A stretch of 48,196 bases of DNA from an uncultured Aquiluna sp. (GTDB taxonomy: Bacteria; Actinomycetota; Actinomycetes; Actinomycetales; Microbacteriaceae), in contig CAZQHT010000003.1 of assembly GCA_964593635.1 (NCBI GenBank), positions 2,490 to 50,685 on the forward strand. Reading direction: 5' to 3'. The first letter of the stretch is position 1. Every line of letters begins with the position of its first letter. Positions 1 to 48,196 of the stretch are shown here, one piece after another. The position numbers and the translations under genes were made by a program. The notes below the pieces were generated by a model, which saw only the letters and a list, made by a program, of their open reading frames with translations, had not been told where the DNA came from and made no database searches.

Positions 1-128
1 GCCTGATCTTGGTTCCAGCAATCATGACAATCTTGGGCAAGAGTGCTTGGTGGCTCCCGAAGTGGTTGGACAAGCTATTGCCAAACGTTGATGTTGAGGG
101 AAGCTCCCTAGAACACAAGCGGGCTTAG
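1..128 (+). CDS. 3' end of an MMPL/RND-family membrane transporter (partial, runs off the window start)
   Basis: Frame from nt 3 reads LILVPAIMTILGKSAWWLPKWLDKLLPNVDVEGSSLEHKRA*, the typical MMPL C-terminal motif (LVPAxMxxLGxxxWWLPxWLDxxLP). TAG at 126-128 overlaps the convergent ABC-F stop. Confidence 0.8.
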   Translation, partial: LILVPAIMTILGKSAWWLPKWLDKLLPNVDVEGSSLEHKRA

Positions 129-1717
129 CTCAGCGAAATCAGATCCGCGTATTCCTGGCTCCAGTGGTCCTCAACACCATCTGGCAAAACCAATACTCGC
201 TCTGGATTTAGTGCTTCCACCGCTCCAACATCGTGGCTCACCAGGACAACTGCGCCGGTAAATCCAGCTAGTGCTCGCAAGATCTCCTCGCGGCTGGCTG
301 GGTCAAGGTTGTTGGTGGGTTCGTCCAGCAGCAGAACGTTTGCGCTGGATACAACCAGTGCAGCAAGTGCTAGTCGAGTCTTCTCTCCTCCGGAGAGAAC
401 ACCCGCTGGCTTTTGAACATCGTCACCGGTGAAGAGGAACGAACCCAAAACCTTACGGGCGTCGGTTTCACCGAGCTGAGGCGCTGCATAGAGCATGTTC
501 TGCAGAACTGTTTTCTTCACATCCAGGGTCTCGTGCTCCTGGGCGAAGTAGCCGATCTTGAGTCCATGACCCGGTTCAATCTGGCCAGTGTCGGGCTTGT
601 CCACCCCGGCCAAGATTCTCAGCAGGGTAGTTTTTCCGGCACCGTTTAGACCAATAACCACAACCTTGCTTCCGCGGTCGATAGCAAGATCGACAGCGGT
701 GAAGATCTCAAGTGAACCGTAGCTCTTTGAAAGGTTGCTCGCCATAAGGGGAGTCTTTCCGCAGGGGGCTGGATCGGGGAATTTGATCTTGGCGACCTTG
801 TCGGTGGCGCGGACCTCTTCAAGTCCACTCAAGAGCTTTTCAGCTCGACGTTGCATCTGGTGAGCGGCGGCTGCCTTGGTTGCCTTTGCACCAAACTTTG
901 CAGCCTGCAGAGTGAGAACTGCAGCCTTCTTCTCTGCGCCGGCACGCTCGCGCTTGCGGCGCTCCTGGTCAGCCTCGCGCTGCTTCAGGTAGTTCTTCCA
1001 ACCCATGTTGTAGACATCGATTACCTGCCTATTGGCATCCAGGTAGAAGACTTTGTTTACGGTCTCTTCAACCAGGTCGACATCGTGGCTAATCACAATC
1101 AGCCCACCCTGATAGTTCTTCAAAAAGGTTCGAAGCCAGACCACTCGGTCTGCATCGAGGTGGTTGGTCGGCTCATCCAGCAGCATGGTTTCTGCGTTCG
1201 AAAAGAGAATCCGAGCCAGCTCGATCCTTCGGCGCTGTCCGCCGGAGAGAGTCTTTAGCGGCTGCGCCAGAGTTTGCTCGCTAATGCCCAGGTTGGATGC
1301 AATCGAGGAGGCTTCGGCCTCTGCGGCATAGCCGCCTGCCGAGGTGAACTCCACCTCAGCGCGGGCATACTTCTTCATTGCGGATTCGAATAGCTCCGGG
1401 TCTCCCATATCGCTGGAGGCCTTATTCATGCGCTGCAAAATGTCGCCCAAACCCCGGGCATTCAGAATGCGAGTGTGGGCAAGTTCTTCCGGGTCACCAC
1501 TACGTGGGTCCTGGGGGAGGTAGCCGATTTCACCGGTGACCTGAACCGAGCCTGCGCTTGGTTGACCATCGCCCGCGAGGATTTTGGTGAGAGTGGTTTT
1601 TCCGGCACCGTTGCGACCGACCAGTCCGATTTTGTCGCCCTTTTGAACCCTAAAGTTCACACCCGACATCAAGGTCCTGGCGCCAATGCTGATCTCAAGA
1701 TCAGTTACAGCAATCAA
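125..1717 (-). CDS. ABC-F family ATP-binding protein (ribosome-associated, two NBDs, no TM domain)
   Basis: Two Walker A motifs (GRNGAGKT, GLNGAGKT), LSGGQ/LSGGE signatures, LLDEPTNHLD/LLDEPTNNLD and a charged helical linker. Confidence 0.92.
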   Translation of the reverse strand: MIAVTDLEISIGARTLMSGVNFRVQKGDKIGLVGRNGAGKTTLTKILAGDGQPSAGSVQVTGEIGYLPQDPRSGDPEELAHTRILNARGLGDILQRMNKASSDMGDPELFESAMKKYARAEVEFTSAGGYAAEAEASSIASNLGISEQTLAQPLKTLSGGQRRRIELARILFSNAETMLLDEPTNHLDADRVVWLRTFLKNYQGGLIVISHDVDLVEETVNKVFYLDANRQVIDVYNMGWKNYLKQREADQERRKRERAGAEKKAAVLTLQAAKFGAKATKAAAAHQMQRRAEKLLSGLEEVRATDKVAKIKFPDPAPCGKTPLMASNLSKSYGSLEIFTAVDLAIDRGSKVVVIGLNGAGKTTLLRILAGVDKPDTGQIEPGHGLKIGYFAQEHETLDVKKTVLQNMLYAAPQLGETDARKVLGSFLFTGDDVQKPAGVLSGGEKTRLALAALVVSSANVLLLDEPTNNLDPASREEILRALAGFTGAVVLVSHDVGAVEALNPERVLVLPDGVEDHWSQEYADLISLS

Positions 1718-1783
1718 GTATTAGCTCCAGGGGGATTGGGGAATGAGATAAGCGTAGTCGCACCAGCACTTTAGGCTTGAGTT

Positions 1784-2254
1784 ATGCGAATTCAACCAAA
1801 GTCTCTTTTCAAGTTTTTTGCCGTTGCAGAGATGTTCACCTGGGCACTACTGATTACCGGTCTGATCCTGCGCGCAACTGTCGGAATCCCAGCCGAGCTC
1901 TTCACGCTCTTCGGCGGAACTCACGGGTTGACCTTTTTGGGCTATGGAGTTGTTGCCGCACTGGTGGGTGTGAATCAGCGCTGGAAGCTAGCCAAGATTG
2001 TTTTGGGCATTGGATTGGCGATTGTCCCTTTCGCCACCTACCCATTCGAGCGCTACCTCTCGAAGTCCAAATCGCTCGAGGGTCAATGGCGAACCACCTT
2101 GTCCGAGGACCCAAGAGATAAGAATTGGTTCGATCGACTCTTTCGCTGGTTCATCGCAAGACCGCTGGTTTTGGTTTTGGCTTTGGTCGCGACGGTGGCA
2201 ATTCTGTTTGTGACCCTTTTGACACTCGGTCCACCAAGTGAATGGGGCAATTAG
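1784..2254 (+). CDS. DUF3817-like integral membrane protein
   Basis: AVAEMFTWALL...GGTHG...F.GY...LAIVPFATYPFER pattern with hydrophobic helices. TAGGCT -10 lies 6 nt before the ATG. Confidence 0.75.
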   Translation: MRIQPKSLFKFFAVAEMFTWALLITGLILRATVGIPAELFTLFGGTHGLTFLGYGVVAALVGVNQRWKLAKIVLGIGLAIVPFATYPFERYLSKSKSLEGQWRTTLSEDPRDKNWFDRLFRWFIARPLVLVLALVATVAILFVTLLTLGPPSEWGN

Positions 2255-2404
2255 CCCCTACGAAGGTCGCAGAAAAGCAACCTAAATTCAACTGATTTCG
2301 TTGAATATTGGATTTATCGATAATCTTTTTGAAAATGATTAGCTCTAAATTCGACTAATTGCGTTTCGTGGGTGACAATTGGGGAACCACTAAGGAGTGA
2401 CCCC

Positions 2405-3811
2405 GTGTCTCAAGTTGTAGACCTAAAACACGAAACCACCGGCTGGAGAAATGTTCCGGCAGGACACCTTCCACTGAATCGCGCAAGAGTTCACGAACTG
2501 CTCGCCAAAGAGTGGGAGACATTCAATGCCTCCACAAAAGAATCTGGAAAGCACAACGCACAGGCGAGCAAAGTTTTGCCGCTGGGCGTTACCTCTAGCT
2601 TCCAGCACTGGGACCCATACCCGATCTCAATCGTCTCCGCCAAGGGTGCCTACGTCAAAGACGTAGACGGCCGCAAGCTGCTGGATCTCTCGATGGGATT
2701 CGGAGCGATGCTTGTGGGTCACCTAAACCCCAAGGTCGTCAAGGCGGTCAAGCGTGCACTGCGCACCACCGGCACCTTGTTTGTGACTCCGTCGCCTACC
2801 GCCACTCGTGCGGCTGAGAAGTTCAAGAAGCGCTTCGGTCTAGACATGCTTCGCTTCACTAACTCCGGCACCGAGTCGCTGATGTATGCAATCCGCACCG
2901 CCAGGGCTGTCACCGGCAAGAGCGCGATCATCAAGCTTGAGGGTGGCTACCACGGTGGCTATGACCCACTTCAGGTTTCAGTAAAGCCAAAGCTGTCTGA
3001 CATCGGTAGCGGCGACGCTCCGATTCCTGCAGTGCCATCAGAAGTAGTAGCCGGTGAGGTTTTTGTTGTTCCCTACAACAACCTCGACTACTTGCGCCAG
3101 ATCATGGCCGATAACTCAGCTCGCATTGCGTGCTTCGTGCTCGAGCCGATCATCGAAAACCTCTCGATCGTGCTGCCAGACCGCGGTTACCTGCAGGGTG
3201 TTCGCGAGCTCTGCGATGAGTATGGAATCGCACTGATTTTTGACGAGGTAAAGACCGGTCTAACCGCTGGTGTTGCTGGTGCTGCAAAGAAGGTTGGCGT
3301 TCAGCCAGATCTGATTACCCTTGCCAAGAGCATCGGTGGCGGTTTGCCGGTTGCTGCTTTTGGTGGCAAGGCCAAGTACATGCAGGCAGTGGTAGATGGC
3401 CGGATGGCTCACTTCGGCACCTACAACGGAAACCCTTTGGTTATGGCTGCGGTTGAGGCAGTGGATGAAATCTGCACCCCCGAGGTGATGGCCAAGGCCG
3501 AGGCGGTAAACAACGAGACCCTTCGCAAGCTCGACCAAATCATCAACGAGTACCAGCTCCCCGCTCACACCGTTGGTTTTGGTGTCAAGGGTGCGATGAT
3601 CTGGTCGCCAAATGCTGTGCGCAACTACCGCGATTTCAAGGAGACCGACTTTGAGGCAGCTGAGCTGAGCTGGCTGTGGGGCCTCAACCGAGGAATCATT
3701 ACCCCTCCGGGACTTGATGAGCAGTGGTTGGTTTCACTGGTCACCACCCAGAAGGACATGGACCGCTTGGTCAATGCCACCCGTGAGCTTGCAAAGGCGC
3801 TGCGCAGCTAA
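2405..3811 (+). CDS. Class III PLP-dependent aminotransferase, glutamate-1-semialdehyde aminomutase-like
   Basis: RFTNSGTES, EGGYHG, LIFDEVKTG, PLP lysine in LAKSIGGGLP, GTYNGNP. GTG at 2405 follows the AAGGAG RBS (the ORF track starts at 2372). Confidence 0.85.
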   Translation: MSQVVDLKHETTGWRNVPAGHLPLNRARVHELLAKEWETFNASTKESGKHNAQASKVLPLGVTSSFQHWDPYPISIVSAKGAYVKDVDGRKLLDLSMGFGAMLVGHLNPKVVKAVKRALRTTGTLFVTPSPTATRAAEKFKKRFGLDMLRFTNSGTESLMYAIRTARAVTGKSAIIKLEGGYHGGYDPLQVSVKPKLSDIGSGDAPIPAVPSEVVAGEVFVVPYNNLDYLRQIMADNSARIACFVLEPIIENLSIVLPDRGYLQGVRELCDEYGIALIFDEVKTGLTAGVAGAAKKVGVQPDLITLAKSIGGGLPVAAFGGKAKYMQAVVDGRMAHFGTYNGNPLVMAAVEAVDEICTPEVMAKAEAVNNETLRKLDQIINEYQLPAHTVGFGVKGAMIWSPNAVRNYRDFKETDFEAAELSWLWGLNRGIITPPGLDEQWLVSLVTTQKDMDRLVNATRELAKALRS

Positions 3812-3860
3812 CAGCGGTTTGCAAAGAACCGCCTGCTGGGCGCTCTAGCATTGGAGAGCC

Positions 3861-6800
3861 ATGGCTGAGCTAAGAATCGATTACCCGGAAGACCTTCCGG
3901 TATCCAAGCTCAGGCATGAGATTCTCGAGGCCATAAATAACCATCAGGTGATTGTGGTTGCCGGAGCAACCGGATCGGGAAAAACCACCCAGCTTCCAAA
4001 GATGTGTCTTGAGCTTGGCCGCAAATCCATTGCCCACACCCAGCCCAGACGCATAGCCGCCAGATCTGTCGCCGAGCGCATTGCTGAGGAGCTCAAGGTT
4101 GAGCTCGGCGGGCTAGTGGGTTATCAGGTTCGCTTCACCGATACCTCCAGCAAAGCAACCCGCGTCAAAGTTATGACCGATGGCATCTTGTTGAATGCCA
4201 TCCAGAACCGAAACGACCTCGCGCAATACGACACCATCATCATCGATGAGGCCCACGAGCGAAGTCTGAACATCGACTTTCTGCTGGGTTACCTCAAGCA
4301 GCTTTTGCCTAAGCGCCCTGAGCTCAAGGTAATCATCACCTCGGCAACCATTGACCCGGAATCATTCAGTCGCCATTTCAACGATGCTCCGATTATTGAG
4401 GTGTCGGGCCGAACCTATCCGATCGAGGTTCGCTATCGACCCGTCCACAACGACTCCGAGGGAAACAGTGACCCCGATGACTCAAGCTCGGCCTCCGACT
4501 ACCTAGACGGCATAGTGAAGGCTCTCGACGAGCTTGCCAAAGAACCCGAGGGCGACACTCTTGTATTCCTATCTGGAGAGTCAGAGATCAGAGACGCCCA
4601 AGAGGCAATCCAGGGTCGAATCACATCGGGGCTGTTGGATAAGAACACCGAACTCTTGCCGCTCTATGGTCGGCTCAGCAGCAGCGAGCAACACAAGGTG
4701 TTTGAACGCAGCAAAGTAGCCGGGGTTCGCAGAAGAGTGATTCTGGCAACAAACGTTGCCGAGACCTCGCTCACCATCCCAAACATCAAATACGTCATCG
4801 ATGCTGGGACCGCGAGAATCTCCCGCTACAGCCCAAGGGCAAAAGTTCAGCGGTTGCCGATTGAAGCAATTAGCCAAGCCAGCGCGAACCAGCGCGCTGG
4901 TCGTGCCGGTAGAACATCTGCTGGTGTTGTGATCAGGCTTTATTCGGAGGAGGACTACAACTCCCGCAGTGAGTTCACTGACCCAGAGATCCTTAGGACC
5001 AACCTTGCCTCTGTAATCCTGCAGTCAGCAACCATCGGTATTGACGACATCGCCAAGTTCCCTTTCCTGCAGGCCCCTGACCCAAGGGGAGTAAAGGACG
5101 GCCTTGGGCTGCTTGCAGAGCTTGGTGCGCTTGAACCGGAGTCCAAGACTGTGAAGCTCACCAGCTTGGGCAAGGAGTTAGCACGACTGCCTATTGAGCC
5201 TCGCTTTGCCCGAATGTTGCTTGAGGCAAGAAACAGAGACTTGGTTCGCGAGGTGATGGCGATTGTCTCTGGCCTAACTATCCAAGATCCAAGGGAACGA
5301 CCGCTTGAGAAGCGACCGCAGGCAGATCTCTTGCATGCCAGGTTTATAGATCCAACCAGCGACTTCCTAAGTCTTCTGAACCTCTACAACTACCTCGAAG
5401 ATAAGCAGAAGGAGCTCTCCTCCTCTGCCTTTAGAAGACTCTGCAAGGCCGAATACCTCAACTACTTGCGAGTGAGGGAGTGGCAGGACCTAATGCGGCA
5501 ACTTCAGTCGCTGGCTAAGCCCCTGGGCTTGAACCTAAAGGGTAGAAAGAAAGACCCGGAGGGGATTCACAAGTGCCTACTATCAGGGCTACTGAGCCAG
5601 ATTGGAATCAAGCAGCCACAGGAGAAAAAGGTTTGGCAAAACGGTAAAGAGAAGCCAAATCGCGCCGCCGCTGAATATGCAGGAGCAGGCGGCAAGAAGT
5701 TTGTAATCTTCCCGGGGTCGGCGCTCGCCAAAAAGCCACCAGAGGCAATCATCAGCGCGGAGTTGGTGGAGACCTCTCGACTATTTGCGCGCATGAATGC
5801 CGAAATCCTGCCCGAGTGGGCAGAGCAGTTGGCTGGCGATTTAGCAAAGCGGAGCTTTGCCGAACCGCACTGGGAAAAGAAACAGGGCGCAGTTGTTGCG
5901 CTTGAGCGAGTAACTCTCTTTGGTCTGCCGATCGTGGTTGGCAGAAAGATGCAGTACTCACGGGTTGACCCGATGCTGTGTCGGGAGTTGTTTATTCGTC
6001 ACGCACTTGTTGAGGGCGACTGGGATTCTCAGCAGCAGTTTGACCGCGAAAACAAAGTGCTGATCGAGGAGCTCGAGGCTCAGGCCGAGCGAGCCAGAAA
6101 GCCGGAGCTTGCCCCTGGTGAAAACGAGATCTTCCGCTTCTATAACAACCGGGTTCCGCTGGATGTTGTCTCTACCCGCAGCTTTGAAGGCTGGTGGAAA
6201 AAGGCCAAGCAGGAGACCCCAAAACTGCTGACGATGACGAAGCAGAATCTGCTTGAGGTTGAGGTTCAAGAGCTCAGTGATGAGGACCTACCTACCCAGT
6301 GGATTTACGACGGTCAGCAGTTCAACCTGAGTTACCGGTTTGACCCGGGTGCAGTTGACGATGGTGTCACCGTGGATGTGCCGGTGGCAGTGCTTGCAGG
6401 TCTGCAGGAAGACCCGTTTGAGTGGCTGGTGCCTGGCATGCGGCAAGAGTTAGTCACTGAGCTGATTCGCTCGCTGCCAAAGAACATCAGAAAGAATGTG
6501 GTTCCAGCAAATGATTGGGCCAAAAAAGCTCTAGCTCAGCTTCCCGAGGTGCCGACCGGAGGGCTACTCCCGCTGCTTGCAAAGACCCTGCAGCAGCTCA
6601 GCGGCACAGCCATCTCAGCCGGTGATTTTGACCCGAGCAAACTGCCCTCTGCGATGCGCATGACCTACCGAGTGGTGGATGAGAATGGCAAACCTCTTGG
6701 TCTGAGTGATGACTTGAATGAGCTCAAGTTGAAGCTCAAGGACAAGGGTCGTGGCGCAGTGGCAAAAGCCGTTCAGCTCGAGAGCACCATCGAGCGTGCC

Positions 6801-7655
6801 GGCATCGAGAGCTGGGACTTTGAATCAATCCCAGAGGTGCTGGAATCCGAAGTGGCGGGCAATCTGATTCGTGGTTTTCCGGCTTTGGTTCCAACTCCCA
6901 AAGGCGTTGACCTCAGGCTTTTCCCAACTCAATCCGAGAGGGAACGAAACCACATCTGGGGCGTTATCGCTTTGGTGCAGGGGGCAATACCAACGCCTGC
7001 CAAATACATCTCCCAGCACCTAAGCCAGCCTGAAAAGCTCTCGCTGGTGAGCCTTGGCTATAAGGACACCGAACAGTATGTGAGGGACCTGATTGCAGCC
7101 ATGGCAGAGCAAGAACTTCGAAAGCTACATCCGGCCGGAGTGGTGCTTGAGAGAAAACAGTTTGAGAGCGTGCGAGATCTAGTCGCGGCTGCTGCCATTG
7201 AAAGATCCTTCGAAGTAGCGGCAAGCCTGGTGCGAATCGCATCCGCTGCAGCCGAGGCCACCAAGGCAATCTCAAGCGTAAAGAGCATTGAGCTGCTGCC
7301 GATTCTCTCTTCGGAGAAAGAGCACATGAGTCAGCTATTGACCCCAAACCTTGTGAGCATTACCTCGCTCGAGCGGTTGGGTCGTTTACCGATTTATCTG
7401 AAGGCCATTGCGGTTCGAATCACCAAGCTCGCAGAGGCCCCAGCCAAGGATGCGGCTCCCGCTAACGAACTAGCGGCTGCGCTAAGGATCTTTGTCTCGG
7501 CCGGCGGAGTGCTTCCTTTGCCAAAGGGTGCAACTTCGCAGCTGCAGGCGGGGCGCTGGTTACTGGAGGAATTACGGGTGAGCCTCTTTGCGCAAAGCCT
7601 TGGAACTGCTGCGCCAGTGAGTGTGCAGCGGATAGAAAAGGCACTCTCCAAGTAG
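3861..7655 (+). CDS. hrpA: ATP-dependent RNA helicase HrpA (DEAH-box)
   Basis: GATGSGKTTQLP, TQPRRIAA, DEAHERS, SAT, ATNVAETSLT, QRAGRAGR and the C-terminal EELRVSLFAQ; 1264 aa. Confidence 0.95.
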   Translation: MAELRIDYPEDLPVSKLRHEILEAINNHQVIVVAGATGSGKTTQLPKMCLELGRKSIAHTQPRRIAARSVAERIAEELKVELGGLVGYQVRFTDTSSKATRVKVMTDGILLNAIQNRNDLAQYDTIIIDEAHERSLNIDFLLGYLKQLLPKRPELKVIITSATIDPESFSRHFNDAPIIEVSGRTYPIEVRYRPVHNDSEGNSDPDDSSSASDYLDGIVKALDELAKEPEGDTLVFLSGESEIRDAQEAIQGRITSGLLDKNTELLPLYGRLSSSEQHKVFERSKVAGVRRRVILATNVAETSLTIPNIKYVIDAGTARISRYSPRAKVQRLPIEAISQASANQRAGRAGRTSAGVVIRLYSEEDYNSRSEFTDPEILRTNLASVILQSATIGIDDIAKFPFLQAPDPRGVKDGLGLLAELGALEPESKTVKLTSLGKELARLPIEPRFARMLLEARNRDLVREVMAIVSGLTIQDPRERPLEKRPQADLLHARFIDPTSDFLSLLNLYNYLEDKQKELSSSAFRRLCKAEYLNYLRVREWQDLMRQLQSLAKPLGLNLKGRKKDPEGIHKCLLSGLLSQIGIKQPQEKKVWQNGKEKPNRAAAEYAGAGGKKFVIFPGSALAKKPPEAIISAELVETSRLFARMNAEILPEWAEQLAGDLAKRSFAEPHWEKKQGAVVALERVTLFGLPIVVGRKMQYSRVDPMLCRELFIRHALVEGDWDSQQQFDRENKVLIEELEAQAERARKPELAPGENEIFRFYNNRVPLDVVSTRSFEGWWKKAKQETPKLLTMTKQNLLEVEVQELSDEDLPTQWIYDGQQFNLSYRFDPGAVDDGVTVDVPVAVLAGLQEDPFEWLVPGMRQELVTELIRSLPKNIRKNVVPANDWAKKALAQLPEVPTGGLLPLLAKTLQQLSGTAISAGDFDPSKLPSAMRMTYRVVDENGKPLGLSDDLNELKLKLKDKGRGAVAKAVQLESTIERAGIESWDFESIPEVLESEVAGNLIRGFPALVPTPKGVDLRLFPTQSERERNHIWGVIALVQGAIPTPAKYISQHLSQPEKLSLVSLGYKDTEQYVRDLIAAMAEQELRKLHPAGVVLERKQFESVRDLVAAAAIERSFEVAASLVRIASAAAEATKAISSVKSIELLPILSSEKEHMSQLLTPNLVSITSLERLGRLPIYLKAIAVRITKLAEAPAKDAAPANELAAALRIFVSAGGVLPLPKGATSQLQAGRWLLEELRVSLFAQSLGTAAPVSVQRIEKALSK

Positions 7656-7719
7656 ATATTTGCTGGGTCGGAGAGGCTGTTGGCCTCGGGTATTGTTGGA
7701 CTTAGTAGCGGGCAATTAG

Positions 7720-9909
<2,190 letters not shown>

Positions 9910-9922
9910 ATGCTTGAGCTAG

Positions 9923-9952
9923 ACGGGGTGTCCGATTGGGCACCCCGTTTTT
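9923..9952 (+). terminator. Intrinsic terminator after katG
   Basis: ACGGGGTGTCC-gatt-GGGCACCCCGT followed by a T run, between convergent katG and the ROK gene. Confidence 0.85.
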
Positions 9953-9963
9953 GCTGCCTGAAC

Positions 9964-11166
9964 CTACTTGGCTTTTGCGATTTGGCTCAGGGCATTCGGA
10001 TCGGCAATCAGATCCTCAAAGATCAGCTCCGAGGCTCCGATTGCTAGCGAGTTAGAACCAAGTTCAGCGACGAATACCTGAGTGCCCTCAAGGGCAGCAG
10101 GGATGGTGTGAAGCTTGAGAACCTCGTGGAAAAACTTTTGGTCAAAGCGGTAGAGCCCGCTTAGGAAGCCCGCCAAAACTACAACCTCCGGATTGAAGAT
10201 GTTGATGAAGTTGGCCACACCGATGCCCAGTGCTTCGAGCTGCTTCTTGGCAAGAGCAGTGGAGGCCGAGGTTCGCTGATTCAGCAGGCTGGATTGGAGA
10301 TCTTCGTCCGAGACCTGGGCGAGGCCGAGTACCTTTACAAGATCTTCTCGCCGAACCAGAGCCTCAAGCGTTCCAGGAATGCCCGAGTAGTCATTCAGGG
10401 ATGATGAGCTGATTCTCACGTGTCCGAGCTCGGCGGCATAGCCGCCAATCCCCTGAAGTGCTCGGCCACCCGTGTAGACACCTCCTCCTAGCCCGGATGC
10501 GCCGTGGAGGTAGACAACCTCGCTAGCTCCTTTGGCTGCTCCGTAGCTAATCTCGGCCGTGCATCCAAGCGAGGCATCGTTGCCAACCATGATCTTCATG
10601 TTTAGGGCAGCAGAGAGTTGATCACGAATTGGCACCTCGAACCATTGCAGGTGCGGAGCTTGGCGCACCACTCCGGTCAAGATGTCGATTTGTCCGGGGA
10701 TGATGATTCCAGCTCCCACAACGCGATAGTCCTCGCCCGCGGACTCAAGTTCTTCGAGAACGACCGTCATCAACTCAATGATGTCCTTTACTGCCTGATC
10801 GGAACTAACCGGGTTTTGGTAGATGCTCCTTTTTGAAAGCACAATCTGACCGTTGAAGGTCACGGCCTTGATTTCCAGGTAGTCAACCTCCGGGTGGACA
10901 GAGATTGCAATGATGTTTCTAGCTGCCTCAACAGAGATGCTGGGTCGGCCGACACGGTCAATTTGTTCGGCGCCACTCTCGGATGCGAAGCCGAGTTCGC
11001 AAATAGTGCTCACTAGTTTTGCAACCGTTGACCTGGTCAAGCCGGTCAGTCGACAAATCTCGGAACGCGATATGGTCCTGTTTTCGTGGATAAGGCGCAG
11101 TATCAGGGAAAGATTCGCACTGTGAGACGCTCTATCTTCGGCAACTTGCGCTCCTTGAGTCGACAC
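9964..11166 (-). CDS. xylR: ROK-family transcriptional repressor (XylR-like)
   Basis: N-terminal HTH (ISRSEICRLTGLTRSTV), GRP, NDAS and AELGHV motifs; divergent from the xylose operon. Start placed at GTG 11166 after the AGGAGA RBS (ORF track 11211). Confidence 0.8.
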   Translation of the reverse strand: MSTQGAQVAEDRASHSANLSLILRLIHENRTISRSEICRLTGLTRSTVAKLVSTICELGFASESGAEQIDRVGRPSISVEAARNIIAISVHPEVDYLEIKAVTFNGQIVLSKRSIYQNPVSSDQAVKDIIELMTVVLEELESAGEDYRVVGAGIIIPGQIDILTGVVRQAPHLQWFEVPIRDQLSAALNMKIMVGNDASLGCTAEISYGAAKGASEVVYLHGASGLGGGVYTGGRALQGIGGYAAELGHVRISSSSLNDYSGIPGTLEALVRREDLVKVLGLAQVSDEDLQSSLLNQRTSASTALAKKQLEALGIGVANFINIFNPEVVVLAGFLSGLYRFDQKFFHEVLKLHTIPAALEGTQVFVAELGSNSLAIGASELIFEDLIADPNALSQIAKAK

Positions 11167-11179
11167 AGACACATCTCCT

Positions 11180-11202
11180 ATTTGTTCGATTGCATTACAA
11201 AT
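11180..11202. promoter_or_regulatory. Putative XylR operator 1
   Basis: Inverted repeat ATTTGT-N11-ACAAAT immediately upstream of the xylR RBS. Confidence 0.55.
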
Positions 11203-11309
11203 GCCATGCAATGAAGTCTATGGTCTCAGAACTAAAGGCAATTTCGGAGAGGAACAAGCCCTATTTTTAGCGGATTGTTATCGAATACTTATAAAAAAGT
11301 GCCGAATCT

Positions 11310-11332
11310 ATTTGTTTTGCGTGGAAACATAA
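11310..11332. promoter_or_regulatory. Putative XylR operator 2
   Basis: ATTTGT-N11-ACATAA, sharing CTATTTGTT with operator 1, upstream of the sugar-binding protein gene. Confidence 0.5.
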
Positions 11333-11393
11333 AAGCAGCTCACAAGAGCTATGACAACCTCGGTTGTCGTAAAGACTCTCTGATAGGGGAAAA

Positions 11394-12455
11394 ATGAAGA
11401 AGTTACACGTTGTTTTGGCTGCCGCTGCAGCCAGCTCGCTGCTTCTAGCCGGTTGTGCTCCAACTGCAACCGAAGAGACCGCAGCTCCCGGAGGCGACTC
11501 CGCTGTACCTCGTGTTTGTGTGATCCTTCCGGACGCTGATGTCCCACGTTGGGAGACCGGTGACCGTCCAGCTCTTGAGGCTGGCCTAACCGCAGCTGGC
11601 TACGAAGTAGACATCCAGAACGCACTTGCTGACACTGGTCGCTACGCAACCATTGCGGACGCACAGTTGGCACAGGGTTGTTCAGTAATGGTCTTGACTG
11701 ACCACCAGGGTGCTGCTGCTGCAGTAGCAGAGAAGGCGAAGGCTGCTGGCGTGCCAGTTATTGCTTACGACCGCCCAATCGCTGGAGCTGACTACTACGT
11801 ATCATTCGACAACTTCACCGTAGGTGCACTACAGGGACAGATGATTGTTGACGGCCTAGCGGCAGCTGGCAAGGACATCACCACTGCAAGCATCATCTAC
11901 TCCTCTGGAGACCCAGCTGACGGTAACGCTGCAATGTTCTTCGATGGTGCCAAGAGCATCCTTGACGCAGCGGGCGCAAAGGCTGCGTTCACCATGGAGG
12001 GAACCTGGGATGGAGCAACTGCTGGAACCTTGTTCGAGCAGGCATTCACCGCAGTTGGTGGAAATGTTGACGCTGTTCTAGCTCCTAACGACAACAACGC
12101 TGCCTCGATCATCTCGATCTTGGACAAGAACGGCCTAACCGTTCCAGTGTCAGGTCAGGACGCTTCGATTGCTGGTCTGCAGAACGTTCTGCTAGGCAAG
12201 CAGTACGGAACTGTTTACAAGCCATTCACCATCTTGGTTGACGCAACCATCAAGGTCGTAGTTGCACTTCTATCGGGTAACACCGTTGAGGCCAACAAGA
12301 CTCTTGACGATGGCACCCCATACGTCGCTGTTGACCCAGTGATCGTTACCCCAGCAAATGTCAAGGACGTTGTTGCTAACGGTGACGCCAGCTTTGCTGA
12401 GCTTTGCACCGAGGCAGTAGCTGAGGCATGTGCTGCAAACGGTATAACAGAATAA
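11394..12455 (+). CDS. xylF: Sugar (D-xylose) ABC transporter substrate-binding lipoprotein
   Basis: Lipobox LLLAGC; RWETGD, VIAYDR, YVSFDN, APND, GQDA and TVYKP motifs of XylF/ChvE-type proteins; in an operon with xylAB. Confidence 0.82.
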   Translation: MKKLHVVLAAAAASSLLLAGCAPTATEETAAPGGDSAVPRVCVILPDADVPRWETGDRPALEAGLTAAGYEVDIQNALADTGRYATIADAQLAQGCSVMVLTDHQGAAAAVAEKAKAAGVPVIAYDRPIAGADYYVSFDNFTVGALQGQMIVDGLAAAGKDITTASIIYSSGDPADGNAAMFFDGAKSILDAAGAKAAFTMEGTWDGATAGTLFEQAFTAVGGNVDAVLAPNDNNAASIISILDKNGLTVPVSGQDASIAGLQNVLLGKQYGTVYKPFTILVDATIKVVVALLSGNTVEANKTLDDGTPYVAVDPVIVTPANVKDVVANGDASFAELCTEAVAEACAANGITE

Positions 12456-12471
12456 GTAGCTAACAACTGAT

Positions 12472-12503
12472 CGGTTCCCGGGTGGATTACCACCCGGGAA
12501 CCG
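12472..12503 (+). other. Strong intergenic hairpin between SBP and ATPase genes (mRNA stabiliser or partial terminator)
   Basis: Perfect 14-bp stem CGGTTCCCGGGTGG-atta-CCACCCGGGAACCG followed by only TTT. Confidence 0.75.
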
Positions 12504-12524
12504 TTTAGCAACAAGGGAGTTGAC

Positions 12525-13274
12525 ATGGCAGAGCCGCTAGTCAAATTGACACAAATAAAGAAAAGCTTTGGTCCCGTAGATGTCCTCAAGGGTGTCGACC
12601 TAGAGGTTTTCGCAGGCAAGGTAACCGCTCTGGTTGGAGACAACGGAGCTGGTAAGTCAACGCTCATCAAAGGTCTAGCTGGCGTACAGCCCTACGACTC
12701 CGGTTCAGTCCACTTCATGGGCGAACCCGTAAATCTTCAATCCCCTCGTGATGCCAGCGGTTTTGGCATCGAGGTGGTTTACCAGGATCTAGCCCTGTGT
12801 GAAAACCTAGACATTGTTCAGAACATGTTCCTGGGCCGCGAAGAGGTCCGCATCGGAACCCTGGACGAAGCCCAGATGGAGTACTCCGCCTCAATGGCGC
12901 TTTCCTCACTTTCGGTCACAACCGTGAAGTCCGTTCGGCAAACCGTTTCCTCGCTTTCGGGAGGACAACGACAGACGGTGGCAATTGCCCGAACGGTTTT
13001 GCGCGACGCAAAATTGGTGATTTTGGATGAGCCAACCGCTGCCTTGGGCGTTGCTCAAACCGCACAGGTATTGAGCCTGGTTCGCCGCCTAGCGGAAAGT
13101 GGCGTTGGGGTTCTAATGATCAGCCACAACCTTCAGGACATCTTCCAGGTGGCTGACAACATCGCAGTTTTGTACTTGGGCAACATGGTGGCGCAGCTTG
13201 ACACCAAGGACACCAACACCAATGAGGTCATTGGATTTATTACAGGCAGCTCAACCACAGTGGGGAATGACTAA
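12525..13274 (+). CDS. Sugar ABC transporter ATP-binding protein (single NBD)
   Basis: GDNGAGKST, VYQDLALC, LSGGQRQ, ILDEPTAALG. Confidence 0.92.
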   Translation: MAEPLVKLTQIKKSFGPVDVLKGVDLEVFAGKVTALVGDNGAGKSTLIKGLAGVQPYDSGSVHFMGEPVNLQSPRDASGFGIEVVYQDLALCENLDIVQNMFLGREEVRIGTLDEAQMEYSASMALSSLSVTTVKSVRQTVSSLSGGQRQTVAIARTVLRDAKLVILDEPTAALGVAQTAQVLSLVRRLAESGVGVLMISHNLQDIFQVADNIAVLYLGNMVAQLDTKDTNTNEVIGFITGSSTTVGND

Positions 13275-13276
13275 AA

Positions 13277-14512
13277 ATGGCTGAAAAAGTGATGATTCAA
13301 ACTGGTCACGAGGGCAGCATCTCGGACCAGGTGAGGGCTTACTTCTCCCGCCTGAAGGCTGGAGACATGGGTGCACTTCCGGCAATCGGTGCCGTGGTGG
13401 TACTGATGGCACTGTTCGCCAATCTCTCACCCTTTTTCCTAACAGAAATCAACATTGCGAATCTCTTTGTGCAGTCCGCAGTGCTGATGGTCACGGCTAT
13501 GGCACTGGTGTTCGTTTTGCTTCTGGCCGAGATTGACCTGAGCGCTGGTGTGACCGGCGCTACCGGTATGGCCCTGTTTGTAAAGCTGACTTATGACGGC
13601 TGGGATTGGCCGCTGGCGCTTGCACTTGGTTTCTTGGTAGGTGTGGTCACCGGCTGGGTAATTGGAATCTTCGTGGCAAAGATCGGTGTGCCATCCTTTG
13701 TTATCTCGCTGGCATTTTTCCTGGGACTCCCTGGAGTCATGCTCATCATTTTGGACACCGGTGGCATTCTTCGCCTAGAGGTTGAGCCAATCAAGGCAAT
13801 CATGAACTCAAACCTTCCGGTCTGGGGCGGTTGGGGCCTATTGGGATTGGCAGTTTTGACCACCCTTGGGCTCTCACTTTGGGACCGCAGTAGGAGAGTG
13901 CAGGCCGGGCTTCCTGTCAGATCCTGGGTTTTCCTAATCGCAAAGGTGCTGTCGTTCTTGGCCATCGGTGGGGTTGCAGTATTCATTCTGAACCAGCCTC
14001 GAAGCCTGGTTGCAGCAAACCCGATTCAGGGTGTGCCAATTGTGGTTCCGATCGTGTTGATTTTGATTTTTGTCGGCACCTTCGTTTTGGGTCGCACCAC
14101 GTTTGGAAGATACATCTACGCGGTTGGTGGTAACCCAGAAGCCGCAAGGCGTGCCGGTATCAACGTTGCACGAATCAGAATCTACGCGTTCGTAATTGCA
14201 TCCAGCTTGGCAACCATCGGTGGCCTACTCCACGTCAGCCGAATCGGTGCCGTGGAGGCCACTGCAGGTAGGACCATCGTGTTGTCTGCGGTTGCCGCAG
14301 CGGTCGTGGGTGGCGTCAGCCTCTTCGGCGGCAAGGGCAAGCTCTTGAACGCAGCAATCGGTGCCGTGGTTATCTCAATCATCGACAACGGTCTGGGGCT
14401 CCTGGGATTCCCAGCCGGAGTTAGCTTCATCGTTACCGGTGCGGTGTTGGCTTTGGCTGCAACCGTGGATGCACTCGCCCGCAGGCGATCGCCCGGCGGC
14501 ATGAAAGTTTAG
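13277..14512 (+). CDS. xylH: Sugar ABC transporter permease (XylH-like)
   Basis: [24 protein letters not shown] and [12 protein letters not shown] motifs; multiple TM helices. Confidence 0.82.
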
Positions 14513-14535
14513 CTACCTCAATACAAGGAGAAACA

Positions 14536-15708
14536 ATGTCAAGCAGCACGAAATTCACTTTTGGACTTTGGACCGTTGGCTGGTTGGGAGCTGATCCATT
14601 CGGCTCAGCAACCCGTGCTGCAGTTTCTCTCGAAGAGACCCTGAGCCAGTTGAAGGCCGCAGGGGCATATGGCATCACGGCTCACGATGATGACCTGTTC
14701 CCTTTCGAGTCTGACGATGCTCAAAGACGCAAGGTAATCGATCAGCTAAAGGCGGGGCTTGCTAACACCGGCCTAAAGATGCCGATGCTTACTACCAACC
14801 TCTTCAGCCACCCGGTTTTCAAAGAGGGCGCCCTCACTGCCAATGACCGAGAGGTCAGAAGATTCGCGCTGAGAAAGGCAATCAGAAACCTTGACCTTGC
14901 CCACGAAATGGGTGCCGAGACCTTCGTGATGTGGGGCGGCCGCGAGGGAGCGGAGTATGACAGCGCGAAGAATGTGGTTGATGCACTAGCTCGCTACCGC
15001 GAGGGAATCAACGTTCTCAGCGAGTATGTGTTGTCCCAGGGCTACAAGTTGAGATTTGCGCTAGAGCCAAAGCCCAACGAGCCTCGTGGAGACATTTTGC
15101 TTCCTACCGTTGGCCACGCTCTTGGGTTCATCAACACCTTGGACCACCCAGACATGGTTGGAGTGAACCCTGAGGTTGGTCACGAGCAGATGGCAGGCTT
15201 GAACTTCACCGCGGGAATTGCGCAGGCACTGGATGCCGGAAAGCTCTTCCACATCGACCTCAATGGTCAAAAGGGCATCAAGTACGACCAGGACCTGGTC
15301 TTTGGTCACGGAGATCTTGCTAACGCCTTCGCCCTGGTCCACCTGCTGGAGTTTGGGAACGACGGCAAGTCCACCTACCAAGGCCCACGCCACTTTGACT
15401 ACAAGCCATCTCGCACCGAGGACTGGACTGGAGTCTGGGAGTCAGCACGAGCAAACATCCGCATGTATAACTTGCTTGAGGAGCGGGCTCAGAAGTTTGA
15501 GAACGACCCAGAGGTTCAGGCTCTGAAGAAGCGCTCAAAGCTGGACCAGCTTGCGATGCCGACTATGGCAGCGAATGAAAGCGGAGCCCAGCTTGTTTCT
15601 TCCAAGGAGTTTGAGAGCTTCGATCCTGACAGCTACTACAACGGCAAGGGTGCTGGCTTCGTCCAGCTAAACCAGTTGGCTCTTGAGCACCTCATGGGCG
15701 CTCGCTAG
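14536..15708 (+). CDS. xylA: Xylose isomerase (class I, actinobacterial type)
   Basis: FGLWTVG, HDDD, WGGREG, EPKPNEP, NPEVGHE, HIDLNG, DQD and HFDYK motifs; AAGGAG RBS. Confidence 0.96.
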
Positions 15709-15710
15709 CA

Positions 15711-17009
15711 ATGACTCCGCGCTTGGTGGCGGGGGTGGATTCCTCCACCCAAAGCTGCAAGGTCGTAATCTTCGATCCCGCCACTAATCAGATTGTTCGA
15801 ACCGGCAGGGCTTCGCACCCTGCCGGCACAGAAGTTGACCCAGAAGCCTGGTGGACAGCGCTGCTTGAGGCGATCGCCGATGCCGGGGGCCTTGAAGACG
15901 TTGGTGCCATCTCAATTGCAGGTCAGCAGCACGGCATGGTTTTGCTTGATCAAACTGGAAAGCCTGTGCGTCCTGCGCTTTTGTGGAACGACGTCAGAAG
16001 TTCCGGGGAGGCTCAGCAGCTGATTGACCACTTTGGAGCCCAGTGGCTCGCCAGTAATTCAGGCAGCGTTCCAGTTCCCTCCTTCACGGCCACCAAAGTT
16101 TTGTGGGTCAAGAACAATGAGCCCGAGAACTTGGAAAGGACAGCCGCAGTCTGTCTACCGCACGACTACCTCTCGTGGCGATTGTCAGATAGCTATCCAG
16201 ACCTAGGCGGTCTCTTCACAGATCGCTCAGACGCTTCAGGCACCGGCTACTTCAACCCAGCCACAAATGAATACCTGGATGAGGTGCTCAACTACTGCCT
16301 TGGTAGAGAGGTGCAGCTGCCAAAAGTTGTGGGTCACAACCAGGTCGCTGGAAAGGTTCGCAGCGACCTTGCCTCTCACTCGATTTCAATCGGAGCTGGC
16401 ATGGGCGACAATGCTGGTGCGGCTCAAGGCCTTGGGCTGACTCCAGGAAGCTTTGCGGTTTCCCTCGGAACCAGCGGAACAGTCTTTGGCTCGTTTCAGG
16501 CTCCTGTTTCGGATGCCACCGGTATCATCTCTGGTTTTGCGGATGCCGAGGGAAACTTTTTGCCACTGGTTTGCACGCTCAATGCAGCGCGGGTAATCGA
16601 GTGGGGAGCAGCACTTTTGGGGGTCACGCTGGATGAGTTCGGAGAGCTTGCGCTCAAGTCCGCACCTGGAGCAGGAGGTGTTGTGGTTGTTCCCTACCTG
16701 GAGGGAGAGAGAACACCGAACCTGCCGGATGCAACCGCATCGGTGACGGGCCTGACCCTGTCCAATGGTTCACGTGAGAACTTTGCCCGGGCCTGCATCG
16801 AAGGCATGCTCCGGGGTTTAGCTTTCGGAGCTTCAGTCATCACAGACCAGGGGCAGCAAATCTCTTCGATTGCGCTGATTGGTGGCGCGGCTGCCAACGA
16901 GGCGGTTCAGCAAATCGCCAGGGAGATTTTCAGCGCTCCAGTGTCGGTTCCAGAACCTGCCGAATATGTTGCGCTCGGAGCTGCCCGACAGGCTGCATTG
17001 CTGATCTAG
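15711..17009 (+). CDS. xylB: Xylulokinase (FGGY family)
   Basis: GVDSSTQSCK, GQQHG, LWND, TDRSDASGT, GDN, SLGTSG, GERTP; 2 nt after xylA. Confidence 0.92.
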   Translation: MTPRLVAGVDSSTQSCKVVIFDPATNQIVRTGRASHPAGTEVDPEAWWTALLEAIADAGGLEDVGAISIAGQQHGMVLLDQTGKPVRPALLWNDVRSSGEAQQLIDHFGAQWLASNSGSVPVPSFTATKVLWVKNNEPENLERTAAVCLPHDYLSWRLSDSYPDLGGLFTDRSDASGTGYFNPATNEYLDEVLNYCLGREVQLPKVVGHNQVAGKVRSDLASHSISIGAGMGDNAGAAQGLGLTPGSFAVSLGTSGTVFGSFQAPVSDATGIISGFADAEGNFLPLVCTLNAARVIEWGAALLGVTLDEFGELALKSAPGAGGVVVVPYLEGERTPNLPDATASVTGLTLSNGSRENFARACIEGMLRGLAFGASVITDQGQQISSIALIGGAAANEAVQQIAREIFSAPVSVPEPAEYVALGAARQAALLI

Positions 17010-17096
17010 CCCTTGCTGTGTCGTGGCTGGCGCGATGTCCAACCGAATTGTCGCGCACGGGTATAGCGTGGAAACACTATGTAAAAGGAGGCCACC

Positions 17097-17900
17097 TTGG
17101 CCAAGAAAATCAGAACCCCAGATCAACAAATTTCAAGACTTCGCGGCTACAACGTAATCGCAGGTTTTCTCCACCTACTTCAGGCTGCGGGCTTGGGATA
17201 TGTCCTAACTCTGCTGGACAACCAGATCCTGTTCCCAGCCACCATGGACTACCCAACCGGCCCTCCCGGATTCGATCTTCCAACTGACCGCGTTGTTCTT
17301 CTTGAGGTCAACATCGGTCTAGGTGTCGTGGCATTCTTGGCGCTATCAGCGTTCTTCCACTTCCTGATCGCTTCGCCACTGTTCTTCAACCGCTACAAAG
17401 CAGGGCTCAAGAAGAACCACAACTACTTCCGCTGGGTTGAGTATTCACTGTCCTCATCGATCATGATTTGGTTGATTGCTCAGCTCACCGGTGTCTCAGA
17501 CTTCGCAGCCCTAGTTGGAATCTTTGCGGTCAACGCATCGATGATCTTCTTTGGTGCGATGCAGGAGAAGTACGAGACTCCTGGAAACGGTAAGGGTCTG
17601 CCATTCATCTTTGGTTCAATCACCGGAATCGTCCCTTGGCTAATCATCGTGCTCTACACAATCCAGCCCGGTGGAACCAACGCAGCTGAGATCCCTGGAT
17701 TCGTTTACGGGATCATCGTGGCGCTGTTCGTGTTCTTCAACACCTTTGCCTTCAACCAGGCCTTCCAATACAAGCAGCTTGGTCCTTGGAAGAACTACCT
17801 CTACGGTGAGGCCACCTACATCACGCTCAGCTTGGTCGCCAAGACCATCCTGGCCTGGCAGGTCTTCTCCGGAGCAATCATCCCGGCTATCGTCGGTTAG
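17097..17900 (+). CDS. Heliorhodopsin
   Basis: Seven-TM pattern with N..AGFLHLLQ (TM1 His), AFFHF (TM2 His), NYFRWVEYSLSSSIM (TM3 R/E) and GEATYITLSLVAK (retinal Lys). AGGAGG RBS precedes the TTG start. Confidence 0.93.
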   Translation: MAKKIRTPDQQISRLRGYNVIAGFLHLLQAAGLGYVLTLLDNQILFPATMDYPTGPPGFDLPTDRVVLLEVNIGLGVVAFLALSAFFHFLIASPLFFNRYKAGLKKNHNYFRWVEYSLSSSIMIWLIAQLTGVSDFAALVGIFAVNASMIFFGAMQEKYETPGNGKGLPFIFGSITGIVPWLIIVLYTIQPGGTNAAEIPGFVYGIIVALFVFFNTFAFNQAFQYKQLGPWKNYLYGEATYITLSLVAKTILAWQVFSGAIIPAIVG

Positions 17901-17910
17901 TAGCTTCAAA

Positions 17911-17936
17911 GGTGACTGGGGTTCGCCCCAGTCACC
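17911..17936. terminator. Hairpin between convergent heliorhodopsin and LysE genes
   Basis: GGTGACTGGGG-ttcg-CCCCAGTCACC, 11-bp stem with TTCG tetraloop; overlaps the LysE stop codon. Confidence 0.75.
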
Positions 17937-18504
17937 GAAGCGCTATCCATAGCGCAAGCAGGACGAACACAATGCTCAAGACTCGGTTTACCGAGACCTC
18001 GTTTTTGCCAGCCGAAAGCCACTTTCGAAGCGGAACTGTCGCCAGGATGTAGCTCGCTGAGACCAGAGCAAATCCAACCAAAACGATTGCCAGCAAGGCC
18101 CAGAGTTCGGTTTCAGCTGCCACTGCTGGCATCACTGAGAGATAGAAAACAAAGGGCTGCGGATTACTGAATCCGATTGTGAATCCGGTCACAAAATCCC
18201 TGCCAGAAACCTTCGATGCACTTGTCCCGGGCAGCTTGTTCCACAAAACCCAGGCTCGGAAAAGCAAGAACAGAACTCCAAAAACCTGCAGAATCGAAAT
18301 TAGCCAGCTTGCATTTTGAACAGCCGCACTGACTCCAAAGTAGACAATCGTCACCATGGCCAGCTTCGCAACTGTGATTCCAGCCGCAGACCAGATTGCC
18401 GCCACTTTGCTTTCGATTGCCCTTGAAGCAATCAAGAGAGTGTCTGCGCCGGGCGCTAAAGCCGCGGCCATGAAGGCTGTGGCGAAGAGCAAGTAGTCGG
18501 TCAT
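17932..18504 (-). CDS. LysE/RhtB family amino-acid exporter
   Basis: ALAPGADTLL and GFSNPQ (PGP/NPK-like motifs); hydrophobic profile. Confidence 0.8.
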   Translation of the reverse strand: MTDYLLFATAFMAAALAPGADTLLIASRAIESKVAAIWSAAGITVAKLAMVTIVYFGVSAAVQNASWLISILQVFGVLFLLFRAWVLWNKLPGTSASKVSGRDFVTGFTIGFSNPQPFVFYLSVMPAVAAETELWALLAIVLVGFALVSASYILATVPLRKWLSAGKNEVSVNRVLSIVFVLLALWIALR

Positions 18505-18560
18505 GAATCAAATCTAGACCTTGCTGCATCTGCAAAAGATTGAATCGCTAGTCTGTTCCA

Positions 18561-19094
18561 ATGCCCACAATCTTCTACGGAGCGATCTCGCTCGATGGAT
18601 TTATCGCTGGTCCTGAGGGCTCAATGGATTGGGCCGAAAAGCACCTCGCCAGCGGCGAGGACTACGGCTATGTCGAGTTGGTTTCGTCCTGCTCTGCAAT
18701 GCTGATCGGCAGAAAGACCTTTGAGTTTGAGCTGGCAGCAGCACCAGAGATGGATCGGGTTCTCCCAACATATGTCTTGACCGAGCAGCCACTTCGTTTC
18801 GACGGTGCTGCGTTGTCTGGAGTTCACTTCACTTCGGGGGATCTTCGCGAGGTGGTTCAACTGATTAAGGACAAGCACCCCGGAGACATATTTATTGGTG
18901 GGGGAGCAGAACTAGTTGATGGCCTAATGGTGATGGGTCTACTTGATGAGCTGCGGTTGTTTGTAACCCCAGACATCCTGGGCAGTGGAGTGCGACTTTT
19001 CAAAGGCTCAAAGATCAAGAGCACACTCAGGCTTCACTCCAGCAAACAGTTTGACTCCGGGTTGGTCGAGCTCAGGTATTTGCTCGAAAACTGA
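18561..19094 (+). CDS. Dihydrofolate reductase-like / RibD C-terminal domain protein
   Basis: AISLDGFIAGP, IGRKTF, IGGGAEL, LLDELRLFVTP.ILGSG.RLF, SGLVELRY. Confidence 0.85.
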   Translation: MPTIFYGAISLDGFIAGPEGSMDWAEKHLASGEDYGYVELVSSCSAMLIGRKTFEFELAAAPEMDRVLPTYVLTEQPLRFDGAALSGVHFTSGDLREVVQLIKDKHPGDIFIGGGAELVDGLMVMGLLDELRLFVTPDILGSGVRLFKGSKIKSTLRLHSSKQFDSGLVELRYLLEN

Positions 19095-19104
19095 GTTTTG
19101 TGTT

Positions 19105-19133
19105 TTGAACTGTTGAGTTTTCTTCGGTAAACT
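19105..19133 (+). promoter_or_regulatory. SigA-type promoter for the Cys-rich microprotein
   Basis: TTGAAC (19105-19110), 17-bp spacer, TAAACT (19128-19133). Confidence 0.6.
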
Positions 19134-19140
19134 TTTCTTT

Positions 19141-19156
19141 ATACCCCTAGGGGTAT
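19141..19156. promoter_or_regulatory. CsoR/CstR-type operator (copy 1)
   Basis: Perfect palindrome ATACCCCTAGGGGTAT at the predicted +1. Matches the TAC-(C/G tract)-GTA architecture of CsoR-family operators and the copy at 23617. Confidence 0.8.
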
Positions 19157-19175
19157 GCAACGAAAGGGAAAACTT

Positions 19176-19298
19176 ATGTGCTCACCAGTTATGTGCTACG
19201 ACTGCTCAAAGCCAACCTGGCAGGGATGTGGACAACACATTGAAGAGGCTCTCGACGGCATTGCCGAGAGCGACCGTTGCCAGTGCCCAAGGGACTAA
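19176..19298 (+). CDS. 40-aa Cys/His-rich microprotein (not in the ORF track)
   Basis: MCSPVMCYDCSKPTWQGCGQHIEEALDGIAESDRCQCPRD*; GAAAGGGA RBS; promoter and operator upstream; fills an otherwise unexplained gap. Confidence 0.8.
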   Translation: MCSPVMCYDCSKPTWQGCGQHIEEALDGIAESDRCQCPRD

Positions 19299-19367
19299 TC
19301 AGCCCTTTTTGTCACTAGACTGGCCCTGTTCCCAACAATCACTGTCGATGAGACGTTAGGTCAGCCA

Positions 19368-20963
19368 TTGTCTAAGCCAGTTGTATTAATTGCCGAAGAA
19401 CTATCCCCGGCCACTCTTGAAGCGCTCGGACCAGATTTCGAGATTCGCAACGTTGATGGCGCAGACCGCGCAGCGCTCTTGCCTGCCCTCGCGGAGGCCA
19501 ACGCTGTTCTGATTCGTTCCGCCACCAAGATGGACGAAGAGGCGATCGCAGCAGCCCCCAAGCTCAAGGTGATTGCTCGCGCTGGAGTTGGTCTAGACAA
19601 CGTCGACATCAAGGCAGCCACTAATGCTGGCGTGATGGTTGTAAACGCTCCGACTTCAAACATCATTTCTGCGGCTGAGCTAGCAATCGCTCAGATCATG
19701 GGCCTAGCCCGCCACATCCCTGACGCCAACGCTTCGCTGAAGGCAGGGGAGTGGAAGCGCAACAAGTTCACCGGCGTAGAGCTCTACGAGAAGACCATCG
19801 GCATCATCGGCCTAGGTCGCATCGGTACTTTAGTTGCCCAGCGCCTTGCAGGTTTTGGCACCACTCTGATTGGTTTTGATCCTTACGTCACTCAGGCTCG
19901 CGCCGAGCAGATGGGAGTCGAACTAGTTTCGATTGAGGAGCTGATGAAGCGAAGCGACTTCATCACCATCCACATCCCAAAGACTCCCGAGACCACGGGC
20001 ATGATTTCAACCCCGCAGTTCGCCATGGCAAAGCCAAACCTTCGAATCGTGAACTGCTCGCGCGGCGGCATTATCGACGAGGCTGCACTCTTTACCGCTT
20101 TGTCCTCCGGTCAGATTGCTGGTGCAGGACTAGACGTGTTCGTGAACGAGCCTCCAAAGGATTCACCGCTTCTAACCCTGCCCAACATTTTGGTTACCCC
20201 TCACTTGGGAGCATCTACCGATGAGGCTCAGGAGAAGGCGGGTATTTCGGTTGCTCGCTCTGTTCGACTCGCCCTAGCTGGTGACTTGGTTCCTGATGCA
20301 GTGAACGTTGCCGGAGGAGTTATTGACTCATCTGTGAAGCCAGGCATTCCGCTGGCCGAGAAGCTCGGCCAGATTGTTGCAGGACTCGCCCACACCTCGA
20401 TCGTCTCGGTTGAGTTTGAGGCACGCGGCGAGATCGCAGCTCACGATGTCACAGTCTTGAAGCTTGCAGCGCTCAAGGGCCTCTTCCAGACCATGGTCAC
20501 TGAGCAGGTTTCATACGTAAATGCTCCACTGATGGCAGAGCAGCGCGGTGTCGAAGTTCGCCTCACTCAGGACACCGTAAGCGATGAGTACCGCAACGTC
20601 ACCACGCTGAAGGCTGTGCTCTCCGATGGCACCACAGTTTCCGCTGGTGGAACGGTGATTGGTCCAAAGCACCACCAGAAGGTTGTTTCAATCAACGGTT
20701 ACGACGTTGAGCTTTCAATGGCCGAGCACATGGTCGTCATGGTTTACCAGGACCGCCCAGGAATCGTTGCAATCTATGGCAAGGCTTTTGCAGAGGCAGG
20801 CATCAACATCGCAGCTATGACTATTGCCCGCCAGCAAAAGGGCGGCAAGGCACTCAGCGTCATCACTGTTGACTCACCAGTTGAGGCAAAGATTCTCGAC
20901 AAGCTCAAGGGTGAGATCTCGGCTGACGCGATGCGCTCAATTTCGATTTCCGACGAGTACTAA
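19368..20963 (+). CDS. serA: D-3-phosphoglycerate dehydrogenase
   Basis: [34 protein letters not shown] and a C-terminal ACT domain (DRPG). Confidence 0.96.
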
Positions 20964-20967
20964 AAAG

Positions 20968-21000
20968 TGAAAAAGGCACCCGGCTGGGGGCCTTTTCTCA
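20968..21000. terminator. Probable bidirectional terminator between serA and CoADR
   Basis: TGAAAAAGGCACCC-ggct-GGGGGCCTTTTCTCA imperfect stem with A and T tracts. Confidence 0.75.
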
Positions 21001-21008
21001 TTTAATCT

Positions 21009-22649
21009 CTAGCCAACTCTGGCTTTGGCATCCATCGCCATCTTCCAAGTCGCATAGCCGCCGTCAAGGTTTCGAACGCTGATGCCGTGACTGCGCAGAA
21101 TCTGGGTGGCGGTGTGACCGCGCTGACCCACTGCGCAGTGAACAATCACGTCTTTACCCTTTAGTTCGTTGATGTGTTCACGGAGCTCATCAACCGGAAT
21201 GAGAGTTGCGCCTGGGATGCTTCCAGCCAGGTTTTCTTCCTTGGTTCGAACATCGATCACAAGGGCTCCTGCAGCCTGAGCTGCCGCTAGCTCGTGCCAC
21301 TGAATGGTTGGGGTCTTACCCTCAATTACGTTGTTGCCGACATAACCAGTTTGATTGATTGCATCCTTGGCTGAGCCAAAAGCTGGTGCGTAGGCAAGCT
21401 CTAGGTTCATCAGGTCATCGATTGTTAGTCCTGCATAAATGGCAGTTGCGATTACGTCGATTCGCTTGTCCACTCCATCGCGGCCAATTCCCTGAGCACC
21501 CAGAATCTTTCCGGTTTCTGGGTCAAACAAGACCTTGAGGCTGAGTCTTTCAGCACCTGGGTAATAGCCAGCGTGACTTGATGGGTGCAGGTGGATTACC
21601 TGGTGAGGTATGCCCATGCGCTTAGCTAGACCTTCAGTCAGTCCAGTCAGCGCGGCTGCCATGCCGTAGGCACCGATGATTCCGGTGCCGATTGACTTGC
21701 GGGCAACTACCTTTTCACCTGCCACAACATCTGCCACTAGGCGGCCGTGGCGATTAGCCAAGTTGGCAAGCCAAATCATCTGATTCTCACCAGTGAGCGC
21801 GCTTACCTTTTCGGCTGCATCTCCGACTGCATAGATATCTTTGTTCGAAGTGCGCATTTGGTCATCCACCCAAATGCCTCCTGCTTCACCAATCCTGAGC
21901 CCTGCGTCAACGGCAAGGTGATGGTCGGCCACCACACCAATCGCCGCGACCACAAGGTCTGCAGCAATTACTCGCCCATCCTTTAGCCTCAGAGAGTCGT
22001 TCAAGACTTCTTCAGTCTCTCCTCGGAGCGCAAGCTTGATGCCGTTATTCACCAACTCTGCCTGGAGCGGCTCGATCATTTCCTGGTCAAACTGATTGAG
22101 GATCTGGTCGCCAAGCTGAACGATGGTGGTCTCGATGCCTCTGTGCTGCAGGTTCTCTGCAAGCTCGACTCCAATGAATCCGGCACCAATGATTGCTGCC
22201 GACTTGACCTTCTTGCTGTCGACCAGTTCCTTGATCCGAAGGGCATCAGGCACATCCCGCAGCACATGAGCACGCTCAAGGCCTGGAATTGGAATCATTC
22301 TTGGCTTGGCTCCGGTCGAGAGAATTAGAGAGTCGTAGGACTCGGTGTAGCTCTCGCCTGAAACAAGGTTTTTGACCTCGACTGTTTTGGAAGCTGGGTT
22401 GATTTTGGTAACTCGGTTGTTGACTCGGACATCGAGGTTGAAGCGAGCATGAAGCGACTCAGGAGTTTGTAGCAGCAGAGAACGCTTCTCAGGAATTACT
22501 TCACCCACGTGATACGGCAGACCACAGTTTGCATAGGAAACGTGAGGACCTTGCTCGAAGATGATTATTTCCGCATCTTCCTTTAGCCTGCGCAACCTGG
22601 TAGCAGCAGACATTCCGCCTGCAACGCCACCAACAATTAGAACCTTCAC
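21009..22649 (-). CDS. CoA-disulfide/persulfide reductase with C-terminal rhodanese domain (CoADR-RHD)
   Basis: GGVAGGMSAA (FAD), SYANCGLPY (redox Cys), GAGFIG, HAGYYPG, LELAYAP and the rhodanese loop CAVGQRG. Confidence 0.9.
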   Translation of the reverse strand: MKVLIVGGVAGGMSAATRLRRLKEDAEIIIFEQGPHVSYANCGLPYHVGEVIPEKRSLLLQTPESLHARFNLDVRVNNRVTKINPASKTVEVKNLVSGESYTESYDSLILSTGAKPRMIPIPGLERAHVLRDVPDALRIKELVDSKKVKSAAIIGAGFIGVELAENLQHRGIETTIVQLGDQILNQFDQEMIEPLQAELVNNGIKLALRGETEEVLNDSLRLKDGRVIAADLVVAAIGVVADHHLAVDAGLRIGEAGGIWVDDQMRTSNKDIYAVGDAAEKVSALTGENQMIWLANLANRHGRLVADVVAGEKVVARKSIGTGIIGAYGMAAALTGLTEGLAKRMGIPHQVIHLHPSSHAGYYPGAERLSLKVLFDPETGKILGAQGIGRDGVDKRIDVIATAIYAGLTIDDLMNLELAYAPAFGSAKDAINQTGYVGNNVIEGKTPTIQWHELAAAQAAGALVIDVRTKEENLAGSIPGATLIPVDELREHINELKGKDVIVHCAVGQRGHTATQILRSHGISVRNLDGGYATWKMAMDAKARVG

Positions 22650-22981
22650 TACCTGACGACCCTCATTCCAGAGCGCTGCCAGTTGGACATGCCGCCGCTA
22701 ACGTTTGTGACCTTGTAGCCGGCGCGAGCAAGGATTCCAGCGGCTTGAGCAGAGCGCATTCCCGACTGGCAAATAACCAGAATCTCGCGCTCCTTAGGAA
22801 TCTCGTGAAGTCTTGACTCAAGTGAGCCCAGTGAAATCAGCTTCGCTCCAGGAGCGTGGCCGCCGCGGTACTCGCTGCTCTCGCGAACATCGATCAGCGT
22901 CGCACCAGCATCCTGAGCTGCCTTGGCTTGCTCAGGGGAAACGGTTGCGTACTTCTTCTTTAGAAAATCAAAAAGGCCCAT
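22649..22981 (-). CDS. Single-domain rhodanese (sulfurtransferase)
   Basis: LIDVRE, GHAPGA, CQSGMRS, GGMSNW; 1-nt overlap with the CoADR gene. Confidence 0.9.
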   Translation of the reverse strand: MGLFDFLKKKYATVSPEQAKAAQDAGATLIDVRESSEYRGGHAPGAKLISLGSLESRLHEIPKEREILVICQSGMRSAQAAGILARAGYKVTNVSGGMSNWQRSGMRVVR

Positions 22982-23298
22982 TACTTGCTGGCCTCAAATG
23001 ACACAGTCTTTCCAGCACCGATCCAGCTGCCAGTTCCGCCAGCCACAGAGACCACGTCGTAGCCCTGAGCTTCTAGGTAGTTGGCTGCCTTCATTGAGCG
23101 CACGCCACCCTGGCAGATCAACCAAACAGTCTCGCCCTCAGGGATCTCGCTAATCCGATCCGGGACAGTGTTCAGAGGGATGTGGTGAGCGTTCGGAACG
23201 TGACCGTTCTCAAATTCGTCCGCCTCGCGAACGTCAACTACGTGTGCACCGAGAGCGATTGCCTGCTCTAGTTCGTCGATGGTTACTTCTTTAGCCAT
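22981..23298 (-). CDS. Single-domain rhodanese (sulfurtransferase)
   Basis: VVDVRE, GHVPNA, CQGGVRS, GGTGSW. Confidence 0.9.
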   Translation of the reverse strand: MAKEVTIDELEQAIALGAHVVDVREADEFENGHVPNAHHIPLNTVPDRISEIPEGETVWLICQGGVRSMKAANYLEAQGYDVVSVAGGTGSWIGAGKTVSFEASK

Positions 23299-23318
23299 GG
23301 TCTTTACCTTTCAAGGAA

Positions 23319-23576
23319 TTAGCTGAGGGATAAAAATGCTTTTTCAAGTTTTGCTCTGTCGGCTTTGCCTTCGGCATCGTTGCCACAGGTGGCCATGCCG
23401 CTTGCGATCAGTGAGAAGGCAGCGCGGGAGACAGCCGCCTGGGCTGCCGCAAGCTGAGTGAGCACATCGGCACAATCTCTGCCCTCTTCAAGCATCTTGA
23501 TGATGCCTCCGAGCTGACCCTGGGCGCGGGACAGGCGCTTTTTTACCGAATCCAGATCTTCCTGAGGAATATCCAA
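23319..23576 (-). CDS. CsoR/RcnR-family repressor, CstR-like
   Basis: RLSRAQGQLGGIIKMLEEGRDC.DVLTQLAA; second Cys in ASGMATC, with Gly at the position of the Cu-ligand His. Confidence 0.88.
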   Translation of the reverse strand: MDIPQEDLDSVKKRLSRAQGQLGGIIKMLEEGRDCADVLTQLAAAQAAVSRAAFSLIASGMATCGNDAEGKADRAKLEKAFLSLS

Positions 23577-23616
23577 AACGTGTCTCCAATCAACTTGACG
23601 AGCGCAACTCTATCAC

Positions 23617-23632
23617 ATACCCTAGGGGGTAT
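23617..23632. promoter_or_regulatory. CsoR/CstR-type operator (copy 2) in the divergent promoter region
   Basis: ATACCCTAGGGGGTAT. Contains the rightward -10 TACCCT (17 bp after TTGACG at 23595-23600) and lies just upstream of the leftward -10 TAGAGT (23607-23612). Confidence 0.85.
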
Positions 23633-23649
23633 CTGGAAAGGACCACGAA

Positions 23650-24021
23650 ATGAAGTTTCTAAAGTTTGTAGTTGCAGCCTTGATCGCTGTGTTCGCCACC
23701 ACCTCACTGGCCGCTTGCTCATCAGAGCCGACCGTTGACGTCTCTGCCTATGCAGCCGTAATCGATGTTCGCACTCCAGAGGAGTGGAATGAGGGTCGCC
23801 TTGAAGGCGCTGTTCGCATGGGCATCGCAGATGCTGACTTCACCGCGCAGCTAGCAACCCTTGACCCAAGCAAGGACTACTACATCTACTGCCGCAGTGG
23901 AAACCGCGCCGGCCAGGCGATTGACTTCATGCGCCAGAACGGCTTCACCGGAGAGCTTGTAAACGGCGGTTCAGTGGCAAATGCAGCGAGCCAAACTGGA
24001 CTCGCTGTCATCACCAAATAG
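23650..24021 (+). CDS. Rhodanese-domain lipoprotein
   Basis: Signal peptide with lipobox LAAC; IDVRTPEE and CRSGNRA; GAAAGGA RBS. Confidence 0.88.
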   Translation: MKFLKFVVAALIAVFATTSLAACSSEPTVDVSAYAAVIDVRTPEEWNEGRLEGAVRMGIADADFTAQLATLDPSKDYYIYCRSGNRAGQAIDFMRQNGFTGELVNGGSVANAASQTGLAVITK

Positions 24022-24031
24022 TCAAACTATG

Positions 24032-24072
24032 AAACCGACCAGGAGTCTTTGCTGACTCCTGGTCGGTTTTTC
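24032..24072 (+). terminator. Intrinsic terminator
   Basis: AAACCGACCAGGAGTC-tttgct-GACTCCTGGTCGGTTT followed by further Ts. Confidence 0.9.
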
Positions 24073-24129
24073 ATTTACTGCCTGGGCAAAAGCCCTAGGG
24101 TTTAAGCACGTGAACCCGTGAGGCTGTAG

Positions 24130-25161
24130 TTGAAATCGTTGAACCTTGCAGTAATTGCCGGAGATGGAATTGGTCCGGAGGTGACCTCCGTTGGCCTGGC
24201 TGCCCTTGAAAAGGCTTTGCTTGGCAAGGTTGAGCTCGAAATCACAAACTATGACCTCGGTTCAGATCGCTACCTAGCAACAGGCGAAGCTCTCACCGAG
24301 GATGACCTCAGTGCCCTCAAGCAGCACGATGCAATTCTGCTCGGAGCCATTGGCGACCCGAGAGTGCCATCTGGAGTTTTGGAGCGCGGGTTGCTACTGA
24401 AGCTTCGCTTTGCATTTGATCACCACATCAACCTTCGCCCCTCAAAGCTCTTTGCTGGCGTTAGTTCTGTTTTGGCCTCACAGCCAAAGATCGACTTTGT
24501 TGTTGTTCGGGAGGGAACCGAGGGTCCCTACGTTGGAAACGGGGGCGCTATTCGCCAGGGCACCGACCACGAGATCGCGAACGAGGTTTCTGTAAACACC
24601 GCCTTTGGTGTTCGCAGAGCGGTTGAGTATGCGTTTGAACTGGCTGCGACTCGTGAGCGCAAGCACGTGACTCTGGTGCACAAGACCAATGTTTTGGTCC
24701 ACGCGGGAAAGATTTGGTTGCGGATGGTGGAGGAGGTCTCGGCTAAGTACCCGAAGGTGACTCACGATTACCTCCACATCGATGCCGCCACAATCCACAT
24801 GGTCCAGTCACCAGAACGTTTTGACGTGATTGTGACCGACAATCTGTTCGGCGACATCATCACCGATTTGGCTGCTGCAGTTTGCGGCGGCATTGGCCTG
24901 GCAGCATCGGCTAACCTAAACCCCACCGGAGCTTTCCCCTCCATGTTCGAACCCGTTCATGGATCAGCCCCGGACATCGCCGGAAAAAACCTGGCGGACC
25001 CAACTGCGGCAATCCTTTCCGCAGCACTTTTGGCAAAGACCCTTGGTTTCAAGGATGCTGCCGAAAGAATCGAAGCGGCAGTCGCAAAAGACCTTCTTAG
25101 CCGCGGAGACCAAAAGCGTTCTACTGACCAGGTTGCCCAGAGCATTCTGGATTTGATCTAA
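24130..25161 (+). CDS. leuB: 3-isopropylmalate dehydrogenase
   Basis: [40 protein letters not shown]. Confidence 0.95.
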
Positions 25162-25170
25162 GGCGAAACT

Positions 25171-26256
25171 ATGAAGTTTGAAGTAACGAGAAACCAGAAC
25201 CCGACCCCGGCCGCGGAGCGTGAGGCGATTATCGCCAACCCAACCTTCGGCACCCACTTCACCGATCACCAGGTTGTGGTGGTGTGGGAGAAGGACAAGG
25301 GTTGGCACTCCGCCCAGGTGATTCCATATGGCCCGATGTTGATGGACCCATCGGCAGCTGTTTTGCACTACGGCCAGGAGATTTTCGAGGGCATCAAGGC
25401 CTACCGACACCAAGACGGGTCGATCTGGACTTTCCGCCCAGATGCGAACGCGAAGCGCCTGCAGCGCTCCGCGGACCGCATGGCATTGCCAGAGCTACCG
25501 GAAGATGTGTTTATCGATTCCCTGGCTCAATTGATTGCGGTTGATGGAGCCTGGGTTCCAAAGCCAGAGGGTGAAAAGACTCTGTATTTCAGACCCTTTG
25601 AGATTGCAGCCGAGAACTTCCTTGGGGTTAGGGCAGCTCAGCGAGTCGAGTACCGAGTAATTGCATCCCCGGTCGGCCCTTACTTCACCGGCGGAATCAA
25701 GCCGGTATCTATTTGGATTGCGCTGGATTCTGCTCGCGCTGGTCGCCACGGCACCGGTGAGGCAAAGACCGGTGGAAACTACGCCGCTTCGCTAAAGGCC
25801 CAGCAGGTTGGTTATGACAATGGCTGTAGCCAGGTCATGTTCCTAGATGCCGAGAGCGCTACCTACATCGAAGAGCTTGGCGGCATGAACCTGTTCTTTG
25901 TATACAAGGACGGCCATGTTGCCACACCGCCGCTGGATGGAACCATCCTGCGCGGTATTACCCGCGACTCTGTGATCACTCTGCTCACTGACAGGGGTAT
26001 CAAGGTTGAGCAGCGCAAGGTCAGCCTGGATGAGGTTCGAGAGGGTGTTTCCTCCGGAGAAATCGTAGAAGTATTTGCCTGCGGAACTGCGGCTGTTATC
26101 ACTCCAGTCGGGATCTTCAAGTCCCCGCAAGAGGAGCTCGTGGTTGGCGGCAACGAGCCTGGTGAGTTGACAGTCTCGATTAGGACTGAGCTAACGGGTA
26201 TTCAATACGGATTGGTCCCAGACCGTCACGGCTGGATGCGAAAGCTGGCAGACTAG
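25171..26256 (+). CDS. ilvE: Branched-chain amino acid aminotransferase
   Basis: LHYGQEIFEGIKAY, AKTGGNYA, EELGGMN, ILRGITR, CGTAAVI. Confidence 0.95.
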   Translation: MKFEVTRNQNPTPAAEREAIIANPTFGTHFTDHQVVVVWEKDKGWHSAQVIPYGPMLMDPSAAVLHYGQEIFEGIKAYRHQDGSIWTFRPDANAKRLQRSADRMALPELPEDVFIDSLAQLIAVDGAWVPKPEGEKTLYFRPFEIAAENFLGVRAAQRVEYRVIASPVGPYFTGGIKPVSIWIALDSARAGRHGTGEAKTGGNYAASLKAQQVGYDNGCSQVMFLDAESATYIEELGGMNLFFVYKDGHVATPPLDGTILRGITRDSVITLLTDRGIKVEQRKVSLDEVREGVSSGEIVEVFACGTAAVITPVGIFKSPQEELVVGGNEPGELTVSIRTELTGIQYGLVPDRHGWMRKLAD

Positions 26257-26260
26257 GCGC

Positions 26261-27013
26261 ATGCGTATTGCGAGATTCCGTCACGCAGGCAATGTTGCCT
26301 TCGGACTGGTTGAGGGAGAAAACCTCAAGGTAATTGTCGGCGAACCGTACTCGGGCATTGAGCTCTCCGGGGAGACAGTTTCCCTCTCAGATGTTGAGCT
26401 ATTGGCCCCAACAGCTCCCTCCAAAATCATCTGCATTGGCATGAACTACTCCGCTCACGCGGCGGAGATTTCACAGGATGTGCCTGAAGAGCCATTGATG
26501 TTCTTCAAGCCCTCCAGCTCGGTAACGGGCCCAGGCGCGCCAATCGTGTTGCCATGGCAATCTGATCAGGTCGAGCTCGAGTGTGAGCTGACAATTGTGG
26601 TCGGCAAAGAAGCAAAGAATGTTCCGATGGACCTAGTCGGCGACTACATCCTGGGATTCACCATCGCGAATGACGTAACTGCCCGTGACCTGCAGTTCTC
26701 GGATTTGCAGTGGGCAAGGTCAAAGGGCTTTGACAGCTTTTGCCCAATGGGGCCTTGGATTGACACCGAGTTCGACCCCCAGCAGACCATCCTTGAGTCC
26801 AGAATCAACGGCACGGTTCGCCAGCACGGCAGCACAAGGGATATGAACTTTGACGTCTACGAGATCTTCTCCTATGTGAGCCACAACGTAACTCTCTACC
26901 CGGGAGATGTAATCCTGACCGGTTCCCCTGCGGGTCTTTCCCGAATTCAAAAGGGTGACATGGTCGAGTGTGAAATCAAGGGCCTGGGAGTTTTGTCTAA
27001 CCCCGTCGCCTAG
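26261..27013 (+). CDS. Fumarylacetoacetate hydrolase family protein
   Basis: [37 protein letters not shown]; usual position upstream of gltX. Confidence 0.9.
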
Positions 27014-27027
27014 GCTTATCGACTGTT

Positions 27028-28533
27028 ATGTCAATAATTACCGCTCCCACCACAACCGCAACCGGCAAAGACATCAAGGTTCGGTTCTGCCCCTCACCAA
27101 CCGGTACTCCGCACGTTGGTTTAGTCCGAACTGCCCTGTTTAACTGGGCATATGCTCGCAAGGTAGGCGGAACATTTGTTTTCCGCATCGAAGACACCGA
27201 TGCTGCTCGGGACAGCGAAGAGAGCTACCACCAGATTGTGGATGGCCTGCGCTGGTTGGGAATGGATTGGGACGAGGGCATCGACGTCGGCGGTCCTAAC
27301 GAGCCATACCGCCAGTCTCAGCGCGGTGAGCACTATCAGGCAGTGGTCGAAAAACTGAAGGCAACAGGTCACATCTACGAGTCCTACCTAACCGGTGAAG
27401 AGATTGAAGAGCGCAACAAGGCGGCTGGCCGAGCAGTGCAGCTGGGCTACGACAACTCGGAGCGCGATCTCAGCGAGGCCGATCGCGCTCGATACATTGC
27501 CGAGGGTCGCCAGCCAGCGCTTCGACTAAGGGTTCCCGACCAGGACATCACCTTTGTTGACCTAGTTCGCGGTGAGATTACCTTTCCAGCGGGATCCTTC
27601 CCTGACTTTGTTGTGGTGCGCCCAGGCGGTCAGCCGCTCTACACATTGGTGAACCCCGTTGATGATGCCCTGATGGGCATCACCCATGTCTTGCGAGGAG
27701 AGGACCTACTTTCGTCCACGCCAAGGCAGATTGCTCTCTACAACGCGATGTATGAGGCGGGCATCACCGGCTTCATTCCGCGCTTTGGTCACCTGCCATT
27801 TGTGATGGGCGAGGGCAACAAGAAGCTTTCCAAGCGCAACCCCGAGAGCAACCTGTTTCTACACCGCGACCGCGGCTTCATCCCAGAGGGTCTGCTCAAC
27901 TACCTAGCTCTCTTGGGTTGGTCAATCGCTCCAGACCGTGACATCTTCACCATGGAGGAGCTCTGCAGCAACTTCGATGTTGAGAGCGTGAACCCAAACC
28001 CAGCGAGGTTCGACCAGAAGAAGGCCGACTCAATCAATGCTTCTCACCTGCGCCTTCTGGAAGCAAAGGACTTTGAACAGCGCCTGGTTCCTTACCTGCA
28101 GAGCGCGGGTGTCTTGAGCGCAAACCCAAGCGAGCGCGAGAAAGAGATTCTCTCGATTTCTGCTCCGCTGATCCAGGAGCGCATCACCGTGCTGTCTGAG
28201 GCTGCGGGGATGCTGGGCTTCCTATTCGAGTCAATTGACCAACTGCAGTTTGAGGCTGAGGCACTGGCTGGCCTACCCGAGAATGCCAAAGAGATTGTGC
28301 TGGCTGCCCACGCCGCACTTTTGGAGCTCGACGAGTTCAAAACCGAACAGATTCAGAACGCTCTGAGCCAGGCTTTGGTCGAAACTCTTGGAGAGAAGCC
28401 AAGAAACGCTTTCGGTCCAGTGCGAGTAGCGGTTTCGGGTCGCAGAGTCACACCTCCGCTATTTGAGTGCATGGAGATTCTCGGAAAAACTGAGTCCCTA
28501 GCTCGACTAGAGGCTTTCGCTCAATCCCGCTAA
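27028..28533 (+). CDS. gltX: Glutamate--tRNA ligase
   Basis: [31 protein letters not shown]. Confidence 0.97.
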
Positions 28534-28564
28534 GATTGTGCGTCGGGCCCTCGGGCTCAACCCT

Positions 28565-28636
28565 TGGGGTATGGTGTAATTGGCAACACGGAGGTTTCTG
28601 GTACCTTTGTTCTTGGTTCGAGTCCAGGTACCCCAG
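28565..28636 (+). tRNA. tRNA-Gln(CTG)
   Basis: Acceptor TGGGGTA/TACCCCA; anticodon arm GAGGT-tt CTG gt-ACCTT; GGTTCGAGTCC T arm; CCA not encoded. Confidence 0.95.
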
Positions 28637-28655
28637 CAAGTTACCGGAGGTAAAA

Positions 28656-29036
28656 ATGCTTGATGCGTTTGCCTCCGGTTTTCTAGTTTTTGCGACATTT
28701 GCAACAGCGCTTTTCCAGCTCGCACTCGTGCTCGGAGCCCCCATGGGGGAATACGCATTTGGAGGCCAGACCCCAAAACTTCCCGCTCAATATCGTTTCT
28801 CAAGCGCTGTCTCTTTCTTTGTAATGCTCGCAATTTGTGGTCACTACGTGGCTCAGCTCGGGCTGCTGGATCCGCTTCTGGAGCCTGATCTAAACGGCAT
28901 AGTCAATTGGGTTTTGGTTGGATTCTTCTCGCTTGCAGCACTTCTAAACAACCTCACTAGAAGTGAAAAGGAAAAAAGACTTTGGGGCGGCGTGAGCATC
29001 GCAATGCTGCTGAGCAGCATCATCGTCGCAATCTAG
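28656..29036 (+). CDS. Hypothetical membrane protein (about 4 TM)
   Basis: ATG at 28656 after GGAGG; FQLALVLGAPMGEYAFGG...N.LTRSEKEKRLW pattern. The longer ORF-track start overlaps the tRNA. Confidence 0.75.
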   Translation: MLDAFASGFLVFATFATALFQLALVLGAPMGEYAFGGQTPKLPAQYRFSSAVSFFVMLAICGHYVAQLGLLDPLLEPDLNGIVNWVLVGFFSLAALLNNLTRSEKEKRLWGGVSIAMLLSSIIVAI

Positions 29037-29866
29037 GGATTACAGCTTTGGCACTTGGCCGGAGAGAGCGTCAAGGCAATTAGCTGGCCAAGCTCGGTGT
29101 GATCACAACTCACGCAAGCCTTTAGCTCTGCAGTGATTGCATCGGCATCAAACTCGCCGCAACCATCGCAGCTCAAGCCCCGCTCGTAAATCACTTTGCC
29201 AAAGCCAGGACATTCGCACTGCGAGCAAATCTGAGTTAGTCGCATCGCAACAAGTTCAGCGGCCTTTGTGATGTTTAGTCTTCGGCTGGGGGAGTGCATC
29301 GCTCGGTAATCACATTCGATCCGCGCAAGGCCATCGCTTGAGGCAGCGGATGAGCTAACCACTGCGTTTTGCAATGCAGCGAGTTCGCCAATGCCCTTCT
29401 CGATCTCGCCTGCTCCTGCATTCGGTCGGACAATCAGTTTTTGTTCGGGAAAGCCAACCTTCTGCAGGTAATGCTGCAGATCATCCCCGTGTCTAGAGGT
29501 GGTGGTTGCGTGTGCGATCTCGAAGGAGCGGAAGGGCTCATAAACGATGATTCCGCGCTCATCATCCACGAACACAACCAGCTCAATATTTGAGACCGTG
29601 AATGGCACTAGCGGGTCTGGTCCGATTGAACCTTCGGATGCCAGACCCAACAGTGAACCACTTGCCCTCATGCCAAGGCGAGCTTTGGCAATAGCTGTTT
29701 CCAGGGGTGTGCCAGTTCGAGGAATCTCTCCGGTGAAGGTTCCCAACTGGTCAGTGTCCAGCGCAGTCTCGACAACCTTCATGCCCAAATGCTCTTCAAA
29801 CTTCGGGGCAATCAAGGGGAGCTTTTGGTGCTTGCTGGTTAGCACAGCTACTTTGCCGGAATACAT
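29033..29866 (-). CDS. Uncharacterised protein with Cys-rich C-terminus (DUF6671-like)
   Basis: TDQLGTFTGEIPR, ASEGSIGP, DYRAMHSP; CSQCECPGF, CDGC, CVSC and CQSCNP. Confidence 0.7.
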   Translation of the reverse strand: MYSGKVAVLTSKHQKLPLIAPKFEEHLGMKVVETALDTDQLGTFTGEIPRTGTPLETAIAKARLGMRASGSLLGLASEGSIGPDPLVPFTVSNIELVVFVDDERGIIVYEPFRSFEIAHATTTSRHGDDLQHYLQKVGFPEQKLIVRPNAGAGEIEKGIGELAALQNAVVSSSAASSDGLARIECDYRAMHSPSRRLNITKAAELVAMRLTQICSQCECPGFGKVIYERGLSCDGCGEFDADAITAELKACVSCDHTELGQLIALTLSPAKCQSCNP

Positions 29867-30822
29867 CAGCCCTCGGATGCCGAACGCTTAATTCGATCTC
29901 GGATTGCGACTGCAAGCCCCTCGCCCTCGGGGGCAATGACTCGCACAACCTCTAGACCTCGGGCATCGGCGTCGCGCAGCGCTGCATAAAGCAAACGAGC
30001 GTATTCCTCAACCGAATCCGGAGCGGCTAGTCGGATCACGTCGACTGGAGTTTCAATCTTCGAGTCAGCGATTAGCCCCTCGCCTGGGGATGCAAGCCCT
30101 CCGACAACGACCTTGGCATTTGGTGAGTAGTGCTGCTTATGAGAGCCCGAGACCCGGATGGAGGCTTCTGCTGGCTCTGCGACGACTATGCCGGTGCAGA
30201 GCTCGATGTCTTCTGCGGTAATTGCTCCTGGCCTCAGGATTGCTGGGTTAGATCCCGTGCAGTCAATGATGGTTGATTCGACGCCAACCTCAGAGCTGCC
30301 TCCTTCAAGAATTAGGTCGCCTTCATTCAGGTAAGCCTCCAGCTCCTGCTTCACAGAGTGGCCCGTGGTGGGGGAAACAGCCCCATAGCGATTTGCGCTT
30401 GGAGCAGCCAGGCCGTGGCCACCTAAGAATGCGAATGCTCGAAGCAAGCCAAGTGCCACGGGGTGATTTGGAAGCCGAACTCCAACGCTGGATTGCCCAC
30501 CTGTCACAAAGTCTTTCGAATTCTGAGTTCTAGGCAGGATCAAGGTCATGGGTCCCGGCCAAAACTTGGCCATCAGGGCCTGGGCATATTCGGGGATGTC
30601 TTTGGCAAAGTGATAGACATCCGCGGTCTCCCCGATGTGAACAATCAGCGGGTGGTTACTTGGTCTGTTCTTGGCCGCATATATCTTTGCGATTGCCGAT
30701 TCATCTTCGGCGTTTGCGCCAAGGCCATATACGGTCTCGGTTGGAAATGCCACTAGCCCACCTGCCTGCAGGTGCAGGGCAGCCTGAAGCAGGGTTTCAG
30801 GGGTTGGGTTGGTCAGCTCCAT
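29866..30822 (-). CDS. sua5: L-threonylcarbamoyladenylate synthase (Sua5-type)
   Basis: VAFPTETVYGLG, KNRP.NHPLIVH, WPGPMT, APSAN, ESTIID and linker HYSP, plus a SUA5 domain. Start set at ATG 30822, 7 nt after a TACGAT -10. Confidence 0.9.
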   Translation of the reverse strand: MELTNPTPETLLQAALHLQAGGLVAFPTETVYGLGANAEDESAIAKIYAAKNRPSNHPLIVHIGETADVYHFAKDIPEYAQALMAKFWPGPMTLILPRTQNSKDFVTGGQSSVGVRLPNHPVALGLLRAFAFLGGHGLAAPSANRYGAVSPTTGHSVKQELEAYLNEGDLILEGGSSEVGVESTIIDCTGSNPAILRPGAITAEDIELCTGIVVAEPAEASIRVSGSHKQHYSPNAKVVVGGLASPGEGLIADSKIETPVDVIRLAAPDSVEEYARLLYAALRDADARGLEVVRVIAPEGEGLAVAIRDRIKRSASEG

Positions 30823-30917
30823 GGTCAATATCGTAGGCGAAAGAACTTTGCTGGCCACGCTAGATAACTGGCTCCCCAAAAGGGTCTATGTTTGTGTCAC
30901 CGCCAGAAGGGTCTGCA

Positions 30918-31811
30918 ATGAAGCCACTTGGAGTTTTAGTTAATCCAGCCGCTAATCGCGGAAGAGGAAAACTGGTTGGCGATCAGGTCTTTGAGCTATT
31001 GCAGCGAGCTGGCATCCCCGCGATCAACCTCACATCCGAGAGCGCAATTGCAGCGAGCGAAAAATCTCGGTTGGCAATCTCCGCCCAGGAGATTTCTGGG
31101 GTTGTAGCAGTGGGCGGAGATGGAACCGCTCAACTCGGTGTGAACATTTGCGTTCCGAATCAGATTCCACTGGGAATTGTGCCGGCGGGATCGGGCAATG
31201 ATCAGGCTCGTCAGCTCAACATAAAGTTGGGTGACCCGGCAGCAGCTGTTGAAAACATTCTTGAATCACTCGCAACTCCTCGCCGAGTGGATGTGATGAA
31301 GGTTGTGACTTCCTATCGAGAGTTCTGGTCTTTCGGATCAATTTCAGGTGGCTTTGATGCGATGTGTGCGAATACCGCCAACAACCTCAAGTGGCCCAAG
31401 GGTCCAAACAGTTACGTGGCAGCGATGCTCATTGAGCTTCCAAAGTTCAAGCCAATCGAGTATTCAATTACTGTCGATGGCGAGCACCGCAAGATTCGAG
31501 CGATGCTTTGTGGAGTTGCCAACGTCAAGAACTTTGGTGGCGGAATGAAGATTTCCCCGGACAGCGAGGTTACCGACGGTGAGCTAGAAGTTTTCATTCT
31601 TCATGAGGTGTCGCGCCCGAGGCTGCTAAAGATCTTCCCAACCGTATACAAGGGCGAGCACACTCGGTTTCCTGAGGTCGAGATTTTCAAGGCTAAATCA
31701 ATTCGCATCGAGAACGATTCCTATCCGATGACCGCCGATGGCGAATTGATTGGTAATGCACCGTTTGGTGTCGAGGTTCACCCCGGCGGGCTCCAGCTAT
31801 TCAGCCGATAG
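30918..31811 (+). CDS. Diacylglycerol/lipid kinase family protein (YegS/Rv2252/BmrU)
   Basis: VNPAAN, VGGDGT, PAGSGND, FGGGM, DGE; start uncertain (30888 or 30918). Confidence 0.88.
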   Translation: MKPLGVLVNPAANRGRGKLVGDQVFELLQRAGIPAINLTSESAIAASEKSRLAISAQEISGVVAVGGDGTAQLGVNICVPNQIPLGIVPAGSGNDQARQLNIKLGDPAAAVENILESLATPRRVDVMKVVTSYREFWSFGSISGGFDAMCANTANNLKWPKGPNSYVAAMLIELPKFKPIEYSITVDGEHRKIRAMLCGVANVKNFGGGMKISPDSEVTDGELEVFILHEVSRPRLLKIFPTVYKGEHTRFPEVEIFKAKSIRIENDSYPMTADGELIGNAPFGVEVHPGGLQLFSR

Positions 31812-31857
31812 ATTGCCAAGAATCTTGATTTGTGGCATGCTTTCCAAGTTGCAATTC

Positions 31858-31933
31858 GGCTCCATCGTTTAGCGGCCTAGGACGCTGCCCTCTCACGGCA
31901 GTAGCGCGGGTTCAAATCCCGCTGGAGTCACCA
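31858..31933 (+). tRNA. tRNA-Glu(CTC)
   Basis: Acceptor GGCTCCA/TGGAGTC; anticodon arm CTGCC-ct CTC ac-GGCAG; GGTTCAAATCC; encoded CCA. Confidence 0.95.
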
Positions 31934-31972
31934 AATCTCGCTCTTGATGAATTCATCTCGGGAGCGAGATTT
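31933..31972. terminator. Hairpin downstream of tRNA-Glu and the convergent MFS gene
   Basis: AAATCTCGCTC...GAGCGAGATTT inverted repeat. Confidence 0.7.
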
Positions 31973-31978
31973 CTTCGT

Positions 31979-33220
31979 TTAACGCCACCTGCGAGCAAAG
32001 CTCGTGGCAAACACAATCAAAACCACGGGCAGCAGCGCTGCCGCATTCAGTCCACTGAAGCTATAGGTGGCCAAGATGGTGCCGGCAACCGCTCCTCCAA
32101 ATGCACCCGAGAAGTTCATAAGCGAATCGCTAAATCCTTGAACCTTGCTGCGCTGCTCAACTCCGAGGGTCTCCGAAAGTAGTGCGCTGGCAGCAACGGT
32201 CGAGGCTGACCAGCCAATGCCCAGCAGTGCTAACCCAATGATTACCATCACAAAGTTGGATTGGCCCAAACCAGCAACCAGCAGCGAACAGATGAATATC
32301 AGCTGACCCAAAACTATGGTTTTTCTGGCACCAAAGCGGTCGCTGAGCCATCCAAAGACCGGAGCCATTGCATACATTCCCGCAACGTGTAGTGAGATGG
32401 TGAGGCCAACATCGGCCAGGCTGTGGCCCTCGGCATTGAGGTGGGCGGGGGTCATCGACATTACCGAGACCATTACCAAGTGGCTCAGCGCGATGGTTAG
32501 GACCGCGTAACCCGCGAGTGGAACCGAGCGAATCACTTGAATCGCCTCTTTGACCCCAACGTTTTTGCGCTTCTCGCTAAGTCCTGCCATGTCTCTGGCC
32601 ACAATCAGCGGGTCAGGTCTGAGTCCAAACCAAAACACCAGGGTTGAGCCAAGTTGGGCTGCGATTGTGAAAAGAAATGGTCCGGCCAAATGAGGCATGC
32701 CAATGGAGAGTCCAAAGGCTTCGCCCGGTGCCACCAGGTTTGGTCCGATCACGGCACCCAGGGTCGTGGCCCAAACCACTAGAGAAAGGTCTTTCGCCTT
32801 CGGTCTATTGAGCGGAAGGTCGGTGGCGGCAAAGCGGGCCTGAAGTGAAACCGCCGATCCTGCACCAAGCATGAAAAGCGCAATTAGCTCAATGGGAAAG
32901 GATCTGGTTGCGGCAGCAATGATCATCGCGCTTGCACCAAAGATTGCAAGCGCTGCTCCAGAGGCAAGTGCTACGCGGCGACCTTTTCGATAGGCGAGGT
33001 TTGCCAGTGGGATTGCAGAGAATGCAGAACCGAGGGTGCTGAGGGTTGCTGCCGCTCCCGACCAGGCTGTGCTGCCTGAGAGTTCAACAGCCATGATTGC
33101 GCCCACTGAAAGGGTGGCGCCGAGTCCAAATCCGCCTAGGGCTTGACCGCCAGCCAGCACCTTGACGGTTTTTGACTGGAGTTTTTCAAGATCTGCCTGA
33201 TTTATTGGAACCACTCTCAC
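31979..33220 (-). CDS. MFS transporter
   Basis: About 12 TM segments; [10 protein letters not shown] (motif A) and QARFAATD. The start may be GTG 33214. Confidence 0.88.
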
Positions 33221-33263
33221 AATCTACTCGTCAGCTAAACTTAGGAACCTAACAAAAGCGAGG

Positions 33264-34685
33264 TTGGTAGTGACTTCTAAGCCATTGACGCTTGCCGAAA
33301 AGCTCTGGAACGACCACTTGGTCGTAAAGGGCGAGAACGGCTCACCAGATTTGCTCTACATCGACCTTCACCTCATCCACGAGGTCACGTCTCCACAGGC
33401 CTTTGATGGCTTGCGCCTTGCAGGCAGAGACATCCGTCGCAAAGACCTAACTATTGCAACCGAAGACCACAACACCCCGACTCTTGATATTCACCTTCCG
33501 ATTGCGGACCCGACCTCCAGGGTGCAGGTCCAGGCGCTTCGGGATAACACCGCCGAGTTTGGAGTTCGAATCCACTCGCTGGGAGACAAGAACCAGGGCA
33601 TTGTGCACGTGGTTGGGCCTCAGCTTGGTTTGACCATGCCTGGAATGACAATTGTTTGCGGTGACTCCCACACCTCAACCCATGGAGCGTTTGGTTCACT
33701 TGCAATGGGTATCGGCACCAGCGAGGTGGAGCATGTTTTGGCAACTCAGACTCTCCCACTGCAGCCGTTTAAGACCATGGCCATCAATGTCGAGGGAACC
33801 CTGCGTCCAGGGGTTAGCGCTAAGGACATCATTTTGGCTGTGATTGCCAAGATTTCCACCGGCGGTGGTCAGGGCTATGTCTTGGAGTATCGCGGCAGTG
33901 CGATTCGAGCGCTCTCGATGGAGGGCCGCATGACTATCTGCAACATGTCTATCGAGGCTGGTGCTCGAGCAGGACTCGTTGCTCCAGATCAGATCACCTT
34001 CGATTACCTAAAGGGCCGCCCGCACGCTCCCGAAGGCGCGGACTGGGATGCTGCACTTGAGTACTGGAAGACTTTGAAGACCGACGACGACGCAGTGTTT
34101 GACGCTGAGGTCTTCATCGACGCAAATACCCTCGACCCATTTGTGACCTGGGGCACCAACCCTGGCCAGGGCGTATCGCTACTGGATTCAGTTCCAAACC
34201 CAGCGGAGATCACCGACCCCAACGAGCGGGCTGCCGCTGAGCGAGCACTTGAATACATGGACCTCACTCCCGGCACCAAAATGAAGGACATTGCGGTGAA
34301 CACCGTGTTCCTAGGCTCTTGCACCAACGCTCGCATCGAGGACCTTCGCGCCGCCGCTTCGATTGTGAAGGGTCGAAAGAAGGCCGACAGTATTCGAATG
34401 ATGGTTGTTCCAGGCTCACAGAAGGTGAGGCTCCAGGCCGAAGAAGAGGGTTTGGACAAAGTCTTCAAGGATTTCGGAGCAGAGTGGCGTTTCGCCGGCT
34501 GCTCGATGTGTTTGGGCATGAACCCGGACCAGTTGGCGGTAGGGGAGCGAGCAGCTTCAACGTCGAACCGAAACTTTGAGGGCCGCCAGGGCAAGGGTGC
34601 GAGAACTCACCTGGTCTCACCGGTGGTAGCGGCTGCAACTGCAGTGCGCGGAACACTTTCTAGCCCATCAGATTTGGAGGGCTAA
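33264..34685 (+). CDS. leuC: 3-isopropylmalate dehydratase large subunit
   Basis: [45 protein letters not shown]. Confidence 0.97.
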
Positions 34686-35291
34686 ATGGAAAAGATTTCT
34701 ACCTTCCACGGAGTTGCGGCTCCCCTGAAGCGCGGCAACGTTGACACTGACCAGATCATCCCAGCCGTCTATCTAAAGCGCATCACCAAGACTGGTTTTG
34801 AAGACGGCTTGTTTGCCAACTGGCGTCAGGCTGAGCCTGACTTCGTGCTGAACCAAGACACTTACAAAAACGCCAAGATCTTGATTGCTGGTCCAGATTT
34901 TGGAACCGGTTCATCTCGTGAGCATGCGGTTTGGGCGCTGCGCGACTTTGGATTCCAGGCGGTCTTCTCTGCCAAGTTTGCAGATATCTTCCGTGGCAAT
35001 TCGGGCAAACAGGGCCTTATCTCGGGCGTGATTACCGAAGCCGAGACCGAGCAGATATGGGCTGAGCTCGAGGCCAATCCCGGCATCGAAGCATTTGTAG
35101 ATCTGCCGAACCAAACACTGCGGGTGGGTGAAATCACCGTCAGTTTTGAGATAGACGAATACACTAAGTGGCGTCTCATGGAGGGCCTTGACGACATCGG
35201 AATTACCCTCCAAAACGAAGCGGCAATCGTCGCCTACGAGGCCAAGCGAGAGTCCTGGAAGCCAAAGACTCTCCCTGCCAAAGGAGTCTGA
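34686..35291 (+). CDS. leuD: 3-isopropylmalate dehydratase small subunit
   Basis: [29 protein letters not shown]. Confidence 0.97.
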
Positions 35292-36608
35292 TTGAGCACA
35301 ATAACCATCAATGGTGGCAAGCCACTGGTTGGTCGGGTTGAGCTCAAGGGAGCAAAAAACCTCGTCACCAAGGCCATGGTCGCTGCCCTTTTGGGGGAGA
35401 CCCCATCCAGGCTGTTGGATGTTCCTCACATCTCAGACGTTGAGGTTGTTTCTGGTCTGCTTGAGCTTCACGGCGTAGCTATCACGCACGACCCAATCAC
35501 TGGTGACATGGTGCTCGATTCTTCAAAGGTCGAGCAGGCTCGCATGGTTGACATCGATGCTCACGCCGGATCTTCCAGAATCCCAATCCTTTTCTGCGGC
35601 CCGCTATTGCACCGCTTGGGCGAAGCTTTCATTCCAGGACTTGGTGGCTGTGAGATTGGCGACCGACCAGTGGACTTCCACTTCGATGTCCTCAGAAGCT
35701 TCGGTGCTGTAATTGAGAAACTGCCAACCGGCACACGCCTGAGTGCACCCGAGGGACTGCACGGAGCAAAGATTTCTCTTCCCTACCCTTCGGTTGGTGC
35801 AACCGAGCAGGTATTGCTCTCGGCCTGTGTGGCAGATGGCAAGACGGAGCTCTCCGGAGCAGCCATTGAGCCTGAGATTATCGACCTAATCAGCATCCTG
35901 CAGAAGATGGGTGCAATCATCTCGGTCGACACCGACCGAGTGATTCGTATCGAGGGCGTGAAGCGGCTAACCGGCTTCACCCACAACGCACTCTTTGACC
36001 GCAACGAGGCAGCCTCTTGGGCCGCAGCAGCCCTCGCTACCCACGGCGACATTTTTGTTGGTGGCGCTCGCCAGGTTGAGATGATGACCTTCCTAAACGT
36101 CTACCGCAAAGTCGGTGGCGGGTTTGATATTCACGATGATGGAATTCGCTTTTTCCACCCCGGCGATGAGCTGAACCCGGTAGTTATCGAGACCGATGTT
36201 CACCCTGGATTCATGACCGACTGGCAGCAGCCTTTGGTAGTTGCCCTGACTCAGGCGAACGGTCTTTCAATCGTTCACGAGACCGTTTATGAGAACCGCT
36301 TCGGTTTCACCGATGCGCTTCGCCAAATGGGTGCCCAGATTCAGATTTACAAGGACTGCCTCGGTGGCCACCCCTGCCGCTTTGGGCAGCGAAACTACCT
36401 GCACTCCGCAGTGATTTCAGGACCAACCGAACTCCACGCAGCAGACATTCGAGTTCCGGATCTTCGCGGTGGTTTCTCGCATGTTGTGGCAGCTTTGGCA
36501 GCCGAGGGAACCTCAAACGTGAGCAACGTGCAGTTGATCTCACGCGGTTACGAGCGCTTCATTCAAAAGCTTGGTGACCTCGGCGCTGACTTCGAGTTTC
36601 AGGCCTAG
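35292..36608 (+). CDS. murA: UDP-N-acetylglucosamine 1-carboxyvinyltransferase
   Basis: GAKN, GGCEIGDRP, SVGATE, PGFMTD, ETVYENRF, DLRGG, RGYE. Confidence 0.95.
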   Translation: MSTITINGGKPLVGRVELKGAKNLVTKAMVAALLGETPSRLLDVPHISDVEVVSGLLELHGVAITHDPITGDMVLDSSKVEQARMVDIDAHAGSSRIPILFCGPLLHRLGEAFIPGLGGCEIGDRPVDFHFDVLRSFGAVIEKLPTGTRLSAPEGLHGAKISLPYPSVGATEQVLLSACVADGKTELSGAAIEPEIIDLISILQKMGAIISVDTDRVIRIEGVKRLTGFTHNALFDRNEAASWAAAALATHGDIFVGGARQVEMMTFLNVYRKVGGGFDIHDDGIRFFHPGDELNPVVIETDVHPGFMTDWQQPLVVALTQANGLSIVHETVYENRFGFTDALRQMGAQIQIYKDCLGGHPCRFGQRNYLHSAVISGPTELHAADIRVPDLRGGFSHVVAALAAEGTSNVSNVQLISRGYERFIQKLGDLGADFEFQA

Positions 36609-36610
36609 TA

Positions 36611-37375
36611 ATGGGTGAAGTTAGGGTTCCAAAAGTCCCAAAGCGGGAAAACACCGGAGCCTTCATGATGGTGGCCTCTGTTCTAGCCCCGCTTGTGAGA
36701 ATCTTCTTTAGGGTCAAAACCGAAGGGCTAGAAAACCTCCCAAAGGGTGGCTACATCCTTGTCGGTAATCACCTCAGCTACTTAGATCCGCTGGCCTTTG
36801 CCTACTCGGTTTACTTCCACATGAAGCGTGCCCCGCACTACTTGGCCAAGGAAGCTCTCTTTAGGATTCCAATTCTGGGCGGCCTGCTTCCGAAGTTTGG
36901 ACAGATTCCGGTCTACAGATCCGGCAGGGTAAACGACGAGCCAATGAGGGCAGCCAAGGAGTTTCTCAAGGCTGGCCAGGTCGTTGTCATCTTCCCTGAG
37001 GGAACCCTCACCAGAGACCCGGATCTTTGGCCAATGCGCGGCAAAGCTGGCGCAGTTCGCCTGGCCGTTGAGATGGGATTGCCGATTGTTCCGGCCGCCC
37101 ACTGGGGCGTTGCACAGGTGATGGGCCCGTACTCCAAAAAGATTTCACCTAACCCATTTCACCTCGTTCGAGTGAAGATCGGTAAGCCGATGCGTTTCGA
37201 CGAACTTGATAAAGACAACCTCAGCACCGCAGCTTTGGCTACCGCTACCGATTCTGTGATGCACGCCATCGGCGCACTGGTTGGCGAAATGCGCGGCGAG
37301 ACTCCTCCCAAAGAGCTTTGGGATCCTGCCAAGAAGGGCCAGAGCGAGATCGGCAACTTTAGGAAGAAGAAGTGA
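36611..37375 (+). CDS. Lysophospholipid acyltransferase (PlsC family)
   Basis: NHLSYLD, FPEGTLTRD. Confidence 0.9.
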   Translation: MGEVRVPKVPKRENTGAFMMVASVLAPLVRIFFRVKTEGLENLPKGGYILVGNHLSYLDPLAFAYSVYFHMKRAPHYLAKEALFRIPILGGLLPKFGQIPVYRSGRVNDEPMRAAKEFLKAGQVVVIFPEGTLTRDPDLWPMRGKAGAVRLAVEMGLPIVPAAHWGVAQVMGPYSKKISPNPFHLVRVKIGKPMRFDELDKDNLSTAALATATDSVMHAIGALVGEMRGETPPKELWDPAKKGQSEIGNFRKKK

Positions 37376-38370
37376 GCCGCATCGTCGTAATGGGTGCCGG
37401 AAGCTGGGGCACCACGATTGCGAAGGTCATCGCCGATGGTGGCGAGGATGTCACGCTTTGGTCCAGGCGACCAGAGGTCGCGGATGAAATCAACTCCTTC
37501 CACCGCAATGGTGATTACCTGCCGGGCATCAACCTTCCCAAAAACTTGACCGCGACATCAAGCATCGAGTCCGCACTTGCAAATGCCGAGCAGATCTATC
37601 TGGCCGTGCCATCGCAGACTCTGAGGGACAACCTGGTCAGCTGGAAGCACCTAATTCCTGAGGCCGCGACTTTGGTGAGCCTCATCAAGGGCCTTGAGGC
37701 TGGAACTGGGTTGCGAATGAGCCAGGTCATGCATGAGGCAACTGGAGTTTCACTGGACCAGGTGGCAGTTGTTTCCGGTCCTAACCTCGCGCTTGAGATT
37801 GCAAAAGGTGAGCCGGCAGCATCGGTTTGCGCTTGTCCCGATGCCGATCGTGCAGCCGAGGTGGCAAAGGTTTGTTCCTCCGATTACTTCACGGTCTTCA
37901 CCAATCAGGACCTGATTGGAACCGAGTTGGGTGGCGTTCTGAAGAACCTGATTGCGGTTGCCATCGGAATCGTGAACGGTCTTGGATATGGTCAAAACAC
38001 CAAAGCGTCGATCATGACTAGAGGTCTGGCTGAGATTACAAAGTTTGCCGTTGCGCAAGGGGCGAGAAGGCGAACCATGTTTGGACTCGCGGGTCTTGGA
38101 GACTTGATTGCCACCAGCGAGTCTTCGCTGTCTCGAAACTTCAGGGCTGGAGAGATGCTCGGTCAGGGCTACTCCAAGCGCGAGGTGCTCAAGCGCATGC
38201 AGCAAACCGCAGAGGGATTGAGCTCGGTTGAGCCTGTTCTTGAGATTGCCGAACGCCATGGCATTGAGATGCCGATTGCATCCCAGGTTTTGGATGTCAT
38301 CGAGGGAAGAATGGACCCGAAGGATTTCGGCAGACAGCTGAACCTGCAGGATGCCGTGGAGGTGGAGTGA
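37372..38370 (+). CDS. gpsA: NAD(P)H-dependent glycerol-3-phosphate dehydrogenase
   Basis: GAGSWGT, SGPNLA, LKNLIA, GLAGLGDL, SRN, AEG. Confidence 0.95.
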   Translation: MSRIVVMGAGSWGTTIAKVIADGGEDVTLWSRRPEVADEINSFHRNGDYLPGINLPKNLTATSSIESALANAEQIYLAVPSQTLRDNLVSWKHLIPEAATLVSLIKGLEAGTGLRMSQVMHEATGVSLDQVAVVSGPNLALEIAKGEPAASVCACPDADRAAEVAKVCSSDYFTVFTNQDLIGTELGGVLKNLIAVAIGIVNGLGYGQNTKASIMTRGLAEITKFAVAQGARRRTMFGLAGLGDLIATSESSLSRNFRAGEMLGQGYSKREVLKRMQQTAEGLSSVEPVLEIAERHGIEMPIASQVLDVIEGRMDPKDFGRQLNLQDAVEVE

Positions 38371-39431
38371 TGCAAACCATCGCCCTTATTTACGGAGGCC
38401 AGTCTTCAGAACACTCGGTGTCATGCGTGACCGCCCTCGGAGTGCTCTCTGCAATCGACCTGTCGAAGTATCGAGTGATTCAAGTTGGAATCACCAAATC
38501 TGGTCGATTTACTGACTCGCCAGTCAGCCTGGACTGGACTCTCGCTCAGCACCCTGAAGTCAGCGCTCATGCTCCTGAGATTTCCTTTACTCCTGGAAGT
38601 AGTTCTGTCACTCTTTCCAGTGGTGAGAGCGTCAAGATCGACTTGGCGTTCCCGGTGCTGCACGGACCAAACGGTGAGGATGGTTCGGTTCAGGGACTCC
38701 TGCAACTGATGGGTGTCCCATACGTTGGCAATGGCGTGCTGGCCTCTTCTTTAGCCATGGAAAAATCCAAGGCAAAGGCAGTTTTTCGGGATGCAGGCAT
38801 CGCAGTCGCAGCTGAGCTTGTAATCGACAGAGCCAGTTGGACTTTGGACAGGGAAGCTCAACTTTCCAGAGCCAGAGCGTTTGCGAAGTCTGAGGTCTTC
38901 GTGAAGCCATCACGCTCGGGGTCCTCGGTAGGAGTAACGCTCGTCAAGCAGCACTCAGAACTGGAAGCAGCAATCGACCTGGCGTTGAGTCTTGATCAAA
39001 CAGCATTGGTCGAAGAGCGAGTCTTCGGGCGAGAAGTGGAGTGCTCAGTTTTGGAGAAGCCAACCGGTGAGTTGGTTGTTTCGGTGGCCGGTGAGATTGT
39101 GGTTACCGGACGAGAGTTTTATGACTACGAGGCTAAGTATCTAGATGGTGGGGCTGACCTCTTGGTCCCAACTGTGCTCAGTGAGAACGAGCTATCCCAA
39201 ATGCAAGATCTCGCGATTAGAGCCTTTAGGGCTCTCGGTTGCTCGGGGCTGGCTCGGACAGATTTCTTTTTGACCCAATCTGGATTTGTGCTCACCGAGG
39301 TCAACACCATGCCTGGGTTCACACCTATTTCGATGTATCCGTCGCTTTTTGCAGCCTCAGGTGTTAGCTACACCGAACTCATTCAGACTCTGATCGAAAC
39401 TGGCCTCGCGAAGGGCATAGACCCGCGCTAG
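38367..39431 (+). CDS. ddl: D-alanine--D-alanine ligase
   Basis: GGQSSEHSVS, LHGPNGEDG, GSSVG, FYDYEAKY, EVNTMPGFT. Confidence 0.95.
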   Translation: MMQTIALIYGGQSSEHSVSCVTALGVLSAIDLSKYRVIQVGITKSGRFTDSPVSLDWTLAQHPEVSAHAPEISFTPGSSSVTLSSGESVKIDLAFPVLHGPNGEDGSVQGLLQLMGVPYVGNGVLASSLAMEKSKAKAVFRDAGIAVAAELVIDRASWTLDREAQLSRARAFAKSEVFVKPSRSGSSVGVTLVKQHSELEAAIDLALSLDQTALVEERVFGREVECSVLEKPTGELVVSVAGEIVVTGREFYDYEAKYLDGGADLLVPTVLSENELSQMQDLAIRAFRALGCSGLARTDFFLTQSGFVLTEVNTMPGFTPISMYPSLFAASGVSYTELIQTLIETGLAKGIDPR

Positions 39432-39871
39432 TTGGTGGTTAGGGTGCAGACCTTGGTTGCGGGTATCTGCGATACCGCTTGACCCAGTCCCTCAAGCGCA
39501 GTTATTCCACTCGCATTCTTGGAATCAACAATCACCTCAACGGCTGGGAATCTTGCATAGCTAATGAATCGGTAGTTCGGGGCATCGCTTTCATCCACTA
39601 ACCAGTCCACCTCTCCAGCGGTCACGCAAGGGAGAGTGGAAACCTCAACACCCTCTAGGCCACAGCGCAGCAGAACCGATGCTGGCTCGCCCCAAGCTCC
39701 TGTGGCCTGAGCATTGGTTTGCCGCTTCTGAAGCTCACCCAGCTCTGCAGGCAGTCGGACCGAAACCTCTGCGCAGGCCGGATCGTTGGAAAACTCGGCT
39801 GCGCTGAGGTTCACCATTGGCGTGCAGCCGGATAGCACCAGGACAAAAGGGATAAGGAAGAGCTTTCGCAT
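39428..39871 (-). CDS. DUF3515-like lipoprotein
   Basis: Lipobox LSGC; AWGEP...LRCG and VDW motifs; usual ddl/thiL position. Confidence 0.75.
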   Translation of the reverse strand: MRKLFLIPFVLVLSGCTPMVNLSAAEFSNDPACAEVSVRLPAELGELQKRQTNAQATGAWGEPASVLLRCGLEGVEVSTLPCVTAGEVDWLVDESDAPNYRFISYARFPAVEVIVDSKNASGITALEGLGQAVSQIPATKVCTLTTN

Positions 39872-39894
39872 CTGTTACAGGCTAGCGTTATCGG

Positions 39895-40881
39895 GTGAAG
39901 TATTCAGGCCCAACTATCTTTGAATTAGGTGAAAGTGTTGCCCTCTCGAGGGCCGTTGCCAGCTTTAGGCGAGGCGAAAGCACCTTGGTTGGATCTGGTG
40001 ACGATGCCGCAGTTATTGCTAGCGGCGGGAAATACGTTGTCACAACCGACACCATGGTTCAGGATCGCGACTTTAGGCTCGACTTCTCCTCCGGTTATGA
40101 CCTTGGCTTCAAGGCGGTTGCCACAAACCTTGCGGATGTTGCCGCCATGGGCGCTAAGCCGACCGCGCTGGTGGTTGCAATGGTCGTAACCAAGGAGACC
40201 ACCCAGGCCTGGCTCGAGGACTTCGCACGTGGACTGCAGTCTGGGATCGACGTGCTTTCCCCCGGAGCAGAAATTGTCGGTGGTGATTTAGCCCGCGGCA
40301 ATGAGATCGTGATTGCGGTTACCGCTCACGGTGAGCTAGCTGGAGAGCCGGTTTTGCGCAGTGGTGCTCAGGCTGGAGATGTTGTTGCACTTGCCGGCAC
40401 GTTGGGCCGAGCAGCCTGCGGTCTAGATTTGCTGCTTTCACCCGATGAGACTCTTGCGAAGGCTTACGACGAGTGGGTTGCAATTCAACTCCGCCCAAAC
40501 CCACCAATTTCACTCGGGGTTGCTGCGGTTGGTATTGCCACAGCGATGATGGATGTCTCGGATGGTCTTTCCATGGATGCCACCCGAATGGCCAAGGCCT
40601 CTGAGGTGTCGCTAAAGCTCTCAGCCGCTGCTCTAAGCGGTTACGAGGCTGTTCTTGAGCTAGCGGCTCAGTCCATGCAGGCGAGGGGTTTTGAGGCCAG
40701 CGAACGAGACTGGGTTTTGCACGGTGGCGAGGATCACTCCCTGCTGGCCACTTTTCCAGCTGGAACAGCTCTGCCTAGGGGATTCAAAGCCATTGGTGAG
40801 GTTGTGAAGCAGGCCGCACACCCGCTGTATCTTGATGATCAGCCGCTACCAGCTAAGGGTTGGGACTCGGTTACCTCTTAG
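39895..40881 (+). CDS. thiL: Thiamine-monophosphate kinase
   Basis: GDDAA, NLADVAAMGA, GGD, DVSDGL, GGEDH. Confidence 0.93.
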   Translation: MKYSGPTIFELGESVALSRAVASFRRGESTLVGSGDDAAVIASGGKYVVTTDTMVQDRDFRLDFSSGYDLGFKAVATNLADVAAMGAKPTALVVAMVVTKETTQAWLEDFARGLQSGIDVLSPGAEIVGGDLARGNEIVIAVTAHGELAGEPVLRSGAQAGDVVALAGTLGRAACGLDLLLSPDETLAKAYDEWVAIQLRPNPPISLGVAAVGIATAMMDVSDGLSMDATRMAKASEVSLKLSAAALSGYEAVLELAAQSMQARGFEASERDWVLHGGEDHSLLATFPAGTALPRGFKAIGEVVKQAAHPLYLDDQPLPAKGWDSVTS

Positions 40882-41828
40882 GCGTGTAGTTCGGAGTTGA
40901 GTTCAACACCGACACCCTCGCGGGCGATTGCCTCGACCGAACCATTTAGTGAGTTTCTTCTAAACAGCAGACCCGGGAGACCGGAAAGCTCGGCTGCCTT
41001 CACAATCTGAGTTCGGCCATCAACAATCAGGTTTACCTTGGTTCCGGCTGTGACATAGAGGCCAGCCTCGACAATCGAGTCATCCCCGATGGAGATACCG
41101 ATACCCGAGTTAGCACCGAGTAGGGCACGCTTGCCGATTGAAACCTTGTGGGTGCCACCTCCGGAGAGGGTGCCCATAATTGAGGCTCCGCCTCCGATGT
41201 CTGAACCATCGCCAACCACCACACCCTGCGAGATTCGACCCTCGACCATGGATGAGCCCAAGGTTCCGGCGTTGAAGTTCACAAAGCCCTCATGCATCAC
41301 AGTGGTTCCCGGAGCTAGGTGAGCACCTAGGCGCACTCGGCTGGCATCTGCAATGCGGACCTTTTTTGGAACCACGTAATCAACAAGTCTTGGGAACTTG
41401 TCGATTGAGTGCGCCACCACGCCGTGGTTGCGAAGGGTGATGGTGCGGGCCTCAAAGTCAGATAGCGCCATAACACCGCGATTGGTGAATGCAACTATCG
41501 GAAGGTTTGGAATCAAGCCTTCAAGATTGATTGAGTTTGGAACTACCAGAAGGTGAGAGAGCAGGTGCAGTCGGAGGTAGGCATCCTGGGTGGACTCCAC
41601 TGGCTGATCAAGTTGAATCTCGACCCGGATGACTTCGGTGCGAGTGTTTCTAAGCTCGTCGTTTCCAACCATTTGGTCAAGCTCGCGTGGAGAGAACCAC
41701 TGCAGGTCAGACTTTGGTGCCTCGCCAACCTCTGGAGCTGGAAACCAGACATCCAAAATCGATCCATCGGAGGCGATGGTTGCCAGGCCGTGACCCCAGG
41801 CCTTGGTTGATAGGTAGCTTGTGCTCAT
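40878..41828 (-). CDS. dapD: Tetrahydrodipicolinate N-succinyltransferase (actinobacterial type)
   Basis: YLRLHLLSH, DKFPR, VMHEGFVNFNAGT, EGRISQG, LFRRNS. Confidence 0.95.
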   Translation of the reverse strand: MSTSYLSTKAWGHGLATIASDGSILDVWFPAPEVGEAPKSDLQWFSPRELDQMVGNDELRNTRTEVIRVEIQLDQPVESTQDAYLRLHLLSHLLVVPNSINLEGLIPNLPIVAFTNRGVMALSDFEARTITLRNHGVVAHSIDKFPRLVDYVVPKKVRIADASRVRLGAHLAPGTTVMHEGFVNFNAGTLGSSMVEGRISQGVVVGDGSDIGGGASIMGTLSGGGTHKVSIGKRALLGANSGIGISIGDDSIVEAGLYVTAGTKVNLIVDGRTQIVKAAELSGLPGLLFRRNSLNGSVEAIAREGVGVELNSELHA

Positions 41829-41858
41829 TGGCCCAAGAATACAGGTAGCCTTTTTGAC

Positions 41859-42929
41859 ATGTCGCTAGACCCAAAAGCAGATCTTGCTGAACTCACCCTT
41901 GCCATCTGCAACATCGAGTCGGTTTCCGGCAACGAGGCAAAGCTTGCCGATGAGATTGAGCAAGCCCTGAGCCATGCCTCTCACCTGGAAGTATCGCGAG
42001 ATGGAAATGCGGTCATTGCAAAAACCAGCCTTGGTAAATCCAAGCGCGTAATCATTGCCGGTCACATAGACACCGTTCCAGTGGCAAACAACCTGCCTGC
42101 CGTCTTGCATCACTTCGAACGTGAACAGGTAATCCTTGGTCGCGGTTCGGTTGATATGAAGGGCGGGGTAGCGGTCATGCTAAAGCTCGCTATAGAGCTT
42201 GCTACTCCCCGCTACGACATCACCTGGATCTTCTACGACAACGAAGAGGTTGCCTCTGACCTCAACGGACTTGGTCGCATCTCTAGAAACAGCCCTGAGG
42301 TATTGGCGGGAGATTTCGCAGTGCTGTGCGAGCCAACCAGCGCTTTGATTGAAGGCGGCTGCAATGGCACGATTCGAGTCGAGCTAGTCGCCCGCGGCGT
42401 TAAGGCACACTCCGCGAGACCTTGGATGGGCAGCAACGCCCTGCACTCCCTCACCCCAGCGCTAGCAACTTTGAGCGCATTTGAGCCTGAGACCATCGCG
42501 GTCGATGGACTCGAATACCGCGAGAGTCTGAATGCAGTGATGGTCTCCGGTGGCATTGCGACCAATGTGATTCCAGACCTAGCTACTTTGACTGTGAACT
42601 ATCGCTTTGCTCCTTCTCGCACCGCAGCTGAGGTTGAAGCCAAACTCAAGGCGCTGTTTCCCGAGTATGAGCTCGAGATCACTGACTTGGCACTTGGTGC
42701 AAGACCGGGTCTAACCCTTGGAATGGCTCAGGAATTTGCGTCAGTTGTGAAGATTCCGGCTCGGCCAAAGTATGGCTGGACCGATGTGGCGCGCTTTGCT
42801 GAACTAGGTATTCCAGCGGTGAACTATGGTCCGGGGGATCCTTCTTTGGCCCATGCGGATAACGAGAACGTTCCTGTTGGGCACCTTTTTGACTGCCATG
42901 CGGGTCTTGGTGGGTGGCTGCGCGGTTAA
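41859..42929 (+). CDS. dapE: Succinyl-diaminopimelate desuccinylase
   Basis: GHIDTVP, GSVDMKGG, NEE, HSARPW, WTDVARF, LAH. Confidence 0.93.
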   Translation: MSLDPKADLAELTLAICNIESVSGNEAKLADEIEQALSHASHLEVSRDGNAVIAKTSLGKSKRVIIAGHIDTVPVANNLPAVLHHFEREQVILGRGSVDMKGGVAVMLKLAIELATPRYDITWIFYDNEEVASDLNGLGRISRNSPEVLAGDFAVLCEPTSALIEGGCNGTIRVELVARGVKAHSARPWMGSNALHSLTPALATLSAFEPETIAVDGLEYRESLNAVMVSGGIATNVIPDLATLTVNYRFAPSRTAAEVEAKLKALFPEYELEITDLALGARPGLTLGMAQEFASVVKIPARPKYGWTDVARFAELGIPAVNYGPGDPSLAHADNENVPVGHLFDCHAGLGGWLRG

Positions 42930-42996
42930 TCGGGTTGGCTATCTGGCGCAATCTTTGGAATAATTAGACTTCACGCAGTTTTTCGAGGAGTTTGTC

Positions 42997-43170
42997 ATGG
43001 CAGCAATGAAGCCACGCACCGGTGATGGTCCGATGGAAGCTGAGCGCGAACCTCGAGGACTAATCGTTCTTCGTGTTCCTCTAGAGGGTGGCGGCCGACT
43101 GGTTGTTTCTGTCAACGAGGCAGAGGCAAAAGAACTTCACTCAGTTCTTGCCGGCGTAATTAAGAAGTAG
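42997..43170 (+). CDS. DUF3117-family small conserved actinobacterial protein (57 aa, not in the ORF track)
   Basis: MAAMKPRTGDGPMEAEREPRGLIVLRVPLEGGGRLVVSVNEAEAKELHSVLAGVIKK*; GAGGAG RBS; TAGACT -10 upstream. Confidence 0.9.
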   Translation: MAAMKPRTGDGPMEAEREPRGLIVLRVPLEGGGRLVVSVNEAEAKELHSVLAGVIKK

Positions 43171-43173
43171 TAA

Positions 43174-43800
43174 CTACCTCTTATAAACAATTAGCAATCC
43201 GTCGCCAACCATTGAGATGGTCGACGTGAAGTCATCCGAAGTTTCAAAAGCTCTCAAAACCGATCTCATTCCGCTGGTTTGCTCATCTCTGAGCGCAGGG
43301 TTTGGAACTCGATCTCGCCAAAGCGCATGGGCCACGACCAATGCCCCCTTGGGCCTCACAAGAGCAACCGCGGTTGGTAGTAGCTCTTCCAGATATTCGG
43401 GGTCGATGTCTAAAAACACCAGGTCGTATGCCGACTCAGCCATGTTGCCGATAACGGTCGCGGCCTTGCCGGTTATGGTGCGGACTCGATTTGGCTGAAT
43501 ACCACTGGCCTTGAAGTTTTCCTTGGCGACGTTTTGATACTCAGGCTCGGAGTCAATCGTGGTCAGCACGCTGTCGTTCGAGGCGCTTAGTAGCCAAAGG
43601 CTGGAAACTCCTGCTCCGGTTCCAACCTCAACGATGTTCTTCGCGTGACCCAGACCTGCGATAACGGCAAGCTGAGCTCCGGTGGCTGGAGTTACGGACT
43701 CAACGCCGAGCTCATCGGCGTGACGTCTGGCAGCTCGGATTGACTCGGGCTCTAGCGCGTAGTCCTCGGTGTATTTCCAGCTCGAAATTTTGTCAATCAT
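43174..43800 (-). CDS. SAM-dependent O-methyltransferase
   Basis: VEVGTGAGVS, YDLVFLD. Start trimmed to ATG 43800 because the longer ORF overlaps tatB. Confidence 0.85.
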   Translation of the reverse strand: MIDKISSWKYTEDYALEPESIRAARRHADELGVESVTPATGAQLAVIAGLGHAKNIVEVGTGAGVSSLWLLSASNDSVLTTIDSEPEYQNVAKENFKASGIQPNRVRTITGKAATVIGNMAESAYDLVFLDIDPEYLEELLPTAVALVRPKGALVVAHALWRDRVPNPALRDEQTSGMRSVLRAFETSDDFTSTISMVGDGLLIVYKR

Positions 43801-43864
43801 CGTGTGACCAAGTGTAGGTTCGCAGTTTGTAAATGTTCCGTATTCGACGGGGTAAACTCTTGGC

Positions 43865-44221
43865 ATGTTCGGACTCAGCATGGAGAAGTTTCTACTTATC
43901 GTGCTGCTTGCTGTCCTGATTTTGGGACCCGACCGCATCCCCTACTACGCAAAGAAGCTCGGCGAACTAGTTCGCAAGGGCAAGCGCATGCTCGACAACG
44001 CCCAAGATCAGATGAAGAACGAGCTTGGCGATGGCTATGAGGATGTGGATTGGAAGAAGCTTGACCCTAGGCAGTATGACCCGCGAAGAATTGTTCGCGA
44101 GGCGCTGCTTGAGGAGAAGAAAGAGGCCAGAAACATGGCCCAGAAGCTCAACAGTGCGAAGCCACTTCAAAAACCACTAGAGGTTGGCGAAGCAGCACCG
44201 TTTGATCCAGACGCTACCTAG
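43865..44221 (+). CDS. tatB: Twin-arginine translocase subunit TatB
   Basis: N-terminal TM with GPDRIP, LDPRQYDPR, C-terminal FDPDAT. Confidence 0.85.
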   Translation: MFGLSMEKFLLIVLLAVLILGPDRIPYYAKKLGELVRKGKRMLDNAQDQMKNELGDGYEDVDWKKLDPRQYDPRRIVREALLEEKKEARNMAQKLNSAKPLQKPLEVGEAAPFDPDAT

Positions 44222-45693
44222 AGCTTCCCCATTAGCCGGACCAAATTGGTCATCAACGGCGCCATCTTCTTGAAATCTTTCGCTCGGTTTGGCAATCCAA
44301 TCGGAGTTTTGTTCGCTACTCCAATGGTTCGAGTCTCAGTGAAGCGAAGAAGACCTCCGGGTCCTGAACGCCTTCCCATTCCAGACTGCTTCATGCCACC
44401 CATCGGTGCTGCCATCGAGGCCATGGTTGCTCGGTAACCCTCGTTGATGTTCACCGAGCCAGCCATTAGGCGGGATGCCAGGCGCAACGCCTGCTTTGGA
44501 TCTCCAACTACGGATGCGTTCAAGCCAAACTCGGTGTCGTTGGCAAGTTCAACTGCCTCATCTAGGGATTCGTAACCCACCAGAGCGATAACTGGACCAA
44601 AGACCTCTTTGTGCAGAATCTCGGCACCCAGAGGCAAGTCGGTAACCACGGTAGGCGCGTAGAAGTTTGCACCTACTTCAGTCATGATTCGGCCGCCGGT
44701 GACAATTCGCCCACCCTCGGACTTGGCTCGGTCAATAAAACCTGCCACTCGGTTGAGCTGGGCAGTTGAGGTTAGGGCACCCAAGTCAAACTCAAACTTG
44801 TTTGAGTTTCCAAGCGTCAGGGACTCAACCCTGCGCTTGAGAATCTCTTCAAACTGCTGCTTGGCGTGGTTGGGGACGTAAACCCGCTCGATGGATACAC
44901 AAAGTTGACCCGAGTTACCAAAAGCCGAGCCGATGGCTATCTCTGCCGCCTTTTCTAGATTTGCTCCGGGCATCACAATCATTGGGTTCTTGCCGCCGAG
45001 TTCAAGCGAGTAACCGACAAGTCTTCGCGCCGCTCTTTCGGCGACAATCTTTCCGGTCGGGGTGGATCCGGTGAATGCTACGTAGTCGGCATTATCGGTA
45101 ACGGCGTTTCCAACCTCAGCTGGCTCTCCGTAAACAACCCGCCAGATTCCGGCGGGAACGCCCGCCTCGATTGCCAAGTCCCGCGCAAGCATTACTGTCT
45201 TGGCGGTCTGGTTGTCGGCCTTCTGCACAACTGCATTTCCGGCCAAAAGTGCTGGCACAACATCCATCATGGTCAGGGCTAGGGGGTAGTTCCAAGGGGT
45301 GATGATCCCCACGACACCAACCGCCTGTGGTTCGGTGTAAGCCGAAAGCATGACTGGGACACCCGCTCGAACCTTGGTCCTGCGCATGAGCTTTGGTGTC
45401 ACCTTTGCGTAGTAAGCGATTGCTCCGAGAGCTCCGGTGATTTCTTCAAACGCATGGGAGCGGGACTTTCCGGTTTCAAGCTGCAGTTGGTCCATCATTC
45501 GGTCGGCATTCTTTGCCAACAGGTCCGCAAGTCTTGATGCGATCTTGGAGCGCTCTTTAGCCCCCAGGGCTTCCCAGCTTCGCTGTTGAACTTTGGCGTC
45601 CGCAAACTCAAGTGCCACCTGGGCTGCGGAGAAAGGAGTAAGACTGTGTAGCTCAAGGCCGGTCACAGGGTTCACAACGCTAATTGCATTCAT
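44218..45693 (-). CDS. Aldehyde dehydrogenase, succinate-semialdehyde dehydrogenase-like
   Basis: ITPWNYP, FTGST, LELGGKNP, GQLCVS, EVFGP. Confidence 0.85.
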   Translation of the reverse strand: MNAISVVNPVTGLELHSLTPFSAAQVALEFADAKVQQRSWEALGAKERSKIASRLADLLAKNADRMMDQLQLETGKSRSHAFEEITGALGAIAYYAKVTPKLMRRTKVRAGVPVMLSAYTEPQAVGVVGIITPWNYPLALTMMDVVPALLAGNAVVQKADNQTAKTVMLARDLAIEAGVPAGIWRVVYGEPAEVGNAVTDNADYVAFTGSTPTGKIVAERAARRLVGYSLELGGKNPMIVMPGANLEKAAEIAIGSAFGNSGQLCVSIERVYVPNHAKQQFEEILKRRVESLTLGNSNKFEFDLGALTSTAQLNRVAGFIDRAKSEGGRIVTGGRIMTEVGANFYAPTVVTDLPLGAEILHKEVFGPVIALVGYESLDEAVELANDTEFGLNASVVGDPKQALRLASRLMAGSVNINEGYRATMASMAAPMGGMKQSGMGRRSGPGGLLRFTETRTIGVANKTPIGLPNRAKDFKKMAPLMTNLVRLMGKL

Positions 45694-45700
45694 GACTCTA

Positions 45701-46807
45701 TTAACTCAGAGAAATGCCCAACCGCTTCCCACTTAGGCCTCTGGGTTTGCTCGCAATCTCGTTTGCGATTCGAGTGATCTCTTGGCTCACTGGGTGCTCT
45801 GGGTTTGAGACTACGAGCGGGACACCTAGGTCTGAAGCCTCCCTCAGTTCAGCCGCCAGTGGAATCTGTCCTAGTTGGGGAATCGGCTCTCCAGTTAGCT
45901 CACTGAGCGCACTAGCTACAGCCAGACCACCGCCGGAACCAAAAATCTCAACTCGGCTTTCTCCCTGCTGCAGGTAGCTCATGTTCTCAATTACGCCGAG
46001 CACCTCGCCGCCGGTTTGAACCCCAATGGCACCCGAGCGTTGCGCCACTGTCGCAGCCGCTGACTGTGGCGTGGTGACAACCACTGAGCTAGCGCCGGGC
46101 AGCAGTTGGCCCAGGCTGATTGCGACATCGCCGGTGCCAGGAGGTAAGTCCACCACCAGGTAATCAAGGTCGCCCCAGTAGACATCCGTGAGGAACTGCT
46201 CAATGGCCCGATGAAGCATTGGACCGCGCCATGCGACCGGCTGGTTACCCGAAACAAAAAAGCCGATAGAGATGACCTTCACGTCAAAAGCGATTGGCGG
46301 CAGCATCAGCTCATCCACCTTGGTGGGTCCGGTGGTGATTCCGAGCTGACCAGGTATCGAATAACCAAATATGTCGGCATCCAAGAGGCCAACTTTGTGT
46401 CCGAGTTGGGCAAGGGCAACAGCCAAATTGGCGGTGAGGGTTGATTTTCCAACCCCACCCTTACCCGATCCAATGAATAAAACTTTGGTCAGGCTGTGGG
46501 GTTGCGCGAATGGGTTGTAGCGAATTGGTTTGTCACCGCGCAGCTTCTTTTTCAGAGCATCGCGCTCCTCGGCGGTCATTGTGCTCATCGTGAGGTCTAG
46601 CTCGAAGTCCTTGAGCGCTGCCCTAACATCGCGCTCAATCGACTGAGCGGCAGGGCATCCAACGATGGTGAGTTTGATGGTTAGCGAGACTATTTTGGGC
46701 GACTCGGAGTGAATCTCCACCATGCCGAGCTCAGTGATCGGCGCCCTGAGCTCAGGGTCAATGACCCGGCTGAGGAGCTTGAGTGCTTCTGACAAATCGA
46801 ATTCCAT
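45701..46807 (-). CDS. mrp: Mrp/NBP35 Fe-S cluster carrier ATPase
   Basis: VIDPEL and GCP N-terminal domain; GKGGVGKST, DADIFG, WRGP, DLPPGTGD, ENMS. Confidence 0.92.
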   Translation of the reverse strand: MEFDLSEALKLLSRVIDPELRAPITELGMVEIHSESPKIVSLTIKLTIVGCPAAQSIERDVRAALKDFELDLTMSTMTAEERDALKKKLRGDKPIRYNPFAQPHSLTKVLFIGSGKGGVGKSTLTANLAVALAQLGHKVGLLDADIFGYSIPGQLGITTGPTKVDELMLPPIAFDVKVISIGFFVSGNQPVAWRGPMLHRAIEQFLTDVYWGDLDYLVVDLPPGTGDVAISLGQLLPGASSVVVTTPQSAAATVAQRSGAIGVQTGGEVLGVIENMSYLQQGESRVEIFGSGGGLAVASALSELTGEPIPQLGQIPLAAELREASDLGVPLVVSNPEHPVSQEITRIANEIASKPRGLSGKRLGISLS

Positions 46808-46865
46808 CGGTTTAGCTAACAGAGATAACCCTATTCGCTAGCCAAACCTCTGACACAATGCTCTG

Positions 46866-47366
46866 ATGGCAGAAACCAAAAAGCGCAAACTAGGACCGAG
46901 CGTCCCAACCGGTCACGCACTAGGCGAATTCTCTAGCTACCAAGAGGCCAGCGACCTAGTGGACAAGCTGATTGCCGGTGATTTCACCGCAAGCAAGATT
47001 TCAATCATCGGCAAAGACCCCGTCTTGGTAGAGCGAGTCAGATCACGTCTGGGCTATGGCCGAGTTGCTCTATCTGGGGCTGTCACAGGCCTCTGGCTGG
47101 GTGTGTTGGTGGCGCTGCTGGCAGGTACCGGCGTTACTACCGGAGCCGACGGCCAGTTGGACTTTGTGCCTCAGGAGTTCGGAGCGGTTGCGCTGGTCGC
47201 AGCCGGAATCGGTATGTTCGTCAACATTCTTCGCTTTGCATTCAGCAAGACAAAGCGCGGATTTCTCTCAAGCCAGATGCCAATCGCATCCCGCTATCAG
47301 GTGATTGTTCCAAACGAGGATGCTCAGCAGGCGCTAAAGATTCTCTCAGCCGGCACTGCCGAGTAG
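46866..47366 (+). CDS. General stress protein 17M-like membrane protein
   Basis: YQEA..LVDKL....F....ISIIG, two TM segments and a RYQVIV tail; usual position next to aminopeptidase P. Confidence 0.65.
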   Translation: MAETKKRKLGPSVPTGHALGEFSSYQEASDLVDKLIAGDFTASKISIIGKDPVLVERVRSRLGYGRVALSGAVTGLWLGVLVALLAGTGVTTGADGQLDFVPQEFGAVALVAAGIGMFVNILRFAFSKTKRGFLSSQMPIASRYQVIVPNEDAQQALKILSAGTAE

Positions 47367-48196
47367 AGACTCCGCATACCAGGCCTCGATACCCTCTACG
47401 GTTCTTGGCAGGGCAGCACTTAGATTCTCTACTCCGTCTGCGGTGACCAGCACGTCATCCTCAATTCGGATTCCGATGCCCCTCAGCTCCGCAGGAACCT
47501 TCAGGTCATCCTTGTGGAAGTAGAGTCCTGGCTCGATGGTGAAAATCATGCCTGGCTCAAGAATTCCGTCCTGATAAAGCTCTCGTCGTGCTTGGGCGCA
47601 GTCATGCACATCAAGACCAAGGTGGTGGCTGGTGCCGTGAACCATATAGCGGCGGTGGTGCTGACGCTCAGGCTCCAGTGCTTCCTCCGGAGTTACTGGG
47701 ATTAGTCCCAACTCGCTCACCCGACGGGCAATCACCTGCATTGCTGCATTGTGCAATTCCCTGAACTTGATTCCCGGCTTAGCAATTGCAAATGCGGCAT
47801 CTGCTGCCTCAAGCACTGCCTCGTAAACCACACGCTGGGCGTCGGTGAACTTGCCGTTGACAGGAATGGTTCGAGTCACATCCGCGGTGTAGAGCGAGTC
47901 CAGCTCGACTCCAGCGTCAACCAGAATTAGGTCGCCGTCTCTTACCTCGCCGTCGTTGCGGGTCCAGTGCAGGGTGCAGGCGTTAGCACCGCTGGCTGCA
48001 ATGGTTTCGTATCCCAGGTCATACCCTTCGAGCCTGGCGCGAGCGAAGAACGCACCCTCAACCACGCGCTCACCACGCTTTTTCTTAGATGCGATGGGCA
48101 GCGATCTTGCTACATCGCCGAATCCGGCGATGGTGGCGTTGACTGCCTTGCGCATCTCGTTGATTTCGTAGGCATCCTTCACAAAGCGCATTGTTG
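47346..48196 (-). CDS. Xaa-Pro aminopeptidase (aminopeptidase P), 5' partial
   Basis: LVDAG, YTADVTRT, HHLGLDVHD, TIEPGLY, RIEDD. Confidence 0.92.
   Translation of the reverse strand, partial: TMRFVKDAYEINEMRKAVNATIAGFGDVARSLPIASKKKRGERVVEGAFFARARLEGYDLGYETIAASGANACTLHWTRNDGEVRDGDLILVDAGVELDSLYTADVTRTIPVNGKFTDAQRVVYEAVLEAADAAFAIAKPGIKFRELHNAAMQVIARRVSELGLIPVTPEEALEPERQHHRRYMVHGTSHHLGLDVHDCAQARRELYQDGILEPGMIFTIEPGLYFHKDDLKVPAELRGIGIRIEDDVLVTADGVENLSAALPRTVEGIEAWYAESLLGSAG

Follow-up and report, generated by a model that had tools for sequence, protein, structure and literature searches.

An unannotated Cys/His-rich microprotein gene as a credible new target of a persulfide regulon in Aquiluna

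The microprotein gene

At positions 19176–19298 on the forward strand of the window, the 48,196-nucleotide stretch of an uncultured Aquiluna sp. genome analysed here, is a gene for a 40-residue microprotein, the short, CxC-ending form of an unnamed family. The open reading frame begins with an ATG at 19176 and ends with a TAA at 19296–19298; its product has six cysteines and one histidine, and its key residues are C2, C7, C10, W15, G17, C18, G19, H21, C35 and C37. The first-pass annotation had described a Cys/His-rich frame of this length and Cys spacing, and its coordinates and counts are all correct. A ribosome-binding site, GAAAGGGA (19162–19169, forward strand), lies 6 nt before the ATG. 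An alternative in-frame ATG at 19155, the start taken by the ORF finder, is located inside the operator described below and would give 47 residues; the start at 19176 is preferred because it is supported by both the homologues and the ribosome-binding site.

Distinct homologous genes, 162 in all, were recovered with their DNA using W-x-G-C-G-x-H as the detection pattern, so that invariance of this motif among them is by construction. Outside the motif, a start codon directly before Cys2 and both Cys7 and Cys10 are found in 162 of 162 genes and Cys35 in 161 (one is truncated), while 120 genes have Cys and 41 have His as the last ligand. An RBS-like sequence precedes 140 of the 162. Across 160 homologues, differences from the window gene at codon positions 1, 2 and 3 number 1,832, 1,383 and 3,096, and synonymous variation is seen at Cys and His codons, a combination that constitutes a coding signature. 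With matches to the peptide (P0001) in 84 of the 201 genomes of the taxonomic family, the expectation that homologues would exist and keep their cysteines holds, and the frame is a real, conserved and previously unannotated gene. Aquiluna MAGs, with 78–90% peptide identity, provide the closest named loci that share the gene order, which makes a freshwater Microbacteriaceae genome the probable source of the window.

Operator and promoter

Upstream of the gene, at 19141–19156, is the perfect 16-bp palindrome ATACCCCTAGGGGTAT, which has the form ATACC-N6-GGTAT (TACCC-N4-GGGTA, or N4) and is a candidate site for a sulfur-type CsoR/CstR repressor. A second 16-bp operator, recognized by sequence match at 23617–23632, lies in the repressor/rhodanese-lipoprotein divergon and, as originally noted, differs from the first only in central bases, three of which are changed. 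Exact ATACC-N6-GGTAT occurs twice in the window (100 shuffles give a mean of 0.37 matches with up to one mismatch), and the same two sites are the only exact ones in the 1,097,627-base assembly, where 0.23 are expected. The assembly contains 41 perfect 16-bp palindromes, so such a palindrome is not unusual in itself; the weight lies in the identity and position of the motif.

An N4 operator is present upstream of 61 of the 162 homologous genes and is kept across classes of the phylum; it has the same consensus as the ScCsoR site discussed below, in support of the initial assignment to a CsoR-family repressor. The final bases of the operator, GGGTATG, supply the peptide start codon in seven loci (L147, L148, L151, L152, L154, L160 and L161) that belong to other classes of the phylum, suggesting a leaderless or operator-overlapped start there. 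Two of six close relatives (L034 and L037) have no operator at the syntenic position. Complete genomes have few operators: those at peptide genes and the divergon, and those at a rhodanese lipoprotein gene and at the gene for one small membrane protein; in G011, one of three 99%-complete genomes of the genus, the only two exact operators are those of the peptide promoter and the divergon. Among the dispersed targets are a rhodanese lipoprotein gene (L174:1533–1895, forward strand) and the gene for the small membrane protein (L175:1155–1448, reverse strand), whose product resembles DUF2892/YgaP by eye and has no Pfam match at 1e-5.

A weak candidate promoter, TTGAAC-N17-TAAACT at 19105–19133 of the forward strand (hexamers at 19105–19110 and 19128–19133, 17-nt spacer), may serve the gene. 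It has 8 of 12 consensus bases, falls below the cut-off of a promoter scan that returned no promoter-like site within 18900–19600, and is not kept in close relatives. The −10 hexamer overlaps the 3′ end of the operator in 36 of 62 homologous operators, an arrangement that is impossible in the window. All elements of the proposed complete expression unit lie at their assigned places, and the palindrome, ribosome-binding site and reading frame stand, but the promoter is weak and not conserved, and the exact promoter of the microprotein gene is doubtful.

The repressor and its sulfur-gene divergon

Encoded on the reverse strand at 23319–23576 is a CsoR-family repressor (PF02583) of the x-C-x-C type, with Cys35, Gly60 and Cys64. 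Next to it on the same strand are two single-domain rhodaneses (22649–22981 and 22981–23298; PF00581 over cut-off) with the active-site loops CQSGMRS and CQGGVRS, and a fusion of CoA-disulfide/persulfide reductase with rhodanese (CoADR-RHD, CoAPR-like; 21009–22649) that matches Pfam Pyr_redox_2, Pyr_redox_dim and Rhodanese and has TIGR03385 as its best NCBIfam family, below its cut-off. Divergently transcribed on the forward strand at 23650–24021 is a further rhodanese-domain protein (PF00581) with a lipoprotein-like N terminus, whose homologue in genome G070 sits behind a separate N4 operator. Persulfide dioxygenase (PDO), TauE and SQR have no match in this assembly, which has CoADR-RHD. The candidate regulon thus pairs an x-C-x-C repressor with three rhodaneses and CoADR-RHD as co-targets.

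The position of the copper-ligand His is Gly in the window repressor, and the His is likewise missing from 31 of 31 CsoR genes found beside peptide genes, which have Gly, Ser or Ala there. The gene at 23319–23576 is the only CsoR-family gene found in the 74%-complete assembly, and each of three 99%-complete genomes of the genus has one CsoR-family gene, of the sulfur type. Because no other such gene was found in the assembly or in these three genomes, the local repressor is taken as the probable controller of the peptide gene from 4.5 kb away, as first suggested.

ScCsoR of Streptomyces coelicolor is reported to bind ATACCn6GGTAT, at a site mapped by EMSA that has the same form as the window operator, and to be released by polysulfide (PMC7533328). 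The x-C-x-C repressors of actinomycetes make up cluster 3, a group of candidate persulfide sensors (bioRxiv 2021.07.25.453692; PMC11672702). By its motif, phylum, operator and neighbours, the window repressor is a candidate member of this cluster-3/ScCsoR type. The ScCsoR (SCO0620) circuit (PMC7533328; SSN cluster 3, bioRxiv 10.1101/2021.07.25.453692, published as PMC8643695) shares with the window the operator ATACC-n6-GGTAT, a two-Cys repressor without the copper-ligand His, and rhodanese targets, and loci homologous to the peptide locus also hold MBL-rhodanese and TauE genes. As described in the available portion of these reports, the circuit comprises four genes (repressor, PDO, rhodanese and TauE) and no Cys-rich microprotein, whereas the window has one, together with CoADR-RHD and no match to PDO, TauE or SQR in its assembly. 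The enzyme set of the divergon is that of the cst-like operons of Enterococcus faecalis and Streptococcus mitis (CstR cluster 10), namely RhdA, RhdB and CoA persulfide reductase. The available description of those operons mentions no such peptide; unlike the window repressor, their Firmicute repressors are x-C-N-C proteins with a wedge Asn, and the printed S. mitis operator is one base longer than that of the window.

Sulfur-type and copper-type operators

CsoR-family proteins are also described as copper repressors (PMC11672702), and copper operators are reported to be one base longer, TAC-X9-GTA (PMC3902906). The 162 peptide genes carry the 16-bp N4 site in 61 cases and the 17-bp N5 site in none. 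In a copper-type control set, made up of the 20 CsoR loci that score highest beneath the score gap described in the next section, every repressor has the His; 15 of these loci have N5 (TACCC-N5-GGGTA), 0 have N4 and 16 show copA/copZ motifs. N4 is present in 27 and N5 in one of the 77 metagenome loci that form a second set, 3 of 80 without the full motif having been set aside; this lone N5 site lies in a long G run, and near-identical loci have N4. The N4/N5 rule has exceptions, namely the S. mitis CstR site, which reads as 17 bp in the cited preprint (bioRxiv 2021.07.25.453692), and the single N5 site among the metagenome loci, and it is not general outside the phylum. In these actinobacteria, the one-base difference lets copper and sulfur regulons be separated by sequence.

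An x-C-H-C repressor, an N5 operator and a copA/copZ context, the marks of copper CsoR/RicR control, are missing here (CopA is near 1 of 78 peptide loci). With no copper-ligand His, N5 at 0 of 162 genes, co-occurrence with the sulfur-type repressor and genus genomes free of copper-type CsoR, copper control of the microprotein gene appears very unlikely, and the proposed membership in a persulfide-type rather than a copper regulon agrees with these counts and with the co-occurrence that follows.

Co-occurrence and gene neighbourhoods

Among the 201 genomes of the family, 79 have both the peptide and the sulfur-type repressor, 5 the peptide only, 12 the repressor only and 105 neither, the repressor being scored with a profile built from co-located repressors, whose matches show a gap from 82 down to 69 bits. 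The peptide is carried by 4 of the 98 genomes in which the only CsoR types are lower-scoring ones. Within 18 genera mixed for peptide presence, 15 contrasts are concordant, none discordant and 3 tied. P values for this co-occurrence are overstated, because kin are not independent and the profile was made from peptide-linked repressors. Across the phylum, the peptide is present in 26 of 301 genomes, 17 of them with a repressor of at least 82 bits, and 20 of the 37 genomes with such a repressor have no peptide match. These counts were made by hand, with no clean score gap and with 18–22 candidates scored per genome, so that misses are uncertain; the negatives include three genomes flagged as unpublished (G248, G320 and G201).

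A sulfur gene is found within 6 kb on either side in 39 of 78 genome loci, against 1.3% of random windows of the own assembly. The neighbours comprise rhodanese (37 loci), repressor (28), CoADR (24), MBL-fold dioxygenase-like protein (12), TauE (7), SQR-like protein (2) and CopA (1), and a thioredoxin gene is nearby in 10. CoADR-RHD (24) and the persulfide-dioxygenase-like MBL-rhodanese (12) never occur in one peptide locus, which argues that the peptide has no single enzyme partner. An operator or sulfur gene accompanies 44 of 77 metagenome peptide loci, and in all 8 annotated plasmid regions read, of 64 plasmid records, the peptide gene lies among sulfur genes. Scoring of neighbourhoods for csoR, rhodanese and operator, as had been suggested, associates many homologues with sulfur genes. 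In 33 of the 78 loci there is neither operator nor sulfur gene, and the peptide gene often stands behind housekeeping genes; a thirty-fourth was removed from this count as the second gene of an operator-led tandem. Membership of the persulfide regulon, the central claim of the first-pass annotation, is supported for the window and many other loci but does not extend to the whole family, which includes these solo loci as well as eukaryotic and viral members.

In one clade of 10 loci (L013, L015, L028, L031, L039, L090, L108, L224, L240 and L261), an operator-led peptide gene is followed, directly or closely, by a gene for a P1B-type ATPase with a TPCP motif. Several of these loci adjoin an isocitrate dehydrogenase-like gene. 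We take the ATPase to be P1B-5-like; it is possibly a sulfur-regulated metal exporter.

Family size and distribution

The peptide belongs to a large, unnamed family for which no Pfam or NCBIfam entry, structure or paper was found. A single-sequence word search with the peptide returned no candidate; the profile search, by alignment, gave 3,644 clusters at 90% identity, or 1,327 at 50%. No Pfam or NCBIfam family exceeds its cut-off, and weak matches to YyzF/TIGR04129 cover residues 18–29 of the peptide only. A literature search that included the motif strings found nothing on the family, on which supplements and subscription papers may bear. Among the 7,996 candidates scored, 47 longer matches are mis-started or chimeric calls, none recurring. 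Two non-ligand residues are largely kept, K12 in 150 and T14 in 148 of the 162 genes, suggesting a binding surface, which a plain sink would not need. Long forms carry a GFFxRLFG-like tail (44 of 68 by pattern), the amphipathicity of which is 0.46 against 0.43 when shuffled, with 39 of 64 above. Short and long paralogues often stand in tandem in one operon.

Twenty eukaryote-like representatives were picked by eye among the 150 matches listed; eight have eukaryotic names (four chytrids, Dissophora, two oomycetes and a bdelloid rotifer) and the remaining 12 carry no taxon. Four of the eukaryote-like sequences (P0231, P0265, P0321 and P0332) have a Cys four to six residues from the C terminus, which resembles a lipidation signal and possibly parallels the bacterial GFFxRLFG tail. 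Nine viral contigs match the family, one of them with an operator. Homologues without an operator (L181:2001–2117, L184:2001–2117, L177, L178, L180 and L183) occur on giant-virus contigs, one of them beside an NCLDV major capsid gene, and on low-GC phage-like contigs, near thioredoxin or 2OG-Fe(II) oxygenase genes. Because eukaryotic and viral members exist, the basic role of the family need not be specific to sulfur. In a peptide tree of 37 columns, 12 of 74 branches are starred and the label changes about nine times; resolution is too poor for the order of gains and losses to be read.

Predicted fold and metal ligands

AlphaFold2 predicts a β-hairpin (residues 3–6 and 13–16) followed by a helix (residues 22–25), with a pLDDT of 83.4 from 36 sequences and 87.4 from 127. 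A PDB sequence search gave nothing below an E of 0.1, and fold searches with either model, which have little power for 40 residues, gave nothing with E up to 0.001 or Z of at least 2; the weakest fold matches, all non-significant, are CW and PHD zinc fingers.

A metal-binding fold is likely, given the seven conserved positions and the exchange of Cys for His at the last of them; this swap and the constant placement of Cys2 after the start codon suggest a fold with two zinc ions. After removal of the initiator Met, the chain is probably metal-bound, a cross-brace with two Zn being the likeliest arrangement; the ligands are assigned from secondary structure and conservation only. The structural site would comprise Cys7, Cys10, Cys35 and Cys37 (His in longer forms), and an exchangeable site at the open end of the hairpin would comprise Cys2, Cys18 and His21. 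The predicted hairpin register places Cys2 near Cys18 and His21, and Cys7 and Cys10 at the turn, to which the C-terminal pair could return. The free α-amine of Cys2 would join its thiol as a ligand and complete the three-ligand site; metal ligation by an N-terminal amine occurs in HypB and RcnR. Cross-brace and treble-clef zinc fingers (AN1, CW and PHD) share with the peptide a CxxC knuckle, a hairpin and a CxxH at the start of a helix. They show no significant sequence or fold match to it, and a single N-terminal Cys in the peptide replaces their first CxxC pair.

A possible persulfide shuttle and its alternatives

The persulfide regulon is of a known kind, and the microprotein gene is credible as a new target in it. 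Very probably, by analogy with what is reported for ScCsoR, the copper-insensitive repressor encoded at 23319–23576 acts in trans on the 16-bp operator to repress the gene and is released when sulfane sulfur persulfidates its Cys pair, which would turn the gene on together with the rhodaneses and the CoA-persulfide reductase. In the streamlined freshwater actinobacteria, the repressor has just two or three promoters with an operator, that of the peptide gene among them, which would make the peptide a core output of the response.

For the product, the first-pass annotation put forward several roles and chose none of them. The reading we favour, with a probability of about 0.42, is a zinc-thiolate persulfide acceptor and shuttle, a small protein predicted to accept excess sulfane sulfur and pass it on for reduction. 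This reading would explain joint induction with rhodaneses and the indifference to the downstream enzyme, as well as the thioredoxin genes near 10 loci and a function that in eukaryotes and viruses does without the repressor. Its most speculative part is that persulfidation of the exchangeable site might release or loosen Zn, and that the persulfidated peptide might be recycled by thioredoxin or by a CoA/CoADR-RHD route, as reported for mammalian metallothionein-3. Metallothionein-3/GIF, a small Cys-rich Zn protein that binds sulfane sulfur and is recycled by thioredoxin (PMC12618007), serves here as a model without sequence relation; the mammalian protein holds 7 Zn, whereas the peptide has 7 ligands around a folded, Trp-containing core. 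A Zn-persulfide carrier, if the peptide is one, would represent this chemistry in bacteria and give the eukaryotic members a first function.

Under the same regulation, the product could instead be a metallothionein-like buffer for Zn (or Cu) displaced or precipitated in sulfide stress, with no sulfur transfer, which we consider rather unlikely. Seven conserved Cys/His in 40 residues would suit a buffer, as would the TPCP-type ATPase downstream in 10 loci and stand-alone eukaryotic and viral copies with a self-contained role; one of the nearest ESM Atlas clusters bears the automatic name 'Metallothionein family protein', without a Pfam match. There is also a regulatory precedent in MymT of the mycobacterial copper regulon, a small Cys-rich metallothionein that, like the peptide, is under a CsoR-family repressor, RicR. 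RicR, however, is a copper sensor with Cys-His-Cys and an N5 operator, copper operators and CopA are missing from the peptide loci, and the peptide has no MymT family match. Metallothionein families of Pfam and NCBIfam match none of 36 members at E up to 1, the Cys content of 15% is low for a metallothionein, the invariant Trp, hydrophobic core and confident predicted fold do not suit a simple buffer, and the ATPase context is confined to one syntenic clade.

We regard as unlikely a zinc-finger adaptor or redox switch in which Zn is structural and a K12-x-T14-W15 face binds a protein or membrane partner responsive to sulfur stress. The conserved non-ligand residues, the tandem short and long paralogues, the tails of the long forms and the non-significant CW/PHD matches are all compatible with it, but no neighbour other than the repressor is constant, the longer matches include no true fusion, the tail is barely more amphipathic than its shuffled counterpart, and the eukaryotic members argue against the CsoR repressor as a general partner.

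An iron or Fe-S carrier, rubredoxin-like or with a 3Cys-1His cluster, that moves electrons to or from CoADR-RHD or the dioxygenase seems improbable. The CxxC knuckle and Cys/His sets recall such proteins, the peptide gene frequently adjoins a flavoprotein reductase, and some long forms end in WC(D/N/G)G(S/K/R)H, which resembles the CDGSH tail. Set against this, the window form ends in CxC, rubredoxin and CDGSH families give no match at E up to 1, PDB sequence and fold searches found no relative, and the peptide occurs with two unrelated enzymes.

A real gene with a general thiol or oxidative housekeeping role, to which sulfur control is a lineage-specific addition that may be weak here, is quite improbable. 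The 33 solo loci, the repeated label changes on a poorly resolved tree, the eukaryotic and viral copies and the doubtful window promoter would all be explained by it, but the sulfur-type repressor is missing from only 5 of the family's 84 genomes with the peptide, and different classes of the phylum retain the operator, which in seven loci ends on the start codon. Membership in a copper regulon, MymT-like and under a copper-sensing CsoR that the 74%-complete assembly happens to lack, is hardly credible despite the likeness of copper and sulfur operators, given the single sulfur-type gene in each of three 99%-complete genus genomes, the absence of N5 from all 162 genes and the presence of the peptide in just 4 of 98 genomes with only lower-scoring CsoR types.

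Extended to the whole family, the persulfide-shuttle reading becomes tentative and on balance doubtful: a cross-domain family of two-zinc microproteins whose free N-terminal Cys would be a dedicated persulfide acceptor, supplying, in cytosolic and membrane-tethered versions, the missing small-protein component of the sulfane-sulfur response of actinobacteria and, in fungi, oomycetes, rotifers and viruses, a portable reactive-sulfur buffer. The type of regulator is known and the target is new; for a family that exceeds 1,300 clusters, this points to an inducer and a pathway that can be tested.

Flanking genes

About 1.2 kb upstream of the peptide gene is a heliorhodopsin gene (PF18761; 17097–17900, forward strand), and between the two, at 17932–19094, are genes for a LysE-type exporter (reverse strand) and a RibD_C/DHFR-like protein (forward strand). 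Relatives carry ilvC there, which marks this flank as rearranged or variable.

Downstream lies serA, whose co-transcription with the peptide gene as part of the regulon is unsupported. In the window and six relatives, a TAGACT/TAAACT hexamer, recognized by pattern in 6 of these 7 sequences and by eye in the other, is kept some 50 nt ahead of serA and suggests that serA has its own promoter. In the window (19299–19367) the hexamer is TAGACT, and a CGTTAGGT(C/T) motif conserved in relatives precedes the TTG start of serA; the two are likely to be the promoter and leader of this gene.
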